Positions 1 to 64,000 of a DNA stretch of 64,000 bases are shown here, in pieces. The position numbers were made by a program, and so were the translations under genes. The stretch lies in the sequence record OQ992562.1; one strand, 5' to 3'. The notes beneath the pieces were generated by a model. That model worked only from the letters and a program-made list of their open reading frames with translations. It was not told the DNA's origin and did not search any database. How positions within the stretch are numbered: position 1 is the first letter of the stretch; the number at the start of each line of letters is the position of its first letter.

Positions 1-107
1 TTGCAGTAATACCATATGTAAAGAATACCCAAATCGGGATCTCCCGGACTATCTCCCTTCAGCGTTCCCGTCCGCAAATGAAGGTGCCGCCGAGATCCCA
101 CCTATTG

Positions 108-137
108 ATAATGCCCTCCCTTCGGGGAGGGCTTTAT
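108..137. terminator. GCCCTCCC-ttcg-GGGAGGGC hairpin, member of the dispersed hairpin family
   Basis: Perfect 8-bp stem, UUCG loop, followed by TTTATTT. Confidence 0.7.
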
Positions 138-169
138 TTCGCTTAAGCCTATTTATTTTATTATAAGGA

Positions 170-907
170 GTGAAAATGACATATATCGTAAATGATGGTA
201 AAGTCATGATTGCAGACTGCCTATTAATTGAGCGGAATAATGCAACTGATAGCATTGGGCGACTTCCAGTATTAGATAACGGTTATATTGATCTAACTGC
301 TAAAGCTGAAGGTGTAGATGTATATTACAATGATTGCCACAAGATAATTTTTCATCCGACTGTTACTTGGCAAGGCAAACGTGTTAAAACTATGGCTTTT
401 GCTGGAACTATAGATAATGTTTATGATCTATTGAATGCCCTTACCGCAGGTGTTGATTTAGCTGATTGGTTTAAAGTTGAAGTAAATATCTTGCCAGTCA
501 TAGAACGCAGGTTGTTTAATGGTAATACTTCTATGATGTTCACTATGGAGAATGGTGACATATATACAGTTATTCTTAAAGACATGGGTATCAACATCAC
601 CAAGAAAGATTGGGCTCATTTGGGTAGTGGTGTAGATGCAGTTAATAGTGTACTTGAGTTTATCCCTAATTGTAATGATAATGGATCAACCAAACTAACT
701 GCACTTGAAGCATTTGCTATTGCATGTGCACATACTACTACTGTAAGTCGTAAATTTGATTATTACATCCATGCTACAGGTGAGTACAAGCAAAATCAAG
801 AACTATCAACTAAACAACTAAAATGGATACTAGCGCGCATTCAAAAGCGGATGGATCTTACCCGCATTTTCAATGACCGCGAATATGCCAATAACATATG
901 GGGTTGA
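170..907 (+). CDS. Hypothetical protein, 245 aa
   Basis: Long ORF with AAGGAG RBS 6 nt upstream. Confidence 0.8.
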   Translation: MKMTYIVNDGKVMIADCLLIERNNATDSIGRLPVLDNGYIDLTAKAEGVDVYYNDCHKIIFHPTVTWQGKRVKTMAFAGTIDNVYDLLNALTAGVDLADWFKVEVNILPVIERRLFNGNTSMMFTMENGDIYTVILKDMGINITKKDWAHLGSGVDAVNSVLEFIPNCNDNGSTKLTALEAFAIACAHTTTVSRKFDYYIHATGEYKQNQELSTKQLKWILARIQKRMDLTRIFNDREYANNIWG

Positions 908-1428
908 TTTGTATGAGTAATTCTAATATGGATATGCTATATTACACTAATGTAAATTGGGAGCAATATTTTCATCATGTGAAACAACGTGCAGATGATA
1001 CTGTTAAAGTAATGTATAAACCTGAATATGAAGATCTTATTGATGAAGCATGTAGGCCATTAATTAAATGGTTTAATCAATTTACCAATGTTGCAACTAT
1101 TTATTGCTGTTCAGGCCATGTTGATGAAGAAACTGGTGGTAGCCCTGGATACATTAGTCTTTTATTTAAAGATACCAATGCAGAGAATTCTGCAATGCGT
1201 TTATTGCGTGAAGCAATGTGTAAGGGGCGTGAGTGTAAGATCCCATTCGAAATTGAACTGGGGGCTTATTTCGGGCATCTACATGAGACCATTGATCAGA
1301 ATCACTGGGTCGCCAATCTAGTCATCCGCACCAATAGTTACAAACGTAAAAATACGTATGATCGCTATTGGCATCGTCTTTACAATATCATAACAACATG
1401 TAATACTGAGGGTTTATACACCGTCTAA
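898..1428 (+). CDS. Tyw3/Taw3-like fold protein, 176 aa
   Basis: LIDEACRPLIKWFNQFTNVATIYCCSGH resembles the Tyw3 N-terminal D-x-x-I-x-x-L-x-x-x-N...T-x-x-S-C-x-G-[RH] pattern (recognised by eye). Confidence 0.5.
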   Translation: MGLICMSNSNMDMLYYTNVNWEQYFHHVKQRADDTVKVMYKPEYEDLIDEACRPLIKWFNQFTNVATIYCCSGHVDEETGGSPGYISLLFKDTNAENSAMRLLREAMCKGRECKIPFEIELGAYFGHLHETIDQNHWVANLVIRTNSYKRKNTYDRYWHRLYNIITTCNTEGLYTV

Positions 1429-1446
1429 AAAATCTGAGATAATTTA

Positions 1447-1596
1447 ATGAATGATATTAAAAATACATTATTAGTTAGATTAGAGAGGAAACAAAAAGCT
1501 AAGCGTATAGATAAATTACAAAGACTAGGTTTATGGTTTATTCTATTGCTATGTGTATCTAATCTATTTGTCCAATTAATAAAAGGTATATTCTAA
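1447..1596 (+). CDS. Small membrane protein, 49 aa (MNDIKNTLL...KGIF); not in the ORF track
   Basis: ATG to TAA, stop overlaps the next ATG (TAAATG), C-terminal hydrophobic helix. Confidence 0.6.
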   Translation: MNDIKNTLLVRLERKQKAKRIDKLQRLGLWFILLLCVSNLFVQLIKGIF

Positions 1597-2277
1597 ATGG
1601 TAGAAAAGCTCAGTTTTGCTGATATATTTAAGATGGCTAAAGAGGAAAATGTTAAGCTTGAATTGCATTGTCTAATTGGTACTCGACCAGTTAGGGGTCT
1701 TATTAAAAGTTTAAACTTTAATTCAATCAGACCTGATATATGTGAATCTGTTAATTTATATGTAAATGTATTTTCTAAAGTAGTAGAGGCTAGAGTAGAT
1801 CTATCAAGTACTACTGCTGATTATGGTTGCTGGAGAATGACGCCAGAAACTAAGAATTATGTAGATAGTAAATATAACTTACCAGAAAAAATTGATATCA
1901 CTAATCCAGATATCGTTAGGAGTAATATTAATTATTACCTCAGTTTACCTACTAAGGAACGCACTGAGTTATTTAATAAAATAAATAATCCTAATGTCAT
2001 TGAGGCAATAAACAAAGAATGGTCTAAAATGGTTGTAGAGTATTATCAATTTGAGATCGATTCGTTTATTGGATTAATTGATTTCGATCATGTCCTTATC
2101 AGTAAGTTCATGGTATTTAACTGGATGGATGATCTGTTTGAATATGCTTTAAATATCCCATTAAAACAAACCAATACAGTAAATGAAGGCACCTGTTGCT
2201 TACTGGTTCACAAAGATAAAAAGGCAACATATACCCATTTTACTGATATTAAAAATCTTATCAAAGTAAGTGTATAA
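1597..2277 (+). CDS. Hypothetical protein, 226 aa
   Basis: Long ORF directly coupled to the upstream stop codon. Confidence 0.8.
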   Translation: MVEKLSFADIFKMAKEENVKLELHCLIGTRPVRGLIKSLNFNSIRPDICESVNLYVNVFSKVVEARVDLSSTTADYGCWRMTPETKNYVDSKYNLPEKIDITNPDIVRSNINYYLSLPTKERTELFNKINNPNVIEAINKEWSKMVVEYYQFEIDSFIGLIDFDHVLISKFMVFNWMDDLFEYALNIPLKQTNTVNEGTCCLLVHKDKKATYTHFTDIKNLIKVSV

Positions 2278-2283
2278 TTACGG

Positions 2284-2316
2284 CATAAACCCCTCTCCGT
2301 ATGGAGAGGGGATATG
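2284..2316. terminator. Bidirectional hairpin between convergent genes
   Basis: CATAAA-CCCCTCTCC-gtat-GGAGAGGGG-A-TATG, then a T-tract. Confidence 0.75.
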
Positions 2317-2337
2317 TCTTTATTTTTTTATTTAAAC

Positions 2338-2727
2338 TCACTTAGAAAAATCTTCTACTGGAATATCATCCAGCCAATCATTAAGTAGTTTAAATTGATG
2401 AGGGTGTTGCATCTTAGTAACTTTACCATACTTAACACTAACTGCTTTACCAGTAGACACGGCAAGATCAACTAGTTTCTTTTCATATGCATTAAACTCA
2501 TCATACCACCGAGTATGAATAAGTTTTGCTAGGCGATCGTAAGCCGTCTTTCGATAATGATCTTCTTGTTCGCGACGCTGTTCGTCAAGTAGTTCTTTTT
2601 GACGTTGTTCTTGCTGACGCTTTTCTTCTTCCTTTTTCTCTTTCTCTAGTCGTTTCTTCTCAGCAAAATATGATAGAACCGGTAGTTTGAAAAGTAGGCT
2701 TAGAAGTAGTTGAAAGAATTGTTTCAT
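2338..2727 (-). CDS. N-terminally anchored coiled-coil protein, 129 aa
   Basis: Start placed at MKQFF after GAGGAA; hydrophobic N-terminus followed by an E/K/Q-rich coil. Confidence 0.7.
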   Translation of the reverse strand: MKQFFQLLLSLLFKLPVLSYFAEKKRLEKEKKEEEKRQQEQRQKELLDEQRREQEDHYRKTAYDRLAKLIHTRWYDEFNAYEKKLVDLAVSTGKAVSVKYGKVTKMQHPHQFKLLNDWLDDIPVEDFSK

Positions 2728-2807
2728 TAGTATTTCCTCAGTTTGATTAAATAGATAATTTACAAATGGCAATCCGCCTAGTTACATACTAGATAGCTGT
2801 AAGTATT

Positions 2808-3218
2808 TTAATCCGTTACAATGTCTGGATAACGTTCATCAATTAATGATTTTCTATATGCAAACTCACGCACCTCTGCTTCTAATTTTTCTTTAGTTGC
2901 ATCTGTAGCACCGATCACAATAATTGAATCATTATTAATTGATAACTCTACGTCATTATCTTTTCCAAATACTAATTTAAAAACAGTATTTAATTCATCT
3001 AATTGATCTTGAACGGTTACTGTATCATCATGGATTGCCCTAGACGGTTCCTCTAATAGACCCTCTAGCACTTTATAAGACTTTATAAAAAGAGTATCAT
3101 TAAAATCTTCTTTTAACCATGTTAATTCAAGTGTATATAAATCAACCACTCTATTAAGATTTGAAGTAGTTATATCTGTTTTCCATTCATAACCTAGATA
3201 GTTAGTTTCATTACTCAT
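2808..3218 (-). CDS. Hypothetical protein, 136 aa
   Basis: AAGGAG RBS; middle-type promoter immediately upstream. Confidence 0.75.
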   Translation of the reverse strand: MSNETNYLGYEWKTDITTSNLNRVVDLYTLELTWLKEDFNDTLFIKSYKVLEGLLEEPSRAIHDDTVTVQDQLDELNTVFKLVFGKDNDVELSINNDSIIVIGATDATKEKLEAEVREFAYRKSLIDERYPDIVTD

Positions 3219-3237
3219 TATAAACTCCTTTGATTAA

Positions 3238-3266
3238 TACATATTAAATAATCTGGAGTATTATTT
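3238..3266 (-). promoter_or_regulatory. phiKZ middle-type promoter AAATAATAC-N14-TATGTA
   Basis: Same two boxes with a 14-nt spacer recur at 3653, 5826, 6666, 7993, 9525 and 63817. Confidence 0.65.
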
Positions 3267-3437
3267 CTTTGTAATGCGATAACCAACTGACCATAAATCT
3301 ATACGGACGAAACCTTTTCCCTCATGTTGACCGTATAAACATACACGTAACATTCTATTACCTGGCTTCATATCAATTCGTGTTACCTCAAATTTATTAG
3401 TAATGTATTCTTGGATGATAAATAATAGATGACTCAT
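3261..3437 (-). CDS. Hypothetical protein, 58 aa (MSHLLFIIQ...RITKK); not in the ORF track
   Basis: ATG after CAGGAAAA; open to TAA. Confidence 0.55.
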   Translation of the reverse strand: MSHLLFIIQEYITNKFEVTRIDMKPGNRMLRVCLYGQHEGKGFVRIDLWSVGYRITKK

Positions 3438-3463
3438 TTTATATTTTCCTGATTAATGACAAA

Positions 3464-3494
3464 CATAAGCCCCTCCATATGGAGGGGCAATATG
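3464..3494. terminator. CATA...TATG family hairpin
   Basis: CATAA-GCCCCTCC-atat-GGAGGGGC-AA-TATG. Confidence 0.7.
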
Positions 3495-3566
3495 ATTTAC
3501 TGAGTCTTTCGCGTTCAATCCCATCCTAACTAATATATTTAAGAATAGTTTAAACCTCAGTAAATT

Positions 3567-3643
3567 TGGTGCCGCCACTCCGAATCGAACGGAGGACCTA
3601 CGCATTACAAGTGCGTTGCTCTACCTAGCTGAGCTATAGCGGC
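3567..3643 (-). tRNA. trnT: tRNA-Thr(UGU)
   Basis: Cloverleaf GCCGCTATAGCTCAG...ACGCA-CT-TGT-AA-TGCGT...GTTCGATTC...CCA. Confidence 0.95.
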
Positions 3644-3652
3644 GGAATCTTC

Positions 3653-3681
3653 TACATATAGTGTATATGAAAGTATTATTT
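3653..3681 (-). promoter_or_regulatory. Middle-type promoter for tRNA-Thr
   Basis: AAATAATAC-N14-TATGTA about 10 nt upstream of the tRNA. Confidence 0.65.
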
Positions 3682-3705
3682 TATTTATTATAATAAATAA
3701 AGTTA

Positions 3706-3750
3706 TATTCAAACATATTTAAACAGTATATCATTAACTTGATATTACTA
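3706..3750 (+). promoter_or_regulatory. Early-promoter cassette copy
   Basis: TATTCAAACATATTTAAACAG-TATATCAT-TAACTTGATATT, near-identical to the copies at 18545 and 20900. Confidence 0.7.
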
Positions 3751-3790
3751 AAAGTAATATTTTCTATTAATTGTAAATAGGATACTAAAT

Positions 3791-3928
3791 ATGAATATTG
3801 ATCCAAAAACTCTTGGCATTATTATTAGCACCACTATTGGCACCGTAGGTGCTCTTATTCTTACGTATGGTATTGCGAGAGCAGTACGTTGGAATAATAA
3901 ACCTGATGTAAAAGATGTAGCAGAGTAA
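3791..3928 (+). CDS. Early single-pass membrane microprotein, 45 aa; not in the ORF track
   Basis: TAGGA RBS; MNIDPKTLGIIISTTIGTVGALILTYGIARAVRWNNKPDVKDVAE; own promoter and own terminator (3934-3966). Confidence 0.7.
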   Translation: MNIDPKTLGIIISTTIGTVGALILTYGIARAVRWNNKPDVKDVAE

Positions 3929-3985
3929 GATAACATAAAGCTAGCCCATTAGGGGCTAGCTCTTATATTTATTTTTTTATTTGTT

Positions 3986-4615
3986 TTAACTTAGAGTACT
4001 ATAATAAATAAATTTAGTTAATTCATCTTGTTGCTCTTTGATTATATTATTTTTCGTTTGTTTAACATTAATGTAATATTCAATAAATAACCAACGTCTA
4101 TCATGTTTGGCTAAGTCTTTGAATTCAATTTTCTCAAATCGCCATGACTGTACAGTAGTCCTAATGAGATTACCGGATTTATTGATAATATACCCTTGCA
4201 TGGTGTTAATTTGATCATCGATAGTAGGCGTTGGTAAAAATATCAAATAAACACCATCTGTATTTTTAGTGTGCATACTTTTTAATTTATACATCATTGG
4301 GTTAAAGTATTCATCACTTTTATGATAATCGCTTAATTCTAACACAGCATCAATCATCATTTTAGCGCTTTCAGTAACACCAACATTTAGTAAATAATCA
4401 TTAAGCTCTTTTAATGAATTATCTGTAAGTGATGCATCTATGTGTTCTTCACTTATAGGTTCATTATAAACTAGTTTATTAATAGTTGAATTAACAATAT
4501 TTAGCCTATCGATATCATAAACTGCTAGTGTTTGTTTACCAACATTTATTTTTAAGTCTTTACCTGATTCATTGATAAAATCATTTAAATCTACTTCAGT
4601 AAAATGAAAAGCCAT
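3986..4615 (-). CDS. Hypothetical protein, 209 aa
   Basis: Long ORF, AAGGTG RBS. Confidence 0.8.
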   Translation of the reverse strand: MAFHFTEVDLNDFINESGKDLKINVGKQTLAVYDIDRLNIVNSTINKLVYNEPISEEHIDASLTDNSLKELNDYLLNVGVTESAKMMIDAVLELSDYHKSDEYFNPMMYKLKSMHTKNTDGVYLIFLPTPTIDDQINTMQGYIINKSGNLIRTTVQSWRFEKIEFKDLAKHDRRWLFIEYYINVKQTKNNIIKEQQDELTKFIYYSTLS

Positions 4616-5086
4616 TTTTATACACCTTTATGTTTTCCGTAGTGTTAAATTTTATTAACACCCGGTTTCAAGTTGAGTTATGTGTAGAACTAATCTACAA
4701 ATAATATTAACTCTATGTATAATTTTACTTATAAATAGACCACTCTATATAGAGGGGTATTAAGTCATATAAAGTTATTTTAGTGTGGGTCTAAATACAA
4801 ACATTACGTCTACTTCATCAGTTGGGTCGACATCATATTCTGTCCCAGTATTATCAATCGCAACCAACATTCTCACATTCCTCGGTAAAGGGCTTTATGT
4901 GATTTAGATAGGCGAGTGATAAAATACCTAAATGCACTGAGATATTCTCTGATAAATCCTTTACCTTTATTAAAATTATCACCTACATGGACCATTCAAT
5001 CACTTTTATGTAGCTTGATTTCAATCAATTAAAGGGTATAACGAATGTAATGTATTTATACACGAATATAGTTATCATAAGCTCAA

Positions 5087-5377
5087 CTACTTGGGGTAAA
5101 AGAGTGGACGGAGATCAGTCTCATGGTATTCATCTTTGATATGGGAAAAGTACTTATTGAAATTATCCACACTATACGAAGTTCTAAGCCCATTTGGCCA
5201 AATCACTAACATGTCACCAACTTCGAATGCCGTGATCATAGCCTCAAAGTCTTTTATGTTTACATGATCATTACCAAGTTTCACGAATCGACATGCACGG
5301 AAACCACATTCCCAGTCAGACGACATCCATTGACCAGCCTCAGTAATCAGCTTTGCACGAACTAATGTCTTAGCCAT
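5087..5377 (-). CDS. Hypothetical protein, 96 aa
   Basis: ORF coupled to the upstream small ORF. Confidence 0.65.
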   Translation of the reverse strand: MAKTLVRAKLITEAGQWMSSDWECGFRACRFVKLGNDHVNIKDFEAMITAFEVGDMLVIWPNGLRTSYSVDNFNKYFSHIKDEYHETDLRPLFYPK

Positions 5378-5555
5378 ACTTGGTACCCCAGTTTATCGTT
5401 TTGTCGAGAAGAGCTTGACTAGGTCGTTTATTACGAATCTGATTCTTAATAGACTCATTTAGCTCTTCCATCGTTTTCCGAACTTTAACTAATCGTTCCT
5501 TTTGTTCATTTGTAGGAACACTACTAACTATATCTTGCAATGCTTTAAGTGACAT
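5370..5555 (-). CDS. Hypothetical protein, 61 aa
   Basis: AGGGT RBS, basic helical peptide. Confidence 0.55.
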   Translation of the reverse strand: MSLKALQDIVSSVPTNEQKERLVKVRKTMEELNESIKNQIRNKRPSQALLDKTINWGTKYG

Positions 5556-5686
5556 GTCTTTACCCTATTTGTATTCAGCTATAAGATTCAACTACTGGGT
5601 ACTTTTACAAGACGACATAAAGGCAGCTAATGCTGCCTTTATAGTTTACATAGTAGTGAAATATAACTAAATCTAAAACTATGAAT

Positions 5687-5762
<76 letters not shown>

Positions 5763-5823
5763 AGAATTATGGCGATTTTATATTAGAGATGAGTTACTGA
5801 CAACCTAATATAGATATGTAATA

Positions 5824-5858
5824 ACTACATATTATTACAATCTGAGTATTATTTATTT
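5824..5858 (-). promoter_or_regulatory. Middle-type promoter; 35 nt identical to 63813-63847 on the + strand
   Basis: AAATAAATAATACTCAGATTGTAATAATATGTAGT occurs exactly twice in the places I compared. Confidence 0.7.
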
Positions 5859-5923
5859 CTTGTTATGACATTATGTAAATAACGTGTAGTTAATCTTATT
5901 AGAAACTATCAAAGTTACTAATT

Positions 5924-6436
5924 CTAACTAAAACGAACCACCATTACCTCTGTACCAAAAGTATCTGCAACCCACTGGTTAAATTCTTTATCAGTGATAC
6001 CGCGTAGGTTCAGATTAAATGAGGCATTGTCAACAAGAATATATTTTACAGACGATATTAATTCTTCTTTAATATCTTTTTGAATAGATGATTCTTCAGG
6101 TTGATGAATATATTTGCGGAGTTGGTGTGTAATTAAACAAGAAACAATATTATCTTTAGCATTCTGGAACTTAGCCAGTACAGCCTGTTTAATTTTATCT
6201 TCTACAAATACAGCTAGACATTCGCCAGGGTGACGATTAGCAAACTCAATCAATGCAGTTGTACTACCACATTGCCGACCTACAAATAATCCAACAGTCC
6301 TGTATTCACGAATAACAATATGACCAATAGAATTAGATCGATAATTAACCCAGTTCTCATTCGTTTTTTGAATTAAAGCATCTAGGATATCTTGGTACTT
6401 TACAATAGTTCTTACAAACGGATTAGAGTTAGTCAT
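5924..6436 (-). CDS. Small P-loop NTPase-fold protein with a degenerate Walker A, 170 aa
   Basis: GLFVGRQCGSTT (Lys replaced by Ser) and a Walker B-like KYILVDN. Confidence 0.55.
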   Translation of the reverse strand: MTNSNPFVRTIVKYQDILDALIQKTNENWVNYRSNSIGHIVIREYRTVGLFVGRQCGSTTALIEFANRHPGECLAVFVEDKIKQAVLAKFQNAKDNIVSCLITHQLRKYIHQPEESSIQKDIKEELISSVKYILVDNASFNLNLRGITDKEFNQWVADTFGTEVMVVRFS

Positions 6437-6720
6437 AATAGACTCCTTTATTACAATGTAGCATAGATTCAGTTTTTTAACTGGAATTAAATGCCGATTT
6501 TGAAAAGGTGATAAAACCTTTTCTCATCTATAAATGAATTTATAATAGTAACAATGAATATAACCAGGGGTGGCAAACCCCTGGCATTTAGACACACTCT
6601 ATAATAAGTTCTACCACCGAGTGTGTTTAGTGGATAGATTTAAGAATACTTTATTATAGTACTCTTACATAATATCATCGTGCCAGTATAATTATCTAAA
6701 TAGTTATAAATATTATTATT

Positions 6721-7728
6721 TTAATCAATGATTAATGGTGCTAGTTTTACCTGATAGATACCTGATAACAATTGGCTTTTCAACATATATGCTCCACCAC
6801 CAACTGGCATTTTAGATCCACCTACAATGATCATGCTATTATCCGGACCTTTAGCTATAGATGAAATATTAAGGAATCCGATACCTAGTTCAAATGGTTC
6901 AGCCCATTTCCGGCGCCTAATATTAAAACGTTGTGCAAACATTTTAGTTACACCGCCGACATCAACAGCGTTAAGGTAATTAAAATAGTCCCCATCTACA
7001 TAACCATTACCTTGCCAGATTGTTCCTTTATCAGCAGGTATAATCATCCAAGGTGTTTGCTCCCATATTAAGGTAGTTGCATTATATCGATAAACTTCAA
7101 GATTAGGTATGTTCTTTGTATTATCCCAACCACCAAAATGGTAAAAGTAACCATTATAAAAGAATAACTGTTGACCTGAACGAGCACCACCTGAATAGTC
7201 TTGCCCGCTAAGCCAAGACTTACTTGATGGTTTTAATCGCATTGCGTTTACGCCAATTGGGTTAACGCATAGAATAAGATCATTACCATCTGATGCGGAG
7301 GCTGTGCCCCAAAGTGGTACGGGACCACTATATCGCTCAACCCTATTGCCTGTAGCTATATCAAAATGTTGTATAAAGTTAGATGTTCCCGTACCACCAT
7401 TACCAGCCGAGTTCCATCCAGTAATACCGCCATAAACAATAAAGTTATTCTTATGTAATGTCCCAAATCCTAAAGATACCCCTGGTAAGAATGTTCCAGA
7501 AGCAGTTGCACCTATATCGGCAAATGGCGATATGGTAAAACGTCTGAACACAGTTGCAGCTGTTTGTCCTTCAGTATGATGACCAGATCCAACATACAGT
7601 GTATTTCCATCCACATATGACATTGTACCAGCTAACGCTACAGGTAGATCACCTAATTTAATAATTTCATTAAATCCAACCAAGGGTAACTCTTCGCCTA
7701 TATCTGGTGATAATAGTAATTCAAACAT
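6721..7728 (-). CDS. Kelch-repeat beta-propeller protein, 335 aa, probably virion-associated
   Basis: Repeated hhhhGG motifs (LYVGSG, FIVYGG, FYHFGGWD, MIIVGG) with downstream W/Y residues. Confidence 0.7.
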   Translation of the reverse strand: MFELLLSPDIGEELPLVGFNEIIKLGDLPVALAGTMSYVDGNTLYVGSGHHTEGQTAATVFRRFTISPFADIGATASGTFLPGVSLGFGTLHKNNFIVYGGITGWNSAGNGGTGTSNFIQHFDIATGNRVERYSGPVPLWGTASASDGNDLILCVNPIGVNAMRLKPSSKSWLSGQDYSGGARSGQQLFFYNGYFYHFGGWDNTKNIPNLEVYRYNATTLIWEQTPWMIIPADKGTIWQGNGYVDGDYFNYLNAVDVGGVTKMFAQRFNIRRRKWAEPFELGIGFLNISSIAKGPDNSMIIVGGSKMPVGGGAYMLKSQLLSGIYQVKLAPLIID

Positions 7729-7812
7729 GAGTGTGCTCTCAAGTAAATCATTTTAATTCATAAGATAACCCATGGCAACATAAAAGAGTAGCCGAAGCTA
7801 CTCTTTAGAATA

Positions 7813-7888
<76 letters not shown>

Positions 7889-7894
7889 ATTAAA

Positions 7895-7971
7895 TGGCGC
7901 GCCCAAGGGGACTCGAACCCCTGACCACCCGCGTGACAGGCGGGTATTCTAACCAACTGAACTATGAGCGC
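7895..7971 (-). tRNA. trnD: tRNA-Asp(GUC)
   Basis: Anticodon arm CCCGC-CT-GTC-AC-GCGGG, TTCGAG T-loop, CCA end. Confidence 0.95.
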
Positions 7972-8023
7972 AAACGTATGGACATGTCTTCCTACATAGT
8001 ATTACATAACCAGTAATATTTTA

Positions 8024-8371
8024 TTACGGGCGATCAGTCCAGTGCTTGAAATAGTTACCATCCTTGGGACAATCGTACTTAGCAAGAATATTTTTAAGTT
8101 CTTCGCCGGACAACTTAATACTATCGCCTACTGGGCTATCCAGTTCAGGGCAAGGTTCAGTTTTACGTGTAATGATTAAATTATCAGTCCCATCTTTGAA
8201 GATAAAGATAAACTGCGTTTCATTAGCACTAATCTTTTTCTTAACGCAATGCTTTACTTCTGGATGTTTCTTGTGGATCACTACAAAAGATTCAACAAGA
8301 GTTAGCTTTATAAACTCAGGGCTAATAAATGTGAAATATACAGCGCTCTGCGTTGGGGTTAGATGATCCAT
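8024..8371 (-). CDS. Hypothetical protein, 115 aa
   Basis: CGGAG RBS; lies in an operon-like run. Confidence 0.7.
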   Translation of the reverse strand: MDHLTPTQSAVYFTFISPEFIKLTLVESFVVIHKKHPEVKHCVKKKISANETQFIFIFKDGTDNLIITRKTEPCPELDSPVGDSIKLSGEELKNILAKYDCPKDGNYFKHWTDRP

Positions 8372-8373
8372 AT

Positions 8374-8661
8374 TTACTCCGTATGTTTGAGATAGGCTTT
8401 AACTGCTTTAAGACCTTTATTAAAGAACATAGCTTCAACATAAGTAATGTTACTTACATCCTCGCCGATAAGTTCCCATTTGATGCAACGTGTAACAGCG
8501 TTGATTGTAATATCTAATCCGTTTGGGAATAGGGTTACTTCATCGGTCAGGTGAATCCAATCGGGAGCCTTCGCTCCATTACGTAAACGGGGACTAAAAG
8601 TAAGATTATAAAGTGTTTGTAATGGTTGTCTCAATAGTTCTTTTTGTTCTTGATGTTCCAT
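8374..8661 (-). CDS. Hypothetical protein, 95 aa
   Basis: Start placed at MEHQ after TAGGAAAA. Confidence 0.65.
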   Translation of the reverse strand: MEHQEQKELLRQPLQTLYNLTFSPRLRNGAKAPDWIHLTDEVTLFPNGLDITINAVTRCIKWELIGEDVSNITYVEAMFFNKGLKAVKAYLKHTE

Positions 8662-8669
8662 GTATTTTC

Positions 8670-8891
8670 CTAGAGACATTTAAAAATATAAATAGAATGG
8701 TTATCTCTTTCGGTTATCTTTAGAGTATTCTCATTTCGAATAACTTCAAGAGACTTGTATTTATGTTCCAGAATATCCAGATGAGAAATACACTGTTCCC
8801 TATTTTCAAATAGGATATTACTTTCATTAGTCGAAATGAGACCAAATAATCCAACTTTGATAGATAATACCAACATTATTACTGTATTCAT
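8670..8891 (-). CDS. Hypothetical protein, 73 aa, hydrophobic N-terminus
   Basis: Start placed at MNTVIML after GAGGAAAAC. Confidence 0.6.
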   Translation of the reverse strand: MNTVIMLVLSIKVGLFGLISTNESNILFENREQCISHLDILEHKYKSLEVIRNENTLKITERDNHSIYIFKCL

Positions 8892-8943
8892 GTTTTCCTC
8901 AATGAGACAGTATAAAACCTCCCCCAAGTGGGAGGCTAGTATA

Positions 8944-9020
8944 TGGTGGGCCCAGCAGGACTTGAACCTGCGACCAAGCGATTATGAGTCGCCTGCTCTA
9001 ACCAACTGAGCTATAGGCCC
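8944..9020 (-). tRNA. trnI: tRNA with CAU anticodon, Ile2 (lysidine) type rather than Met
   Basis: Anticodon arm GGCGA-CT-CAT-AA-TCGCT and C4-G69/C5-G68 pairs as in E. coli ileX. Confidence 0.85.
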
Positions 9021-9027
9021 TTTTTAT

Positions 9028-9321
9028 TTATTCTGGTAAGAATGTTCCATCTTTTTGACGGACTAATACACCTGACCATTTGAATGTATTTGTATCACTA
9101 GCAGGGCACTCTCTAATTACATTGGTTCTAAATGTGCCATGTGGATAGGTTACAGTGAATGTAATATGGTTATTACAAACATGTAATACAGAAGACTTTG
9201 CTTCTGTTAGATAGTGTAAGCCTTGAGCTAATTGAATATTAGTTAATTCAGGGTCACTAAGAATAGCGTAAAGAGCTGTTCCTATAATTTGATGTTCCCA
9301 TGATATCCATTTATTATCCAT
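9028..9321 (-). CDS. Hypothetical protein, 97 aa
   Basis: TAGG RBS; sits between tRNA genes. Confidence 0.7.
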   Translation of the reverse strand: MDNKWISWEHQIIGTALYAILSDPELTNIQLAQGLHYLTEAKSSVLHVCNNHITFTVTYPHGTFRTNVIRECPASDTNTFKWSGVLVRQKDGTFLPE

Positions 9322-9342
9322 CCTATTTACCTATTATTAAAA

Positions 9343-9418
9343 TGGTCGGAGTGGGGAGACTCGAACTCCCGACATCCTGCTCCCAAAGCAGGCGCGCTAC
9401 CAACTGCGCTACACTCCG
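9343..9418 (-). tRNA. trnP: tRNA-Pro(UGG)
   Basis: CGGAGTGTAGCGCAG...CCTGC-TT-TGG-GA-GCAGG...CCA. Confidence 0.95.
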
Positions 9419-9427
9419 TATTTAAAT

Positions 9428-9512
9428 TGGTGCCCGAAGTCGGATTCGAACCGACAAGACCGTAGCCGGAAGATTTTAAGTCTTCTGTGTTTACCAATTT
9501 CACCATTCGGGC
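9428..9512 (-). tRNA. trnL: tRNA-Leu(UAA), long variable arm
   Basis: GAAGA-CT-TAA-AA-TCTTC, 85 nt, CCA end. Confidence 0.95.
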
Positions 9513-9570
9513 ATTGTGCTTCAATACATAACATGTAATGCTAGGTATTTTATTACAACTTATTTTAAAT

Positions 9571-10023
9571 TCAACGTGGCCATTGTAAAGAAGTTATCTT
9601 ATTACCATTAATGTAGACATCGGTCACTTCGCACCAATCATTAATTCTGTGTTCAATAATTGGAACATCATTTCGGCCAGCCACTCCAATCATATTCCAT
9701 TTAACATAAATATTCATTAGATCAATTGTTAATTTCTCTTTTATGAGTTTAGGAGAAATTAATTTAATATTATTAATGTTAAAGAAGTAATTATTAACTT
9801 CTTCTAAATATTCATTAGTATTAGTAGTACTAACTTTGCCTTCATGTTCAAGTGAGGATGGTTTATTCTGATTTACAATATTGCTCACTAGACTTCTTAA
9901 AACGGCACTTGCCCTACCAGCTTCGCGTCTTTTATACTTATCATAGTCTTTTACATTAGCTGCAATTTTATCAAATTCTTTTTGGGCATAGATTAGCCCT
10001 GGTAAAAGTTCATTTTTGATCAT
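9571..10023 (-). CDS. Hypothetical protein, 150 aa
   Basis: Long ORF. Confidence 0.75.
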   Translation of the reverse strand: MIKNELLPGLIYAQKEFDKIAANVKDYDKYKRREAGRASAVLRSLVSNIVNQNKPSSLEHEGKVSTTNTNEYLEEVNNYFFNINNIKLISPKLIKEKLTIDLMNIYVKWNMIGVAGRNDVPIIEHRINDWCEVTDVYINGNKITSLQWPR

Positions 10024-10071
10024 TTTATAATTACTCTATGTTGTTTATACATATTTTAATATACATACGTA

Positions 10072-10224
10072 AAAACAAAATATAAAGCCTCCCCGAAGGG
10101 AGGCGATATATCGTCATTAATGCCCAGCAAAGAGTTTTACTCTCTGGGAGCCAGTTGGAAGGGGGACTGGCTCCGATCTATTATGACTAATGTAGAAACA
10201 AGGGGGAGGGATTATTTCTACATA
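10072..10224 (-). ncRNA. Candidate structured small RNA with two C-rich loops, ending in an intrinsic terminator
   Basis: TATG start motif, four consecutive hairpins, loops UAAUCCCUCCCCCUUG and CCCCCUUCCA, U-tract on the minus strand only. Confidence 0.5.
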
Positions 10225-10236
10225 ATATTAGATACA

Positions 10237-12177
10237 TTACTGGTAGTTTTCATTACCCATTGCTAACCTACCTTTTATAGACCGATCTACCCATTTTGCG
10301 GCGGCCTCCATGATATCAATGAATGAGTGGTATTGCCGCATTTTATTAACTTCCATCACATCATCATCAATCCCAGGGCCAAAGCATGCGAATAACAAAT
10401 CATTCCAATCATAGTAATCGATACCAGCTATTGGACTAGGGTTATCCAACATATCGTAGATTAGTCCTTCCAGTGGATCTGGTAAATCAGGGAACTTGAA
10501 GCTAAGAGTTATCTGACGTTCCAATGCCGATATAATTAAGTTCATGGCCTTAGCTGCTTCTTCTTCAGTAAGAGCTTTGAGTTTACTATCAGTAGATGGA
10601 TATTTCGCGACCACGGTGCGAGGTGAATTATAGGTACCCTTACCTGTAATAGTACCGGCAGGCCATTTAACACTAGTCTTGAATCCAGCACGTGCCTTGT
10701 CTACGATAGCCTTTGCTTCTTTGTATACGTTAGCGTCTAGGTTATGTGCATTCTTAATGAGTAGATCCAATGCAGGTTTAGTCTTCTGCCTGTAAGACTC
10801 CATTTCGCGATTAGACTTTTCTTCGAGTTTGAAGAATGGTTCTACTGCACGAATGGCATCCTCGATACTGACTTTACCATTAATACTCAGTACGTTAGCT
10901 ATACCATTACTATTGATATCGCCAGTAACGAATACCTGCTTATTAAGCCATTGTGGATTGCCAAATGTAGATTCTAGTTGTTCCAGAAATCCTCTTGCAC
11001 TGGACGATGAACGCCAGATACGTTTCTGATCACCTCGATTAGAAATGCCAAGAACTTTTTTGATTGAATCGATAAGACCTTCATTTGAGACTTGTATAAA
11101 ACCGGGAGTATTAATGATGGACTTCTCTACATACCCGCCACGAATAACCCGATTTATAAAACCATTAAGACCACTACCAGTTTCGGCCATATCTTTCATG
11201 ATTTCTATATTCGTTTCACCGGCACTTTGGGCATTGTATAAATAATAAGAACCATCTTTGAATTTCAGTATAATCCAGTCATCCCCAGTTAGATATGAAT
11301 CAATATTACTATCATTCATACTTTGATATTTAATGAATTCTGGATTAGTACTTAATACTTCTTCAATGAATTCTTCTAATGCCGCAGAATTATTAATAGC
11401 ATCAACCGGTAGAATTTCACCATCAATGGGTTCAGTAGTTGGACCAGTAACAATGGCAGGTAACGGATCCTCCTCTACAATAACAGTTTCTTCCACTGGT
11501 AGAGCACCGCAAGATAAATCAATTAGTTTATTAAAACTACTAATGATCTCACCAAGTGCTACAAGAACTGCTGGCTGTTCAACTTGTTCAACTTTAGCAA
11601 TACCAGTTTCTGTAAATTCTTCAGTAATTCGGTTATAGACTTCCACTAATTGATTAGTAAGCTCTGCTACTTTTGGCAGAGTCTGCTTAGACAGAGGTTC
11701 AACTACAGTTGTATCTGCTTCAACAAAAATAGAGTCATCTTCTTCTAAACGGCTAGTATTAGCTGAGCCAGCTGTGAAGTTATAAGGCATATCTTGAATT
11801 ACTTCATTAATTTCAGATGCCTCCATATCTTCATTTAGACGACCACTATAAGTACGCATCATACCTTCTGCTTCTTTAATAGTGGAATGCGCTAAGCGTC
11901 CCCAATCACCACGCATAATACCGCGCTCGGTAAGACCGCGTGCAGCTGAACCAAGATCAATAGGTTCTTCAATAAATGATTGTTCTTCAACCCACTCTTC
12001 ATTACTGTAACATTCTTTTAGAATGGTTTTAAATTTAGTACTAAAGGGTTGTAGAATCTTTTTATCTACTTGTTCAACATTTGTTTTAAAGTGTTCTAGA
12101 CTTGGTGTAGCTTTTGAAGATACTTTTTCAGTACCGCTATATAGCGTACGGTTTAGGAAGTTTAGCATTTTATTCAT
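10237..12177 (-). CDS. Head (internal) protein, phiKZ gp303-like, 646 aa
   Basis: Size and position beside nrdAB; ALE/SNE/GNE protease-type sites; internal KTSC-like segment. Confidence 0.65.
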   Translation of the reverse strand: MNKMLNFLNRTLYSGTEKVSSKATPSLEHFKTNVEQVDKKILQPFSTKFKTILKECYSNEEWVEEQSFIEEPIDLGSAARGLTERGIMRGDWGRLAHSTIKEAEGMMRTYSGRLNEDMEASEINEVIQDMPYNFTAGSANTSRLEEDDSIFVEADTTVVEPLSKQTLPKVAELTNQLVEVYNRITEEFTETGIAKVEQVEQPAVLVALGEIISSFNKLIDLSCGALPVEETVIVEEDPLPAIVTGPTTEPIDGEILPVDAINNSAALEEFIEEVLSTNPEFIKYQSMNDSNIDSYLTGDDWIILKFKDGSYYLYNAQSAGETNIEIMKDMAETGSGLNGFINRVIRGGYVEKSIINTPGFIQVSNEGLIDSIKKVLGISNRGDQKRIWRSSSSARGFLEQLESTFGNPQWLNKQVFVTGDINSNGIANVLSINGKVSIEDAIRAVEPFFKLEEKSNREMESYRQKTKPALDLLIKNAHNLDANVYKEAKAIVDKARAGFKTSVKWPAGTITGKGTYNSPRTVVAKYPSTDSKLKALTEEEAAKAMNLIISALERQITLSFKFPDLPDPLEGLIYDMLDNPSPIAGIDYYDWNDLLFACFGPGIDDDVMEVNKMRQYHSFIDIMEAAAKWVDRSIKGRLAMGNENYQ

Positions 12178-12227
12178 GTCTACTCTCTCGTTGATGACTG
12201 TTAATAAGAGTGCTATAGAATTGTTAG

Positions 12228-12261
12228 CATAAACCCTCCCAATTAAGGGAGGGTCATTATG
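12228..12261. terminator. CATA...TATG family hairpin
   Basis: 22-nt core ACCCTCCCAATTAAGGGAGGGT is repeated at about 13907-13928. Confidence 0.7.
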
Positions 12262-12262
12262 T

Positions 12263-12676
12263 CTACATTATATCTCGTGTACCATCATTCATTTCAACAA
12301 CAGTGACTTTATCACCAACCTTTGGTTTTTCATTGGTAACTGTTTGAACCATGTACTGCTTGCCATCTGTATTAACAATCAGTTTACATTGAAATGTTTC
12401 AGTAGCACTAACATTATTACCGACTGCGCCGCCTGCGGCACCACCGATTAAACCACCTACCCAACCTCCAGATTTACCAAAGATTGCTCGACCTAACACA
12501 GCGCCTGCGGTGGCTCCAACCGCACCTCCAACAGTAGTGCCGACAACACTACTATCTTTAGCAACTAGCTGACATTCTGAATGTGCAATAATACCATCTG
12601 TAGTTGATTTTACTTCAGTTGCTGCAAATAGGACAGTGGACCACATTAAAACTACGAATGCGATAATCTTAATCAT
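12263..12676 (-). CDS. Secreted glycine-zipper protein, SlyB/Pcp-like, 137 aa
   Basis: Signal peptide, two GxxxG-rich helices, C-terminal beta domain. Confidence 0.7.
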   Translation of the reverse strand: MIKIIAFVVLMWSTVLFAATEVKSTTDGIIAHSECQLVAKDSSVVGTTVGGAVGATAGAVLGRAIFGKSGGWVGGLIGGAAGGAVGNNVSATETFQCKLIVNTDGKQYMVQTVTNEKPKVGDKVTVVEMNDGTRDIM

Positions 12677-13836
12677 AAGAAGTCAACCTCAAATTCTTCT
12701 TCTTCACCAACATCATTTACAACGTTGACCATGTAATCAGGCTTCTCTTCTTCCTGAGGAGATGCTTGGGTTGATGAAATATCTAGGTAGTCTTCCATAT
12801 AAAGAAGTGGGTTCTTCTCTGGCCAAACAAAATCAAATCCAGCTGATTCTTTAAACTCCACTTGATACTGTTCTACAACATCATTTTCAATACTTAGGAA
12901 TGTTGCTGCGGCATTAGCATTGAAAAGTACCCAGTTAATAAGTTTAGTCGCATTAACACCAGTTAGTTCACGACCTTCAGAGAATAGATAATTAACCCAG
13001 GTAACTTCAGTCTTTACAATTTCCCATAGTAGTTCAATGATTTTATCTTTACATTGACTGTAAGCGAGTTTACCGCGTTCAGTTGCCAGTAGTGCACGAA
13101 TAACTTCTTGTCCATATTGTGCATGGATTTCGAATTCGTCTTGGGCAATTTTCTTAACAGCGGCTGCAATTTGCTGGAATGCACCAGTACGACCAATAGC
13201 AAAGGTTACTGCAAAGGATGCCATGAACTGGATACGTTCTAGGAAATATAGAGCGATGAAGAACATGAATACTTTATTGTAAAGTTCTTGATCATTGGGT
13301 ACCTGATTAAGAGCATACGCATGAACTGCGTCATGTGCTTCACCCATAGTGCGGGCTACTGCAACCATTCGTTCTTGTGCTTCTTCTACCCTAAGAATTT
13401 CGTCTAGAATAACTTTAGGATCTTTAAAGCTATTACGTACAATTTCAGAATAAGTTAAAGCATGTACGTCTTCATTATCATTAATACGTACATATCCCGC
13501 CCATACTCGTGAATCTGTCATGACAGGTGATAGAATATTAACAATGGAACGACTGGCTACAGAGTCAGCTTCCCATTGCCAGGCCAGTGTCTTAATCATC
13601 ATGTCATAAGTTGATTTATCACACGTTTCAAATTCTACTAGACAAGTGGAAAAGTCAAATTCTAGCTCATCCCAATCAAGCATCTTTAGACGCTTATATA
13701 GCTCCCACATTTTAGGATAATGAGTGTGGATTGAATCTAGTAGACCTGGATCATCTCCAAGAATAATTTCCGGTAGATGATAATCACTCTTAGCAACATT
13801 GAAGATTTTCTTTGGTAGTTGAGATTTAGTAGACAT
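12673..13836 (-). CDS. nrdB: Class Ia ribonucleotide reductase, beta subunit
   Basis: Di-metal ligands and radical Tyr (EDVHALTYS, LERIQF, DEFEIH). Confidence 0.95.
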   Translation of the reverse strand: MSTKSQLPKKIFNVAKSDYHLPEIILGDDPGLLDSIHTHYPKMWELYKRLKMLDWDELEFDFSTCLVEFETCDKSTYDMMIKTLAWQWEADSVASRSIVNILSPVMTDSRVWAGYVRINDNEDVHALTYSEIVRNSFKDPKVILDEILRVEEAQERMVAVARTMGEAHDAVHAYALNQVPNDQELYNKVFMFFIALYFLERIQFMASFAVTFAIGRTGAFQQIAAAVKKIAQDEFEIHAQYGQEVIRALLATERGKLAYSQCKDKIIELLWEIVKTEVTWVNYLFSEGRELTGVNATKLINWVLFNANAAATFLSIENDVVEQYQVEFKESAGFDFVWPEKNPLLYMEDYLDISSTQASPQEEEKPDYMVNVVNDVGEEEEFEVDFL

Positions 13837-13936
13837 ATCAGTTCCTTTACAATTTAAAAATATTTCTTACAATAAATAATAGAGGTTAGTATAAATTGGG
13901 AATAACACCCTCCCAATTAAGGGAGGGTGTATACAC

Positions 13937-16225
13937 TTAAAGAGTGCACGAACCGCCTGCACACCCAACTTCAGTATTAGTTACCTCAACAGCACGTTCA
14001 AGTGATTTAATATCAAGTCCTGCTGCTGTTTCTAGATTTACATAATACCGGGTTTTCATTCCACGTTTCACCATGTAGAAGTGATTACCTAGCATTTCAT
14101 TAGAAGAGATCTTTTCAGAACCTACAATGCGTCGGTAGAGGTCCGCACTGATTGTTTGATCAGTCCACTTTTGAATAATGGCATAGCAATCAATAAGATC
14201 TTTAGTGGGGATATCATAAGCTGATTCATACACATAGGAGTCATCATCTCCATATGGAGCAGCCCATAGCACACGTGCACCATTATCAGTCTTATTAAGA
14301 ATTAGGCGACGTACCGGGTATGGACCATTAGTTGACCCTAGTGCCTTAGATGATGCTTCACCAGGCATGTATGCAGCTAGTACGGAGTGTGCAATACCAC
14401 CATTCTCCTTAATTTCTTTCTCTAGCTCATCCCATGGATAAAGTTCTTCAAAGCCGCCTTCAATGATAGTATCCACTGACTTATTATAAGTCTTACGTGG
14501 AGTCCATCCCTCTGGCCATTTAGTCTTATGAATCCAAGGCGCATTCCCGCGTTCTTTAGAAATCTTAAGTGACGCCTTGATAAGGAAGTACATATGCCGT
14601 TCAGCAATGAAGTGGATTTCAGCTTTACCAGCATCGCTGCTATATTTAAGGCCAGCACGTGCCATATGTGTGGCTAGACCCATGATACCAACACCAGCAC
14701 TCATTCGATTCTTAGCGGTTAGTGCAAGGTGTGGGAAAGCATACTCTGCATTAAGGATACAATAGTCAATCATCTTAAGTGCGTAGTAAGCCGCCATTTC
14801 ATAAGTTTGCTTATCAGGAACGTTATCCACTGCAATAGCAGCCAGTGAACAAGTAGCAATCTCACCGCGCCCGTGATCCTCACTAGAATAAAGATCTTCC
14901 ATTCGATAGTAAGGCTTAGTGGGTTCTGCGATTTCAAGGCATAGGTTAGAACTGTAAATAGGTTCTTTAAATGGTGTATGATGATTGAGTTCATCAATTT
15001 GAGCTGAATAGATGGTTCCAGTCTCATATGCTTCAACTAGCATTGATTTGAGAAGATCCCGAGCATTTACATAAGTTTTCTCAAATTTAGGATCCGCTTC
15101 ATATTTTTCATAAAGCTTAATAAACTTATCAATATCACCACTATAGAAAGCATCATGTAGATCTGGAGCAGTAAATGGATTGAATACAAAGATCATGCCA
15201 TCTTTCTGAGCCGCTTTCTTAGCAAAGAACTTATTACTTAGGAATGCATAGTGAAGATCACGGTTCTTCCTATCCTCAGTAGAACGTGGATTACGTAGCT
15301 GAGTAATCATATCTGCTTCAGGATCGAAAGCACTGTAGTAACACGTAACAGCACCACCTCGACCATTTTGTAGGTTAGCCTTTACTGCTTTACCCATTAC
15401 ATCGATGTATGGTTTCTTACCTTGGTGAATGATTAGGCCATTACGGATAGGATCACCAATTGACCTAGTCATTAAGTTAACACCAATGCCTGCTGATGAT
15501 TGGGTCATGATGTTAGCAATATAATCGCCCATTGCCAGTGATACACCATTATCACCAGAAGCAAATAGGCAACATGATGCAAAACCACGAAGCTTAGTAC
15601 CTAGGTTAACATAATTAGGTGTTGGAGCGCTAAGAATCTTATTAGATAATAGTTTATAGAAATTCTCAACATGAGTCATGCGGGTTTCAACTGGTTCTTT
15701 CTCAGCTAATGCCATTGCCATACGCATGTACACAAATTGTGCAGTTTCATATTCTTGACCAGTTTTACGATTACGTAGAGCATACTTTCCACGAATGTGA
15801 TGAAGTGAAAAATGCGGACAAAGTAGGTCAAGATCGTGATCAATGATCTTTTCAATCTGAGCGTATTCTTTACTACTATAATCTAATTTAACAATGATAC
15901 CATCTTTACGCATCCTGGTTTGAAGCGCTTTAACAGTTGGGATGCCATTTAGACCATAGAACTTCTTACGAAGATAAATCGCATATAGTCTACCAGCCAT
16001 CAGGTAATATGACCAGGTCTTGCGATTTAGACATTCTTCAATAAGTTGTAATTGTAGTTCTTGTGATGAAGTTTTATCACCAAGAGCTTGAACAGCATCC
16101 ATTACAACACTGCTCCAATCTACCTTATCACCAAGATGTTGGGCTGCCCATTCACCCCAACCATTGATCTTAGCAGGTGAGTATGCTTCTTCAGTACCGT
16201 CTAGTTTAATGATAGTTTTTAACAT
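13937..16225 (-). CDS. nrdA: Class Ia ribonucleotide reductase, alpha subunit, 762 aa
   Basis: ATP-cone-like start (IIKLDG...AKI), SAPTP, ASCC, SNLCLEI, TRYY, C-terminal CAGGSC. Confidence 0.95.
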   Translation of the reverse strand: MLKTIIKLDGTEEAYSPAKINGWGEWAAQHLGDKVDWSSVVMDAVQALGDKTSSQELQLQLIEECLNRKTWSYYLMAGRLYAIYLRKKFYGLNGIPTVKALQTRMRKDGIIVKLDYSSKEYAQIEKIIDHDLDLLCPHFSLHHIRGKYALRNRKTGQEYETAQFVYMRMAMALAEKEPVETRMTHVENFYKLLSNKILSAPTPNYVNLGTKLRGFASCCLFASGDNGVSLAMGDYIANIMTQSSAGIGVNLMTRSIGDPIRNGLIIHQGKKPYIDVMGKAVKANLQNGRGGAVTCYYSAFDPEADMITQLRNPRSTEDRKNRDLHYAFLSNKFFAKKAAQKDGMIFVFNPFTAPDLHDAFYSGDIDKFIKLYEKYEADPKFEKTYVNARDLLKSMLVEAYETGTIYSAQIDELNHHTPFKEPIYSSNLCLEIAEPTKPYYRMEDLYSSEDHGRGEIATCSLAAIAVDNVPDKQTYEMAAYYALKMIDYCILNAEYAFPHLALTAKNRMSAGVGIMGLATHMARAGLKYSSDAGKAEIHFIAERHMYFLIKASLKISKERGNAPWIHKTKWPEGWTPRKTYNKSVDTIIEGGFEELYPWDELEKEIKENGGIAHSVLAAYMPGEASSKALGSTNGPYPVRRLILNKTDNGARVLWAAPYGDDDSYVYESAYDIPTKDLIDCYAIIQKWTDQTISADLYRRIVGSEKISSNEMLGNHFYMVKRGMKTRYYVNLETAAGLDIKSLERAVEVTNTEVGCAGGSCTL

Positions 16226-16569
16226 TGTTAATTTCCAATTGTGAGTCGTAAGTTCATGTGAAAAAGTATTCAACATATCTTTAGATCAACTTAGTATTTT
16301 TACGACCCATTTTAAATGAATTTAGTTGATCTATTGTAAAAGCATACTATGGTACATTGGATATCTTTATCTTAAAAATCCTTGTAGCCTTAGTGTCTTA
16401 AGGGTTACAGCCATATAGTCCAATATCGTTCTACCACGCTATTTAAGAGCTTTAAACAATAACCCGCTATGTACCCTTAGGTTTTATTTTATCCGCAATA
16501 TAGCTTAAAATAGAAATATACCTAAGTGCTTTTTACTATACTACTATTATTTATCGGAGTTAATTAAGA

Positions 16570-16959
16570 ATGTCTTTTTATCTACCGAGATACACCGATC
16601 CAATTGAAGCAATCGAATGGAAAAAGAACGGTGATATACCTGGTGATGGCGTTATCAACAATATCAATCAAGGTGCTATTGTTGGTTATGTCATACCTAC
16701 TAAAGAGTCTACTCTTAGTAATACGATTTGTCCATTATGTAATCTAACTGAATCTAGTCATGGTATTTTACGTGTGGGTTCAGATAAAGATAAAATTGTC
16801 TGTCCGGGTGATTTTATTATTTTAATTCGTAAAAATAATGGGCGTATATTAGATTACAAATTAATGCGTCAACGTGAATTTAATAAACTTTATCAACTGG
16901 TAACAAAAGAGGAAGCTAAACAATGGGTAATGATGTTGGATCCAGAAAAGAAGGACTAA
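16570..16959 (+). CDS. Hypothetical protein (phiKZ gp1-like), 129 aa, CxxC...H motif
   Basis: GGAG RBS; CPLCNLTESSHG. Confidence 0.75.
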   Translation: MSFYLPRYTDPIEAIEWKKNGDIPGDGVINNINQGAIVGYVIPTKESTLSNTICPLCNLTESSHGILRVGSDKDKIVCPGDFIILIRKNNGRILDYKLMRQREFNKLYQLVTKEEAKQWVMMLDPEKKD

Positions 16960-17507
16960 AGTTATATGAAGCTTTAGTTGAGGATATAATCATCACCAAT
17001 GATCTTGGTACTGGTCTTCGACCATCTCTTAATATAACCACTAATGATGGTGTAACTAGGAATGTTACATTTGATCAACTTGAGAATTTTATTAAAGTTA
17101 TAAAAGCCACGCATGATACGCAAACTGTTGGCACTCCATTACAATGGTGTATTTACAGGTATGCTCCTAATTTAGTTAAAGCTCGGTATATTGCAACTAG
17201 TTGGAAAATAACTGTAGACCATGTTAAAAAGACTTTGAATTTTCAAGGTACTTTAAACCACGAAGGTACTGTAGTTGATCATCCTAACTATGATCCAGAT
17301 ATTACCGCAAGAGAACTAATGTTCGATGAAACTATTACTGATTTTAGTCGATTTGAACAAATTGCTCTGTCTGGAAATATCGCTAACTTTAAAGAAGAAT
17401 TCAAAATGATGAAATATAGTTTTGACTTTAGTTACATTATTGAAGTTAGTAATGGCATGACTAGACTCAAGGAGTTAGCTAATGATCAAACTGGATTATC
17501 AGATTAA
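16923..17507 (+). CDS. phiKZ gp2-like protein, possibly the shell-associated ChmB homologue, 194 aa
   Basis: Second ORF after nrdA, with a size close to ChmB as I recall it; synteny only. Confidence 0.4.
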   Translation: MGNDVGSRKEGLKLYEALVEDIIITNDLGTGLRPSLNITTNDGVTRNVTFDQLENFIKVIKATHDTQTVGTPLQWCIYRYAPNLVKARYIATSWKITVDHVKKTLNFQGTLNHEGTVVDHPNYDPDITARELMFDETITDFSRFEQIALSGNIANFKEEFKMMKYSFDFSYIIEVSNGMTRLKELANDQTGLSD

Positions 17508-17988
17508 ATCAGAAGTCAATCATCTATTAAATAGATTATTAGTTAAAAACTTAGATGGCACTGTTTATTTTAGAACAACTATTAAAGAAGACGATTTAAA
17601 AGACTTACCTGTTAATCTGATTAGTCTACAAGTACTTATAAATCTATTGATAGGTTATGAAGGACTAGATATTACAACTAGTATTGAGGAATTCACACAA
17701 CAGATTAGTCTGATTCTTTGGGACATGCCTATACTAGAAAAAGGCGAAGTGGAATACCTCTATATTGAACAAGATATTAAGTTGAATGAATTAGTTATTA
17801 AACATAAAAGACCTGGTGTATTGATTGATGAGAAAGTATATGGTGAATTAACGCTATTACAAATGGCTCAAATTAATTACCTATTAGCGTCTACATTTAA
17901 GTTTAAAACTAATTTCACTTGCTGTAGTTGGGCTATTGAATTTAAAGATAATGAAGTATCTTGTAAATTCTGGCCTAAGGAAAATTAA
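17482..17988 (+). CDS. Hypothetical protein, 168 aa
   Basis: AAGGAG RBS; coupled to DHFR. Confidence 0.75.
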   Translation: MIKLDYQIKSEVNHLLNRLLVKNLDGTVYFRTTIKEDDLKDLPVNLISLQVLINLLIGYEGLDITTSIEEFTQQISLILWDMPILEKGEVEYLYIEQDIKLNELVIKHKRPGVLIDEKVYGELTLLQMAQINYLLASTFKFKTNFTCCSWAIEFKDNEVSCKFWPKEN

Positions 17989-18509
17989 TGGCTATTAAAT
18001 TAATCGTTGCCCATGACCTAAATGGTGTCATTGGATATAATAATCTATTACCTTGGCATATACCTGAGGATTTAGCTTTCTTTAAAGAAATGACAACTGG
18101 TTGCTGTGTTATCATGGGTAAAAATACTTTCTTATCCTTAGGTAGTAAACCGTTACCTAATCGTAATAACATTGTTGTATCATCAAGTTTATATCGTAAC
18201 GGTAATTATCCAGTAGCCTATGATAATAAATTAGGTGTACTCCCTAATCTAAGTGCAGCTATTGTTTATGCCACTCATTTCAATAAAGAAACTGGAAAGG
18301 ATGTATGGATCATTGGCGGTTCTCAACTTTATAAAGAAGTCATTGAAAAGGATATTTTAGACGAAATGTACATTACTACTGTCAAGATGGAAATAGATAA
18401 TAGTAGTTGTGTTTATTTCCCTAAAGAAATCATTAAATGGGATAAATGGAAATCAACCATTATTAAAGAAACTGACCTATGTACATATACCCATTGGATT
18501 AAAACATAA
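17988..18509 (+). CDS. folA: Dihydrofolate reductase
   Basis: LIVAHDLNGVIG, LPWHIPEDL, VIMGKNT, KPLPNRNNIV, IIGGSQLY. Confidence 0.95.
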   Translation: MAIKLIVAHDLNGVIGYNNLLPWHIPEDLAFFKEMTTGCCVIMGKNTFLSLGSKPLPNRNNIVVSSSLYRNGNYPVAYDNKLGVLPNLSAAIVYATHFNKETGKDVWIIGGSQLYKEVIEKDILDEMYITTVKMEIDNSSCVYFPKEIIKWDKWKSTIIKETDLCTYTHWIKT

Positions 18510-18544
18510 TAATAGCCTTCCCCAGGGGAAGGCTTTATGTCATG

Positions 18545-18573
18545 TATTCAAACATATTTAAACAGTATATTAC
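18545..18573 (+). promoter_or_regulatory. Early promoter (TTTAA...TATATTAC)
   Basis: TATTCAAACATATTTAAACAGTATATTAC; matches the phiKZ early consensus. Confidence 0.8.
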
Positions 18574-18624
18574 AAAGGTGAATTAAATATAGATTATTCT
18601 ATTTATTATTGAGGAGTGCAGTCC

Positions 18625-19029
18625 ATGAAAAACTCTAAGAAAACAACTTATAATGCAATCGATCTAAGTAAATTAAGTAAAGATATGTTCAGTGGTGGTA
18701 GAACCTGGGCAGCGGTTGAGTTTGCAATAAATTGTGCAAATGAGTTAATGGAGTTAAATAGTAAAGGAAATACTATTTTATTTGATGACGATATTGTCGA
18801 CAAAGTTGAATTTGAACTTAAGATCTATGATTGGTGTGATGCACCACATGGCTGTTATCTTTATAGATCTTTATGGAAGAATACTCAGGAAATTGTCTTT
18901 GGTGATAATGTAAATAAAGATGGAAGACTTGTATTGACTAAAGAAGAAGTACGTGAATACTTTTCAAGATTCAAAATTTTCCGTAGTGTCATGTACTTAT
19001 CCAACAGTATTAAAAAGTTAAAAGGGTAA
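18625..19029 (+). CDS. Early hypothetical protein, 134 aa
   Basis: Start at ATG 8 nt after GAGGAG. Confidence 0.75.
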   Translation: MKNSKKTTYNAIDLSKLSKDMFSGGRTWAAVEFAINCANELMELNSKGNTILFDDDIVDKVEFELKIYDWCDAPHGCYLYRSLWKNTQEIVFGDNVNKDGRLVLTKEEVREYFSRFKIFRSVMYLSNSIKKLKG

Positions 19030-19049
19030 CCCTCCCCTACCGATAATAC

Positions 19050-19112
19050 ATTCAAACCATTTTAAACAGTATATTACTAACTTGATATTTAACCTTCAAT
19101 TAATGTAAAAAG
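19050..19112 (+). repeat. Early promoter plus 5' UTR module, repeated at 20901-20962
   Basis: TTTAAACAGTATATTACTAACTTGATATTTAACCTTCAATTAATGTAAAAAG is the same in both copies. Confidence 0.85.
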
Positions 19113-19123
19113 GAATCTATACC

Positions 19124-19639
19124 ATGTTCGAAATTAAATTTTCTAAAAAAGAACAATTCCCTGGCCGTGGTCACTGCATCGAACTTTATGGTGATTATGT
19201 CACCGAGCGTGTATGGCATGCAGTGAAACAAATGGTTGAATGTAACATTACCAATCACGAGTTTTATAAGGCAAAAGAAGGTTTCTGTGTATTCTTCCAA
19301 GGTGGGCATGATAACCCTCATGGGAAATGGATCCTTCTGGAATTCTGGGTAGACGACATCGAGAAGACTCGTGAGTTCGTTCGTCTCTTGACCATCACTA
19401 TTAATCGAGTATTGACGGAGCGTTTTACTCAAATCTGCGTTAACCCTAATCAAATGGGTTATGCAGATGGGGCAGGTGCATATACTGTACTTGGCGAAAT
19501 CCATAAAGAAACTGGATGTCGTGTTAATTGGGGTAGTCCGACTACACCCATTACCTTCTATCCAGAAAATAACTTGGAACATCGTAAAGTACTCGACTTG
19601 TGTGAAACCTTCGAACTCCCAGTAACTAAATGGGTATAA
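19124..19639 (+). CDS. Early hypothetical protein, 171 aa
   Basis: AAAGGAA RBS after the promoter module. Confidence 0.8.
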   Translation: MFEIKFSKKEQFPGRGHCIELYGDYVTERVWHAVKQMVECNITNHEFYKAKEGFCVFFQGGHDNPHGKWILLEFWVDDIEKTREFVRLLTITINRVLTERFTQICVNPNQMGYADGAGAYTVLGEIHKETGCRVNWGSPTTPITFYPENNLEHRKVLDLCETFELPVTKWV

Positions 19640-19656
19640 TTAGAGGATAAAGTACC

Positions 19657-19893
19657 ATGTACATCGTTATCCACAGAGACGAGTCTGAAAGACATGAATT
19701 GACTGTAGGTGATCCTAAAGATCTTATCGCGATCTTAGTCATTCTGGAGAATAGTGATAAAGTCATTGAATATAAGGTTATCGATTCGGATGTTGGTGTA
19801 ATCAAGGACTTTAGATACTCATTTGGTTGGGGTAACGGGTTCTTCACTAAAAATGCAAAAGATAATTTTAACTGGAATCAATCGAGGAAATAA
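19657..19893 (+). CDS. Hypothetical protein, 78 aa
   Basis: GAGGA RBS. Confidence 0.7.
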   Translation: MYIVIHRDESERHELTVGDPKDLIAILVILENSDKVIEYKVIDSDVGVIKDFRYSFGWGNGFFTKNAKDNFNWNQSRK

Positions 19894-19895
19894 TA

Positions 19896-20108
19896 ATGGC
19901 TAACAGTAAAATCAGTGGCGAAGCTGTAATGAAATATCTACGTTCTCGAAATGACCACGTGGATTTTATGCGAGATAAACTGTCGGTTTACATTGAAAAT
20001 GATGAAGTGGTAGTTAAGATTATAGATACTACTTCAGGTGGTTCTGCAACACACCACTCAGGTTATGATGTAAACAACTTTGAAAGAACGTATGGTCAAA
20101 CTAACTAA
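19896..20108 (+). CDS. Hypothetical protein, 70 aa
   Basis: GAGGA RBS; coupled to the upstream ORF. Confidence 0.65.
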   Translation: MANSKISGEAVMKYLRSRNDHVDFMRDKLSVYIENDEVVVKIIDTTSGGSATHHSGYDVNNFERTYGQTN

Positions 20109-20209
20109 ATAAATTAGTAACACTTATTGGCGACATACACCCTCCCTTCGGGGAGGGCTTTATTTTCAATATAGATATATTTTTTTAATACATTAGTTGG
20201 AGTTTAAAA

Positions 20210-20542
20210 ATGTTTAATAAAAATTTTATCAATGGTATTCAAATTTTTGTTGCCGCAACTACTGTTGCTACAACCATTGTTAAGTTAGTCGAATCATACA
20301 ACAAATTAAATGAAGAAAAATCGGCTAACGATGTATGTAAGAAAATCCATATGGAAATCCATGAATTAACTAGCCTATTTATCGAACAAGATATACCTAA
20401 TGAAGAACGCTGTGTTAGGTTACGTAAAACTGTTGATACATTAGTTAATAAACACTGCTCTAAATTAACTGGCCGGCGGCGACTCAGGGCTGTTGCAGAA
20501 ATCACTCGACATGTAGATGACTATTGTCGTCTGTGGAAATAA
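20210..20542 (+). CDS. Hypothetical protein, 110 aa, hydrophobic N-terminal helix
   Basis: GGAG RBS. Confidence 0.7.
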   Translation: MFNKNFINGIQIFVAATTVATTIVKLVESYNKLNEEKSANDVCKKIHMEIHELTSLFIEQDIPNEERCVRLRKTVDTLVNKHCSKLTGRRRLRAVAEITRHVDDYCRLWK

Positions 20543-20623
20543 AATAATACATTCAAATCATTTTAACCAGTATATCACAAAAGTGTAATTAAACCTATTA
20601 AATCAGTAAAAAGGAATCAAACT

Positions 20624-20884
20624 ATGACAACTTTCCTGACTTTTAAATCTGACGAAGACTTGGAGAAAGAAGCAATCCGTCGTGCACGTGCTATCATGGG
20701 TTTCCGTGGTAACCGTGATGCAGCTACTCGTCAGGTATGCATCAATCCTGTACGAGGTAAGGATTACCGTAACTGGTTATCCCATAGCGCTACCTGGAAA
20801 GATGGTAACATTGTTGTTGATGAAGATAGTCTCATTGAGCTAGCCCGTGCCATCATTGATGAGACCTACCTGCACGATATGTAA
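20624..20884 (+). CDS. Early hypothetical protein, 86 aa
   Basis: Downstream of a TATATCAC promoter copy (20549-20578); AAAGGAA RBS. Confidence 0.75.
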   Translation: MTTFLTFKSDEDLEKEAIRRARAIMGFRGNRDAATRQVCINPVRGKDYRNWLSHSATWKDGNIVVDEDSLIELARAIIDETYLHDM

Positions 20885-20974
20885 TAACTACTACTCCCTT
20901 ATTCAAACATATTTAAACAGTATATTACTAACTTGATATTTAACCTTCAATTAATGTAAAAAGGGACTTTAAAA

Positions 20975-21124
20975 ATGAAAGCATTCGCACTAGTGGTTAT
21001 TGGTTTGACTTTTGGTGGACTGTTTGTAAACGCTAAGTTTGAAGAGCAAACTATTTCTAATGAAACTGTTATCCTCGGTCATCGTATCGGTCCCAATGGT
21101 CAAGAAATGCTCGTAACTAAATAG
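20975..21124 (+). CDS. Early membrane or secreted microprotein, 49 aa (MKAFALVVIGLTFGG...); not in the ORF track
   Basis: First ORF after the 20900 promoter module; AAGGGA RBS. Confidence 0.65.
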   Translation: MKAFALVVIGLTFGGLFVNAKFEEQTISNETVILGHRIGPNGQEMLVTK

Positions 21125-21134
21125 AGAAATAAAA

Positions 21135-21476
21135 ATGGAAAAGTCCGTAGCAGTTAAAGTAATCGACAACATGTGCCGTCCGAATATCGTTGCTCGCATG
21201 AATGGTAAACTGGTCTACCATGCTCGTAATGTAAAAATAGTAGAAGGTAAGGATCTATGGCCGAACCGCACTGACGTAGATGATGTTCGTGTACTGGTCG
21301 GTGAAGCCTTCCGTAACGGTGAATGGGTACCCATGCGCAGTTCTAGCCTGGTTAACGTAGATGCTGTTACCGGTGTATACGAAACCCTCAACTCTGTTTA
21401 CATTGCTCCGGATCTTCTGGGAAGTCTCTCGGTGGGTCCTGATATCTTCAATGATGATGCAACTTTGAAAGGATAA
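21135..21476 (+). CDS. Hypothetical protein, 113 aa
   Basis: Host-like codon use; in operon. Confidence 0.75.
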   Translation: MEKSVAVKVIDNMCRPNIVARMNGKLVYHARNVKIVEGKDLWPNRTDVDDVRVLVGEAFRNGEWVPMRSSSLVNVDAVTGVYETLNSVYIAPDLLGSLSVGPDIFNDDATLKG

Positions 21477-21481
21477 TCAAT

Positions 21482-21874
21482 ATGAACTTCATCAAAGAAA
21501 ACGCACTTGGTCTTATTGCACTGGCAGTTGGCGCAACAGCCGTTGCTGCCATCCTCGCGGTCAAAGCTACCGTAAAGGAAGACGGCCAGGCTGTAGCCGA
21601 ACAGATCGAAAGCAGTATCTCTGATATTCTTATCGATAAGATCTCCACCTACCGCAACAGCGAACAACATCGCAAGCTGGTAAGTCGTATTCGTCGTGAT
21701 CGAAATATCACAACGGAAGAGTTCATCAGCCGTATCCAGTTGGATATCGCCATGAACGTCCTGCCGGAAGTAGAAGTACTTCTGGAATCGCATCGTGACC
21801 AGGTAACCGAAGAAGAATTCGAACGCCTGGTAGCCAACCTTCAACACTTCGTACAACGGATCATTGCCAAATGA
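21482..21874 (+). CDS. N-terminally anchored protein, 130 aa
   Basis: AAGGA RBS; ALGLIALAVGATAVAAILAV helix. Confidence 0.75.
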   Translation: MNFIKENALGLIALAVGATAVAAILAVKATVKEDGQAVAEQIESSISDILIDKISTYRNSEQHRKLVSRIRRDRNITTEEFISRIQLDIAMNVLPEVEVLLESHRDQVTEEEFERLVANLQHFVQRIIAK

Positions 21875-22047
21875 AAGTAAAGATCGGAATGGGATTCATT
21901 GCAGTACTGATGGGTATCGCTGCCGCAGGTGGTGAGTTCTATTACGATCTCACTAAACCTGAGGGCAATGTATCTAAAGAGTGGTGCCAACACCCGGCTA
22001 AGCCGAAATGCACCATGTACGCATTCAACGTCAAAGAGGACAAGTAA
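21871..22047 (+). CDS. Membrane microprotein, 58 aa (MKVKIGMGFIAVLMG...); not in the ORF track
   Basis: ATGA overlap upstream, TAAATG coupling downstream. Confidence 0.65.
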   Translation: MKVKIGMGFIAVLMGIAAAGGEFYYDLTKPEGNVSKEWCQHPAKPKCTMYAFNVKEDK

Positions 22048-22650
22048 ATGGAACAGCGTCTCCTGAAAGCTTTCAAGAACATGGATCCCGTGTTCACGCA
22101 GAAACAGCACAACGAGTTGATCGATCGACGCGGTGCCGACATGGGTTTGACTGTTAAGGTCGACGCCATGCTACTGTTGATCAAGAACGACCCGGTCAAG
22201 TACAAAGACCTGGAAACCAAGATCATCGAAGACGCCATCGCCTTCATAAAAGGTGAGCGTTCCTCCGATATCGCCCTGGGCCTGTTCAACAAGATGGTCT
22301 ATCAGGACGAAGGTCCCGATGCCGTCGGCCTGCTGGAATACGCCAAGGTTTCCGAGTACAAGAACATCCACGTGGATGAGTCCTGTGCTTGGATCAACGT
22401 CTACCGTGACAAGCTGAAGACCTTCATGGTTACATTCATCTCCCAATGTGCCGGTAACGCTATGGTACGTTCGGAACTGAAGACTCTTCAACATCAGCGT
22501 TACAATATCGCTAAGCAGAACTTCCGCGACATGAACAAACCTGTGCCTGAAGGTACTGTGAAAGAACTGGCCAAAATGTACGGTAAATCCATCTCGGAAA
22601 TCCGTCGCATGAAAGCCGAAGGTCGTCTTGGGGAACTGACCCAAGAATAA
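22048..22650 (+). CDS. Hypothetical protein, 200 aa, C-terminal HTH-like motif
   Basis: VPEGTVKELAKMYGKSISEIRRMKAEGRL. Confidence 0.75.
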   Translation: MEQRLLKAFKNMDPVFTQKQHNELIDRRGADMGLTVKVDAMLLLIKNDPVKYKDLETKIIEDAIAFIKGERSSDIALGLFNKMVYQDEGPDAVGLLEYAKVSEYKNIHVDESCAWINVYRDKLKTFMVTFISQCAGNAMVRSELKTLQHQRYNIAKQNFRDMNKPVPEGTVKELAKMYGKSISEIRRMKAEGRLGELTQE

Positions 22651-22744
22651 TAGATGGGTCTCTTCGGAGACCCCATCTCAATGCGTCTTGAAAAGGATGC
22701 ATTGAGATGTACTCAACCCAATCAATCGTAAAAAGGAAATTACC

Positions 22745-23857
22745 ATGAAACAGTATCGTGAACCCGTAACCCGTCTGACCAAAGAAAAACTGGAATGGGT
22801 TATCAGCCGTCGTAAAGAAAGAAAGGCCGAACAACCTTTCGGTCGTGCCCATTTCCCTGCCGGTACTCGTGCTATCTTCGAATCCTGCTCCCTTCGTTAC
22901 CTGGATGAGAATGAACGTGTGTATCCTGGACAGCGCTACGAGACATTCGAAGCTACTGTTCTCGGCGTTGTGGCCAATGGTCATAACAGTTATGTCGCTA
23001 TTCTGGACATGCCCTGTGATCTTACTGAAAGCCGTAACAAGGCAATCAACGTCAGTTGGTGCCGTGGTATTGTATCGCGCGGTGAAGGTAATTTCACCTG
23101 GTTCAAAGAAGAGTCAACCGAGTATGATCGCAATCATGGTTGGAACATCCGTGAGAAACATCCGACTGTTCGTTGGGCAGAAGGTCCTCGTCCTACTAAA
23201 GTACGTAGCCTTACCTGGGCAGAGGAATTCGATTATAACCGCGCAGTAGATCCGGTATACATCGAAATCAACAAACATCACAGTCAGTACTATATCACTG
23301 ACATGCGTTCGTTTGTGATGTTCACTCTTCGGGAACATCCTGCTTATGCAAACTCGTTTAAAGATCATCTGCACAAACTGGACAAGCTAGTCATGGCGCT
23401 GTACTCCGATCCGACTATCAAAGCAGCTGAAGTAAAGCTGTCTCGCTACTCTGTTAGCTGGTTGATCAGCAAGAAGAAGTTCCATAAAGTCCTGCAACGC
23501 CTGCTTCCGTTCTACAAGACTTCTCGTCGTAAGGCGCAAGAAGAAGACGATAAAGCAATTAGCGAGATGTATGAGGCTGAACTGGACCGTGACCTCAGTG
23601 AACAGTATGGTGAGTCTGATGATACCTCGGATGAATCAAGCTATTCATGGAATGACAGCACGCCCCTGGATGATGATGATCTGAATGTGTTTGATATGTA
23701 CGACGACTCGGCATGCTCGCGTGAAATCAGTGATGATGTTCAACCCAAAACTATTGGTGAACTCCTGCGTGAAGCAATGGGGAACCCTGAAGAAGAGAAA
23801 TCCAAATTAGTTATTGGAAGTATGGAAACTCTTTCTAAAGCGGTTATCATCAAATAG
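22745..23857 (+). CDS. Probable homologue of phiKZ gp014 (early ribosome-associated factor), 370 aa
   Basis: Gene position and size as recalled; basic core and long acidic disordered tail. Confidence 0.5.
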   Translation: MKQYREPVTRLTKEKLEWVISRRKERKAEQPFGRAHFPAGTRAIFESCSLRYLDENERVYPGQRYETFEATVLGVVANGHNSYVAILDMPCDLTESRNKAINVSWCRGIVSRGEGNFTWFKEESTEYDRNHGWNIREKHPTVRWAEGPRPTKVRSLTWAEEFDYNRAVDPVYIEINKHHSQYYITDMRSFVMFTLREHPAYANSFKDHLHKLDKLVMALYSDPTIKAAEVKLSRYSVSWLISKKKFHKVLQRLLPFYKTSRRKAQEEDDKAISEMYEAELDRDLSEQYGESDDTSDESSYSWNDSTPLDDDDLNVFDMYDDSACSREISDDVQPKTIGELLREAMGNPEEEKSKLVIGSMETLSKAVIIK

Positions 23858-23929
23858 ATTACACGCAATAATGGGAGTCTTCGGACTCCCTTTTATTTTC
23901 TACATCGTAATATTTTTTTATTTAGCAAT

Positions 23930-23965
23930 ATATTCATAAACTGTAAAATATTCATAAACTGTAAA
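23930..23965 (+). repeat. Perfect 2 x 18-nt tandem repeat ATATTCATAAACTGTAAA
   Basis: Read directly, just upstream of the AAAGGAA RBS. Confidence 0.9.
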
Positions 23966-23979
23966 AAGGAAGATATCTC

Positions 23980-24981
23980 ATGATCATCAATGCAACCATC
24001 ACTCGCGCAATGTTGAGTGCTCAAACTACAGAATCATCGCTTCTGTTTATTCTGACACACCTACATGGCAGTCCAGATGCTACTTCGTCGGATATGAACG
24101 ACACCAAGCGCATTCTCGCCTCTAATGATCCTCTAAGTACCCTGTGGCAATGTGGTTGCCATTTGGTCGTATCGGAAGACGAACGCTGGTTCATTTCTCC
24201 ATTCGGTGATACTGTACGCCTGGCATACCAGCACAAAGTACGTGGTAGCTGGATTACTTTCGGCATAGACCTGTTCGATCCGGAAGAATCCGAATCGGTA
24301 CTATTGGCTATCCGTAGGCGGCTCCGCACCGGTTTCCCAGCAGATGAACTTGAAGTTAACTGTGGTATCAAAGGTTACCTCGAAGAAAGTTACGAGGTCA
24401 ACGGGACCGGTTTGTGGAGCGTAGGTCGGATCATTCTGGCTCTGCATCCCACCAGTCCTTTCCGTTTTGCTACTCTGGAACGTTTGTACGAGATTGCTAA
24501 GTTCCATAAGAACTACGCTGACATCGTGGATAATGTCGGGATCAATCATGATCGTAATTACCTGAATAACATCGTTGATGGAAAATGGGTGGTCGAAGAG
24601 AAAGATGCTCAAGCTGTATTGAACAGCTACTTCACTTCGATGCTGAAGTTATTCTTCGACCGTGGTTTCTACTATCAGGACACTATCGATGGCGGTAGGA
24701 TCGATGTTCGTAGCAATGAAGGATCGTACTACCTCATTGGTGGTAATGCCACTGTAAATACCATCAATATCACTTACCTCAGTGCTAACAAAATAGAGAT
24801 TCGTGATGGAGAATGGGAGTTTGCTTGGGACTGCAACAATACCGAATACTTCCCCATTGAAAATCCGGTAGATGCTCTGCTTGGTTTCCACAAGCGTGTA
24901 GACCAGGAACATATCTACATGGCTTCTGGTCTGGGTACTAGCCTGGAAGACATCCACAAGGTTCAACATATTCTAAAATAA
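23980..24981 (+). CDS. Hypothetical protein, 333 aa
   Basis: Long ORF with RBS. Confidence 0.8.
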   Translation: MIINATITRAMLSAQTTESSLLFILTHLHGSPDATSSDMNDTKRILASNDPLSTLWQCGCHLVVSEDERWFISPFGDTVRLAYQHKVRGSWITFGIDLFDPEESESVLLAIRRRLRTGFPADELEVNCGIKGYLEESYEVNGTGLWSVGRIILALHPTSPFRFATLERLYEIAKFHKNYADIVDNVGINHDRNYLNNIVDGKWVVEEKDAQAVLNSYFTSMLKLFFDRGFYYQDTIDGGRIDVRSNEGSYYLIGGNATVNTINITYLSANKIEIRDGEWEFAWDCNNTEYFPIENPVDALLGFHKRVDQEHIYMASGLGTSLEDIHKVQHILK

Positions 24982-24993
24982 GGAAAATTAATT

Positions 24994-25473
24994 ATGTCGT
25001 ATAGCTTAGGTATTGTCACTCGCAATAAGTCGGCACTGATTGTCACCAATGATTACAAATATGATGAGTTCGTTCTACTAAAACCGACCAGTGGTCTCAA
25101 GGTAGAAGGTCAGTTGGTGCAATTGGTCTGTATCTGTTTCGGTGACAAGGAAAAGCGTTCTCTGACTCACAAGATCATGACCAATGCTGAACAAGCAGAT
25201 TACACCAAGGAAGACATCCTGGCTATGATGAAGGAACACGGTGTAGAACTGCGAGTGATCACTGATAAGGCAGTTCATGTATTTCAGTACATTCGTGATG
25301 TGGCTATCCATGGTGTGGTTGATTCCAATAACACCACCTTCTGGTTCGGCGACACGGAACACCGAAAATTGTTTTATCCGTATTGCGGTATTGAAGGTAA
25401 ATCTTTTCATCATGCCCATCGTGATAAAGAATTGTGTCGGGTATTTGAGTTTGTCGCTGTAATCAATTGGTAA
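24994..25473 (+). CDS. Hypothetical protein, 159 aa
   Basis: AAGGA RBS; followed by the terminator at 25478-25510. Confidence 0.75.
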   Translation: MSYSLGIVTRNKSALIVTNDYKYDEFVLLKPTSGLKVEGQLVQLVCICFGDKEKRSLTHKIMTNAEQADYTKEDILAMMKEHGVELRVITDKAVHVFQYIRDVAIHGVVDSNNTTFWFGDTEHRKLFYPYCGIEGKSFHHAHRDKELCRVFEFVAVINW

Positions 25474-25529
25474 CGATATAAATACCCTCCTTCGGGAGGG
25501 TATTTATTTTGTGATTAGAGGAATAAAAA

Positions 25530-25673
25530 ATGGTAGGTTATCGTATTATTGCTTTTAATGGTACTCAGTGGGAATCTCCGAGTGGGTACACCATTCAGCA
25601 AGCGGTGAATGAGTTCCTAAAGAAATATGATTTACATGAATTAGATATTCGCAGTATTACCGCATTACACTAA
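25530..25673 (+). CDS. Hypothetical protein, 47 aa; not in the ORF track
   Basis: GAGGA RBS; MVGYRIIAF...ITALH. Confidence 0.6.
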   Translation: MVGYRIIAFNGTQWESPSGYTIQQAVNEFLKKYDLHELDIRSITALH

Positions 25674-25701
25674 ATCCAATTTTAAATAGGAATACGTATT
25701 A

Positions 25702-26094
25702 ATGAATTATAATGCAGAGAAATATGCCGCACTGCTAGTTTCAATTGCAGCAAACATTGACACTGTAAATAAACTCACCAAAGAAATTTTATCGTCTTCT
25801 GATAATAGGGATTTTCTCTATGATGTGCATCAAATGACTGACATGTCCCTCGCCAGTCTTCATACGCATCTAACTAAAGAAGTCGAAAAGTTGGTAGAAA
25901 CAATGGATCTAGTTAAAGATGGTCTATATGTCCAGGATGTTGAACTCATTAAGGGTAAGGGAAACTGGCGACATATCGCGGATAATGAACCTACCATCAA
26001 CGCTATTAAAGCACTGCGTAAACACATTGGCGAAATCAGTGCATTAGAAGCTAGAACTGTTGTTAAAGGTTACAAGGCAGGTGTCTTAAAATAA
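25702..26094 (+). CDS. 130-aa protein with a C-terminal ribosomal bL12 CTD-like motif
   Basis: TINAIKALRKHIGEISALEARTVV compared with the K-I-x-A-I-K-x-V-R...G-L-K-E-A-K-x-x-V pattern. Confidence 0.55.
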   Translation: MNYNAEKYAALLVSIAANIDTVNKLTKEILSSSDNRDFLYDVHQMTDMSLASLHTHLTKEVEKLVETMDLVKDGLYVQDVELIKGKGNWRHIADNEPTINAIKALRKHIGEISALEARTVVKGYKAGVLK

Positions 26095-26156
26095 CATCGA
26101 ATAGTATTAAGTCTATCTTCTAGGAGGTATACTTAATAAATCATGAGGAAAATATA

Positions 26157-26486
26157 ATGTCCAATATGAAAAAATCTAGTTTGAAAGAATTCTTCGAACA
26201 TATCACTCAGGCTGATCCATTTAATCCTTATTCCTTCATCTACTCCAGACCTATACAATACATTGGTGAAGATAGCGAGTACGCACTACATGTTACGTAT
26301 GTGCATGGTGCAGCTTACATTGAAGGTCTTGTTGGCCATGAAGGAATCAGAATCAATGTATTCTACAATAAACTCCAAGGTATTCAACTTTGGACATACT
26401 TTGATAACGAACCTCGTGTTGATTCATGGCCGTATTATCAAGTTGATGCAGCTTTAGAAGAAATCATCCGCCTAACTAAACTATAA
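26157..26486 (+). CDS. Hypothetical protein, 109 aa
   Basis: GAGGA RBS. Confidence 0.7.
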   Translation: MSNMKKSSLKEFFEHITQADPFNPYSFIYSRPIQYIGEDSEYALHVTYVHGAAYIEGLVGHEGIRINVFYNKLQGIQLWTYFDNEPRVDSWPYYQVDAALEEIIRLTKL

Positions 26487-26506
26487 ACTCTATTTATAAA
26501 AAATAG

Positions 26507-26725
26507 GTGAAGAAAATGATCTATCTGGGATGGTTTACCATTATCTTTGTTACAATGAGTCTATGTCTGTTTTATGTATTTTGTCACCGTAGTATTCGTG
26601 AATCACACCCAGGTGTAATAGAAAAACAGACTACTCGAAAAATTGTTATTTGGGCTGGTATTCTATTGGCACTCGCTTACTTAAATGAAATCAGCCGAGT
26701 CTATATAGAGCAGATGGTAACCTAA
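26507..26725 (+). CDS. Two-TM membrane protein, paralogue of 29204-29413
   Basis: Shared IYLGWFTIIFV and LAYLNEISRV. Confidence 0.7.
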   Translation: MKKMIYLGWFTIIFVTMSLCLFYVFCHRSIRESHPGVIEKQTTRKIVIWAGILLALAYLNEISRVYIEQMVT

Positions 26726-26782
26726 ATATTCAATAACTCCGAAATAATCAAAACTATTTAATATATCAAAAGGAATATTTCA

Positions 26783-27070
26783 ATGTTCGAAACCCAAGTC
26801 GCTCTTACTGATGAACTCAAACAGACTTTTGATCAGATGACTCAAGAATTCATCCGTGAAAAAGGTTACATCACTTGTGAATTCTCGATTCAACAAAAAT
26901 ACCTCGTGGCAGCGCACGACTACGTTTATGTGAAAAACCGCGAGCTGCCTTCGTATGGAATGTGGCGTATCTTCAAATGCGAGGCATGTATCAGCCATAA
27001 TGTGGATCATCCTTATCATGTCGAAATCGTGGCACTGGCGGCCATCGATACGAAGGAACACAATATCTAA
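26783..27070 (+). CDS. Hypothetical protein, 95 aa
   Basis: AAAGGAA RBS. Confidence 0.7.
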   Translation: MFETQVALTDELKQTFDQMTQEFIREKGYITCEFSIQQKYLVAAHDYVYVKNRELPSYGMWRIFKCEACISHNVDHPYHVEIVALAAIDTKEHNI

Positions 27071-27120
27071 CAACTGGAAGATATTCATAATGTCCAACAT
27101 ACTAAATGTGAGCCCACCGT

Positions 27121-27426
27121 GTGGGAACAAGAGAAGTGATTAACATTAATCATGATCTACCTATCTGGATATTACTACTGTTAAGTACAGCTACATCATT
27201 CATCTATGCCTTTGTAAAAACCTTTCAACAAAGAAACATCTTTCATGGGTACAAAAAAGCTGCTTTCTTCACCTCATGGGGTATCAGTACCCTTGAGTTG
27301 ACCACCATTGGACTATTTGTAATAGTGGGTCTTCCTGCTATCATATCCAGCGGTCTAGGTGGTTCGATAGGCGTCGTGTTGGCAATGACGTTCCATGATA
27401 AGATTTTTCGTAAAACAACAGAATAG
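27121..27426 (+). CDS. Three-TM membrane protein, about 100 aa
   Basis: Three hydrophobic helices; SGLGGSIG motif. Confidence 0.7.
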   Translation: MGTREVININHDLPIWILLLLSTATSFIYAFVKTFQQRNIFHGYKKAAFFTSWGISTLELTTIGLFVIVGLPAIISSGLGGSIGVVLAMTFHDKIFRKTTE

Positions 27427-27437
27427 GAAAAAACATA

Positions 27438-27776
27438 ATGTCTAGGAAACTTGGAAAGAAACATCCTCGCAATCATCACGAAGATGCAAAGAAATACGAA
27501 ACTCGGCTACGTACCGAGAAAGCTGAGTTGGCTAACTGCCGGCTTGGTCAACTGTACTCGGTTCGAATCCTGAATGATAACTGCTTCTTGCGTAATCGAT
27601 TCATGTGTCAGGAACAAGATATGTTCGATCCTCTTCGCTTGACCCGTGCTAAACGAGAACGTTATTTCAAAGGGGAGCGTTACTGGCTAAATGCCGCCGG
27701 CGCTAAGTTCATCCGTTCCGATTATGAAAAGAACTGGGCCAAAAACAAACGTAAGGAGATGGCCAATGAGCAGTAG
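27438..27776 (+). CDS. Basic hypothetical protein, 112 aa
   Basis: TAGGA RBS. Confidence 0.7.
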   Translation: MSRKLGKKHPRNHHEDAKKYETRLRTEKAELANCRLGQLYSVRILNDNCFLRNRFMCQEQDMFDPLRLTRAKRERYFKGERYWLNAAGAKFIRSDYEKNWAKNKRKEMANEQ

Positions 27777-27906
27777 TTATAATCCACCGGTGGACACCGT
27801 TGATGTCCTCCATATCGACTGCGAGTATGAAAAGTTCTCGTTTGGCAAGTTGTTCCAACGAATGATCGATCATTTCGGTGTTCGAAACTCAAGGCGTTCT
27901 TACTGA
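27766..27906 (+). CDS. Hypothetical protein, 46 aa
   Basis: AAGGAG RBS; TGATG coupling to the next ORF. Confidence 0.55.
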   Translation: MSSSYNPPVDTVDVLHIDCEYEKFSFGKLFQRMIDHFGVRNSRRSY

Positions 27907-28163
27907 TGAACTCTGACAAGCTACGAGGGATACTGACTGACCTCGGTATACTCCCACCTCGCTTTGTTGAGAGCACCGATATCCGTGTCGGCAACTTCCG
28001 ATTTCAGCGCTGGAAAACCCAGGTCCTCAAACCTGCTGCTCCTGGTTATCGGAAGTGGATTGACGTGGGTAGGTTAGAATGGGTGGAGGTTAAATACCAC
28101 CTCAACAAATTACTTAAAGAGAATAATCTCAATATCCAAGAAGAAAGTAATCGGTCTGGATAA
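27906..28163 (+). CDS. Hypothetical protein, 85 aa
   Basis: Coupled ORF. Confidence 0.6.
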   Translation: MNSDKLRGILTDLGILPPRFVESTDIRVGNFRFQRWKTQVLKPAAPGYRKWIDVGRLEWVEVKYHLNKLLKENNLNIQEESNRSG

Positions 28164-28309
28164 CCTCCGGAAGCTCCTGTCAGATCAACTCAACCCGCCA
28201 CGTCAGTTAACAGACGCTGTACGCGAGAAAAATCTTCACAGCAAGTAACGATATAAGGCCCCTCCCTTCGGGTAGGGGTTGTCTATTCATTTCTTAACAG
28301 GAAATTCTA

Positions 28310-28645
28310 ATGGAAGACTTCAAAGAAATCGAGATTTACAGTATGACGTTCATCGACCATTCGGAAAATGCTTCTCGTGTAGTGATTGCACAGATCACTA
28401 CTCTGGATGATCGTACTGTTTACGGGGTAATGGAGGTCAATGGTTTCGGCGGTCAGGCCACTACTAATCTGCGTCGGTTCGAACAGAACCGTCAACACGC
28501 TCGTTACTTCTTCACCAAGTCGGTAGCCACTGCTCACGCCGAGGCTTACGTCAAGTACCTGAATGACGACATGGTCGAACAAGACTACCTCGATATGAAT
28601 ACCGGCTACAACTACACCGAATTTATGAACATGGTAAATATCTGA
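28310..28645 (+). CDS. Hypothetical protein, 111 aa
   Basis: CAGGA RBS. Confidence 0.75.
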   Translation: MEDFKEIEIYSMTFIDHSENASRVVIAQITTLDDRTVYGVMEVNGFGGQATTNLRRFEQNRQHARYFFTKSVATAHAEAYVKYLNDDMVEQDYLDMNTGYNYTEFMNMVNI

Positions 28646-28652
28646 GGTCATC

Positions 28653-29207
28653 ATGGACAAAAAATTGAAGGAATTCCAAGCAGTGACCCCTGGTGTTGAT
28701 CGTTTCGTTTACTGTGAGAAGACTGACACCTGGCTTCCGAAGGCTACTCATCCTCTGGATTGTCACCGTAATAAAAACGCGATAACAGCATTCGATAAAG
28801 CCAACGAAGAAATTCAAGAACGTTGGTTCTACTGGTGCATTGCATGGGAGAAAGCTTCTGTTCGCCCTACAATGGAAACCGAACTCTGGAAGAACCCGTT
28901 CATCTCTGTTGAAGAACGACTGGAGATTGCAGAAGGCGCCATCGCGTTCCGTAACGAGGTCATCAGAAATCTCCAGGGGCGTTTAGTTTCGCCAACGATT
29001 GCCGAGTTCAAACTTAACGACGAAATGGTGGAAGCTATCTTGGATAGCAGTTACACTGTAAAAGATTTCGATCGGAACTCGGAAACGGGCGAAGTAGAGC
29101 TTCAGTATCAGATTTCCAATAACTTCCACAATCGCGAGTTGGCACGTGATACTGTTCACCGTATCATCAATGCCCTCAAACAACTTACCCCGGTGCAACA
29201 GCAATGA
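28653..29207 (+). CDS. Hypothetical protein, 184 aa
   Basis: GAGG RBS. Confidence 0.75.
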   Translation: MDKKLKEFQAVTPGVDRFVYCEKTDTWLPKATHPLDCHRNKNAITAFDKANEEIQERWFYWCIAWEKASVRPTMETELWKNPFISVEERLEIAEGAIAFRNEVIRNLQGRLVSPTIAEFKLNDEMVEAILDSSYTVKDFDRNSETGEVELQYQISNNFHNRELARDTVHRIINALKQLTPVQQQ

Positions 29208-29413
29208 TCTACCTTGGTTGGTTCACCATCATCTTCGTGGCGATGGGTCTTGGTTTATTCGGTGCTTTCTGTCATCGAATAGTTAATTCCACTAATCCTG
29301 GATTGGAAGAGAAGCGTACTACACTGAATATCGCTATCTGGACAGGTATTCTTCTAGTGCTCGCTTATCTCAATGAAATCAGTCGAGTCTTTATTGTAGG
29401 AGTAGTTACATGA
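29204..29413 (+). CDS. Two-TM membrane protein, paralogue of 26507-26725
   Basis: ATGA overlap; shared motifs. Confidence 0.7.
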   Translation: MIYLGWFTIIFVAMGLGLFGAFCHRIVNSTNPGLEEKRTTLNIAIWTGILLVLAYLNEISRVFIVGVVT

Positions 29414-29652
29414 CATTACAAGAGCTGCGTGAACTTCTTTATAAAGAAGCTGGTATGGAATCAATCCATGCTAAAATTAAGCAACGGGCGCTCGGTGGTG
29501 ATTCAGAGGTAAACTTCGATTACAGCAACGAGAACACGCCAGTTGAAGGGAAGATGAATAATCGTCAAGCGGAAATCCTCCGTAAAGACGGTTACATTGT
29601 TGAATACAATAGTGCCTGTCTCTGGTACGAAGTAAAAGGATGGGATGAATAA
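29410..29652 (+). CDS. Hypothetical protein, 80 aa
   Basis: AGGAG RBS; coupled. Confidence 0.7.
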   Translation: MTLQELRELLYKEAGMESIHAKIKQRALGGDSEVNFDYSNENTPVEGKMNNRQAEILRKDGYIVEYNSACLWYEVKGWDE

Positions 29653-29918
29653 TGGGACTCCGTTACATGGGTTATTCCGTTAAAGCAACTGTGACTGACC
29701 GTGAAGGCGAGTCGCATATCTTTGACGGCTTTGCCAAGCCTGGCGAGGGTAATTCGGTTTATCCCGGAGCTAATGGTGAAGGTGATAAGCGTCTTGCAGC
29801 TCGCCGCGCACTGGAAGCCTTCATGGATAGTCCAGTCTTCGAGGAACTAACATCGGATATGTACGATACGTTCGATGTTCGTTTCAATTCTCTTGTGCAC
29901 ACTGGAATGCCGGAGTAA
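29652..29918 (+). CDS. Hypothetical protein, 88 aa
   Basis: TAATG coupling. Confidence 0.7.
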   Translation: MGLRYMGYSVKATVTDREGESHIFDGFAKPGEGNSVYPGANGEGDKRLAARRALEAFMDSPVFEELTSDMYDTFDVRFNSLVHTGMPE

Positions 29919-29923
29919 TAAAA

Positions 29924-30361
29924 ATGTCGATGTATACCAAAGACAACGCTGAACTTTACACCCACAAAGAAGATGGTGGTATTTACTACTACCATGGCTT
30001 GGCTCATGGTACCGGTGATCAACGTGGAGAACTGCTGCACATCTACAGTGATTACTTCACTGACATGATGTACTACCGTAACCACACCTGGTCTACTCGG
30101 ATGGAACGCGTTTCTGCTCCAGGGCTTCGTCTGAGTCGTTCCTTGCATCCACGTCTATGGATCACCACTCTGATCGGTTTGATGATCATTATCATTACTC
30201 AGGTTGTTTTCGGCACCGAGTTCAATGCAATCACTCTCCAAGAGATTGTCGGTACAGCCGTCGCTGGTGTACTGGCACTGGGTCTTCCGAGTTTCATCCT
30301 GCACCAACTGTACAAGTGGAAGTACAAGAAACCTGTTAAACAGAAGTCCGAAGCGGCATAA
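29924..30361 (+). CDS. DUF1653-like N-terminal domain fused to two TM helices, 145 aa
   Basis: LYTHKEDGGIYYYHGLAH...LHIY...YYR pattern, then two hydrophobic helices. Confidence 0.5.
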   Translation: MSMYTKDNAELYTHKEDGGIYYYHGLAHGTGDQRGELLHIYSDYFTDMMYYRNHTWSTRMERVSAPGLRLSRSLHPRLWITTLIGLMIIIITQVVFGTEFNAITLQEIVGTAVAGVLALGLPSFILHQLYKWKYKKPVKQKSEAA

Positions 30362-30614
30362 AAGGAAATCCCCATTGGCCGCTAAACCAATGGGGTTCCA
30401 AACAGTGCATTCGCGACTACACTGTCAGCAGGTGTCGTCCAAGAGAACTGCGGATTAGCTACTTACCCCTCGTGGGCATTTTCACTAGCAGTATTATAAC
30501 AACACCGTACGTTCTGAAAAGATTAGCCCTCCTGTGCAACCAGGAGGGCTATATGTCGTCAAGTTTAAGCTTGACTTTTTGCCCAAATGGGCCCACTTGC
30601 AGAGGAGACTCCTA

Positions 30615-30881
30615 ATGAAAGTCTTTGAAACAAGTTCCAGACCAGATCCCCACCACGGGTACTTGACTGGTCTAGAGGTAACAGCATTCAATGGTAAGCC
30701 GATCGTCTATGGGCGAAATGAGCAAATCAAAGTTGCTGTATACGATGGTAAGATGTTCCTTGGTTACATTGGCAATGGTCAGCTTGTAAACAAGCTTTCC
30801 GATGCTAAATGGATTGACGGATCGTCTAACTATCATATTAATTCTAACTCCAGTAATCTTTTGTTCGCTAGAGTTGCTTAA
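30615..30881 (+). CDS. Hypothetical protein, 88 aa
   Basis: Start placed at MKVFE after GAGGAG; the track's GTG start lies inside a hairpin. Confidence 0.6.
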   Translation: MKVFETSSRPDPHHGYLTGLEVTAFNGKPIVYGRNEQIKVAVYDGKMFLGYIGNGQLVNKLSDAKWIDGSSNYHINSNSSNLLFARVA

Positions 30882-30935
30882 CTTCAAATACCCTCTTCAT
30901 TGCGAAGAGGGTAACGTATTATTATTTTTTTTTGT

Positions 30936-33089
30936 TTAATACCAACTATTTCTAGAATATCTGTTAATACGCACTCTACGTGTACGCTCTGCACGAGCTT
31001 GATTTAACATGGCATCAATACCTACACCACTGCTATCATCAATATTAACACGTTTAGACAATTGTTTCAAACGCATTTCTAATTTAGCTGCAATCATCGG
31101 GTTCTTTTCACCGCGAAGCTGCTCAATTATCTCTTCAAATTCTTTGCGACCTTGCTGTTCTTTCTCTTCATGATATTTTTCAAGTTGACTTGGTTCTTTA
31201 TCACGTAATTTTGATTTACCTAAGATGGGAACATTGATACCATAATAAGATAAATTCTTACCTTGTATTAATAACCAATGAGCTAATAATAATGATACCA
31301 CTAAGTCGTCATGGTTCCCCTTAGCATGGTCAATTCTACCATTACGGATAGTAAGTGCTAATAACTCCGTGCTAAGTGGTTTATCATAGATGGTCCTTAC
31401 CCCATAATGCATTGCTGATGGTAATGCCACCTTAAATAGATTATCACGAGAATACTCACCAGTACCTGACGTCGCATAGCCAAAATAACGTTTAAACCTA
31501 TCATAGAACGATGGTTGTCTTGCTGATAGCGGAGTTTGAATGTCTCTGAAATCATTTTCTCTTTCTGATGATTCATTGACAATTCTGTTAAAGATACGCC
31601 GGAATGGATCTACTCCTTTAGTATGTAGAATCAAGATAACATGGTCAATTAACGATATACCTATTGATTTACGTTCTGGTATCCAAAGAATATTAGGATA
31701 TCTCAATAGCATTGTTGCAAAGAAATTACCCATTGATGGCACTGATGATTCATTGTATCTACCAACACACATAACCTCATGTGTTTCTACGTCAACTACA
31801 ACTGTGCCGGTGGCGTCATTATCTTCACCAAGAAGTTCAGATGGGTCGGTACCCATAACGAACCTACCTTTCATCATCCGTGAGGCTACTTCTTCTTTTG
31901 GTATATACCAACGAAGTGTGTAACCATCATCCGTGATTTCTGTCCAGCTTGGCTCACGCATATTGTTTTTAAGTTTATCTTTCTCATCTGATGATAAGGG
32001 TGAACCTTCACCACCAACTGTCCAAATATTGAAGAAGTCCCTATCGGCAATTTCACCAAATGAACCTGATTCACGAAGTGTGTTATATAACCACCCATCG
32101 GTACGTCCTAATTGACGGTGGTTAAATGCACCATAAACTAGAGGTTTCTTTCCAGTAGTGCCTTTTTCTACAACACGATGTAGAGTTTTCTGATCTGGTA
32201 GATCAAAGAATTCCTCTGACCATGGGCAGCCACCTGTTAAGAAGTGATATGCAAATTCACCATCACGGGTAGTGATGTTACCAGCTGTAGTTGTATAGAT
32301 GTTACCATAAGGCTGGTTCTCACGGCGAGCTTCATCACGAGCTGCTGAACCTGACGCAAGTGCAACAGGTAGTGAAACACCAATTAAGTTAATATAGGCA
32401 AGTTCGTCAAAGTGCATATTTGGTACAGTAAGACCACGACCTAATTTATCAGCTGCGTTAACATCATTTCGACCAACAGCTGTTAAATACCTATTACCTA
32501 ATCTAATACATGTCATCAATTCGGAGTTATCCGCATCTAATGGATCGGTATAGTGGATATACTCTGGTAACAAATCACGCATTACTTTTAGACGCTCGAT
32601 GTTAGCATTGCGTAGTTTGTTATCTTTAGTAATAAGGTTAATCTTAGTGTTCTCGCCCCAGATATACATCATGCCTGTATTGAGCACGTCAGTTGATACG
32701 GACTTACCTGTCTGACGAGGCTGTAATAAACCAAAATCTACGTGATTGAAATAACACCAGAATAAAGCAATATTACCACGGTTAGCTTGGAATGGAATTG
32801 GGTTATTACCCGAGTTAGGGGGGATTCTTGCCACTTCCCTAAAAAAATACCAAGGATTATATTTGCATTCCATGTTAATACGGAACTTCATTTCTTCGCT
32901 AAGATTAGGGTCATATGGATCCACCCCAATTAAACCTTGGTCCAATATAGCTAGTATAAATTTGTAATTTTTAATACCCATCTTTTTATAAGTTAAAGCT
33001 AACTTTATAAAAGATTTATTTTTAGTAGTAAGATCAACACTAGCGCTGTAGTATTTATCCCAATCACTATTGAAAAGTATAACGTCCAT
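30936..33089 (-). CDS. terL: Terminase large subunit (phiKZ gp25-like), 717 aa
   Basis: Walker A PRQTGKS, Walker B MHFDE, YTTT coupling motif, nuclease MGTDPS and HDDLVVS. Confidence 0.92.
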   Translation of the reverse strand: MDVILFNSDWDKYYSASVDLTTKNKSFIKLALTYKKMGIKNYKFILAILDQGLIGVDPYDPNLSEEMKFRINMECKYNPWYFFREVARIPPNSGNNPIPFQANRGNIALFWCYFNHVDFGLLQPRQTGKSVSTDVLNTGMMYIWGENTKINLITKDNKLRNANIERLKVMRDLLPEYIHYTDPLDADNSELMTCIRLGNRYLTAVGRNDVNAADKLGRGLTVPNMHFDELAYINLIGVSLPVALASGSAARDEARRENQPYGNIYTTTAGNITTRDGEFAYHFLTGGCPWSEEFFDLPDQKTLHRVVEKGTTGKKPLVYGAFNHRQLGRTDGWLYNTLRESGSFGEIADRDFFNIWTVGGEGSPLSSDEKDKLKNNMREPSWTEITDDGYTLRWYIPKEEVASRMMKGRFVMGTDPSELLGEDNDATGTVVVDVETHEVMCVGRYNESSVPSMGNFFATMLLRYPNILWIPERKSIGISLIDHVILILHTKGVDPFRRIFNRIVNESSERENDFRDIQTPLSARQPSFYDRFKRYFGYATSGTGEYSRDNLFKVALPSAMHYGVRTIYDKPLSTELLALTIRNGRIDHAKGNHDDLVVSLLLAHWLLIQGKNLSYYGINVPILGKSKLRDKEPSQLEKYHEEKEQQGRKEFEEIIEQLRGEKNPMIAAKLEMRLKQLSKRVNIDDSSGVGIDAMLNQARAERTRRVRINRYSRNSWY

Positions 33090-33190
33090 ACACTGCCCTT
33101 TAAGGTACTTATTTTAATGTGCCATAATAAAGCCGTATTGAACGGCAATTGTAAAGTATAGTCTCATATGGATAATGTGTTAAAAGACGT

Positions 33191-33227
33191 TATAAAGCCC
33201 CCTAGGTGATTCCTAGGGGGCAGTATA
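33191..33227. terminator. Hairpin GCCCCCTAGG-tgatt-CCTAGGGGGC
   Basis: 10-bp stem right after the stop of the gp26-like gene. Confidence 0.7.
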
Positions 33228-33228
33228 T

Positions 33229-38559
<5,331 letters not shown>

Positions 38560-38636
38560 TACCGCTACTCCTTAAATGGATAGTAAAAAATAACTAGTAT
38601 GGTCAACTATGATTAATATCTATGATTGACTGTTAG

Positions 38637-40776
<2,140 letters not shown>

Positions 40777-40804
40777 GTGGGTGGCTTTCAGAATGAGGAA
40801 AAGT

Positions 40805-41688
<884 letters not shown>

Positions 41689-41689
<1 letters not shown>

Positions 41690-41871
41690 TGGCAAAAGTA
41701 TATCCGATGGTCCCACCTGGGAAGACTCGCAACCAAGATCAGAACTTTGATATCAATGCATTCTTTTCTCCCGATGTAGTTGCGGCTGGCAATGGTCTGG
41801 TTAGTCAACTTCGGCGAAATGCTCAAACTGAAAAGAATGAGCAGACTGTCGGTACTAACCAAAAAAGCTAA
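41689..41871 (+). CDS. Hypothetical protein, 60 aa
   Basis: TAATG coupling; TAGGA RBS. Confidence 0.55.
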
Positions 41872-41873
41872 AG

Positions 41874-41945
41874 CATATCGCCTCCCTTCGGGGAGGCTTT
41901 ATGTTGTTAAAAACTATGCTAAAAAATAATTAAGATATATATTAC
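41874..41945 (+). promoter_or_regulatory. Family hairpin followed by an early promoter TATATTAC (41938-41945)
   Basis: Same terminator-plus-promoter layout at 47697-47758. Confidence 0.7.
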
Positions 41946-41998
41946 ATGTTTGCTTATTCAATAAGTAAAACTAGATTGTAAATTTTAGAGAGGTTAAA

Positions 41999-43195
41999 AT
42001 GAAAATTAATGAACTTACAAATACTGATTTATTATTAGAAAACCACACTATTAATAAAATTGATTGTTTACTAGGATTACTTTATAAACATAACTTCGAT
42101 AAAGAATTTACATCTAAAATTAATTTTGGTATTCTAACGCAAATGACATATCAGAAGGATGATGTCAGTTTCGTAGTGAAGCCTAGCTTTGAACAAGGTT
42201 TTATTAATATCACTTTTAGTAATGATACATCATGGAATGTTAATTTTGCACTCATCGATGGTAAACCTAAATACATTGGTTATACTGATCAAGAAGTGAC
42301 AATTGAAGAGCCGCATAGCAGGGAATATTACACTCTAACAAGTGAGAGTATTCGGCAATTAACAATTCAAGTATTAATTAATACATGGTATCAAGTAAAT
42401 AATATTCCAAGCGAAGTATACGAGTATCAACATCACTGGAAACTGGATAAAAATATTCTTAACGATGATGATATTATTCGATACTATTATCGTTTCATTT
42501 TAGCTACCTATTGGGGAATGCCAACACCTGATAGACAAGCTACATTTGAAAAGTGGTTAGAAAATGACATTGCAAATGGGGAAGGTGATGACACAACTAA
42601 TAGTCATTTAAAATGGCTATTCAAACAGGATCATTCTAATATTACTGAAACAACTAATGTTAGAGATGAAATTAATGCATGTAGCATCCACCACATTTAT
42701 CCGTCAGGCAATATTACGTGTGTTTTAACTGATAATAAGAAACCCACACGTTGGCGAGAATATGTAATGCATGCCTTCTATAAAACCATTGGGTATACTT
42801 GGGTTAATCCAATTGAACTATATTGGCATAAAGGTACTTCTGCGGAGTATGTTAGTTTAGAAACGGTTAATGCCAACCTTTTACTAGCTGCAAATATTTT
42901 CACTGTATACAGTAATTGGAATATTACGGAAAATAGCCATACTTCAGATAACTCTGTATCTATCCCAGCTATTAACCTATTTTGCATCAATAGTGAAAAT
43001 AGTCAATATGCAGTATCCTTTAAGAATAAAAATAATAACTCTTATGAATTATTTGATTCATTATCCTTAAGTGGAAATCAAATAATTTCATACACTGAAA
43101 CCGCTATTGAGAAATCTAATTGTTCTGGTCCATTGAAATTTGTAAGTGATCACGTTATCAAGTTTATTTGTAAGGAACTAACAACGTGTCGATGA
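41999..43195 (+). CDS. Hypothetical protein, 398 aa
   Basis: GAGG RBS. Confidence 0.8.
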   Translation: MKINELTNTDLLLENHTINKIDCLLGLLYKHNFDKEFTSKINFGILTQMTYQKDDVSFVVKPSFEQGFINITFSNDTSWNVNFALIDGKPKYIGYTDQEVTIEEPHSREYYTLTSESIRQLTIQVLINTWYQVNNIPSEVYEYQHHWKLDKNILNDDDIIRYYYRFILATYWGMPTPDRQATFEKWLENDIANGEGDDTTNSHLKWLFKQDHSNITETTNVRDEINACSIHHIYPSGNITCVLTDNKKPTRWREYVMHAFYKTIGYTWVNPIELYWHKGTSAEYVSLETVNANLLLAANIFTVYSNWNITENSHTSDNSVSIPAINLFCINSENSQYAVSFKNKNNNSYELFDSLSLSGNQIISYTETAIEKSNCSGPLKFVSDHVIKFICKELTTCR

Positions 43196-43548
43196 AGAAT
43201 GAAATTGATAGTTTAACTAAAATTATTAATGATTTATTAAAAGAGCACTTTACTAATCGTAAAGAATTTATTACGAAGATTGGTAATAAACGTATAGTCG
43301 TTCCGGGTGCTCTAGTTTTCTTCAAAAAGTTACGTGGAGAAATTACGGCTAAGGTTTATGCAAAGCGTAAAGTAGATGGTGGCTATCATGAGCCAGCTAT
43401 TAGCACTGTATGCGTTAGTAATACAAATGTATCATGGGGTGGATTCAGTGGTACCCCGCGTAAGGAAATTAAAGATAGTTTAACTATTTTTACTTATGTG
43501 GCTATTTACGATGCTCTGAAAAATTTATGTAATGATCAATCTAGCTAA
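43186..43548 (+). CDS. Hypothetical protein, about 120 aa
   Basis: AAGGA RBS before a GTG or ATG start. Confidence 0.7.
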   Translation: MSMKNEIDSLTKIINDLLKEHFTNRKEFITKIGNKRIVVPGALVFFKKLRGEITAKVYAKRKVDGGYHEPAISTVCVSNTNVSWGGFSGTPRKEIKDSLTIFTYVAIYDALKNLCNDQSS

Positions 43549-43561
43549 TGTTACTTAACAG

Positions 43562-43593
43562 CATAAGCCCTCCCATTGCGGGAGGGCATTATG
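43562..43593. terminator. CATA...TATG family hairpin, convergent genes
   Basis: Same as 53266-53297 apart from a reverse-complemented loop (attgc vs gcaat). Confidence 0.75.
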
Positions 43594-43594
43594 T

Positions 43595-44869
43595 TTATTT
43601 TGTTTTTGTATAGTAATTCTTAGTCATAGCACGTAGAATTAAATACAACATCAACCCAGTCCTAGTTGCTGCGATATATGCAGGTACCCTAGAATTAGTC
43701 GCATCCCTAACTAACTTCTCACCTTCTTCACGCATGAAAATAACTTGAGCATTTTCTGTTTTAGATGCCATTATCTTTGCTCGTATTTTTACAAGCAATG
43801 TTTGTAGATCATTATTTCTAGCAACCATTGTACGGAGTGATTGCATATAATCGAAAGCATACAATAAGCACTCATCTACGAGTTTCTCAAGCTTTTGTGC
43901 CCTAGGTTGACCGATGTTACGGGAAAGGTGTCTAAGTGTCGCCATGAACATTTCTGGTGGCATTGTGGGCATTATCTTTTCAATAATACCGACTAACTCA
44001 GGTCTAATGAAATTTTGTTCTTGTTGCGCAACTTGATGGATATAAGTAAGATATGAGCGATACCCAGTAGACTTATCGCGTAGAATCTGCTCACCATCAG
44101 AATTAATAGCCATGTCTGATGAAATAACTAATTTACCACCTGATTGCAGTGTTCTGATATAAACATCATAGTACTTGTTGATTAATTCACGTAGACGTGT
44201 TTGAGTATCAGATACTACACGACCAGACCAATAATCCAGTTCTTGTGTTTTACCAGTTAAGAAAGGTGCATAAATAGAATCAGGTGCAATGATACCTTCA
44301 GCCCGTTGCCTAAATAGTTTCTCCCATGACCCAATTGTCTTAATGTCAAATCGATAATTGAGTGCGGCGAATGCAGCTTCGGCTACTTCTTTACGTGCAG
44401 GATATTTAAAGCGTGGTACAAGTAAAGATGTTAGATATTTAAAATGCAACACCATGAAACAACTAACCATTGCTTCATGTCTAATATTCAAAGGAACATT
44501 AGTTGTTTTTAAAAGCCTAGAACAAATATAGGCAGGAAGATGATTGAATACATCTGACATTACACGATGGTTAGGGTCAATGAATTCAACTGACTTAAAA
44601 TCTTGGACTAACAGCGCTTCATCAATTCGTAAAACATCATCATACCAAATCTCACGATCCGTATCGAAGAATTTAACTTGTTGTACACCTAGTAATACAC
44701 CACCAAAGAAAGCAGAGTGATCAGCATTCCTATTCATAAAACTGATAGTAAAGTCAATAATTCTTTTACATAAATCGCGATCAAATTGAACATCCTTAAA
44801 ATTTCTATCAAGGACTTCTTTAATAGTTGCCATTGGGAAAACCTCCTGGAGAATCAAATCATAAGTCAT
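43595..44869 (-). CDS. Conserved virion-associated protein (gp32-like), about 412-424 aa
   Basis: Synteny; likely start at MATIKEV after CAGGAGG. Confidence 0.7.
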   Translation of the reverse strand: MTYDLILQEVFPMATIKEVLDRNFKDVQFDRDLCKRIIDFTISFMNRNADHSAFFGGVLLGVQQVKFFDTDREIWYDDVLRIDEALLVQDFKSVEFIDPNHRVMSDVFNHLPAYICSRLLKTTNVPLNIRHEAMVSCFMVLHFKYLTSLLVPRFKYPARKEVAEAAFAALNYRFDIKTIGSWEKLFRQRAEGIIAPDSIYAPFLTGKTQELDYWSGRVVSDTQTRLRELINKYYDVYIRTLQSGGKLVISSDMAINSDGEQILRDKSTGYRSYLTYIHQVAQQEQNFIRPELVGIIEKIMPTMPPEMFMATLRHLSRNIGQPRAQKLEKLVDECLLYAFDYMQSLRTMVARNNDLQTLLVKIRAKIMASKTENAQVIFMREEGEKLVRDATNSRVPAYIAATRTGLMLYLILRAMTKNYYTKTK

Positions 44870-44923
44870 AAAAGTACTTATGTTATTTATTCCATGTAAT
44901 TACATAAATTAGAGGATAATAAA

Positions 44924-45793
44924 ATGGTTTATAAAATGATTAGTTTATTAAACCTAGCTAACCCTAGTTTAATTCAGCAATTAAGTCAATCGGTATCTAA
45001 TGAAAAAGATCTAGAAAATCTTAGAACTAGTGGTTGGCTAAAAGATGATCTTAATAATAATGTGTTTTTCATTTATTCTGAAACATCTTCTGATATTCTA
45101 GCTAGTCTAAGGATTTTTTTAAATATTGACCCATGGGTAGATAGTGGTAGTAACTATCAGAAACTAGATGTTAGTCAAGTTAGTCGATACATGACAACTG
45201 CACTTGCTTGTACTAATAATGATTATGAAGTTAATGTTATTAAAACTATTTCTAAACTATTATTATCGTTTATTAATAATCAGATATGTTCAGTTAATAA
45301 TATTAAGTTTAACAATAGTGGTAATGAGACTCAACTATCAATTGGTTTAATACATGATTCTTACACACTGGACATAGATTTAAATATTGGGATGAAATCA
45401 TTTATTGATAATAAAACTATTATTGATAAATATAAATTATTTGAAACATCGTTAAGTAAAACTAAGAGTGAATTTAATTTTTCTATAGTCACTAATGACA
45501 AAGTTAATAAAGTTGCATCCATATACAAGACCGCAGCTACATGCGAATATGATGATGCAATTCTATTTAACAAAGATTCGCTAGTAAGTATAAAACCATT
45601 TATTGATGGACATTCACTTATTACTAATGAGCTTATTGAATCGCTTATCAAAGAAATTCAAAATAAAGAAACTAAAAAATTAAAGTTAATCAAAGTTATG
45701 TGTTCCAATCATTATCAAAGAACTCATAGAGATTTAATCACAATTGTCTTATGCAGTCCTGTTAATATTTGGTCCATAACTATCCATGTATAG
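44924..45793 (+). CDS. Hypothetical protein, 289 aa, very AT-rich
   Basis: GAGGA RBS. Confidence 0.75.
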   Translation: MVYKMISLLNLANPSLIQQLSQSVSNEKDLENLRTSGWLKDDLNNNVFFIYSETSSDILASLRIFLNIDPWVDSGSNYQKLDVSQVSRYMTTALACTNNDYEVNVIKTISKLLLSFINNQICSVNNIKFNNSGNETQLSIGLIHDSYTLDIDLNIGMKSFIDNKTIIDKYKLFETSLSKTKSEFNFSIVTNDKVNKVASIYKTAATCEYDDAILFNKDSLVSIKPFIDGHSLITNELIESLIKEIQNKETKKLKLIKVMCSNHYQRTHRDLITIVLCSPVNIWSITIHV

Positions 45794-45800
45794 GTAACAT

Positions 45801-46004
45801 ATGGATTTAAATCCTCATGACATCGATAATCAAGCAATATTTAATTATTTAGAAATGCTGCCATCTACTTTTAAGATAACTGAATCTACTTTTATTGCTG
45901 CTGATTTTGATAGTAATGGCGATGTCATCATACAACTAGAGCAATCATTAATTTATACTGGCTGCTCATTATCTAAATTTAATGCGTGTTTTAACACTAT
46001 GTAA
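45801..46004 (+). CDS. Hypothetical protein, 67 aa
   Basis: TAGGT RBS; terminator follows. Confidence 0.6.
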   Translation: MDLNPHDIDNQAIFNYLEMLPSTFKITESTFIAADFDSNGDVIIQLEQSLIYTGCSLSKFNACFNTM

Positions 46005-46090
46005 ATATAATGCCCTCTCCATAAGGAGAGGGCTTATGATGTATTTTCTCTTTTATCATCTGTAGTACAATAACTCAAATATAATTGTAG

Positions 46091-46870
<780 letters not shown>

Positions 46871-46879
46871 GGTACAACC

Positions 46880-47695
46880 ATGGCTAAACGAAAAACTCGC
46901 GCAGTAAGTGCACCAGTAACATTATCAGAAATTAGTGAAATCCCTAATGAAGTAACTAATGCAGAGGATAGTGTCAATGAACTTGAAACCACTCCTACTG
47001 AAATTGTTTCTACTGAATCAAGTGAAAATGAAAATACCACTGCCGATTCAGAAAACACAGCCGCAACTGACTCGACAACAGATGAAGAATCAGAAGACAC
47101 GTCTTCTACTGAAGCAAATGGAGATGGGGAATCAGAAGAGCCCGATCTATCGGAGAATCAGGAAGATCCGAAGGAGCCTATAGAAACGCCTGAGGAGCCC
47201 GTTGAAGATGATGATGGTTCAGGTGACCCTGATGGTGGCACATCTGAAGAAAAGCCAACAGAAGGCGATCCAGAGGATCCTGAAGAGCCAACTGAACCTA
47301 CTGACCCTGAAGAACCCACTGATCCAGTTGATCCGGTGGAACCACCGCCTGAAGAACCTAAAGCATTCCAATTAAACCTAGCTACAGTGAAATCACAGTT
47401 TGGTGATTTACCAACGTATTGGGCTATTGAGTTAATTAAACGTTATTTCAGTGCGCCACCTGCTATCTATATCCCAGATGTAGTCGATAACCCTGATTTC
47501 AAAATAATGGTTCAACAGGTAAAATTCTTTGGTAATGGTCTACGTCCGATATATAACTCTAAGAACATGATTACTTTCACCACTATGTTAGAAGGTGCAA
47601 GTGAAGCAACAATCTTAGAGGATATGAAGAAACAACAACCGGCATTACTAAGTTTATTACCTTGGTATGATCCAAACGCTGAAATAGATAAATGA
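46880..47695 (+). CDS. Acidic low-complexity protein with a folded C-terminal domain, 271 aa
   Basis: E/D/T/S and PEEP/TDP repeats across residues ~20-160. Confidence 0.8.
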   Translation: MAKRKTRAVSAPVTLSEISEIPNEVTNAEDSVNELETTPTEIVSTESSENENTTADSENTAATDSTTDEESEDTSSTEANGDGESEEPDLSENQEDPKEPIETPEEPVEDDDGSGDPDGGTSEEKPTEGDPEDPEEPTEPTDPEEPTDPVDPVEPPPEEPKAFQLNLATVKSQFGDLPTYWAIELIKRYFSAPPAIYIPDVVDNPDFKIMVQQVKFFGNGLRPIYNSKNMITFTTMLEGASEATILEDMKKQQPALLSLLPWYDPNAEIDK

Positions 47696-47798
47696 ACATA
47701 TTGCCTCCCCTAGGGGAGGCTTTATGCTGAGTTAAAAAAAGTTTAAGATCTATATTACATATTTGCAATAATAAACAATATTCAAATAGGTATCTATA

Positions 47799-48614
47799 AT
47801 GACTGAATCAACTACTTTTAGTTTTACCCCTAATCCACATCTAAAAGAAATATACGATAATTTTAAAAATAAATATCCTAAAAACAGTGTAATCTACGGT
47901 TGGATAAATAAAGAAAATAATAAATGGGGAATTACCGGTAATACGAAATATAATTCAATTACAGGTACTGGCCATAATGTTCAATACATTAATCATCTAA
48001 TTTCTAGACTACTAGAAGAAGAACAGCATTTTGAGAATACACGTATTGAAAGAGCATGGCTTAATTTAATTGAGTCATATGAAGACAGTTATAAAAGCGA
48101 TGTATCTCACTATACTAATCTGCCATTAAAAGCCACCTTACCAATTGGTAAGCTCAATGTATTTCAAATCGGAAGAGCACACTCAGATGAACTAGGCATG
48201 ATTACACTAAAATCTGCCAATGTATCAGAAATCATTATTGAGTCTAAATCAGCTCTTGATGAAGCTCTTAATTCTATTGATTGCATTATTCATGAAAACA
48301 TTAAAACTGATTTTAAAGTACTCATGCATGAATTTTATAAAAATGAACCATATAGGCCTGATTGGTTAAAAGAAAATGGTACATGCAAATTTATTCAATC
48401 AACCTTTAACATTGGTTCATCATTTGATTTAATTTACTATGGATGGAAGTGGGAAGGTGTAACCAGAATTAAAACAAGTGATCGAGATGCAGCTGATATG
48501 CTGTATTCTGGTATTATTATTAATACATCAAAATTAGTTAATGATCCAGATAATGAACCGTTATTTGAACAATTAGTTAATGTATGTGAAGTATCAACTG
48601 CTAAAGTAAAATAA
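47799..48614 (+). CDS. Early hypothetical protein (gp36-like), 271 aa
   Basis: TATATTAC at 47751-47758; TAGGT RBS. Confidence 0.75.
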   Translation: MTESTTFSFTPNPHLKEIYDNFKNKYPKNSVIYGWINKENNKWGITGNTKYNSITGTGHNVQYINHLISRLLEEEQHFENTRIERAWLNLIESYEDSYKSDVSHYTNLPLKATLPIGKLNVFQIGRAHSDELGMITLKSANVSEIIIESKSALDEALNSIDCIIHENIKTDFKVLMHEFYKNEPYRPDWLKENGTCKFIQSTFNIGSSFDLIYYGWKWEGVTRIKTSDRDAADMLYSGIIINTSKLVNDPDNEPLFEQLVNVCEVSTAKVK

Positions 48615-48650
48615 GTGTATTATTTTTAATAAATGAAGAGGTTAGAAAAA

Positions 48651-49472
48651 ATGACTCAATTTAACATCACCTGGGAAGAACAACTCCAAGCCCTATCTAA
48701 GCTAGATGGTTTACATCATCCACATAAATTAGAGGATATCTCCGTTCATTGGGTATTTAATCCAGTAGATATTTCAGTTTTTGTTACATGTGCGACCATG
48801 AGTAGTCATAACACCCACTATACTTTTAAACCGCAGTCAAGTCCAGATGATGCCATGGTGCGAGAATATGTACTATCTCGCATTATTGCCGATAATCTGA
48901 AATATGTTGATAATTTATATCTAGCGGCTGGTGCCGTTATTTGCGGTAATGACGAATACATTAGTGATGGTAATGTGATTGGAATTCATATCGCTGACGG
49001 CGTAGGAGGTAACAAGCTTATTCTACCAGTCATTGAATTTATGCCAGGCGTTCATGTTGATGATATCAGTGATGAACTAATCGAGTCGTCATCTTATCAA
49101 GGTATTTTCAAAACAGATAACCTTGAAGAGTTTGAATTCCTTGTTGATAAGAAGAATGCAATTAATGTAAAAGAATTAATTCTAGCCCATACTGATTATT
49201 TCGCTAATAAGCTGGCCTTTAAAGATCCAGCTGAACCAGCTGTAGAAATGTATCAGTTTATTGATCGGACTGAAGTATATTTTAGTTTCGAAGGATGTCA
49301 TTCAGATGTTGAAGAAGTTCTATTTACTATTAAGATCACACGTTATAATCAACCGCTCAATTCAACCGCGATGCAAGTATTTTTGAAAAACCCGCTATTA
49401 CCGCACATCCGGACCATCGTCCGGCAGGCCAATCCGACGCAACGGACGCGCGGTGTACTATTTAATTTTTGA
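48651..49472 (+). CDS. dip: Dip, RNase E degradosome inhibitor (phiKZ gp37), 273 aa
   Basis: MTQFNITWEEQLQALSKLDG start; counting from it gives D137, D138, E214 and E222, the residues I recall as the RNase E-binding acidic patch; two genes before phuZ. Confidence 0.85.
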   Translation: MTQFNITWEEQLQALSKLDGLHHPHKLEDISVHWVFNPVDISVFVTCATMSSHNTHYTFKPQSSPDDAMVREYVLSRIIADNLKYVDNLYLAAGAVICGNDEYISDGNVIGIHIADGVGGNKLILPVIEFMPGVHVDDISDELIESSSYQGIFKTDNLEEFEFLVDKKNAINVKELILAHTDYFANKLAFKDPAEPAVEMYQFIDRTEVYFSFEGCHSDVEEVLFTIKITRYNQPLNSTAMQVFLKNPLLPHIRTIVRQANPTQRTRGVLFNF

Positions 49473-49497
49473 GAAATTCATTACTTTAATAGACTGT

Positions 49498-49680
49498 ATT
49501 TCTCTTATTTATCTCTTTTCTTCTAAAAAGAAAATTATATAAATAGTATATTATGTGGGGGGGGACCCTTTGGGGGGGTCCCATATAATATTCCTTATTA
49601 TTAGAGAAGGGGTATAACCCATCCTTAGTTCGAGAATCTATTACTTTTAGTAATAAGGGATTGGCTATAAAAAGCCAATA
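49498..49680. other. Intergenic structured element: CT-tract, G8/G7 hairpin and further small hairpins
   Basis: G-runs at 49557-49564 and 49572-49578; related sequence in inverse orientation at 58828-58887. Confidence 0.55.
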
Positions 49681-49720
49681 CCGTTTAATTTGAAAATAGA
49701 AAAATTGGAAAAAATGAAAA

Positions 49721-50233
49721 ATGACTGAACAGAAAGATTACACTCTAGTACGTACTCCACTAACTCATGATGAACTAAAGAAAGCATTTAAAGAAGATAA
49801 CATTCATGCATCTGATGTTCAACTAGATAGGTTAGTTAAGTTATCTGAAGAAGTATGTAGTGCTAAAGGCAATTACAACATTCGTCCTTTAGCTAACTCA
49901 AAAGGAATGGTATTTGAATTCACCAACAAAGATGGTGAGATCATTGCACTAATTCCTTTTGATATTTCAAAAGAACGTAAAAATGCCAAAATCCCAAAAA
50001 CGAAATGGCTTACTGAACTTCTAAACGTTTATCGTTATAAAGTTAGTAAGATTGAAGTTAAGAATGTACTTAACATGATTATTGATTGTGTTAAGTCTGG
50101 TGGTACTTGGCAAACATACATGTGTCGAGATAAGATGGTAATCGAATTTAAATCTGATACTGGTAAAGTGATTAGTGAATTAACTGTTCATCAAGAACGA
50201 ACTCATGAAGAGATCGTTACTTTTAAGCACTGA
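49721..50233 (+). CDS. Hypothetical protein with an internal two-fold repeat, 170 aa
   Basis: MVFEFTNKDGEIIALI vs MVIEFKSDTGKVISEL. Confidence 0.75.
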   Translation: MTEQKDYTLVRTPLTHDELKKAFKEDNIHASDVQLDRLVKLSEEVCSAKGNYNIRPLANSKGMVFEFTNKDGEIIALIPFDISKERKNAKIPKTKWLTELLNVYRYKVSKIEVKNVLNMIIDCVKSGGTWQTYMCRDKMVIEFKSDTGKVISELTVHQERTHEEIVTFKH

Positions 50234-50283
50234 TACCATTTACAAGTTGGTATATGAAATTATATTAATCACAATGAGGTGTA

Positions 50284-51267
50284 ATGATGTCTAAAGTAAA
50301 AACTCGAATTTACTTTTGTGGTGGTGCTGGTTTCCGTATTGGTGAACTATTCCATGGTTATCATGAGGATGTTTGCTACATTGATACCAGTGTACAGAAT
50401 AAACACAAACACAATACTGACGATAATACGATCATTATTGAAGCGGATACTAAGCTAGCTGACCAGACTGCACGTAAACGTGCTATCGGTATGGGTAAAG
50501 ATCGTAAGGCAGCCGCAGAACTAATCTCTGCACATATTCCTGCCATTGCCCATCATTTCCCAGCAGGGGATACTAACATCGTGGTATACTCAATGGGTGG
50601 TGCTTCTGGTTCAACCATTGGTCCTTCTCTTGTTAGTCATCTACAACAACAAGGTGAAGTAGTTGTAAGTGTGGTCATTGGATCTTACGACAGTGATATT
50701 AGTCTTCGTAATAGCAGTGGTAGCCTTAAGACTTTTGAAGGGGTTTCCTCTGTTAGTAAAGTTCCGATGATTATTAACTATCATGAGAATGTTGAAGGTA
50801 TACCGCAATCAATGGTGAACCAAAACATTCTTGAAGTACTAAATGCACTAGTAATTCTATTTAATCAAGAACACCAAAGTCTTGATCTAATGGATATCAC
50901 TAACTGGGCACACTTCCATAAGCACCATGATGTACCTGTACAGACTGTCCAATTACACGTGTGTTTCGATCGTCAAGAAGCTCAGGCTATTCTGGATCCA
51001 ATTTCTATTGCTTCACTATACACTGATCCTGATCGCGATGTATCAATTAGTACAGTTCTAACTCGTACTACTGGTTATGCTGATCCTGAAAAATATGATT
51101 TCGATCAAATGCATTTTGTGATCAATGGCCTATCTATTGAAGATATTCGTAAGCGATTAGAAGAACGTCGTGAAATGATGAATCGAGCCAAAGCTAATAT
51201 GCGTAAGCGTCAGTCTACTCTAGATGTGGATGACCAAGCAACTAGTAGTGGTCTTGTATTCGATTAA
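50284..51267 (+). CDS. phuZ: PhuZ phage tubulin, 327 aa
   Basis: YFCGGAGFRIG, YIDTS, GMGKDR, tubulin signature GGASGS, C-terminal LDVDD...GLVFD tail. Confidence 0.95.
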   Translation: MMSKVKTRIYFCGGAGFRIGELFHGYHEDVCYIDTSVQNKHKHNTDDNTIIIEADTKLADQTARKRAIGMGKDRKAAAELISAHIPAIAHHFPAGDTNIVVYSMGGASGSTIGPSLVSHLQQQGEVVVSVVIGSYDSDISLRNSSGSLKTFEGVSSVSKVPMIINYHENVEGIPQSMVNQNILEVLNALVILFNQEHQSLDLMDITNWAHFHKHHDVPVQTVQLHVCFDRQEAQAILDPISIASLYTDPDRDVSISTVLTRTTGYADPEKYDFDQMHFVINGLSIEDIRKRLEERREMMNRAKANMRKRQSTLDVDDQATSSGLVFD

Positions 51268-51275
51268 CTTATACT

Positions 51276-51306
51276 GGAGCCCTTCGGGGCTCCTTTTATT
51301 TTTTTT
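51276..51306 (+). terminator. Intrinsic terminator after phuZ
   Basis: GGAGCCC-ttcg-GGGCTCC then a long T-tract. Confidence 0.85.
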
Positions 51307-51321
51307 GTAACGAGGTGTAAT

Positions 51322-51804
51322 ATGAAACCAGTAAATACAGTTACTTATATTCCTTTGCATGTAGCTGAATCATTTTATTCCCCTAGAAATATGATCTGTC
51401 TACTGGAGAAAGGTAGAGTCCCACTTTATTCAGCAAAACATCTTAATTATTTACGTATCAATGTTGATGACATTGAGGATTATGTTGATTCTTCTTATGA
51501 TCTATTTGATCATCGGCATGCACAACGTATTATTTCCTTCTGTGAAGCTCTTGGTAAGGGTCAACACCTATTCGTACACTGTGAGGCAGGTATTAGCCGA
51601 TCGGCTGCTGTAGCTAAGTTTCTGTGCGATAAAATGGGATTCATTCATGTACCGCATAATCCATCTTTATTTAATTTTGATGGTTACAATGGTCACATTT
51701 ATGGAGTTTTATGTAATGCTAAAGCAGGGAAGCTTTATTATGACGATAGAGCCGATGGTATTTTTATGGGTAAAGTAAATCAGAATTTTGCAGATATTAA
51801 ATAA
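51322..51804 (+). CDS. CX5R (PTP/dual-specificity) phosphatase, 160 aa
   Basis: LFVHCEAGISRSAAVA active-site loop; upstream INVDD acid loop. Confidence 0.85.
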   Translation: MKPVNTVTYIPLHVAESFYSPRNMICLLEKGRVPLYSAKHLNYLRINVDDIEDYVDSSYDLFDHRHAQRIISFCEALGKGQHLFVHCEAGISRSAAVAKFLCDKMGFIHVPHNPSLFNFDGYNGHIYGVLCNAKAGKLYYDDRADGIFMGKVNQNFADIK

Positions 51805-51843
51805 CTAGCGATAATTAATAATCTGTATATTAGGAGATAACCG

Positions 51844-52317
51844 ATGGCAAAGAACACTGCTAAAAAGCTCGACGAGCAAATGGCAGCTGAACTTGATCTG
51901 ACGTTATCTCCGTTTACTATGGTTCTGAAACACGTAGTTCGTCTCCCCAACATAGTTGAGGGATTTATCTTTGTAATGGTTAAGGATGGAATTATTAGCT
52001 ATGATCGGGTAGACAAATGGGCTGAAGTAAACGGGATGCGTTTGCGAGTTCCTCGTTTCAAATCGCATTCGGTTATTGAGAAGCGGTTAAACGATAAGCT
52101 GTATAGACGTTGGTATGTTTGGGGGAATGGTATTTTATATCCATTACAAACATCCAAGGTTGAAGATTTAAAAGATAATTTCTATTTCAAGATTGACAGT
52201 AACCCCCACTGTTGTACCATCCACATTCCAAATATTGATGCAGACAGTATACGAAATAATACATTACCATTTTTCGAAAGAGTCCACCCTGGATGGGGTG
52301 TTATATTAACTAATTGA
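51844..52317 (+). CDS. Hypothetical protein, 157 aa
   Basis: AGGAG RBS. Confidence 0.75.
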   Translation: MAKNTAKKLDEQMAAELDLTLSPFTMVLKHVVRLPNIVEGFIFVMVKDGIISYDRVDKWAEVNGMRLRVPRFKSHSVIEKRLNDKLYRRWYVWGNGILYPLQTSKVEDLKDNFYFKIDSNPHCCTIHIPNIDADSIRNNTLPFFERVHPGWGVILTN

Positions 52318-52646
52318 GATTTACGTATATGCTATTATTGATTGATTATCCTGAGGTTAAGGAACTGGCAGATTATGTAATGTCTGAATTTGAACAATAT
52401 CCTAAATTAGTTAGTGGTTCTATTCTTTCACTTGAACACCACACTAAAGGATCATTTGATTTTATCTGGAGATATGACGGATGTGTTGATATTAGATATA
52501 AAAATCATATCTGTGGGACTATTACATTTATGGGTTCATATCCAACTTATTTAACTTATAAAAATGTTATTACCATCAATGTCCAAGATATGATTATTTC
52601 ATTAACAGATATCGAGAAATCATTATGTCAACAGTTGCTCAGTTAA
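52314..52646 (+). CDS. Hypothetical protein, about 105-110 aa
   Basis: In operon; start uncertain. Confidence 0.6.
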   Translation: MRFTYMLLLIDYPEVKELADYVMSEFEQYPKLVSGSILSLEHHTKGSFDFIWRYDGCVDIRYKNHICGTITFMGSYPTYLTYKNVITINVQDMIISLTDIEKSLCQQLLS

Positions 52647-52912
52647 GTATTTATGTAAAACAGTTTGTTCGTCTTAATCTTAAAGATGAGGATGTTATTT
52701 TAGCCGATGGCGAGAAATGGAATATTTTTGTTTTAAATAAAAATAAACTATTGATCCGTGATAGTGATCGAATAGCAGTTACAACTATCGATTATGATTC
52801 ATTCGGTAAGATTATTAAGATTGATCATTCTGATTTTGTCAATAGTTCCATGGCAACTGATAAGGCATATGAGGTATTAAAAACATATATAGCTCATCGC
52901 TATGGGGTTTAA
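52625..52912 (+). CDS. Hypothetical protein, 95 aa
   Basis: In operon. Confidence 0.6.
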   Translation: MSTVAQLSIYVKQFVRLNLKDEDVILADGEKWNIFVLNKNKLLIRDSDRIAVTTIDYDSFGKIIKIDHSDFVNSSMATDKAYEVLKTYIAHRYGV

Positions 52913-52979
52913 TAAATATTTAAATACATTTAAAGGCTATATTACAAACATGATAATAATCCATGTTAAAGGAATAATC

Positions 52980-53207
52980 ATGAATAGCCTTGCATATAAA
53001 ACAACTGTTGTATTCGGTAAGACATATCGCGTAACAGGTAACAAAGCATTTATATCCATTCTAGATTCACGTGGCAATATTTGCTTTGAATTAAATATCG
53101 TTGAAAAGAAAGCATGTCAACCGTGTAATAACTTTAGACGGTATTGTTCAGGTATTGGTATTGCACCTGGTGATCTCATCAAAAAGATTCTCAACAGTAT
53201 TAATTGA
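52980..53207 (+). CDS. Hypothetical protein, 75 aa
   Basis: Start placed at MNSLAY after AAAGGAA. Confidence 0.6.
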   Translation: MNSLAYKTTVVFGKTYRVTGNKAFISILDSRGNICFELNIVEKKACQPCNNFRRYCSGIGIAPGDLIKKILNSIN

Positions 53208-53315
53208 TGATGGGTTATACCAGTATGTTTTTAAATATAGTGTTATTTAGATATTATCTTAATGGCATAAGCCCTCCCGCAATGGGAGGGCATTATGTCT
53301 TTTTTTTATTTTTTT

Positions 53316-54125
<810 letters not shown>

Positions 54126-54252
54126 CTATAATGCGCTGTACGCGTTTTTTCGATGGAGATAATACCCAACTAAGGTATAATATACATCGGCTTACCACGA
54201 ACAGATTTGACTAAAAATATTTTTAGATCTATATCATGTTCCTGAACATTTA

Positions 54253-54681
54253 ATGAGAGATTGTACTGTGACTACTCCCCAAGTAGCTGACCTGTATGTA
54301 ATAGATGTAACGAGGGTGATAGCCAAGTTAGTACCAAGATCGCCAAAAGAGCTAATAAATGCTCGTTTAGCAATTAGGTGCCAAAGCTTTGGAATACATC
54401 CAGATGACTATGGTACATTAGAGCATATATTTAAATCAGTAGAGGACAGCTTAATTGATGACTTCTTTAAATACTCTATTGACTCTTTTGAATTCATGTA
54501 TACTACTGGATATAATCCAATAAATAACACCCCTCAAGAAATCCAATGGTTTCATGATAATCATGAGGCCGCATCTGATCTTTGGGATATATTAAAAATT
54601 ATACCTAGAGTAAATGCAGGTAAGTTTGTAATATTCTATCGGTTAAAGAACACAGTTTGGATCGCTATTCCAAAAAATTAA
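54253..54681 (+). CDS. Hypothetical protein, 142 aa, array member
   Basis: After a TATATCAT motif at about 54228. Confidence 0.7.
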   Translation: MRDCTVTTPQVADLYVIDVTRVIAKLVPRSPKELINARLAIRCQSFGIHPDDYGTLEHIFKSVEDSLIDDFFKYSIDSFEFMYTTGYNPINNTPQEIQWFHDNHEAASDLWDILKIIPRVNAGKFVIFYRLKNTVWIAIPKN

Positions 54682-54694
54682 TTGGAGAAATATA

Positions 54695-55768
54695 ATGTCG
54701 AATAAGCTCATTGTACTTGATACGCGCCACCAAGAAAAAGCAATATACGATTTACTAGGTCAGCTTACAGCTTCAGCTTCAATTGATGAAGCGATTGGGG
54801 TGAAATTGAGTAAAGATGTGGCTCAACAGTTTTTACATCTAATGGTTGAAAATATAGTAGAGAGTTTAGTTTCATATAAAACAGCCAAAGACCAGTACAC
54901 CAATCTTAAGATGGCCGCAGCTATTTTTAATTGTGCTGTAACTGACGTAGATAGTAATAAAGTTGCTTGGGTAGAAAATCTAATGAAACTACCTTATCTA
55001 GAAACTATCTATCTAGATATCTATAAGCAAGTAGCAAAATATATCGATAGCGGTACATGGATCCAATGGGATGTAGTTAAAGCTGGTTCAGTTATAACTT
55101 TAATCAGTGGTAAAGATTATCGAATCGCAGAATATGATCGTGTCCATGGGATTGATAATGGTGATGATCATGCAGTGGTATCACTTAACCTACTGAACCC
55201 ATTAAACTATTTATTTAGTGAATTTCTACGGACTTTCTTCCATGGCTTTGACAAAATTAATTTACAAACACTAGGTTATAGTATCTACGAATCTAGACGT
55301 AAAACTCAGCCATCTATTACCAATGGCGGTAGCTATACTTTAAATAAAGACCACATCACCACTAACCATGCATACAACATCGCAGTAGAATATATTCAAG
55401 AACAGTTAACTGCATTACTTATTGGCGTAATTGTTAAACAATATAGTAATATTAAAGTATCTTACCTAATACCTAAGGTTAACCATGATTTCTTTGCAAG
55501 TTTAGGACTTGATAATTTATTACTATTTGAAGAGAAATATATTAGCCCTCTAGTTAGTTCTATTAACATGGCTTATTTTTCAACCAGAATTGAGCATGAT
55601 GTTAAGTATGAACTAGAGTATCATAGCTATGTAATTTCTGTATACAAGAATAAGAATGCAACTTATCCTATTGAGAAATTAGTATTTGAATATCAACGTG
55701 GTGATTATCTACCTGATGATCAGCGAGCGCAAGCTGAGCGATACATTTTAGAAAATAATCTATACTAA
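54695..55768 (+). CDS. Hypothetical protein, 357 aa, array member
   Basis: GGAG RBS. Confidence 0.8.
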   Translation: MSNKLIVLDTRHQEKAIYDLLGQLTASASIDEAIGVKLSKDVAQQFLHLMVENIVESLVSYKTAKDQYTNLKMAAAIFNCAVTDVDSNKVAWVENLMKLPYLETIYLDIYKQVAKYIDSGTWIQWDVVKAGSVITLISGKDYRIAEYDRVHGIDNGDDHAVVSLNLLNPLNYLFSEFLRTFFHGFDKINLQTLGYSIYESRRKTQPSITNGGSYTLNKDHITTNHAYNIAVEYIQEQLTALLIGVIVKQYSNIKVSYLIPKVNHDFFASLGLDNLLLFEEKYISPLVSSINMAYFSTRIEHDVKYELEYHSYVISVYKNKNATYPIEKLVFEYQRGDYLPDDQRAQAERYILENNLY

Positions 55769-55817
55769 ATAAAGCCCTCCATAAGGAGGGCTTTATATCG
55801 CTTATAAGGTTTTTATA

Positions 55818-56207
55818 ATGAACATATCTAATGATAAAGACACATCAATGTGTATCAGAATGGAAGTAAGATCTTTTGTACAAGACCAACATTCTGATAT
55901 TTGGAAATCTATAAAAAATAGTATTGGTGCAGAATATGCATTAACAATTGTATTGGCAGCAGCGTCTGAGAGAGCATCAGGTGGTACATCTAATGATGTC
56001 ATAGAACTAATTAATCAGATGCTGGGTTATAGGGATATTTGTGATATTGATTTAACAACTTATCTGTATAATTGTTCTAACCGGGTAGTTCTACCATCAG
56101 CTGGTAACATCCAGTTAAATAGGGTTATTTATGATACTGAGAAACCAGAAGATCTATACGTCACCATTACCCACACCACAACCTCGTTTTTTACTAAGAG
56201 CGACTAA
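55818..56207 (+). CDS. Hypothetical protein, 129 aa, array member
   Basis: AAGGT RBS. Confidence 0.65.
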   Translation: MNISNDKDTSMCIRMEVRSFVQDQHSDIWKSIKNSIGAEYALTIVLAAASERASGGTSNDVIELINQMLGYRDICDIDLTTYLYNCSNRVVLPSAGNIQLNRVIYDTEKPEDLYVTITHTTTSFFTKSD

Positions 56208-56583
56208 AAGTAAACTTATTAAAGATGATAACTATCTAAGATTTGTATTGGACTTTTTAGATATTAATTATATCGAAGCAATGCATTTGCTTGTTGCATT
56301 GGCAGAACAGAAGCTTATGCAAATGGTCGTTAAAGAAGAAATGTTCTATGAATATGCTAAAGACATTCATTTCATGCATAAACTAATAGAACTTCTCGAT
56401 GAGGGTGCTGAGCAGATCATGCACCTCATTCCAACAAATACTAAGGAACTGTGGTATGAAACAGAAGCACGAGATGGATTGTACATCGGAGGAAGTACAA
56501 CGTCTGGTATATGTATTGCCAATCGAAGTGGTATTCCCACAATTAATCACATTGATAAAGAAATTTACTTACCTAACAAATAA
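56131..56583 (+). CDS. Hypothetical protein, 150 aa; start uncertain
   Basis: TAGGG 7 nt before the ATG; 77-nt overlap with the upstream ORF. Confidence 0.55.
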   Translation: MILRNQKIYTSPLPTPQPRFLLRATKSKLIKDDNYLRFVLDFLDINYIEAMHLLVALAEQKLMQMVVKEEMFYEYAKDIHFMHKLIELLDEGAEQIMHLIPTNTKELWYETEARDGLYIGGSTTSGICIANRSGIPTINHIDKEIYLPNK

Positions 56584-56914
56584 AGATGAAGCTACAGTCA
56601 TCGTCTTATTAACTCAATGGGTTGTTAAGATGATGTCTAAATTACAACAGGATAATACGGTTATTCCTTTTGTGGATATATCAATACAACTAGGAAATGG
56701 TCCAGATTGGGATGAGTTCATTAATTTGTTCTATACAACTGGAATCCAATTACTACATAGAACACCGAAGAATTTAATAGACTATAAGTTCATTAGAGTA
56801 ATAGATAATAAAGTTGTTCTATTAACTATAGTCACTGGTAAAGAGTGGAGTCAATATGCAATTGTTGCTAATTTTGAAACCGCGTTCTTTTACGGAAGAG
56901 CTAGGTGTAGGTGA
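56454..56914 (+). CDS. Hypothetical protein, about 150 aa (likely start MKQKHE)
   Basis: AAGGAA 7 nt before the ATG; long overlap with the upstream ORF. Confidence 0.55.
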
Positions 56915-57290
56915 GCCGACTGATTTTGTACTATGGTGTATTAATAGACTTCTAGCAGCATATGTAGAATACTTTAACCACTGGCAGAGATTAGATTGGC
57001 CTACCTTTTTAGAGCAATGGTTAGAAGATTACTTAAGCGATACCTATATAGAACCAGATAGACCGATGAGCATGATGGTATTTGATCATCAGGGAAATCC
57101 TAATACTATCAATTGGCACTTAAGATCTGCTGAGATTATCGAAAGGGTATTGGATTTATTTGGAACTGATTTCTTAGAGATAATCCAAAAACAAGTTATT
57201 CAAGCAGGTAATCTTATTACTAGTCTTAAATGTATAGAAGTAGATAAATATAAGATGGTAACTAAATTAGTTATGAGGTCTCAAACATGA
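56856..57290 (+). CDS. Hypothetical protein, 144 aa, array member
   Basis: GGAG RBS. Confidence 0.7.
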   Translation: MQLLLILKPRSFTEELGVGEPTDFVLWCINRLLAAYVEYFNHWQRLDWPTFLEQWLEDYLSDTYIEPDRPMSMMVFDHQGNPNTINWHLRSAEIIERVLDLFGTDFLEIIQKQVIQAGNLITSLKCIEVDKYKMVTKLVMRSQT

Positions 57291-57823
57291 TGCATCCACT
57301 TCTTTATAGACAACAAGAAATGCAGCGGATAAATGATGCTAATAACATAACTCCAGGTCAACAAGGAATGACGAGTTTCGTAGTTATTAACATCAGTGAT
57401 ATCTGGCCCATTGTTAATAAAATGGCTGATGTAGTTGTCAATAAATCTTACAATACCCCTTACCCATATACTGAACACCAGTCTATAGAACAATTATGGT
57501 ATCAGGCAATTAATTCATATATTGAATTTCTAGCGCAACAGCCTACTCAACCAATTATAGGGGTTGACTATTATTTACAAGAATACTTTCCATCGGTAGC
57601 ACCTGTGATTATGCAAGATAAATATGCATTGAGTATTCTTAATATGTGGTTTGCAGCTGTGTGTAAAACACTGGCTAGTAAACTACAATCTGAAATAGCG
57701 TATCTTTATCAGAATGGATATGGTGTAGAAAGAATCCAATCAATAGCAGTTGATCAACATAATCAAGGTTATATTCTAGAAGGTGAAGACTTTGGTATGG
57801 ACTGTTACAATGATGTGGATTAA
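57287..57823 (+). CDS. Hypothetical protein, 178 aa, array member
   Basis: GAGGT RBS; ATGA overlap. Confidence 0.75.
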   Translation: MMHPLLYRQQEMQRINDANNITPGQQGMTSFVVINISDIWPIVNKMADVVVNKSYNTPYPYTEHQSIEQLWYQAINSYIEFLAQQPTQPIIGVDYYLQEYFPSVAPVIMQDKYALSILNMWFAAVCKTLASKLQSEIAYLYQNGYGVERIQSIAVDQHNQGYILEGEDFGMDCYNDVD

Positions 57824-57895
57824 GTGACACATATTAACAATTGACGTAAATAGGAAAGCCTATCGGTTCACATAGGCTTCCTACTAGGAACCGAT

Positions 57896-58279
57896 ATGGA
57901 AAAACGAGTATTTATCGTATTTAAATCTAAAGAGTCAGAAATATATTCGCAACATTTGCTTCGTGAATATACAAAACGAATGATATATCCAGATTGTCCA
58001 ACACCACTTGATTTATTTGAAGAATCACGTAAGTTAAGTTATATGGATACGCTTAATAATGACATATATATCCATATGCTGATGTATGGACATGACTCAT
58101 TTGATGATCCTGACGAAGATATTGAGTTAGAGAATTATTCTACTAAAGGATATGTTATTGAATATTGTACCGACTTTATCAATAGCTTTAAAGAAAAATA
58201 TCCAAATGGACATGTATTAATTACAGTGCCAATGGATACAAAAGGTCTGTTTGGTGTAGTTGTATTACTAGATGAGTAA
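57896..58279 (+). CDS. Hypothetical protein, 127 aa, array member
   Basis: TAGGA RBS. Confidence 0.75.
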   Translation: MEKRVFIVFKSKESEIYSQHLLREYTKRMIYPDCPTPLDLFEESRKLSYMDTLNNDIYIHMLMYGHDSFDDPDEDIELENYSTKGYVIEYCTDFINSFKEKYPNGHVLITVPMDTKGLFGVVVLLDE

Positions 58280-58304
58280 TACCCTATGTAACCAACTATT
58301 TTAG

Positions 58305-58730
<426 letters not shown>

Positions 58731-58930
58731 CTATAAAGGAGCCATAATGGCTCCTTTTATGTTGTATTATTTTTACTTGCTTACATCATCTAATGTGAAT
58801 GTAAGTTGATGTGCTACCTCTCAATTTAGGGTGCCCGTATAGGGTACCCATTCTTTCCTTTTCTTTTTTAGTTAAAGAGAGAGAAATCATTCACTATAAT
58901 TAAAAATAAGTATACTGAGAGATATGTGAA

Positions 58931-61126
58931 ATGACCGCATTTGCCCAACCAAATCCGTTTTTAAAAGATGTCAATGATTACCATCGTGATATTGATATCA
59001 TTAATGCATGTCTTGATGATAATGCCAAATATCTTCAATTAATGACAAAAGATGAATTAAATATTAGTTTAGAAGAATGTAAAGAATTTGTTAAAGAACA
59101 ATTACGTCAAAATGGCGAATATGCACTTCGTAACCCAGTAGCAACTATCCTAGATAAAAATAAGTTTGGTGATAGGGAATTAAAGACTGTTTCATTTATG
59201 GCTTTCCTTAACCGTGTTAAGAAACAGAATCTATTATTATCTCCATCAATGACCGCATATTTACCAGAGTCTGTTAGACAGTCGACGCACTCCATCTATA
59301 TTGCTGAAGGTGTGAAAAACCGTAAGCGTGTTAAAGGTGAGCAGATGCAGGCTGAACGTGAAGCAGCTGCTTTCCTACAGGCCGGCGATAAAGAGAATTC
59401 ACAAATTAAAACAGAACTTGCACAAGTACGTAAAGGTGAACAAGAAAACTTCAAAATTAACAATAACTCATATTCAGGAGGTACGGTATCTGCTGCCACT
59501 ATTCTTTATTATAAGTCCACACACTCTAGTTTAACATCTACTTGTAGAACTGGTACCTCTTATGCTAACTCAAATAATGAAAAATTCATTATGGGTAATA
59601 GGCATTATTATACTCCGGAAATCACAAAAGCTAATTTAGTAAATATTATTAATGTAGCTGATATGGAGTTAATTCAAAAAGCAGTAACTAATTTTAATCT
59701 ACATTGCCCAACGCCAGAAGAAGTAGTTGATATGGTTCTTTATTCAACTAAACACTATTGGCAAAATAAGTATTACACGGCACAGATTTTAAAACTAGCT
59801 ACTGGGATGACACCAGTCGAACGAGCAGCAGTTATGTATGTAGGTGATCTATATCACTTATATAAATACAATAAAGAATTAATCAAGAGCTTTCTAATTA
59901 AATTAAGCCAGGTTGGAACAAAAGAACAAATCATCACTGAAGAAGAATATTCAACTTATGATGGTGATATGGATCTTTTGGCTAGCTTTATTTGCTTTGA
60001 TACTGTTAAAGGTCGATCTAAAGCTAAACTAAAAGAATCTGATCCAGATACACTGAATCAAATTTTTGCAACTGGTCGAAATATCGCTGAAACTCTTAAT
60101 GAATATCGTCTATTGATTGAAGCTTTCTTCTTGACTAAATGTGTACCATCAAGTATCCATGCTTTTCCAACGGTATATAGGCGAGCTGCTGTTATTTCAG
60201 ATACTGACTCCACTATGTTTACATTACAATGGTGGGTTGAGGAATTCTTTGGTAAAGTAACTTTTAGCAATGAAGCTAAACGACTAGTATTTGCACTAGT
60301 GTTTCTAGTATCTGAAGTAGTTATGCATATCTTAGCGATTCAATCCGCTAATATGGGTGTATCTAAAGATAAGCTTCGTCTATTTGCAATGAAGAACGAA
60401 TTTTATTTCGCAGTACTGGCCTTAACTACTCGTTCTAAACATTACTTTGCATCACAGGATGCCCAAGAAGGGGTGATGTTTAATGAATCTCGGATGGAGA
60501 TTAAAGGCGTGGGGCTAAGGGATAGTAAAGTACCTAAGAAGATTAATAGTCGTGCTAAAAAACTCATGGAAGATATTATTAAGACGGTAAAGGCTGAAGA
60601 GAAAATCGACTTAGCTTCAATTCTAAAAGAAGCCGGTAATATCGAAAGAGAAATTATTGAGTCTGTTAGAAGTGGTAAAGCCGAGTATCTTACAAGTGGT
60701 CAAACTAAACGACCTGAATCTTATAAATCTGAAGATAACTCAACTCATAAAAAGGGATTGGTGTGGAAGACTGTATTTGCTCCGTCATTTGGTGAAGCTG
60801 GTGATCCACCTTATTCGCATGTAAAGATCTCAGTTACTCTTAATAATAAAACTGCGATCAAAGAATGGATTGATGGTATCGAAGATAAGAAATTAGCTGC
60901 TCGTATTCAAGCATGGGTTACTGAAGAAAATAAAACCAGTATTGGTGATTTCCATATTCCTAGTACAGTAGTAGAAACTGGTCGTATTCCAGAAGTTATT
61001 ACGCGTGTTGCTGACGTTAGAACAATCATTGGAAACACTATGGGTGTATTCTATCTAACCTTAGAGTCCCTAGGTATTTTCCTTATTGATAAAAATAACG
61101 ATCGACTCATCTCTGACTTCTATTAA
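58931..61126 (+). CDS. Family B DNA polymerase, polymerase subunit (phiKZ gp50-like, split PolB), 731 aa
   Basis: KINNNSYSG (motif B-like), VISDTDS (motif C), KHY and EIKG motifs; no exonuclease motifs seen. Confidence 0.88.
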   Translation: MTAFAQPNPFLKDVNDYHRDIDIINACLDDNAKYLQLMTKDELNISLEECKEFVKEQLRQNGEYALRNPVATILDKNKFGDRELKTVSFMAFLNRVKKQNLLLSPSMTAYLPESVRQSTHSIYIAEGVKNRKRVKGEQMQAEREAAAFLQAGDKENSQIKTELAQVRKGEQENFKINNNSYSGGTVSAATILYYKSTHSSLTSTCRTGTSYANSNNEKFIMGNRHYYTPEITKANLVNIINVADMELIQKAVTNFNLHCPTPEEVVDMVLYSTKHYWQNKYYTAQILKLATGMTPVERAAVMYVGDLYHLYKYNKELIKSFLIKLSQVGTKEQIITEEEYSTYDGDMDLLASFICFDTVKGRSKAKLKESDPDTLNQIFATGRNIAETLNEYRLLIEAFFLTKCVPSSIHAFPTVYRRAAVISDTDSTMFTLQWWVEEFFGKVTFSNEAKRLVFALVFLVSEVVMHILAIQSANMGVSKDKLRLFAMKNEFYFAVLALTTRSKHYFASQDAQEGVMFNESRMEIKGVGLRDSKVPKKINSRAKKLMEDIIKTVKAEEKIDLASILKEAGNIEREIIESVRSGKAEYLTSGQTKRPESYKSEDNSTHKKGLVWKTVFAPSFGEAGDPPYSHVKISVTLNNKTAIKEWIDGIEDKKLAARIQAWVTEENKTSIGDFHIPSTVVETGRIPEVITRVADVRTIIGNTMGVFYLTLESLGIFLIDKNNDRLISDFY

Positions 61127-61223
61127 GAAATATAGCCTCCCCTAGTGGGAGGCTTATATACTAAAAAATAATTAAGATTTATATAGTCTGATTGCCAATT
61201 ACTAACTTAATATGGTTCAATAT

Positions 61224-61401
61224 AATGACAAATCATACCGAATTTAATTTTGACTTAGATCGGATGAAGAAGGCAATTAACAGTGGTACTATCACATTAC
61301 CAACCGCTCCACCTGGGTTAACTCGTGAAGAAAAACGAGCATTTATCCGAAGTTATATTAAAGACAAATTAAAAGAGGTAACTAATGATGAAAGAGAATA
61401 A
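61224..61401 (+). CDS. Hypothetical protein, about 58 aa (likely start MTNHTEF)
   Basis: Overlaps the start of the next gene; start uncertain. Confidence 0.5.
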
Positions 61402-62107
61402 AGAAGTCCGCGTAATTACCTGGAATGATTATAGTAAATTAGTAAATGATAATCGTATTAGGATCCATGGATTAGCACCTGATGATTCCACCAAAGCAAC
61501 AGCCTATGTTCTTTTGGATGACGGTAGTGAAGAATTAGTATATGTAACTTATACCAACGAATTAAAAGAAGTTGATGTTACTACTGAAACAACTGCAATT
61601 ACTAGTGATAAAAGTTCACTAGATGATGTTCAACCAATTGGTTTAATTACCTCTAGTAACGAACCACCAAAGTTAATGAGTCTAAATGACTATATTGATG
61701 AATTCAATTGGCACTCAAGTGCTGACAACGATTACAATAATGTCTCACTTGAATTAATGTTAAATACCCATCATACAACTCTTTGGGAATGTGATAATAT
61801 CCTGGTAAAAGACGTAACTATTAAACAAGCTCTTAAAGAAGGTGTTGATAAACAACTTATTAATACCGATAGTTCATTTGATGAACTAGTTACTCATCTA
61901 AGATTGACTGCTAAAGCTATTATGGACCCATTAGATGAAATGGATAATGGAGTTAAAAGCAGTGACCAAGCTGTAGTTGATCAATTACTAAATCATGACC
62001 GCAAGCCAGGTAAGTTTAGTAATAAAATGCTATTACCAGCTATCCCAGGAATTAACCGAGCTGAACGTAGAAAATTACTTTCTAAAATGAAGAAAGGTAA
62101 TTTCTAA
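61385..62107 (+). CDS. Hypothetical protein, 240 aa
   Basis: GAGGT RBS. Confidence 0.75.
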   Translation: MMKENKEVRVITWNDYSKLVNDNRIRIHGLAPDDSTKATAYVLLDDGSEELVYVTYTNELKEVDVTTETTAITSDKSSLDDVQPIGLITSSNEPPKLMSLNDYIDEFNWHSSADNDYNNVSLELMLNTHHTTLWECDNILVKDVTIKQALKEGVDKQLINTDSSFDELVTHLRLTAKAIMDPLDEMDNGVKSSDQAVVDQLLNHDRKPGKFSNKMLLPAIPGINRAERRKLLSKMKKGNF

Positions 62108-62115
62108 TAAAACGG

Positions 62116-62150
62116 CATATAACCCCCTCCAATTTAGGAGGGGGTTTATG
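62116..62150. terminator. CATA...TATG family hairpin, convergent genes
   Basis: CATATAA-CCCCCTCC-aattta-GGAGGGGG-TTTATG. Confidence 0.75.
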
Positions 62151-63242
62151 TCACATTTCTTTTCTTTTAAGTGCATCTATCATCCAATCAACTTGTGCCT
62201 GTTGAGCTTTTACAAACTCACTATTTGCTTGTTGCTTAAATGCTTGATCATTAGATGCTTCTATAAGATCAATTAATACAGTGTTAACAGAAGATTGATC
62301 ATAACCAGTATTCTTTAAAAGCTGCCCTACAAGATACTTAATGAAGGGTGTGCGAGCCAATACATAAGCCCATTCATTATTCCTGTTAATAGGTTCTCGT
62401 GGGAGCCGCATCATATCGAACAAATTAGATTGTACGATAGCTGGTGTTATCCATGATAAACCTTCCATGTCTACACCTTTTAATATGGATTCTCTATTGA
62501 TAGTTGTACATAGTTTATCAATACGTGGATTCATATCAGTGATGTAAAATGGATGCGGTATAGGGAATGTTGGATTTTTAATATCTAAAGCATTCCTTGC
62601 TAACCTATTAAAGAAAGAAATATCTAAATAAGAGTCAACCATATTTGGCAATACAAATGATCCTATAAACCTATAAGTGTCTTCTACTTCATCAGGATTC
62701 TTCTCAACTTGCCATCGATACCAGTAACGGTACATCACAAGAAGCATTGGTATATTTACTAGAGTTACACCATAGCCTCTACCCTGTGTGGTATTGTTCA
62801 TGATAGGTAAATTAGTATCAGTACGTGTATGATACAGATACGTAACAGGGGAAAGTTTATACCATGTTTTATTTAGATCTTTTAGATCAAAGCTCTCTGA
62901 TGTGGATACTAGAACTTCTTCAGTTTGAGGACCAAGTGTAACACCACCTACATGAACCTTACCTTTATTTAAAGATGATGTAATACCAAATGAACGAATA
63001 ATAGCACGTGAACGATCGTCCACGTTCTTTATAAAAGTAGCATCATCACTTAGTAACTCTACGTTAAAATGTCGAATCATTTGTGCTAATATGTTTTTAG
63101 ATTCAACATACTTCGGTGCCCGTCTATAATAACTTTTAACGTCCCTAATTTGCTCAGCGTAGATTCGTCGGATATAATGGATGTTAGGATCAACCACCTG
63201 CCCCAATTTACGTGACGGAGCATTCTTAAATAAATTATACAT
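62151..63242 (-). CDS. Conserved virion-associated protein (gp52-like), 363 aa
   Basis: Synteny between the polymerase and the expected chmA. Confidence 0.7.
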   Translation of the reverse strand: MYNLFKNAPSRKLGQVVDPNIHYIRRIYAEQIRDVKSYYRRAPKYVESKNILAQMIRHFNVELLSDDATFIKNVDDRSRAIIRSFGITSSLNKGKVHVGGVTLGPQTEEVLVSTSESFDLKDLNKTWYKLSPVTYLYHTRTDTNLPIMNNTTQGRGYGVTLVNIPMLLVMYRYWYRWQVEKNPDEVEDTYRFIGSFVLPNMVDSYLDISFFNRLARNALDIKNPTFPIPHPFYITDMNPRIDKLCTTINRESILKGVDMEGLSWITPAIVQSNLFDMMRLPREPINRNNEWAYVLARTPFIKYLVGQLLKNTGYDQSSVNTVLIDLIEASNDQAFKQQANSEFVKAQQAQVDWMIDALKRKEM

Positions 63243-63323
63243 GGTTATTATCCGATTAAAAATTAATTGAGATCTATATCATAGTTTGGTAACAACAGTA
63301 GTAATTACAAATAGGAATATACA

Positions 63324-63689
63324 ATGGCTAAAAATAATGTTGAAGACCCGCCACTATATTTAGGTAATAACAAAGATCTTACCGTATACATGACTAGCAA
63401 AGAAATTGTAGTTAACTTTTTCAATGTAGAGCGTAGAGTTAAGATAAATCCTAATGACCCCAATCCATTAGCAACTGCTACTAAACTCCATGAGGAATTA
63501 GTTAAGCTATTAGTCGCGCATCGATTTGGTAGTGTAGTTAAAGTAAATGAAACATCTGCTTCAGCACATTCACCATTTGTTGCTAAATTTGACACAACTG
63601 ATAATAATAAAGTTGATCCAGTTAGTAAACTATACAAACTGTACCATTCTCTTTTTGGAACAGTTCGTAAATATATGCAAAGTAAATGA
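63324..63689 (+). CDS. Hypothetical protein (gp53-like), 121 aa
   Basis: TAGGA RBS; TATATCAT motif upstream. Confidence 0.75.
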   Translation: MAKNNVEDPPLYLGNNKDLTVYMTSKEIVVNFFNVERRVKINPNDPNPLATATKLHEELVKLLVAHRFGSVVKVNETSASAHSPFVAKFDTTDNNKVDPVSKLYKLYHSLFGTVRKYMQSK

Positions 63690-63812
63690 TAACTGCATTT
63701 TATAAAAATACTGATAGTTATTATTTAATACAGGACTGACGTAAATTAGTTTCTGGATTCAAACTTTATACCCATAAACTCAAAAAAGAAGATATGGAAA
63801 TTGTAAAATGAA

Positions 63813-63928
63813 AAATAAATAATACTCAGATTGTAATAATATGTAGTGAACATAGTGTTCGTTACGATCTGCTGATAGCAGATTATAGCGTCTATGTTGT
63901 AATGAAAAAAATTTGAGATTTATATTAC
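63813..63928 (+). promoter_or_regulatory. Stacked middle-type (63817-63845) and early (TATATTAC, 63921-63928) promoters for the gene beyond the window edge
   Basis: Both motifs read directly; the downstream gene is expected to be chmA by synteny. Confidence 0.6.
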
Positions 63929-64000
63929 TAAATTGAATCTAGTATACTAAGTACTTAGGTTCTTCTTGATCAAGAAACCATAATCGTAAAGGTATTTAAA

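Follow-up and report, generated by a model that had tools for sequence, protein, structure and literature searches.

A structured 141-nt late transcript with two C-rich loops between PHIKZ303 and PHIKZ302 of phiKZ-type phages: candidate roles in cis and in trans

One question raised by the tRNA-rich region of phiKZ-type jumbo phages is what a short, strongly folded segment, with two C-rich loops predicted to be exposed, is doing in the gap between a structural gene and a run of tRNA genes. The window analysed here is a 64,000-nt stretch (64 kb) of record OQ992562.1, the genome of a phiKZ-type Pseudomonas jumbo phage; around the locus (9500-10800) it matches several Phikzvirus records at 100% identity and phiKZ at 99.9%, and in this region window position + 263928 gives the NC_004629 position. 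The element (10072-10224, minus strand) sits in the 213-nt gap between PHIKZ303, the gene for a virion structural (head) protein (10237-12177 in the ORF listing, minus strand), and PHIKZ302 (9571-10023, minus strand). On the same strand PHIKZ302 is followed by tRNA-Leu(UAA) (9428-9512), tRNA-Pro(UGG) (9343-9418), PHIKZ301 and tRNA-Met; PHIKZ302 and the first two of these tRNA genes lie within the reach of read-through from the element. ARAGORN finds no tRNA-like gene at the element itself. A preliminary description, made from the letters alone, had proposed a TATG start motif followed by four hairpins, and a discrete late RNA of about 150 nt that might repress translation of GGAGG-led mRNAs or act as an antiterminator in trans.

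The first part of the answer is already in the literature. ONT-cappable-seq of phiKZ, which enriches for primary transcripts, mapped a separate start site for a 141-nt intergenic RNA, TU237, that lies upstream of PHIKZ302 and ends at terminator T131 (Putzeys et al. 2024, Microlife, PMC10914365). The same study verified its abundance and length by northern blot, together with a full-length read-through form; counted it among 17 phiKZ 5'UTR-derived ncRNA candidates; and kept it as non-coding after screening the candidates for ORFs with a preceding Shine-Dalgarno sequence (PMC10914365). In phiKZ the non-virion RNA polymerase uses a four-base late promoter, TATG, whose G is +1 (Yakunina 2015, PMC4666361; also PMC12809450). 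Such a motif stands at 10221-10224 (minus strand), 12 nt past the PHIKZ303 stop codon, and places the inferred +1 at the G at 10221; counted from there, 141 nt end at about 10081, in the U-tract and 6 nt beyond the terminator stem. The putative primary transcript would then span 10081-10221 (minus strand), and its 3' end, which is fixed to within about 2 nt, would read ...GGCUUUAUA. TATG alone is a common motif; the assignment of the start leans on the published ONT-cappable-seq data and on the fit of the 141-nt length.

The element and TU237 share genome, intergenic region and strand: both lie just before PHIKZ302 and run in the direction of the genes, both end at an intrinsic terminator, and the length fits. 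As the gap contains a single terminator, called on the minus strand and not on the plus, the match is firm in place, strand, termination and length, and there is very little doubt that the element is the published TU237/T131 RNA. The late RNA that had been predicted thus exists, and was known. Earlier phiKZ studies do not report it, and PHIKZ302 goes unmentioned in the other papers searched; the main text of the TU237 paper gives no structure, loop analysis, target or function for it. What is added here is the analysis of its structure, its twin loops, its conservation as an island within the locus, and the mosaic boundary at its TATG.

What, then, does the RNA look like? Folding gives -55.8 kcal/mol for the 153-nt stretch (z = -5.97; 0 of 200 shuffles fold as well) and -51.6 kcal/mol for the 141-nt primary transcript (z = -5.56), and the TATG with its four hairpins is present as first described. 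The 5'-terminal hairpin, HP1 (10190-10223, minus strand), had been drawn with a 9-bp stem; that core stands, but the stem is longer than claimed, reaching 12 bp in the 153-nt fold and carrying the 10-nt loop UCCCUCCCCC (loop 1, 10202-10211, minus strand; predicted unpaired probability 1.0). The 12-bp form belongs to RNAs that read in from PHIKZ303; in the primary transcript HP1 has 10 bp, with G+1 paired at its base. Next comes a central domain (10113-10187, minus strand), in which a 5-bp closing helix, GUCAU/AUGAC (10187-10183 with 10117-10113), embraces HP2 and HP3. This helix was missing from the preliminary description; it appears in both the minimum-energy and the centroid folds of phiKZ, KTN4 and PA7-MZ, folded independently.

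HP2 (10147-10174, minus strand) is exactly as claimed, a perfect 9-bp stem, GGAGCCAGU/ACUGGCUCC, with the 10-nt loop CCCCCUUCCA (loop 2, 10156-10165, minus strand), predicted to be fully unpaired. HP3 has to be redrawn: it had been given as CCCAG/CUGGG, whereas the fold favors the pairing CAGAGAGU/ACUCUUUG, as CAGAGAGU-AAA-ACUCUUUG at 10128-10146 (minus strand), and a change in PA7 (MZ444140) breaks a pair of the older drawing. The last hairpin is the intrinsic terminator, the published T131 (10072-10104, minus strand): a GCCUCCC/GGGAGGC stem closed by a UUCG loop (10104-10087) and followed by UUUAUAUUUU, with an interrupted U-tract, UUUAUAUUUUGUUUU. It is called as a terminator on the minus strand only, which agrees with the earlier reading. 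Prefix and ensemble folds hold these four hairpins only, with no competing pairing with the terminator arms and no antiterminator alternative. Three orthologs folded independently (z from -5.6 to -7.0) give the same architecture, with G+1 paired in all. High fold strength by itself is not exceptional in phiKZ-type intergenic regions: a second phiKZ ncRNA, between PHIKZ298 and PHIKZ297, has z = -6.07, and the counterpart of the locus in phage 201phi2-1 has z = -5.05.

Conservation can be followed through an alignment of eight Phikzvirus sequence tiers. The TATG is invariant in 8/8; loop 1, the terminator stem and both arms of the GUCAU/AUGAC helix are invariant in all tiers; and loop 2 varies at a single position, its first (C to U), and in PA7-MZ only, its core CCCCUUCC being invariant. 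Among the stems, HP1 shows one compensatory change, A-U to G-C (10213 with 10200). In PA7-MZ (MZ444140), the sole divergent ortholog, HP2 has two stem changes whose pairing is kept by wobble (G-C to G-U and U-A to U-G), and HP3 has a G-U to G-C change and loses its terminal pair. The whole set of stem substitutions in all tiers comes to one compensatory change, three changes on one side of a pair, all wobble-preserving, and the loss of one terminal pair, and 31 of the 36 base pairs are invariant. The structure fits all of these data; the check for covariation across the genus, which had been suggested beforehand, yields its one compensatory pair, but covariation is too thin for proof or for a statistical case.

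Set against its surroundings, and tRNA genes apart, no segment of the locus is better conserved across Phikzvirus than the element. The KTN4 tier differs at 4 of 153 nt in the element versus 8 of 48 in the adjoining spacer; PA7-MZ differs at 11 of 153 versus 24 of 151 third codon positions of PHIKZ302; and for T2P, identity is 98-100% in the element versus 62-85% in PHIKZ302. The diversity sampled by the alignment is shallow, and conservation at such depth may stem in part from recent recombination rather than from selection.

The edge of this conserved island is sharp. Most relatives carry another allele over the C-terminal ~140 residues of PHIKZ303, and nucleotide homology with those relatives restarts exactly at the TATG; that is, the 5' end of the RNA coincides with a mosaic junction. 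From this it follows that the RNA moves with the downstream PHIKZ302-tRNA module. The point bears on one way to dispose of the element altogether, which is to regard it as no more than a processed piece of PHIKZ303 mRNA, the 3' untranslated region that would stabilize the message of a highly expressed structural gene, with no transcript of its own. PHIKZ303 mRNAs must indeed carry the element, because there is no terminator between the PHIKZ303 stop codon and T131, and the same holds for both PHIKZ303 alleles. Yet TU237 was defined by a start site in primary-transcript-enriched data (PMC10914365), the 141-nt length fits a +1 at the TATG, and conservation tracks the downstream module rather than PHIKZ303, whose C-terminal region is swapped just where homology begins. 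A 3' untranslated region and nothing else is thus a very improbable account. The preliminary description had allowed for either a stand-alone RNA or one derived from a 3' untranslated region, and both hold: the RNA has a start site of its own, and it also ends the messages that run in from upstream.

A different perspective would place the meaning of the loops in codons. A 36-codon stop-free frame runs through both of them, reading CCU CCC CCU in loop 1 and CCC CUU CCA in loop 2; 5 of 8 tiers gain an AUG in it by an AUA to AUG change; and tRNA-Pro and tRNA-Leu genes lie downstream. One could therefore imagine a leader-peptide attenuator, or a small protein, with a proline-rich product (IPPP..., about 33 codons) sensing the supply of proline tRNA. 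However, phiKZ has AUA there, and its version of the frame has no ATG, GTG or TTG start and no ribosome-binding site; the AUG would have no Shine-Dalgarno sequence, and transcription starts merely ~10 nt upstream; the A-to-G substitution behind the AUG is half of the compensatory change in HP1; the alternative antiterminator fold that attenuation calls for is not found; and the RNA was kept as non-coding after the published Shine-Dalgarno ORF screen (PMC10914365). Changes within the frame are 2 synonymous versus 13 nonsynonymous, and nonsynonymous changes exceed synonymous ones in 6/6 frames. By this substitution pattern the element reads as non-coding, and the leader-peptide reading, effectively refuted, keeps next to no chance. 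On the antisense side, some records annotate a 48-aa ORF (KEN49_CDS0045); it has no coding signature and is probably an overcall.

The loops themselves are what sets this RNA apart. Both are G-free, C-rich and 10 nt long, and they share CCCCCUU; that this was striking had been remarked from the start, and the counts bear it out, as CCCCCTT occurs 2 times in the 64-kb window, both inside the element. Hairpins with a stem of at least 7 bp and a G-free C-rich loop number 5 in the 278-kb genome (both strands), HP1 and HP2 among them, and the twin arrangement of two such loops is unique in the 278-kb genome. The shorter string CCCUU is found three times on stable stems, within CCCCCUU in loops 1 and 2 and as CUCCCUUC in the terminator; CCUCC is present in loop 1 and not in loop 2. 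A related string is common: CCCTCCC has 16 matches in the window versus 2 expected, mostly as palindromic hairpin arms, which confirms the family of CCCUCCC/GGGAGGG hairpins that had been described.

Does anything like this exist elsewhere? Four routes to a homolog outside Phikzvirus (PHIKZ302 synteny, PHIKZ303 synteny in 201phi2-1, and the loop pattern in IMG/VR and in metagenomes) gave none. PHIKZ302 is restricted to 47 Phikzvirus records; in 201phi2-1 the syntenic region, gp455/gp454, has structure but no C-rich loops; IMG/VR yielded phage PA7 only; and among the at least 120 metagenome matches listed for the loop-anchored pattern, none combined stems around both loops with blastn similarity to the element; the listed matches all appear to be chance. 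Searches of Rfam at E up to 10, with 2 kb and with 181 nt, gave sub-threshold matches only, those to riboswitch and T-box models being at chance level.

One sub-threshold match deserves a closer look. RF02344 (ar14) scores 19.7 bits on the 181-nt query (E = 0.057) against a gathering score of 58.8, and the ar14 covariance model places its two C-rich-loop hairpins on HP1 and HP2. The cuckoo/alpha-r14/CcsR RNAs of alphaproteobacteria and the element do have in common tandem hairpins with C/U-rich, anti-Shine-Dalgarno-like loops, so the likeness to cuckoo RNAs that was first proposed survives as architecture. It does not survive as kinship: the score is far under gathering, and the CCUCCUCCC motif that defines cuckoo loops is absent, the element having CCCUCCCCC and CCCCCUUCC instead, which rules out membership of the cuckoo/ar14 family. 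Moreover, the hosts differ, cuckoo RNAs being alphaproteobacterial and the phage here infecting a gammaproteobacterium, and nothing points to a shared ancestor; what the two have in common is design alone. RsaE/RoxS and RNAIII, in Firmicutes, offer a second likeness: several exposed UCCC-type loops pair with ribosome-binding sites, and no long single-stranded seed is needed. Here, too, the lineage differs, and membership of RsaE/RoxS is ruled out by the absence of any Rfam match at E up to 10.

The nearest comparison within phiKZ is the ncRNA between PHIKZ298 and PHIKZ297, found by Gerovac 2021 (PMC8545117) and re-annotated by Putzeys 2024 (PMC10914365). It lies at 6557-6667 of the window, in the tRNA-rich region too and on the element's strand, and is built alike, with a hairpin at the 5' end, another in the middle and a terminator; unlike the element it has no C-rich loops, and there is no sequence similarity between the two.

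The C-rich loops of RsaE, RNAIII and the cuckoo/CcsR RNAs pair with G-rich sites and repress translation, and one perspective supposes that those of the element do the same: a trans-acting sRNA whose loops would serve as redundant seeds on G-rich single-stranded sites of the GGAGG type, repressing translation late in infection. Much about the loops is consistent with this. They are predicted to be fully unpaired, G-free and unique in the genome; one is invariant, and the other is invariant in its core; the ar14 hairpins align onto HP1 and HP2; and the RNA that carries them is abundant, with a start site of its own (PMC10914365).

The pairing itself could be examined on the phage side, with the initiation regions of 368 ORFs called in the identical PaZh_1 genome. 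These contain AGGA in 124 cases, GAGG in 81, GGAG in 54, GGGG in 7 and GGAGG in 3. Pairing energies are slightly better at initiation regions than in internal coding sequence for the two loops (-5.73 versus -4.53 and -5.35 versus -4.85 kcal/mol), beside -5.63 versus -4.08 kcal/mol for the true 16S tail. Regions at or below -10 kcal/mol number 21 per loop, compared with 40 +/- 12 for shuffled versions of loop 1 and 29 +/- 10 for those of loop 2, and the best accessibility-corrected match among phage initiation regions is just -10.6 kcal/mol. With internal and composition-matched shuffled-loop controls, then, targeting of phage ribosome-binding sites, whether broad or specific, does not show in the 368 regions. 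The proposal that the RNA represses GGAGG-led early phage mRNAs finds no support here, since GGAGG is found in 3 of 368 regions and pairing is no better than with shuffled loops.

Other results also speak against action in trans. Exact 8-mer complements of the loops in the window are confined to terminator arms that are already paired. Hfq-dependent sRNAs of the terminator type carry a long uninterrupted U-tail at their 3' end; the tail here, UUUAUAUUUU, in which UUUAUA follows the stem, is poor by that measure, with the 3' end fixed only to within about 2 nt. On balance a trans-acting sRNA of this kind is a tentative and rather doubtful proposition. It has a narrower version. The phage sites are of AGGA and GAGG types, and with GGAGG so rare most phage mRNAs would be spared; G-run sites, at ribosome-binding sites or elsewhere, would be common in the host, whose genome is 66% GC. 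The RNA might in that case be a phage 'anti-Shine-Dalgarno mimic': abundant and late, it would bind such sites and silence messages of the host, or a few early ones of the phage, and leave phage translation alone. We consider this unlikely; if true, it would be the first C-rich-loop regulator in the style of cuckoo RNAs or RsaE in a lytic jumbo phage.

The exact complements just mentioned lie on the 3', G-rich side of hairpins of the CCCUCCC/GGGAGGG family, and they bring up the other function first suggested, that of an antiterminator acting in trans on the phage's own hairpins. The best arm match is the terminator that comes next in the operon (8935-8921; duplex -20.3 kcal/mol), the site itself being in a hairpin. 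The suggestion fails on polarity. The loops resemble the 5' arm of these hairpins and could compete for a 3' arm only once it has emerged beside its own partner, which makes the mechanism implausible in mechanistic and kinetic terms.

If the loops do not seek RNA, they might be bound by protein. In a third perspective the repeated C-rich loop would be recognized by an RNA-binding protein of phage or host, and the RNA would act by titration, recruitment or as a scaffold. The threefold occurrence of CCCUU on stable stems, the preservation of stem structure across tiers and the lack of any convincing RNA target among phage initiation regions are all compatible with this, and Grad-seq puts other phiKZ ncRNAs in defined low-molecular-weight complexes. 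On the other side, no partner protein is known, and the loops have neither the GGA motif of RsmA sites nor the A-R-N motif of the Hfq distal face. A decoy or scaffold of this sort seems quite improbable.

The best account is that the element is the late small RNA TU237 and acts primarily in cis; as a whole we give it a probability of roughly 0.55. How the RNA is made is documented in the published work: the phage's non-virion RNA polymerase starts at the G of TATG (10221, the inferred +1), most transcripts stop at about 10081, at the UUCG terminator, and a fraction reads through into PHIKZ302, tRNA-Leu and tRNA-Pro. The layout would then give the element three roles: a stand-alone RNA, the 5' leader of the PHIKZ302-tRNA transcript, and the 3' end of PHIKZ303 mRNAs. 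A leaky T131 close to the promoter may set the late dose of PHIKZ302 and the tRNAs, and the interrupted U-tract would be the likely source of the leak; such a tract fits the published read-through transcripts (PMC10914365). As no antiterminator pairing was found, termination that might be called 'conditional' may be simple leakiness rather than regulation.

The account also offers a use for the ends. Hairpins at the termini of bacterial RNAs protect them against 5'-end-dependent and 3'-exonucleolytic decay, an established principle of RNA turnover. HP1, which begins at +1 and leaves no unpaired 5' nucleotide, and the terminator hairpin would shield the RNA from both routes, and with both ends protected the short RNA would accumulate. 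That this pairing of a leaky terminator with stability is the main function is our best guess, put a little short of even odds.

There are precedents for a cis-acting leader with a second occupation. Some sRNAs derived from attenuators or riboswitches also act in trans, such as rnTrpL in Sinorhizobium and SreA/SreB in Listeria. Like the element, these are short RNAs that arise by premature termination in a 5' leader, with read-through giving the full mRNA; they differ from the element, for which neither ligand nor leader peptide nor alternative fold turned up.

A purely cis role gives no account of two conserved 10-nt G-free loops with CCCCCUU in common, an arrangement unique in 278 kb, nor does it explain why HP2 and HP3 exist. 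The twin loops are what the cis role leaves over, and they are the main reason for keeping a second role, in trans, in consideration.

Taken together, the interpretation first offered for this locus is supported in part: the transcript is real, and the functions proposed for it draw no support from the phage-target tests. The transcript is a rediscovery rather than a new element, and the value of the analysis lies in a sharper testable hypothesis on its two unique loops. To our knowledge, almost no sRNA of a strictly lytic phage has a known target. A validated, abundant RNA, with a twin-loop motif that is unique in its genome and conserved across the genus, provides a precise handle on function.

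The published PHIKZ298/297 noncoding RNA (6557-6667, minus strand; fold z = -6.07) shares the three-part layout of the small RNA, with a 5'-terminal hairpin, a middle hairpin and a terminator, but it has no C-rich loops. The hairpins of the small RNA aside, only one hairpin in the window joins a GC-rich stem to a C-rich loop: GGGACCC-CCCCAAA-GGGTCCC (49562-49582, minus strand), which adjoins a run of eight C and looks like a terminator. CCCTCCC itself is overrepresented in the window (16 observed against 2 expected; 29 plus 27 matches genome-wide), an excess that comes from a family of palindromic CCCTCCC-N-GGGAGGG hairpins. These lie at 114-131, 12234-12253 and 13908-13927, with further members at 20140-20157, 43568-43586 and 53272-53290, and are probably bidirectional terminators; orphan half-sites are found at 19030 (+), 25494 (-) and 28260 (+).

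Opposite the small RNA runs a 48-aa ORF (10120-10266, plus strand) that overlaps the PHIKZ303 stop. Some records list it as encoding a hypothetical protein (KEN49_CDS0045 is one such entry), but its substitutions, 5 synonymous and 10 nonsynonymous, form a pattern that suggests the annotation is an overcall.

Between T131, the UUCG terminator of the small RNA, and the PHIKZ302 start are two extra minus-strand copies of TATG, the late-promoter motif. The one at 10064-10067 is absent from the KTN4, Wadjak1 and PA7-MZ tiers of aligned relatives; that at 10050-10053 is present in all tiers; each could provide a further late start nearer PHIKZ302. The ribosome-binding region of PHIKZ302, CAUAGAGU (10030-10037, minus strand), was seen by eye to be nearly a repeat of the 5' arm of HP3, the third hairpin of the small RNA, CAGAGAGU (10139-10146); therefore the 3' arm of HP3 could pair with that region, at 7 of 8 positions, in a read-through RNA. 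The changes in PA7-MZ are not compensatory for this pairing, so that the near-repeat is probably a coincidence.

Of the 47 Phikzvirus records with the locus, 35 have another allele of PHIKZ303 over its C-terminal ~140 residues, where nucleotide homology is absent (10225-10660 on the minus strand, set against relatives L002-L008), and the TATG of the small RNA is the exact point at which homology with these relatives restarts. The 5' end of the small RNA is thus a mosaic (recombination) junction. Downstream, PHIKZ302 is diverged and longer in the T2P/U1B/U5 group (68% protein identity; 159 aa versus 150), the T2P gene occupying 913-1392 of locus L003 as the counterpart of 9571-10023. In this group, the small RNA upstream of PHIKZ302 is 99% identical and the tRNA-Leu downstream is identical, which makes the mosaic a very fine-grained one.
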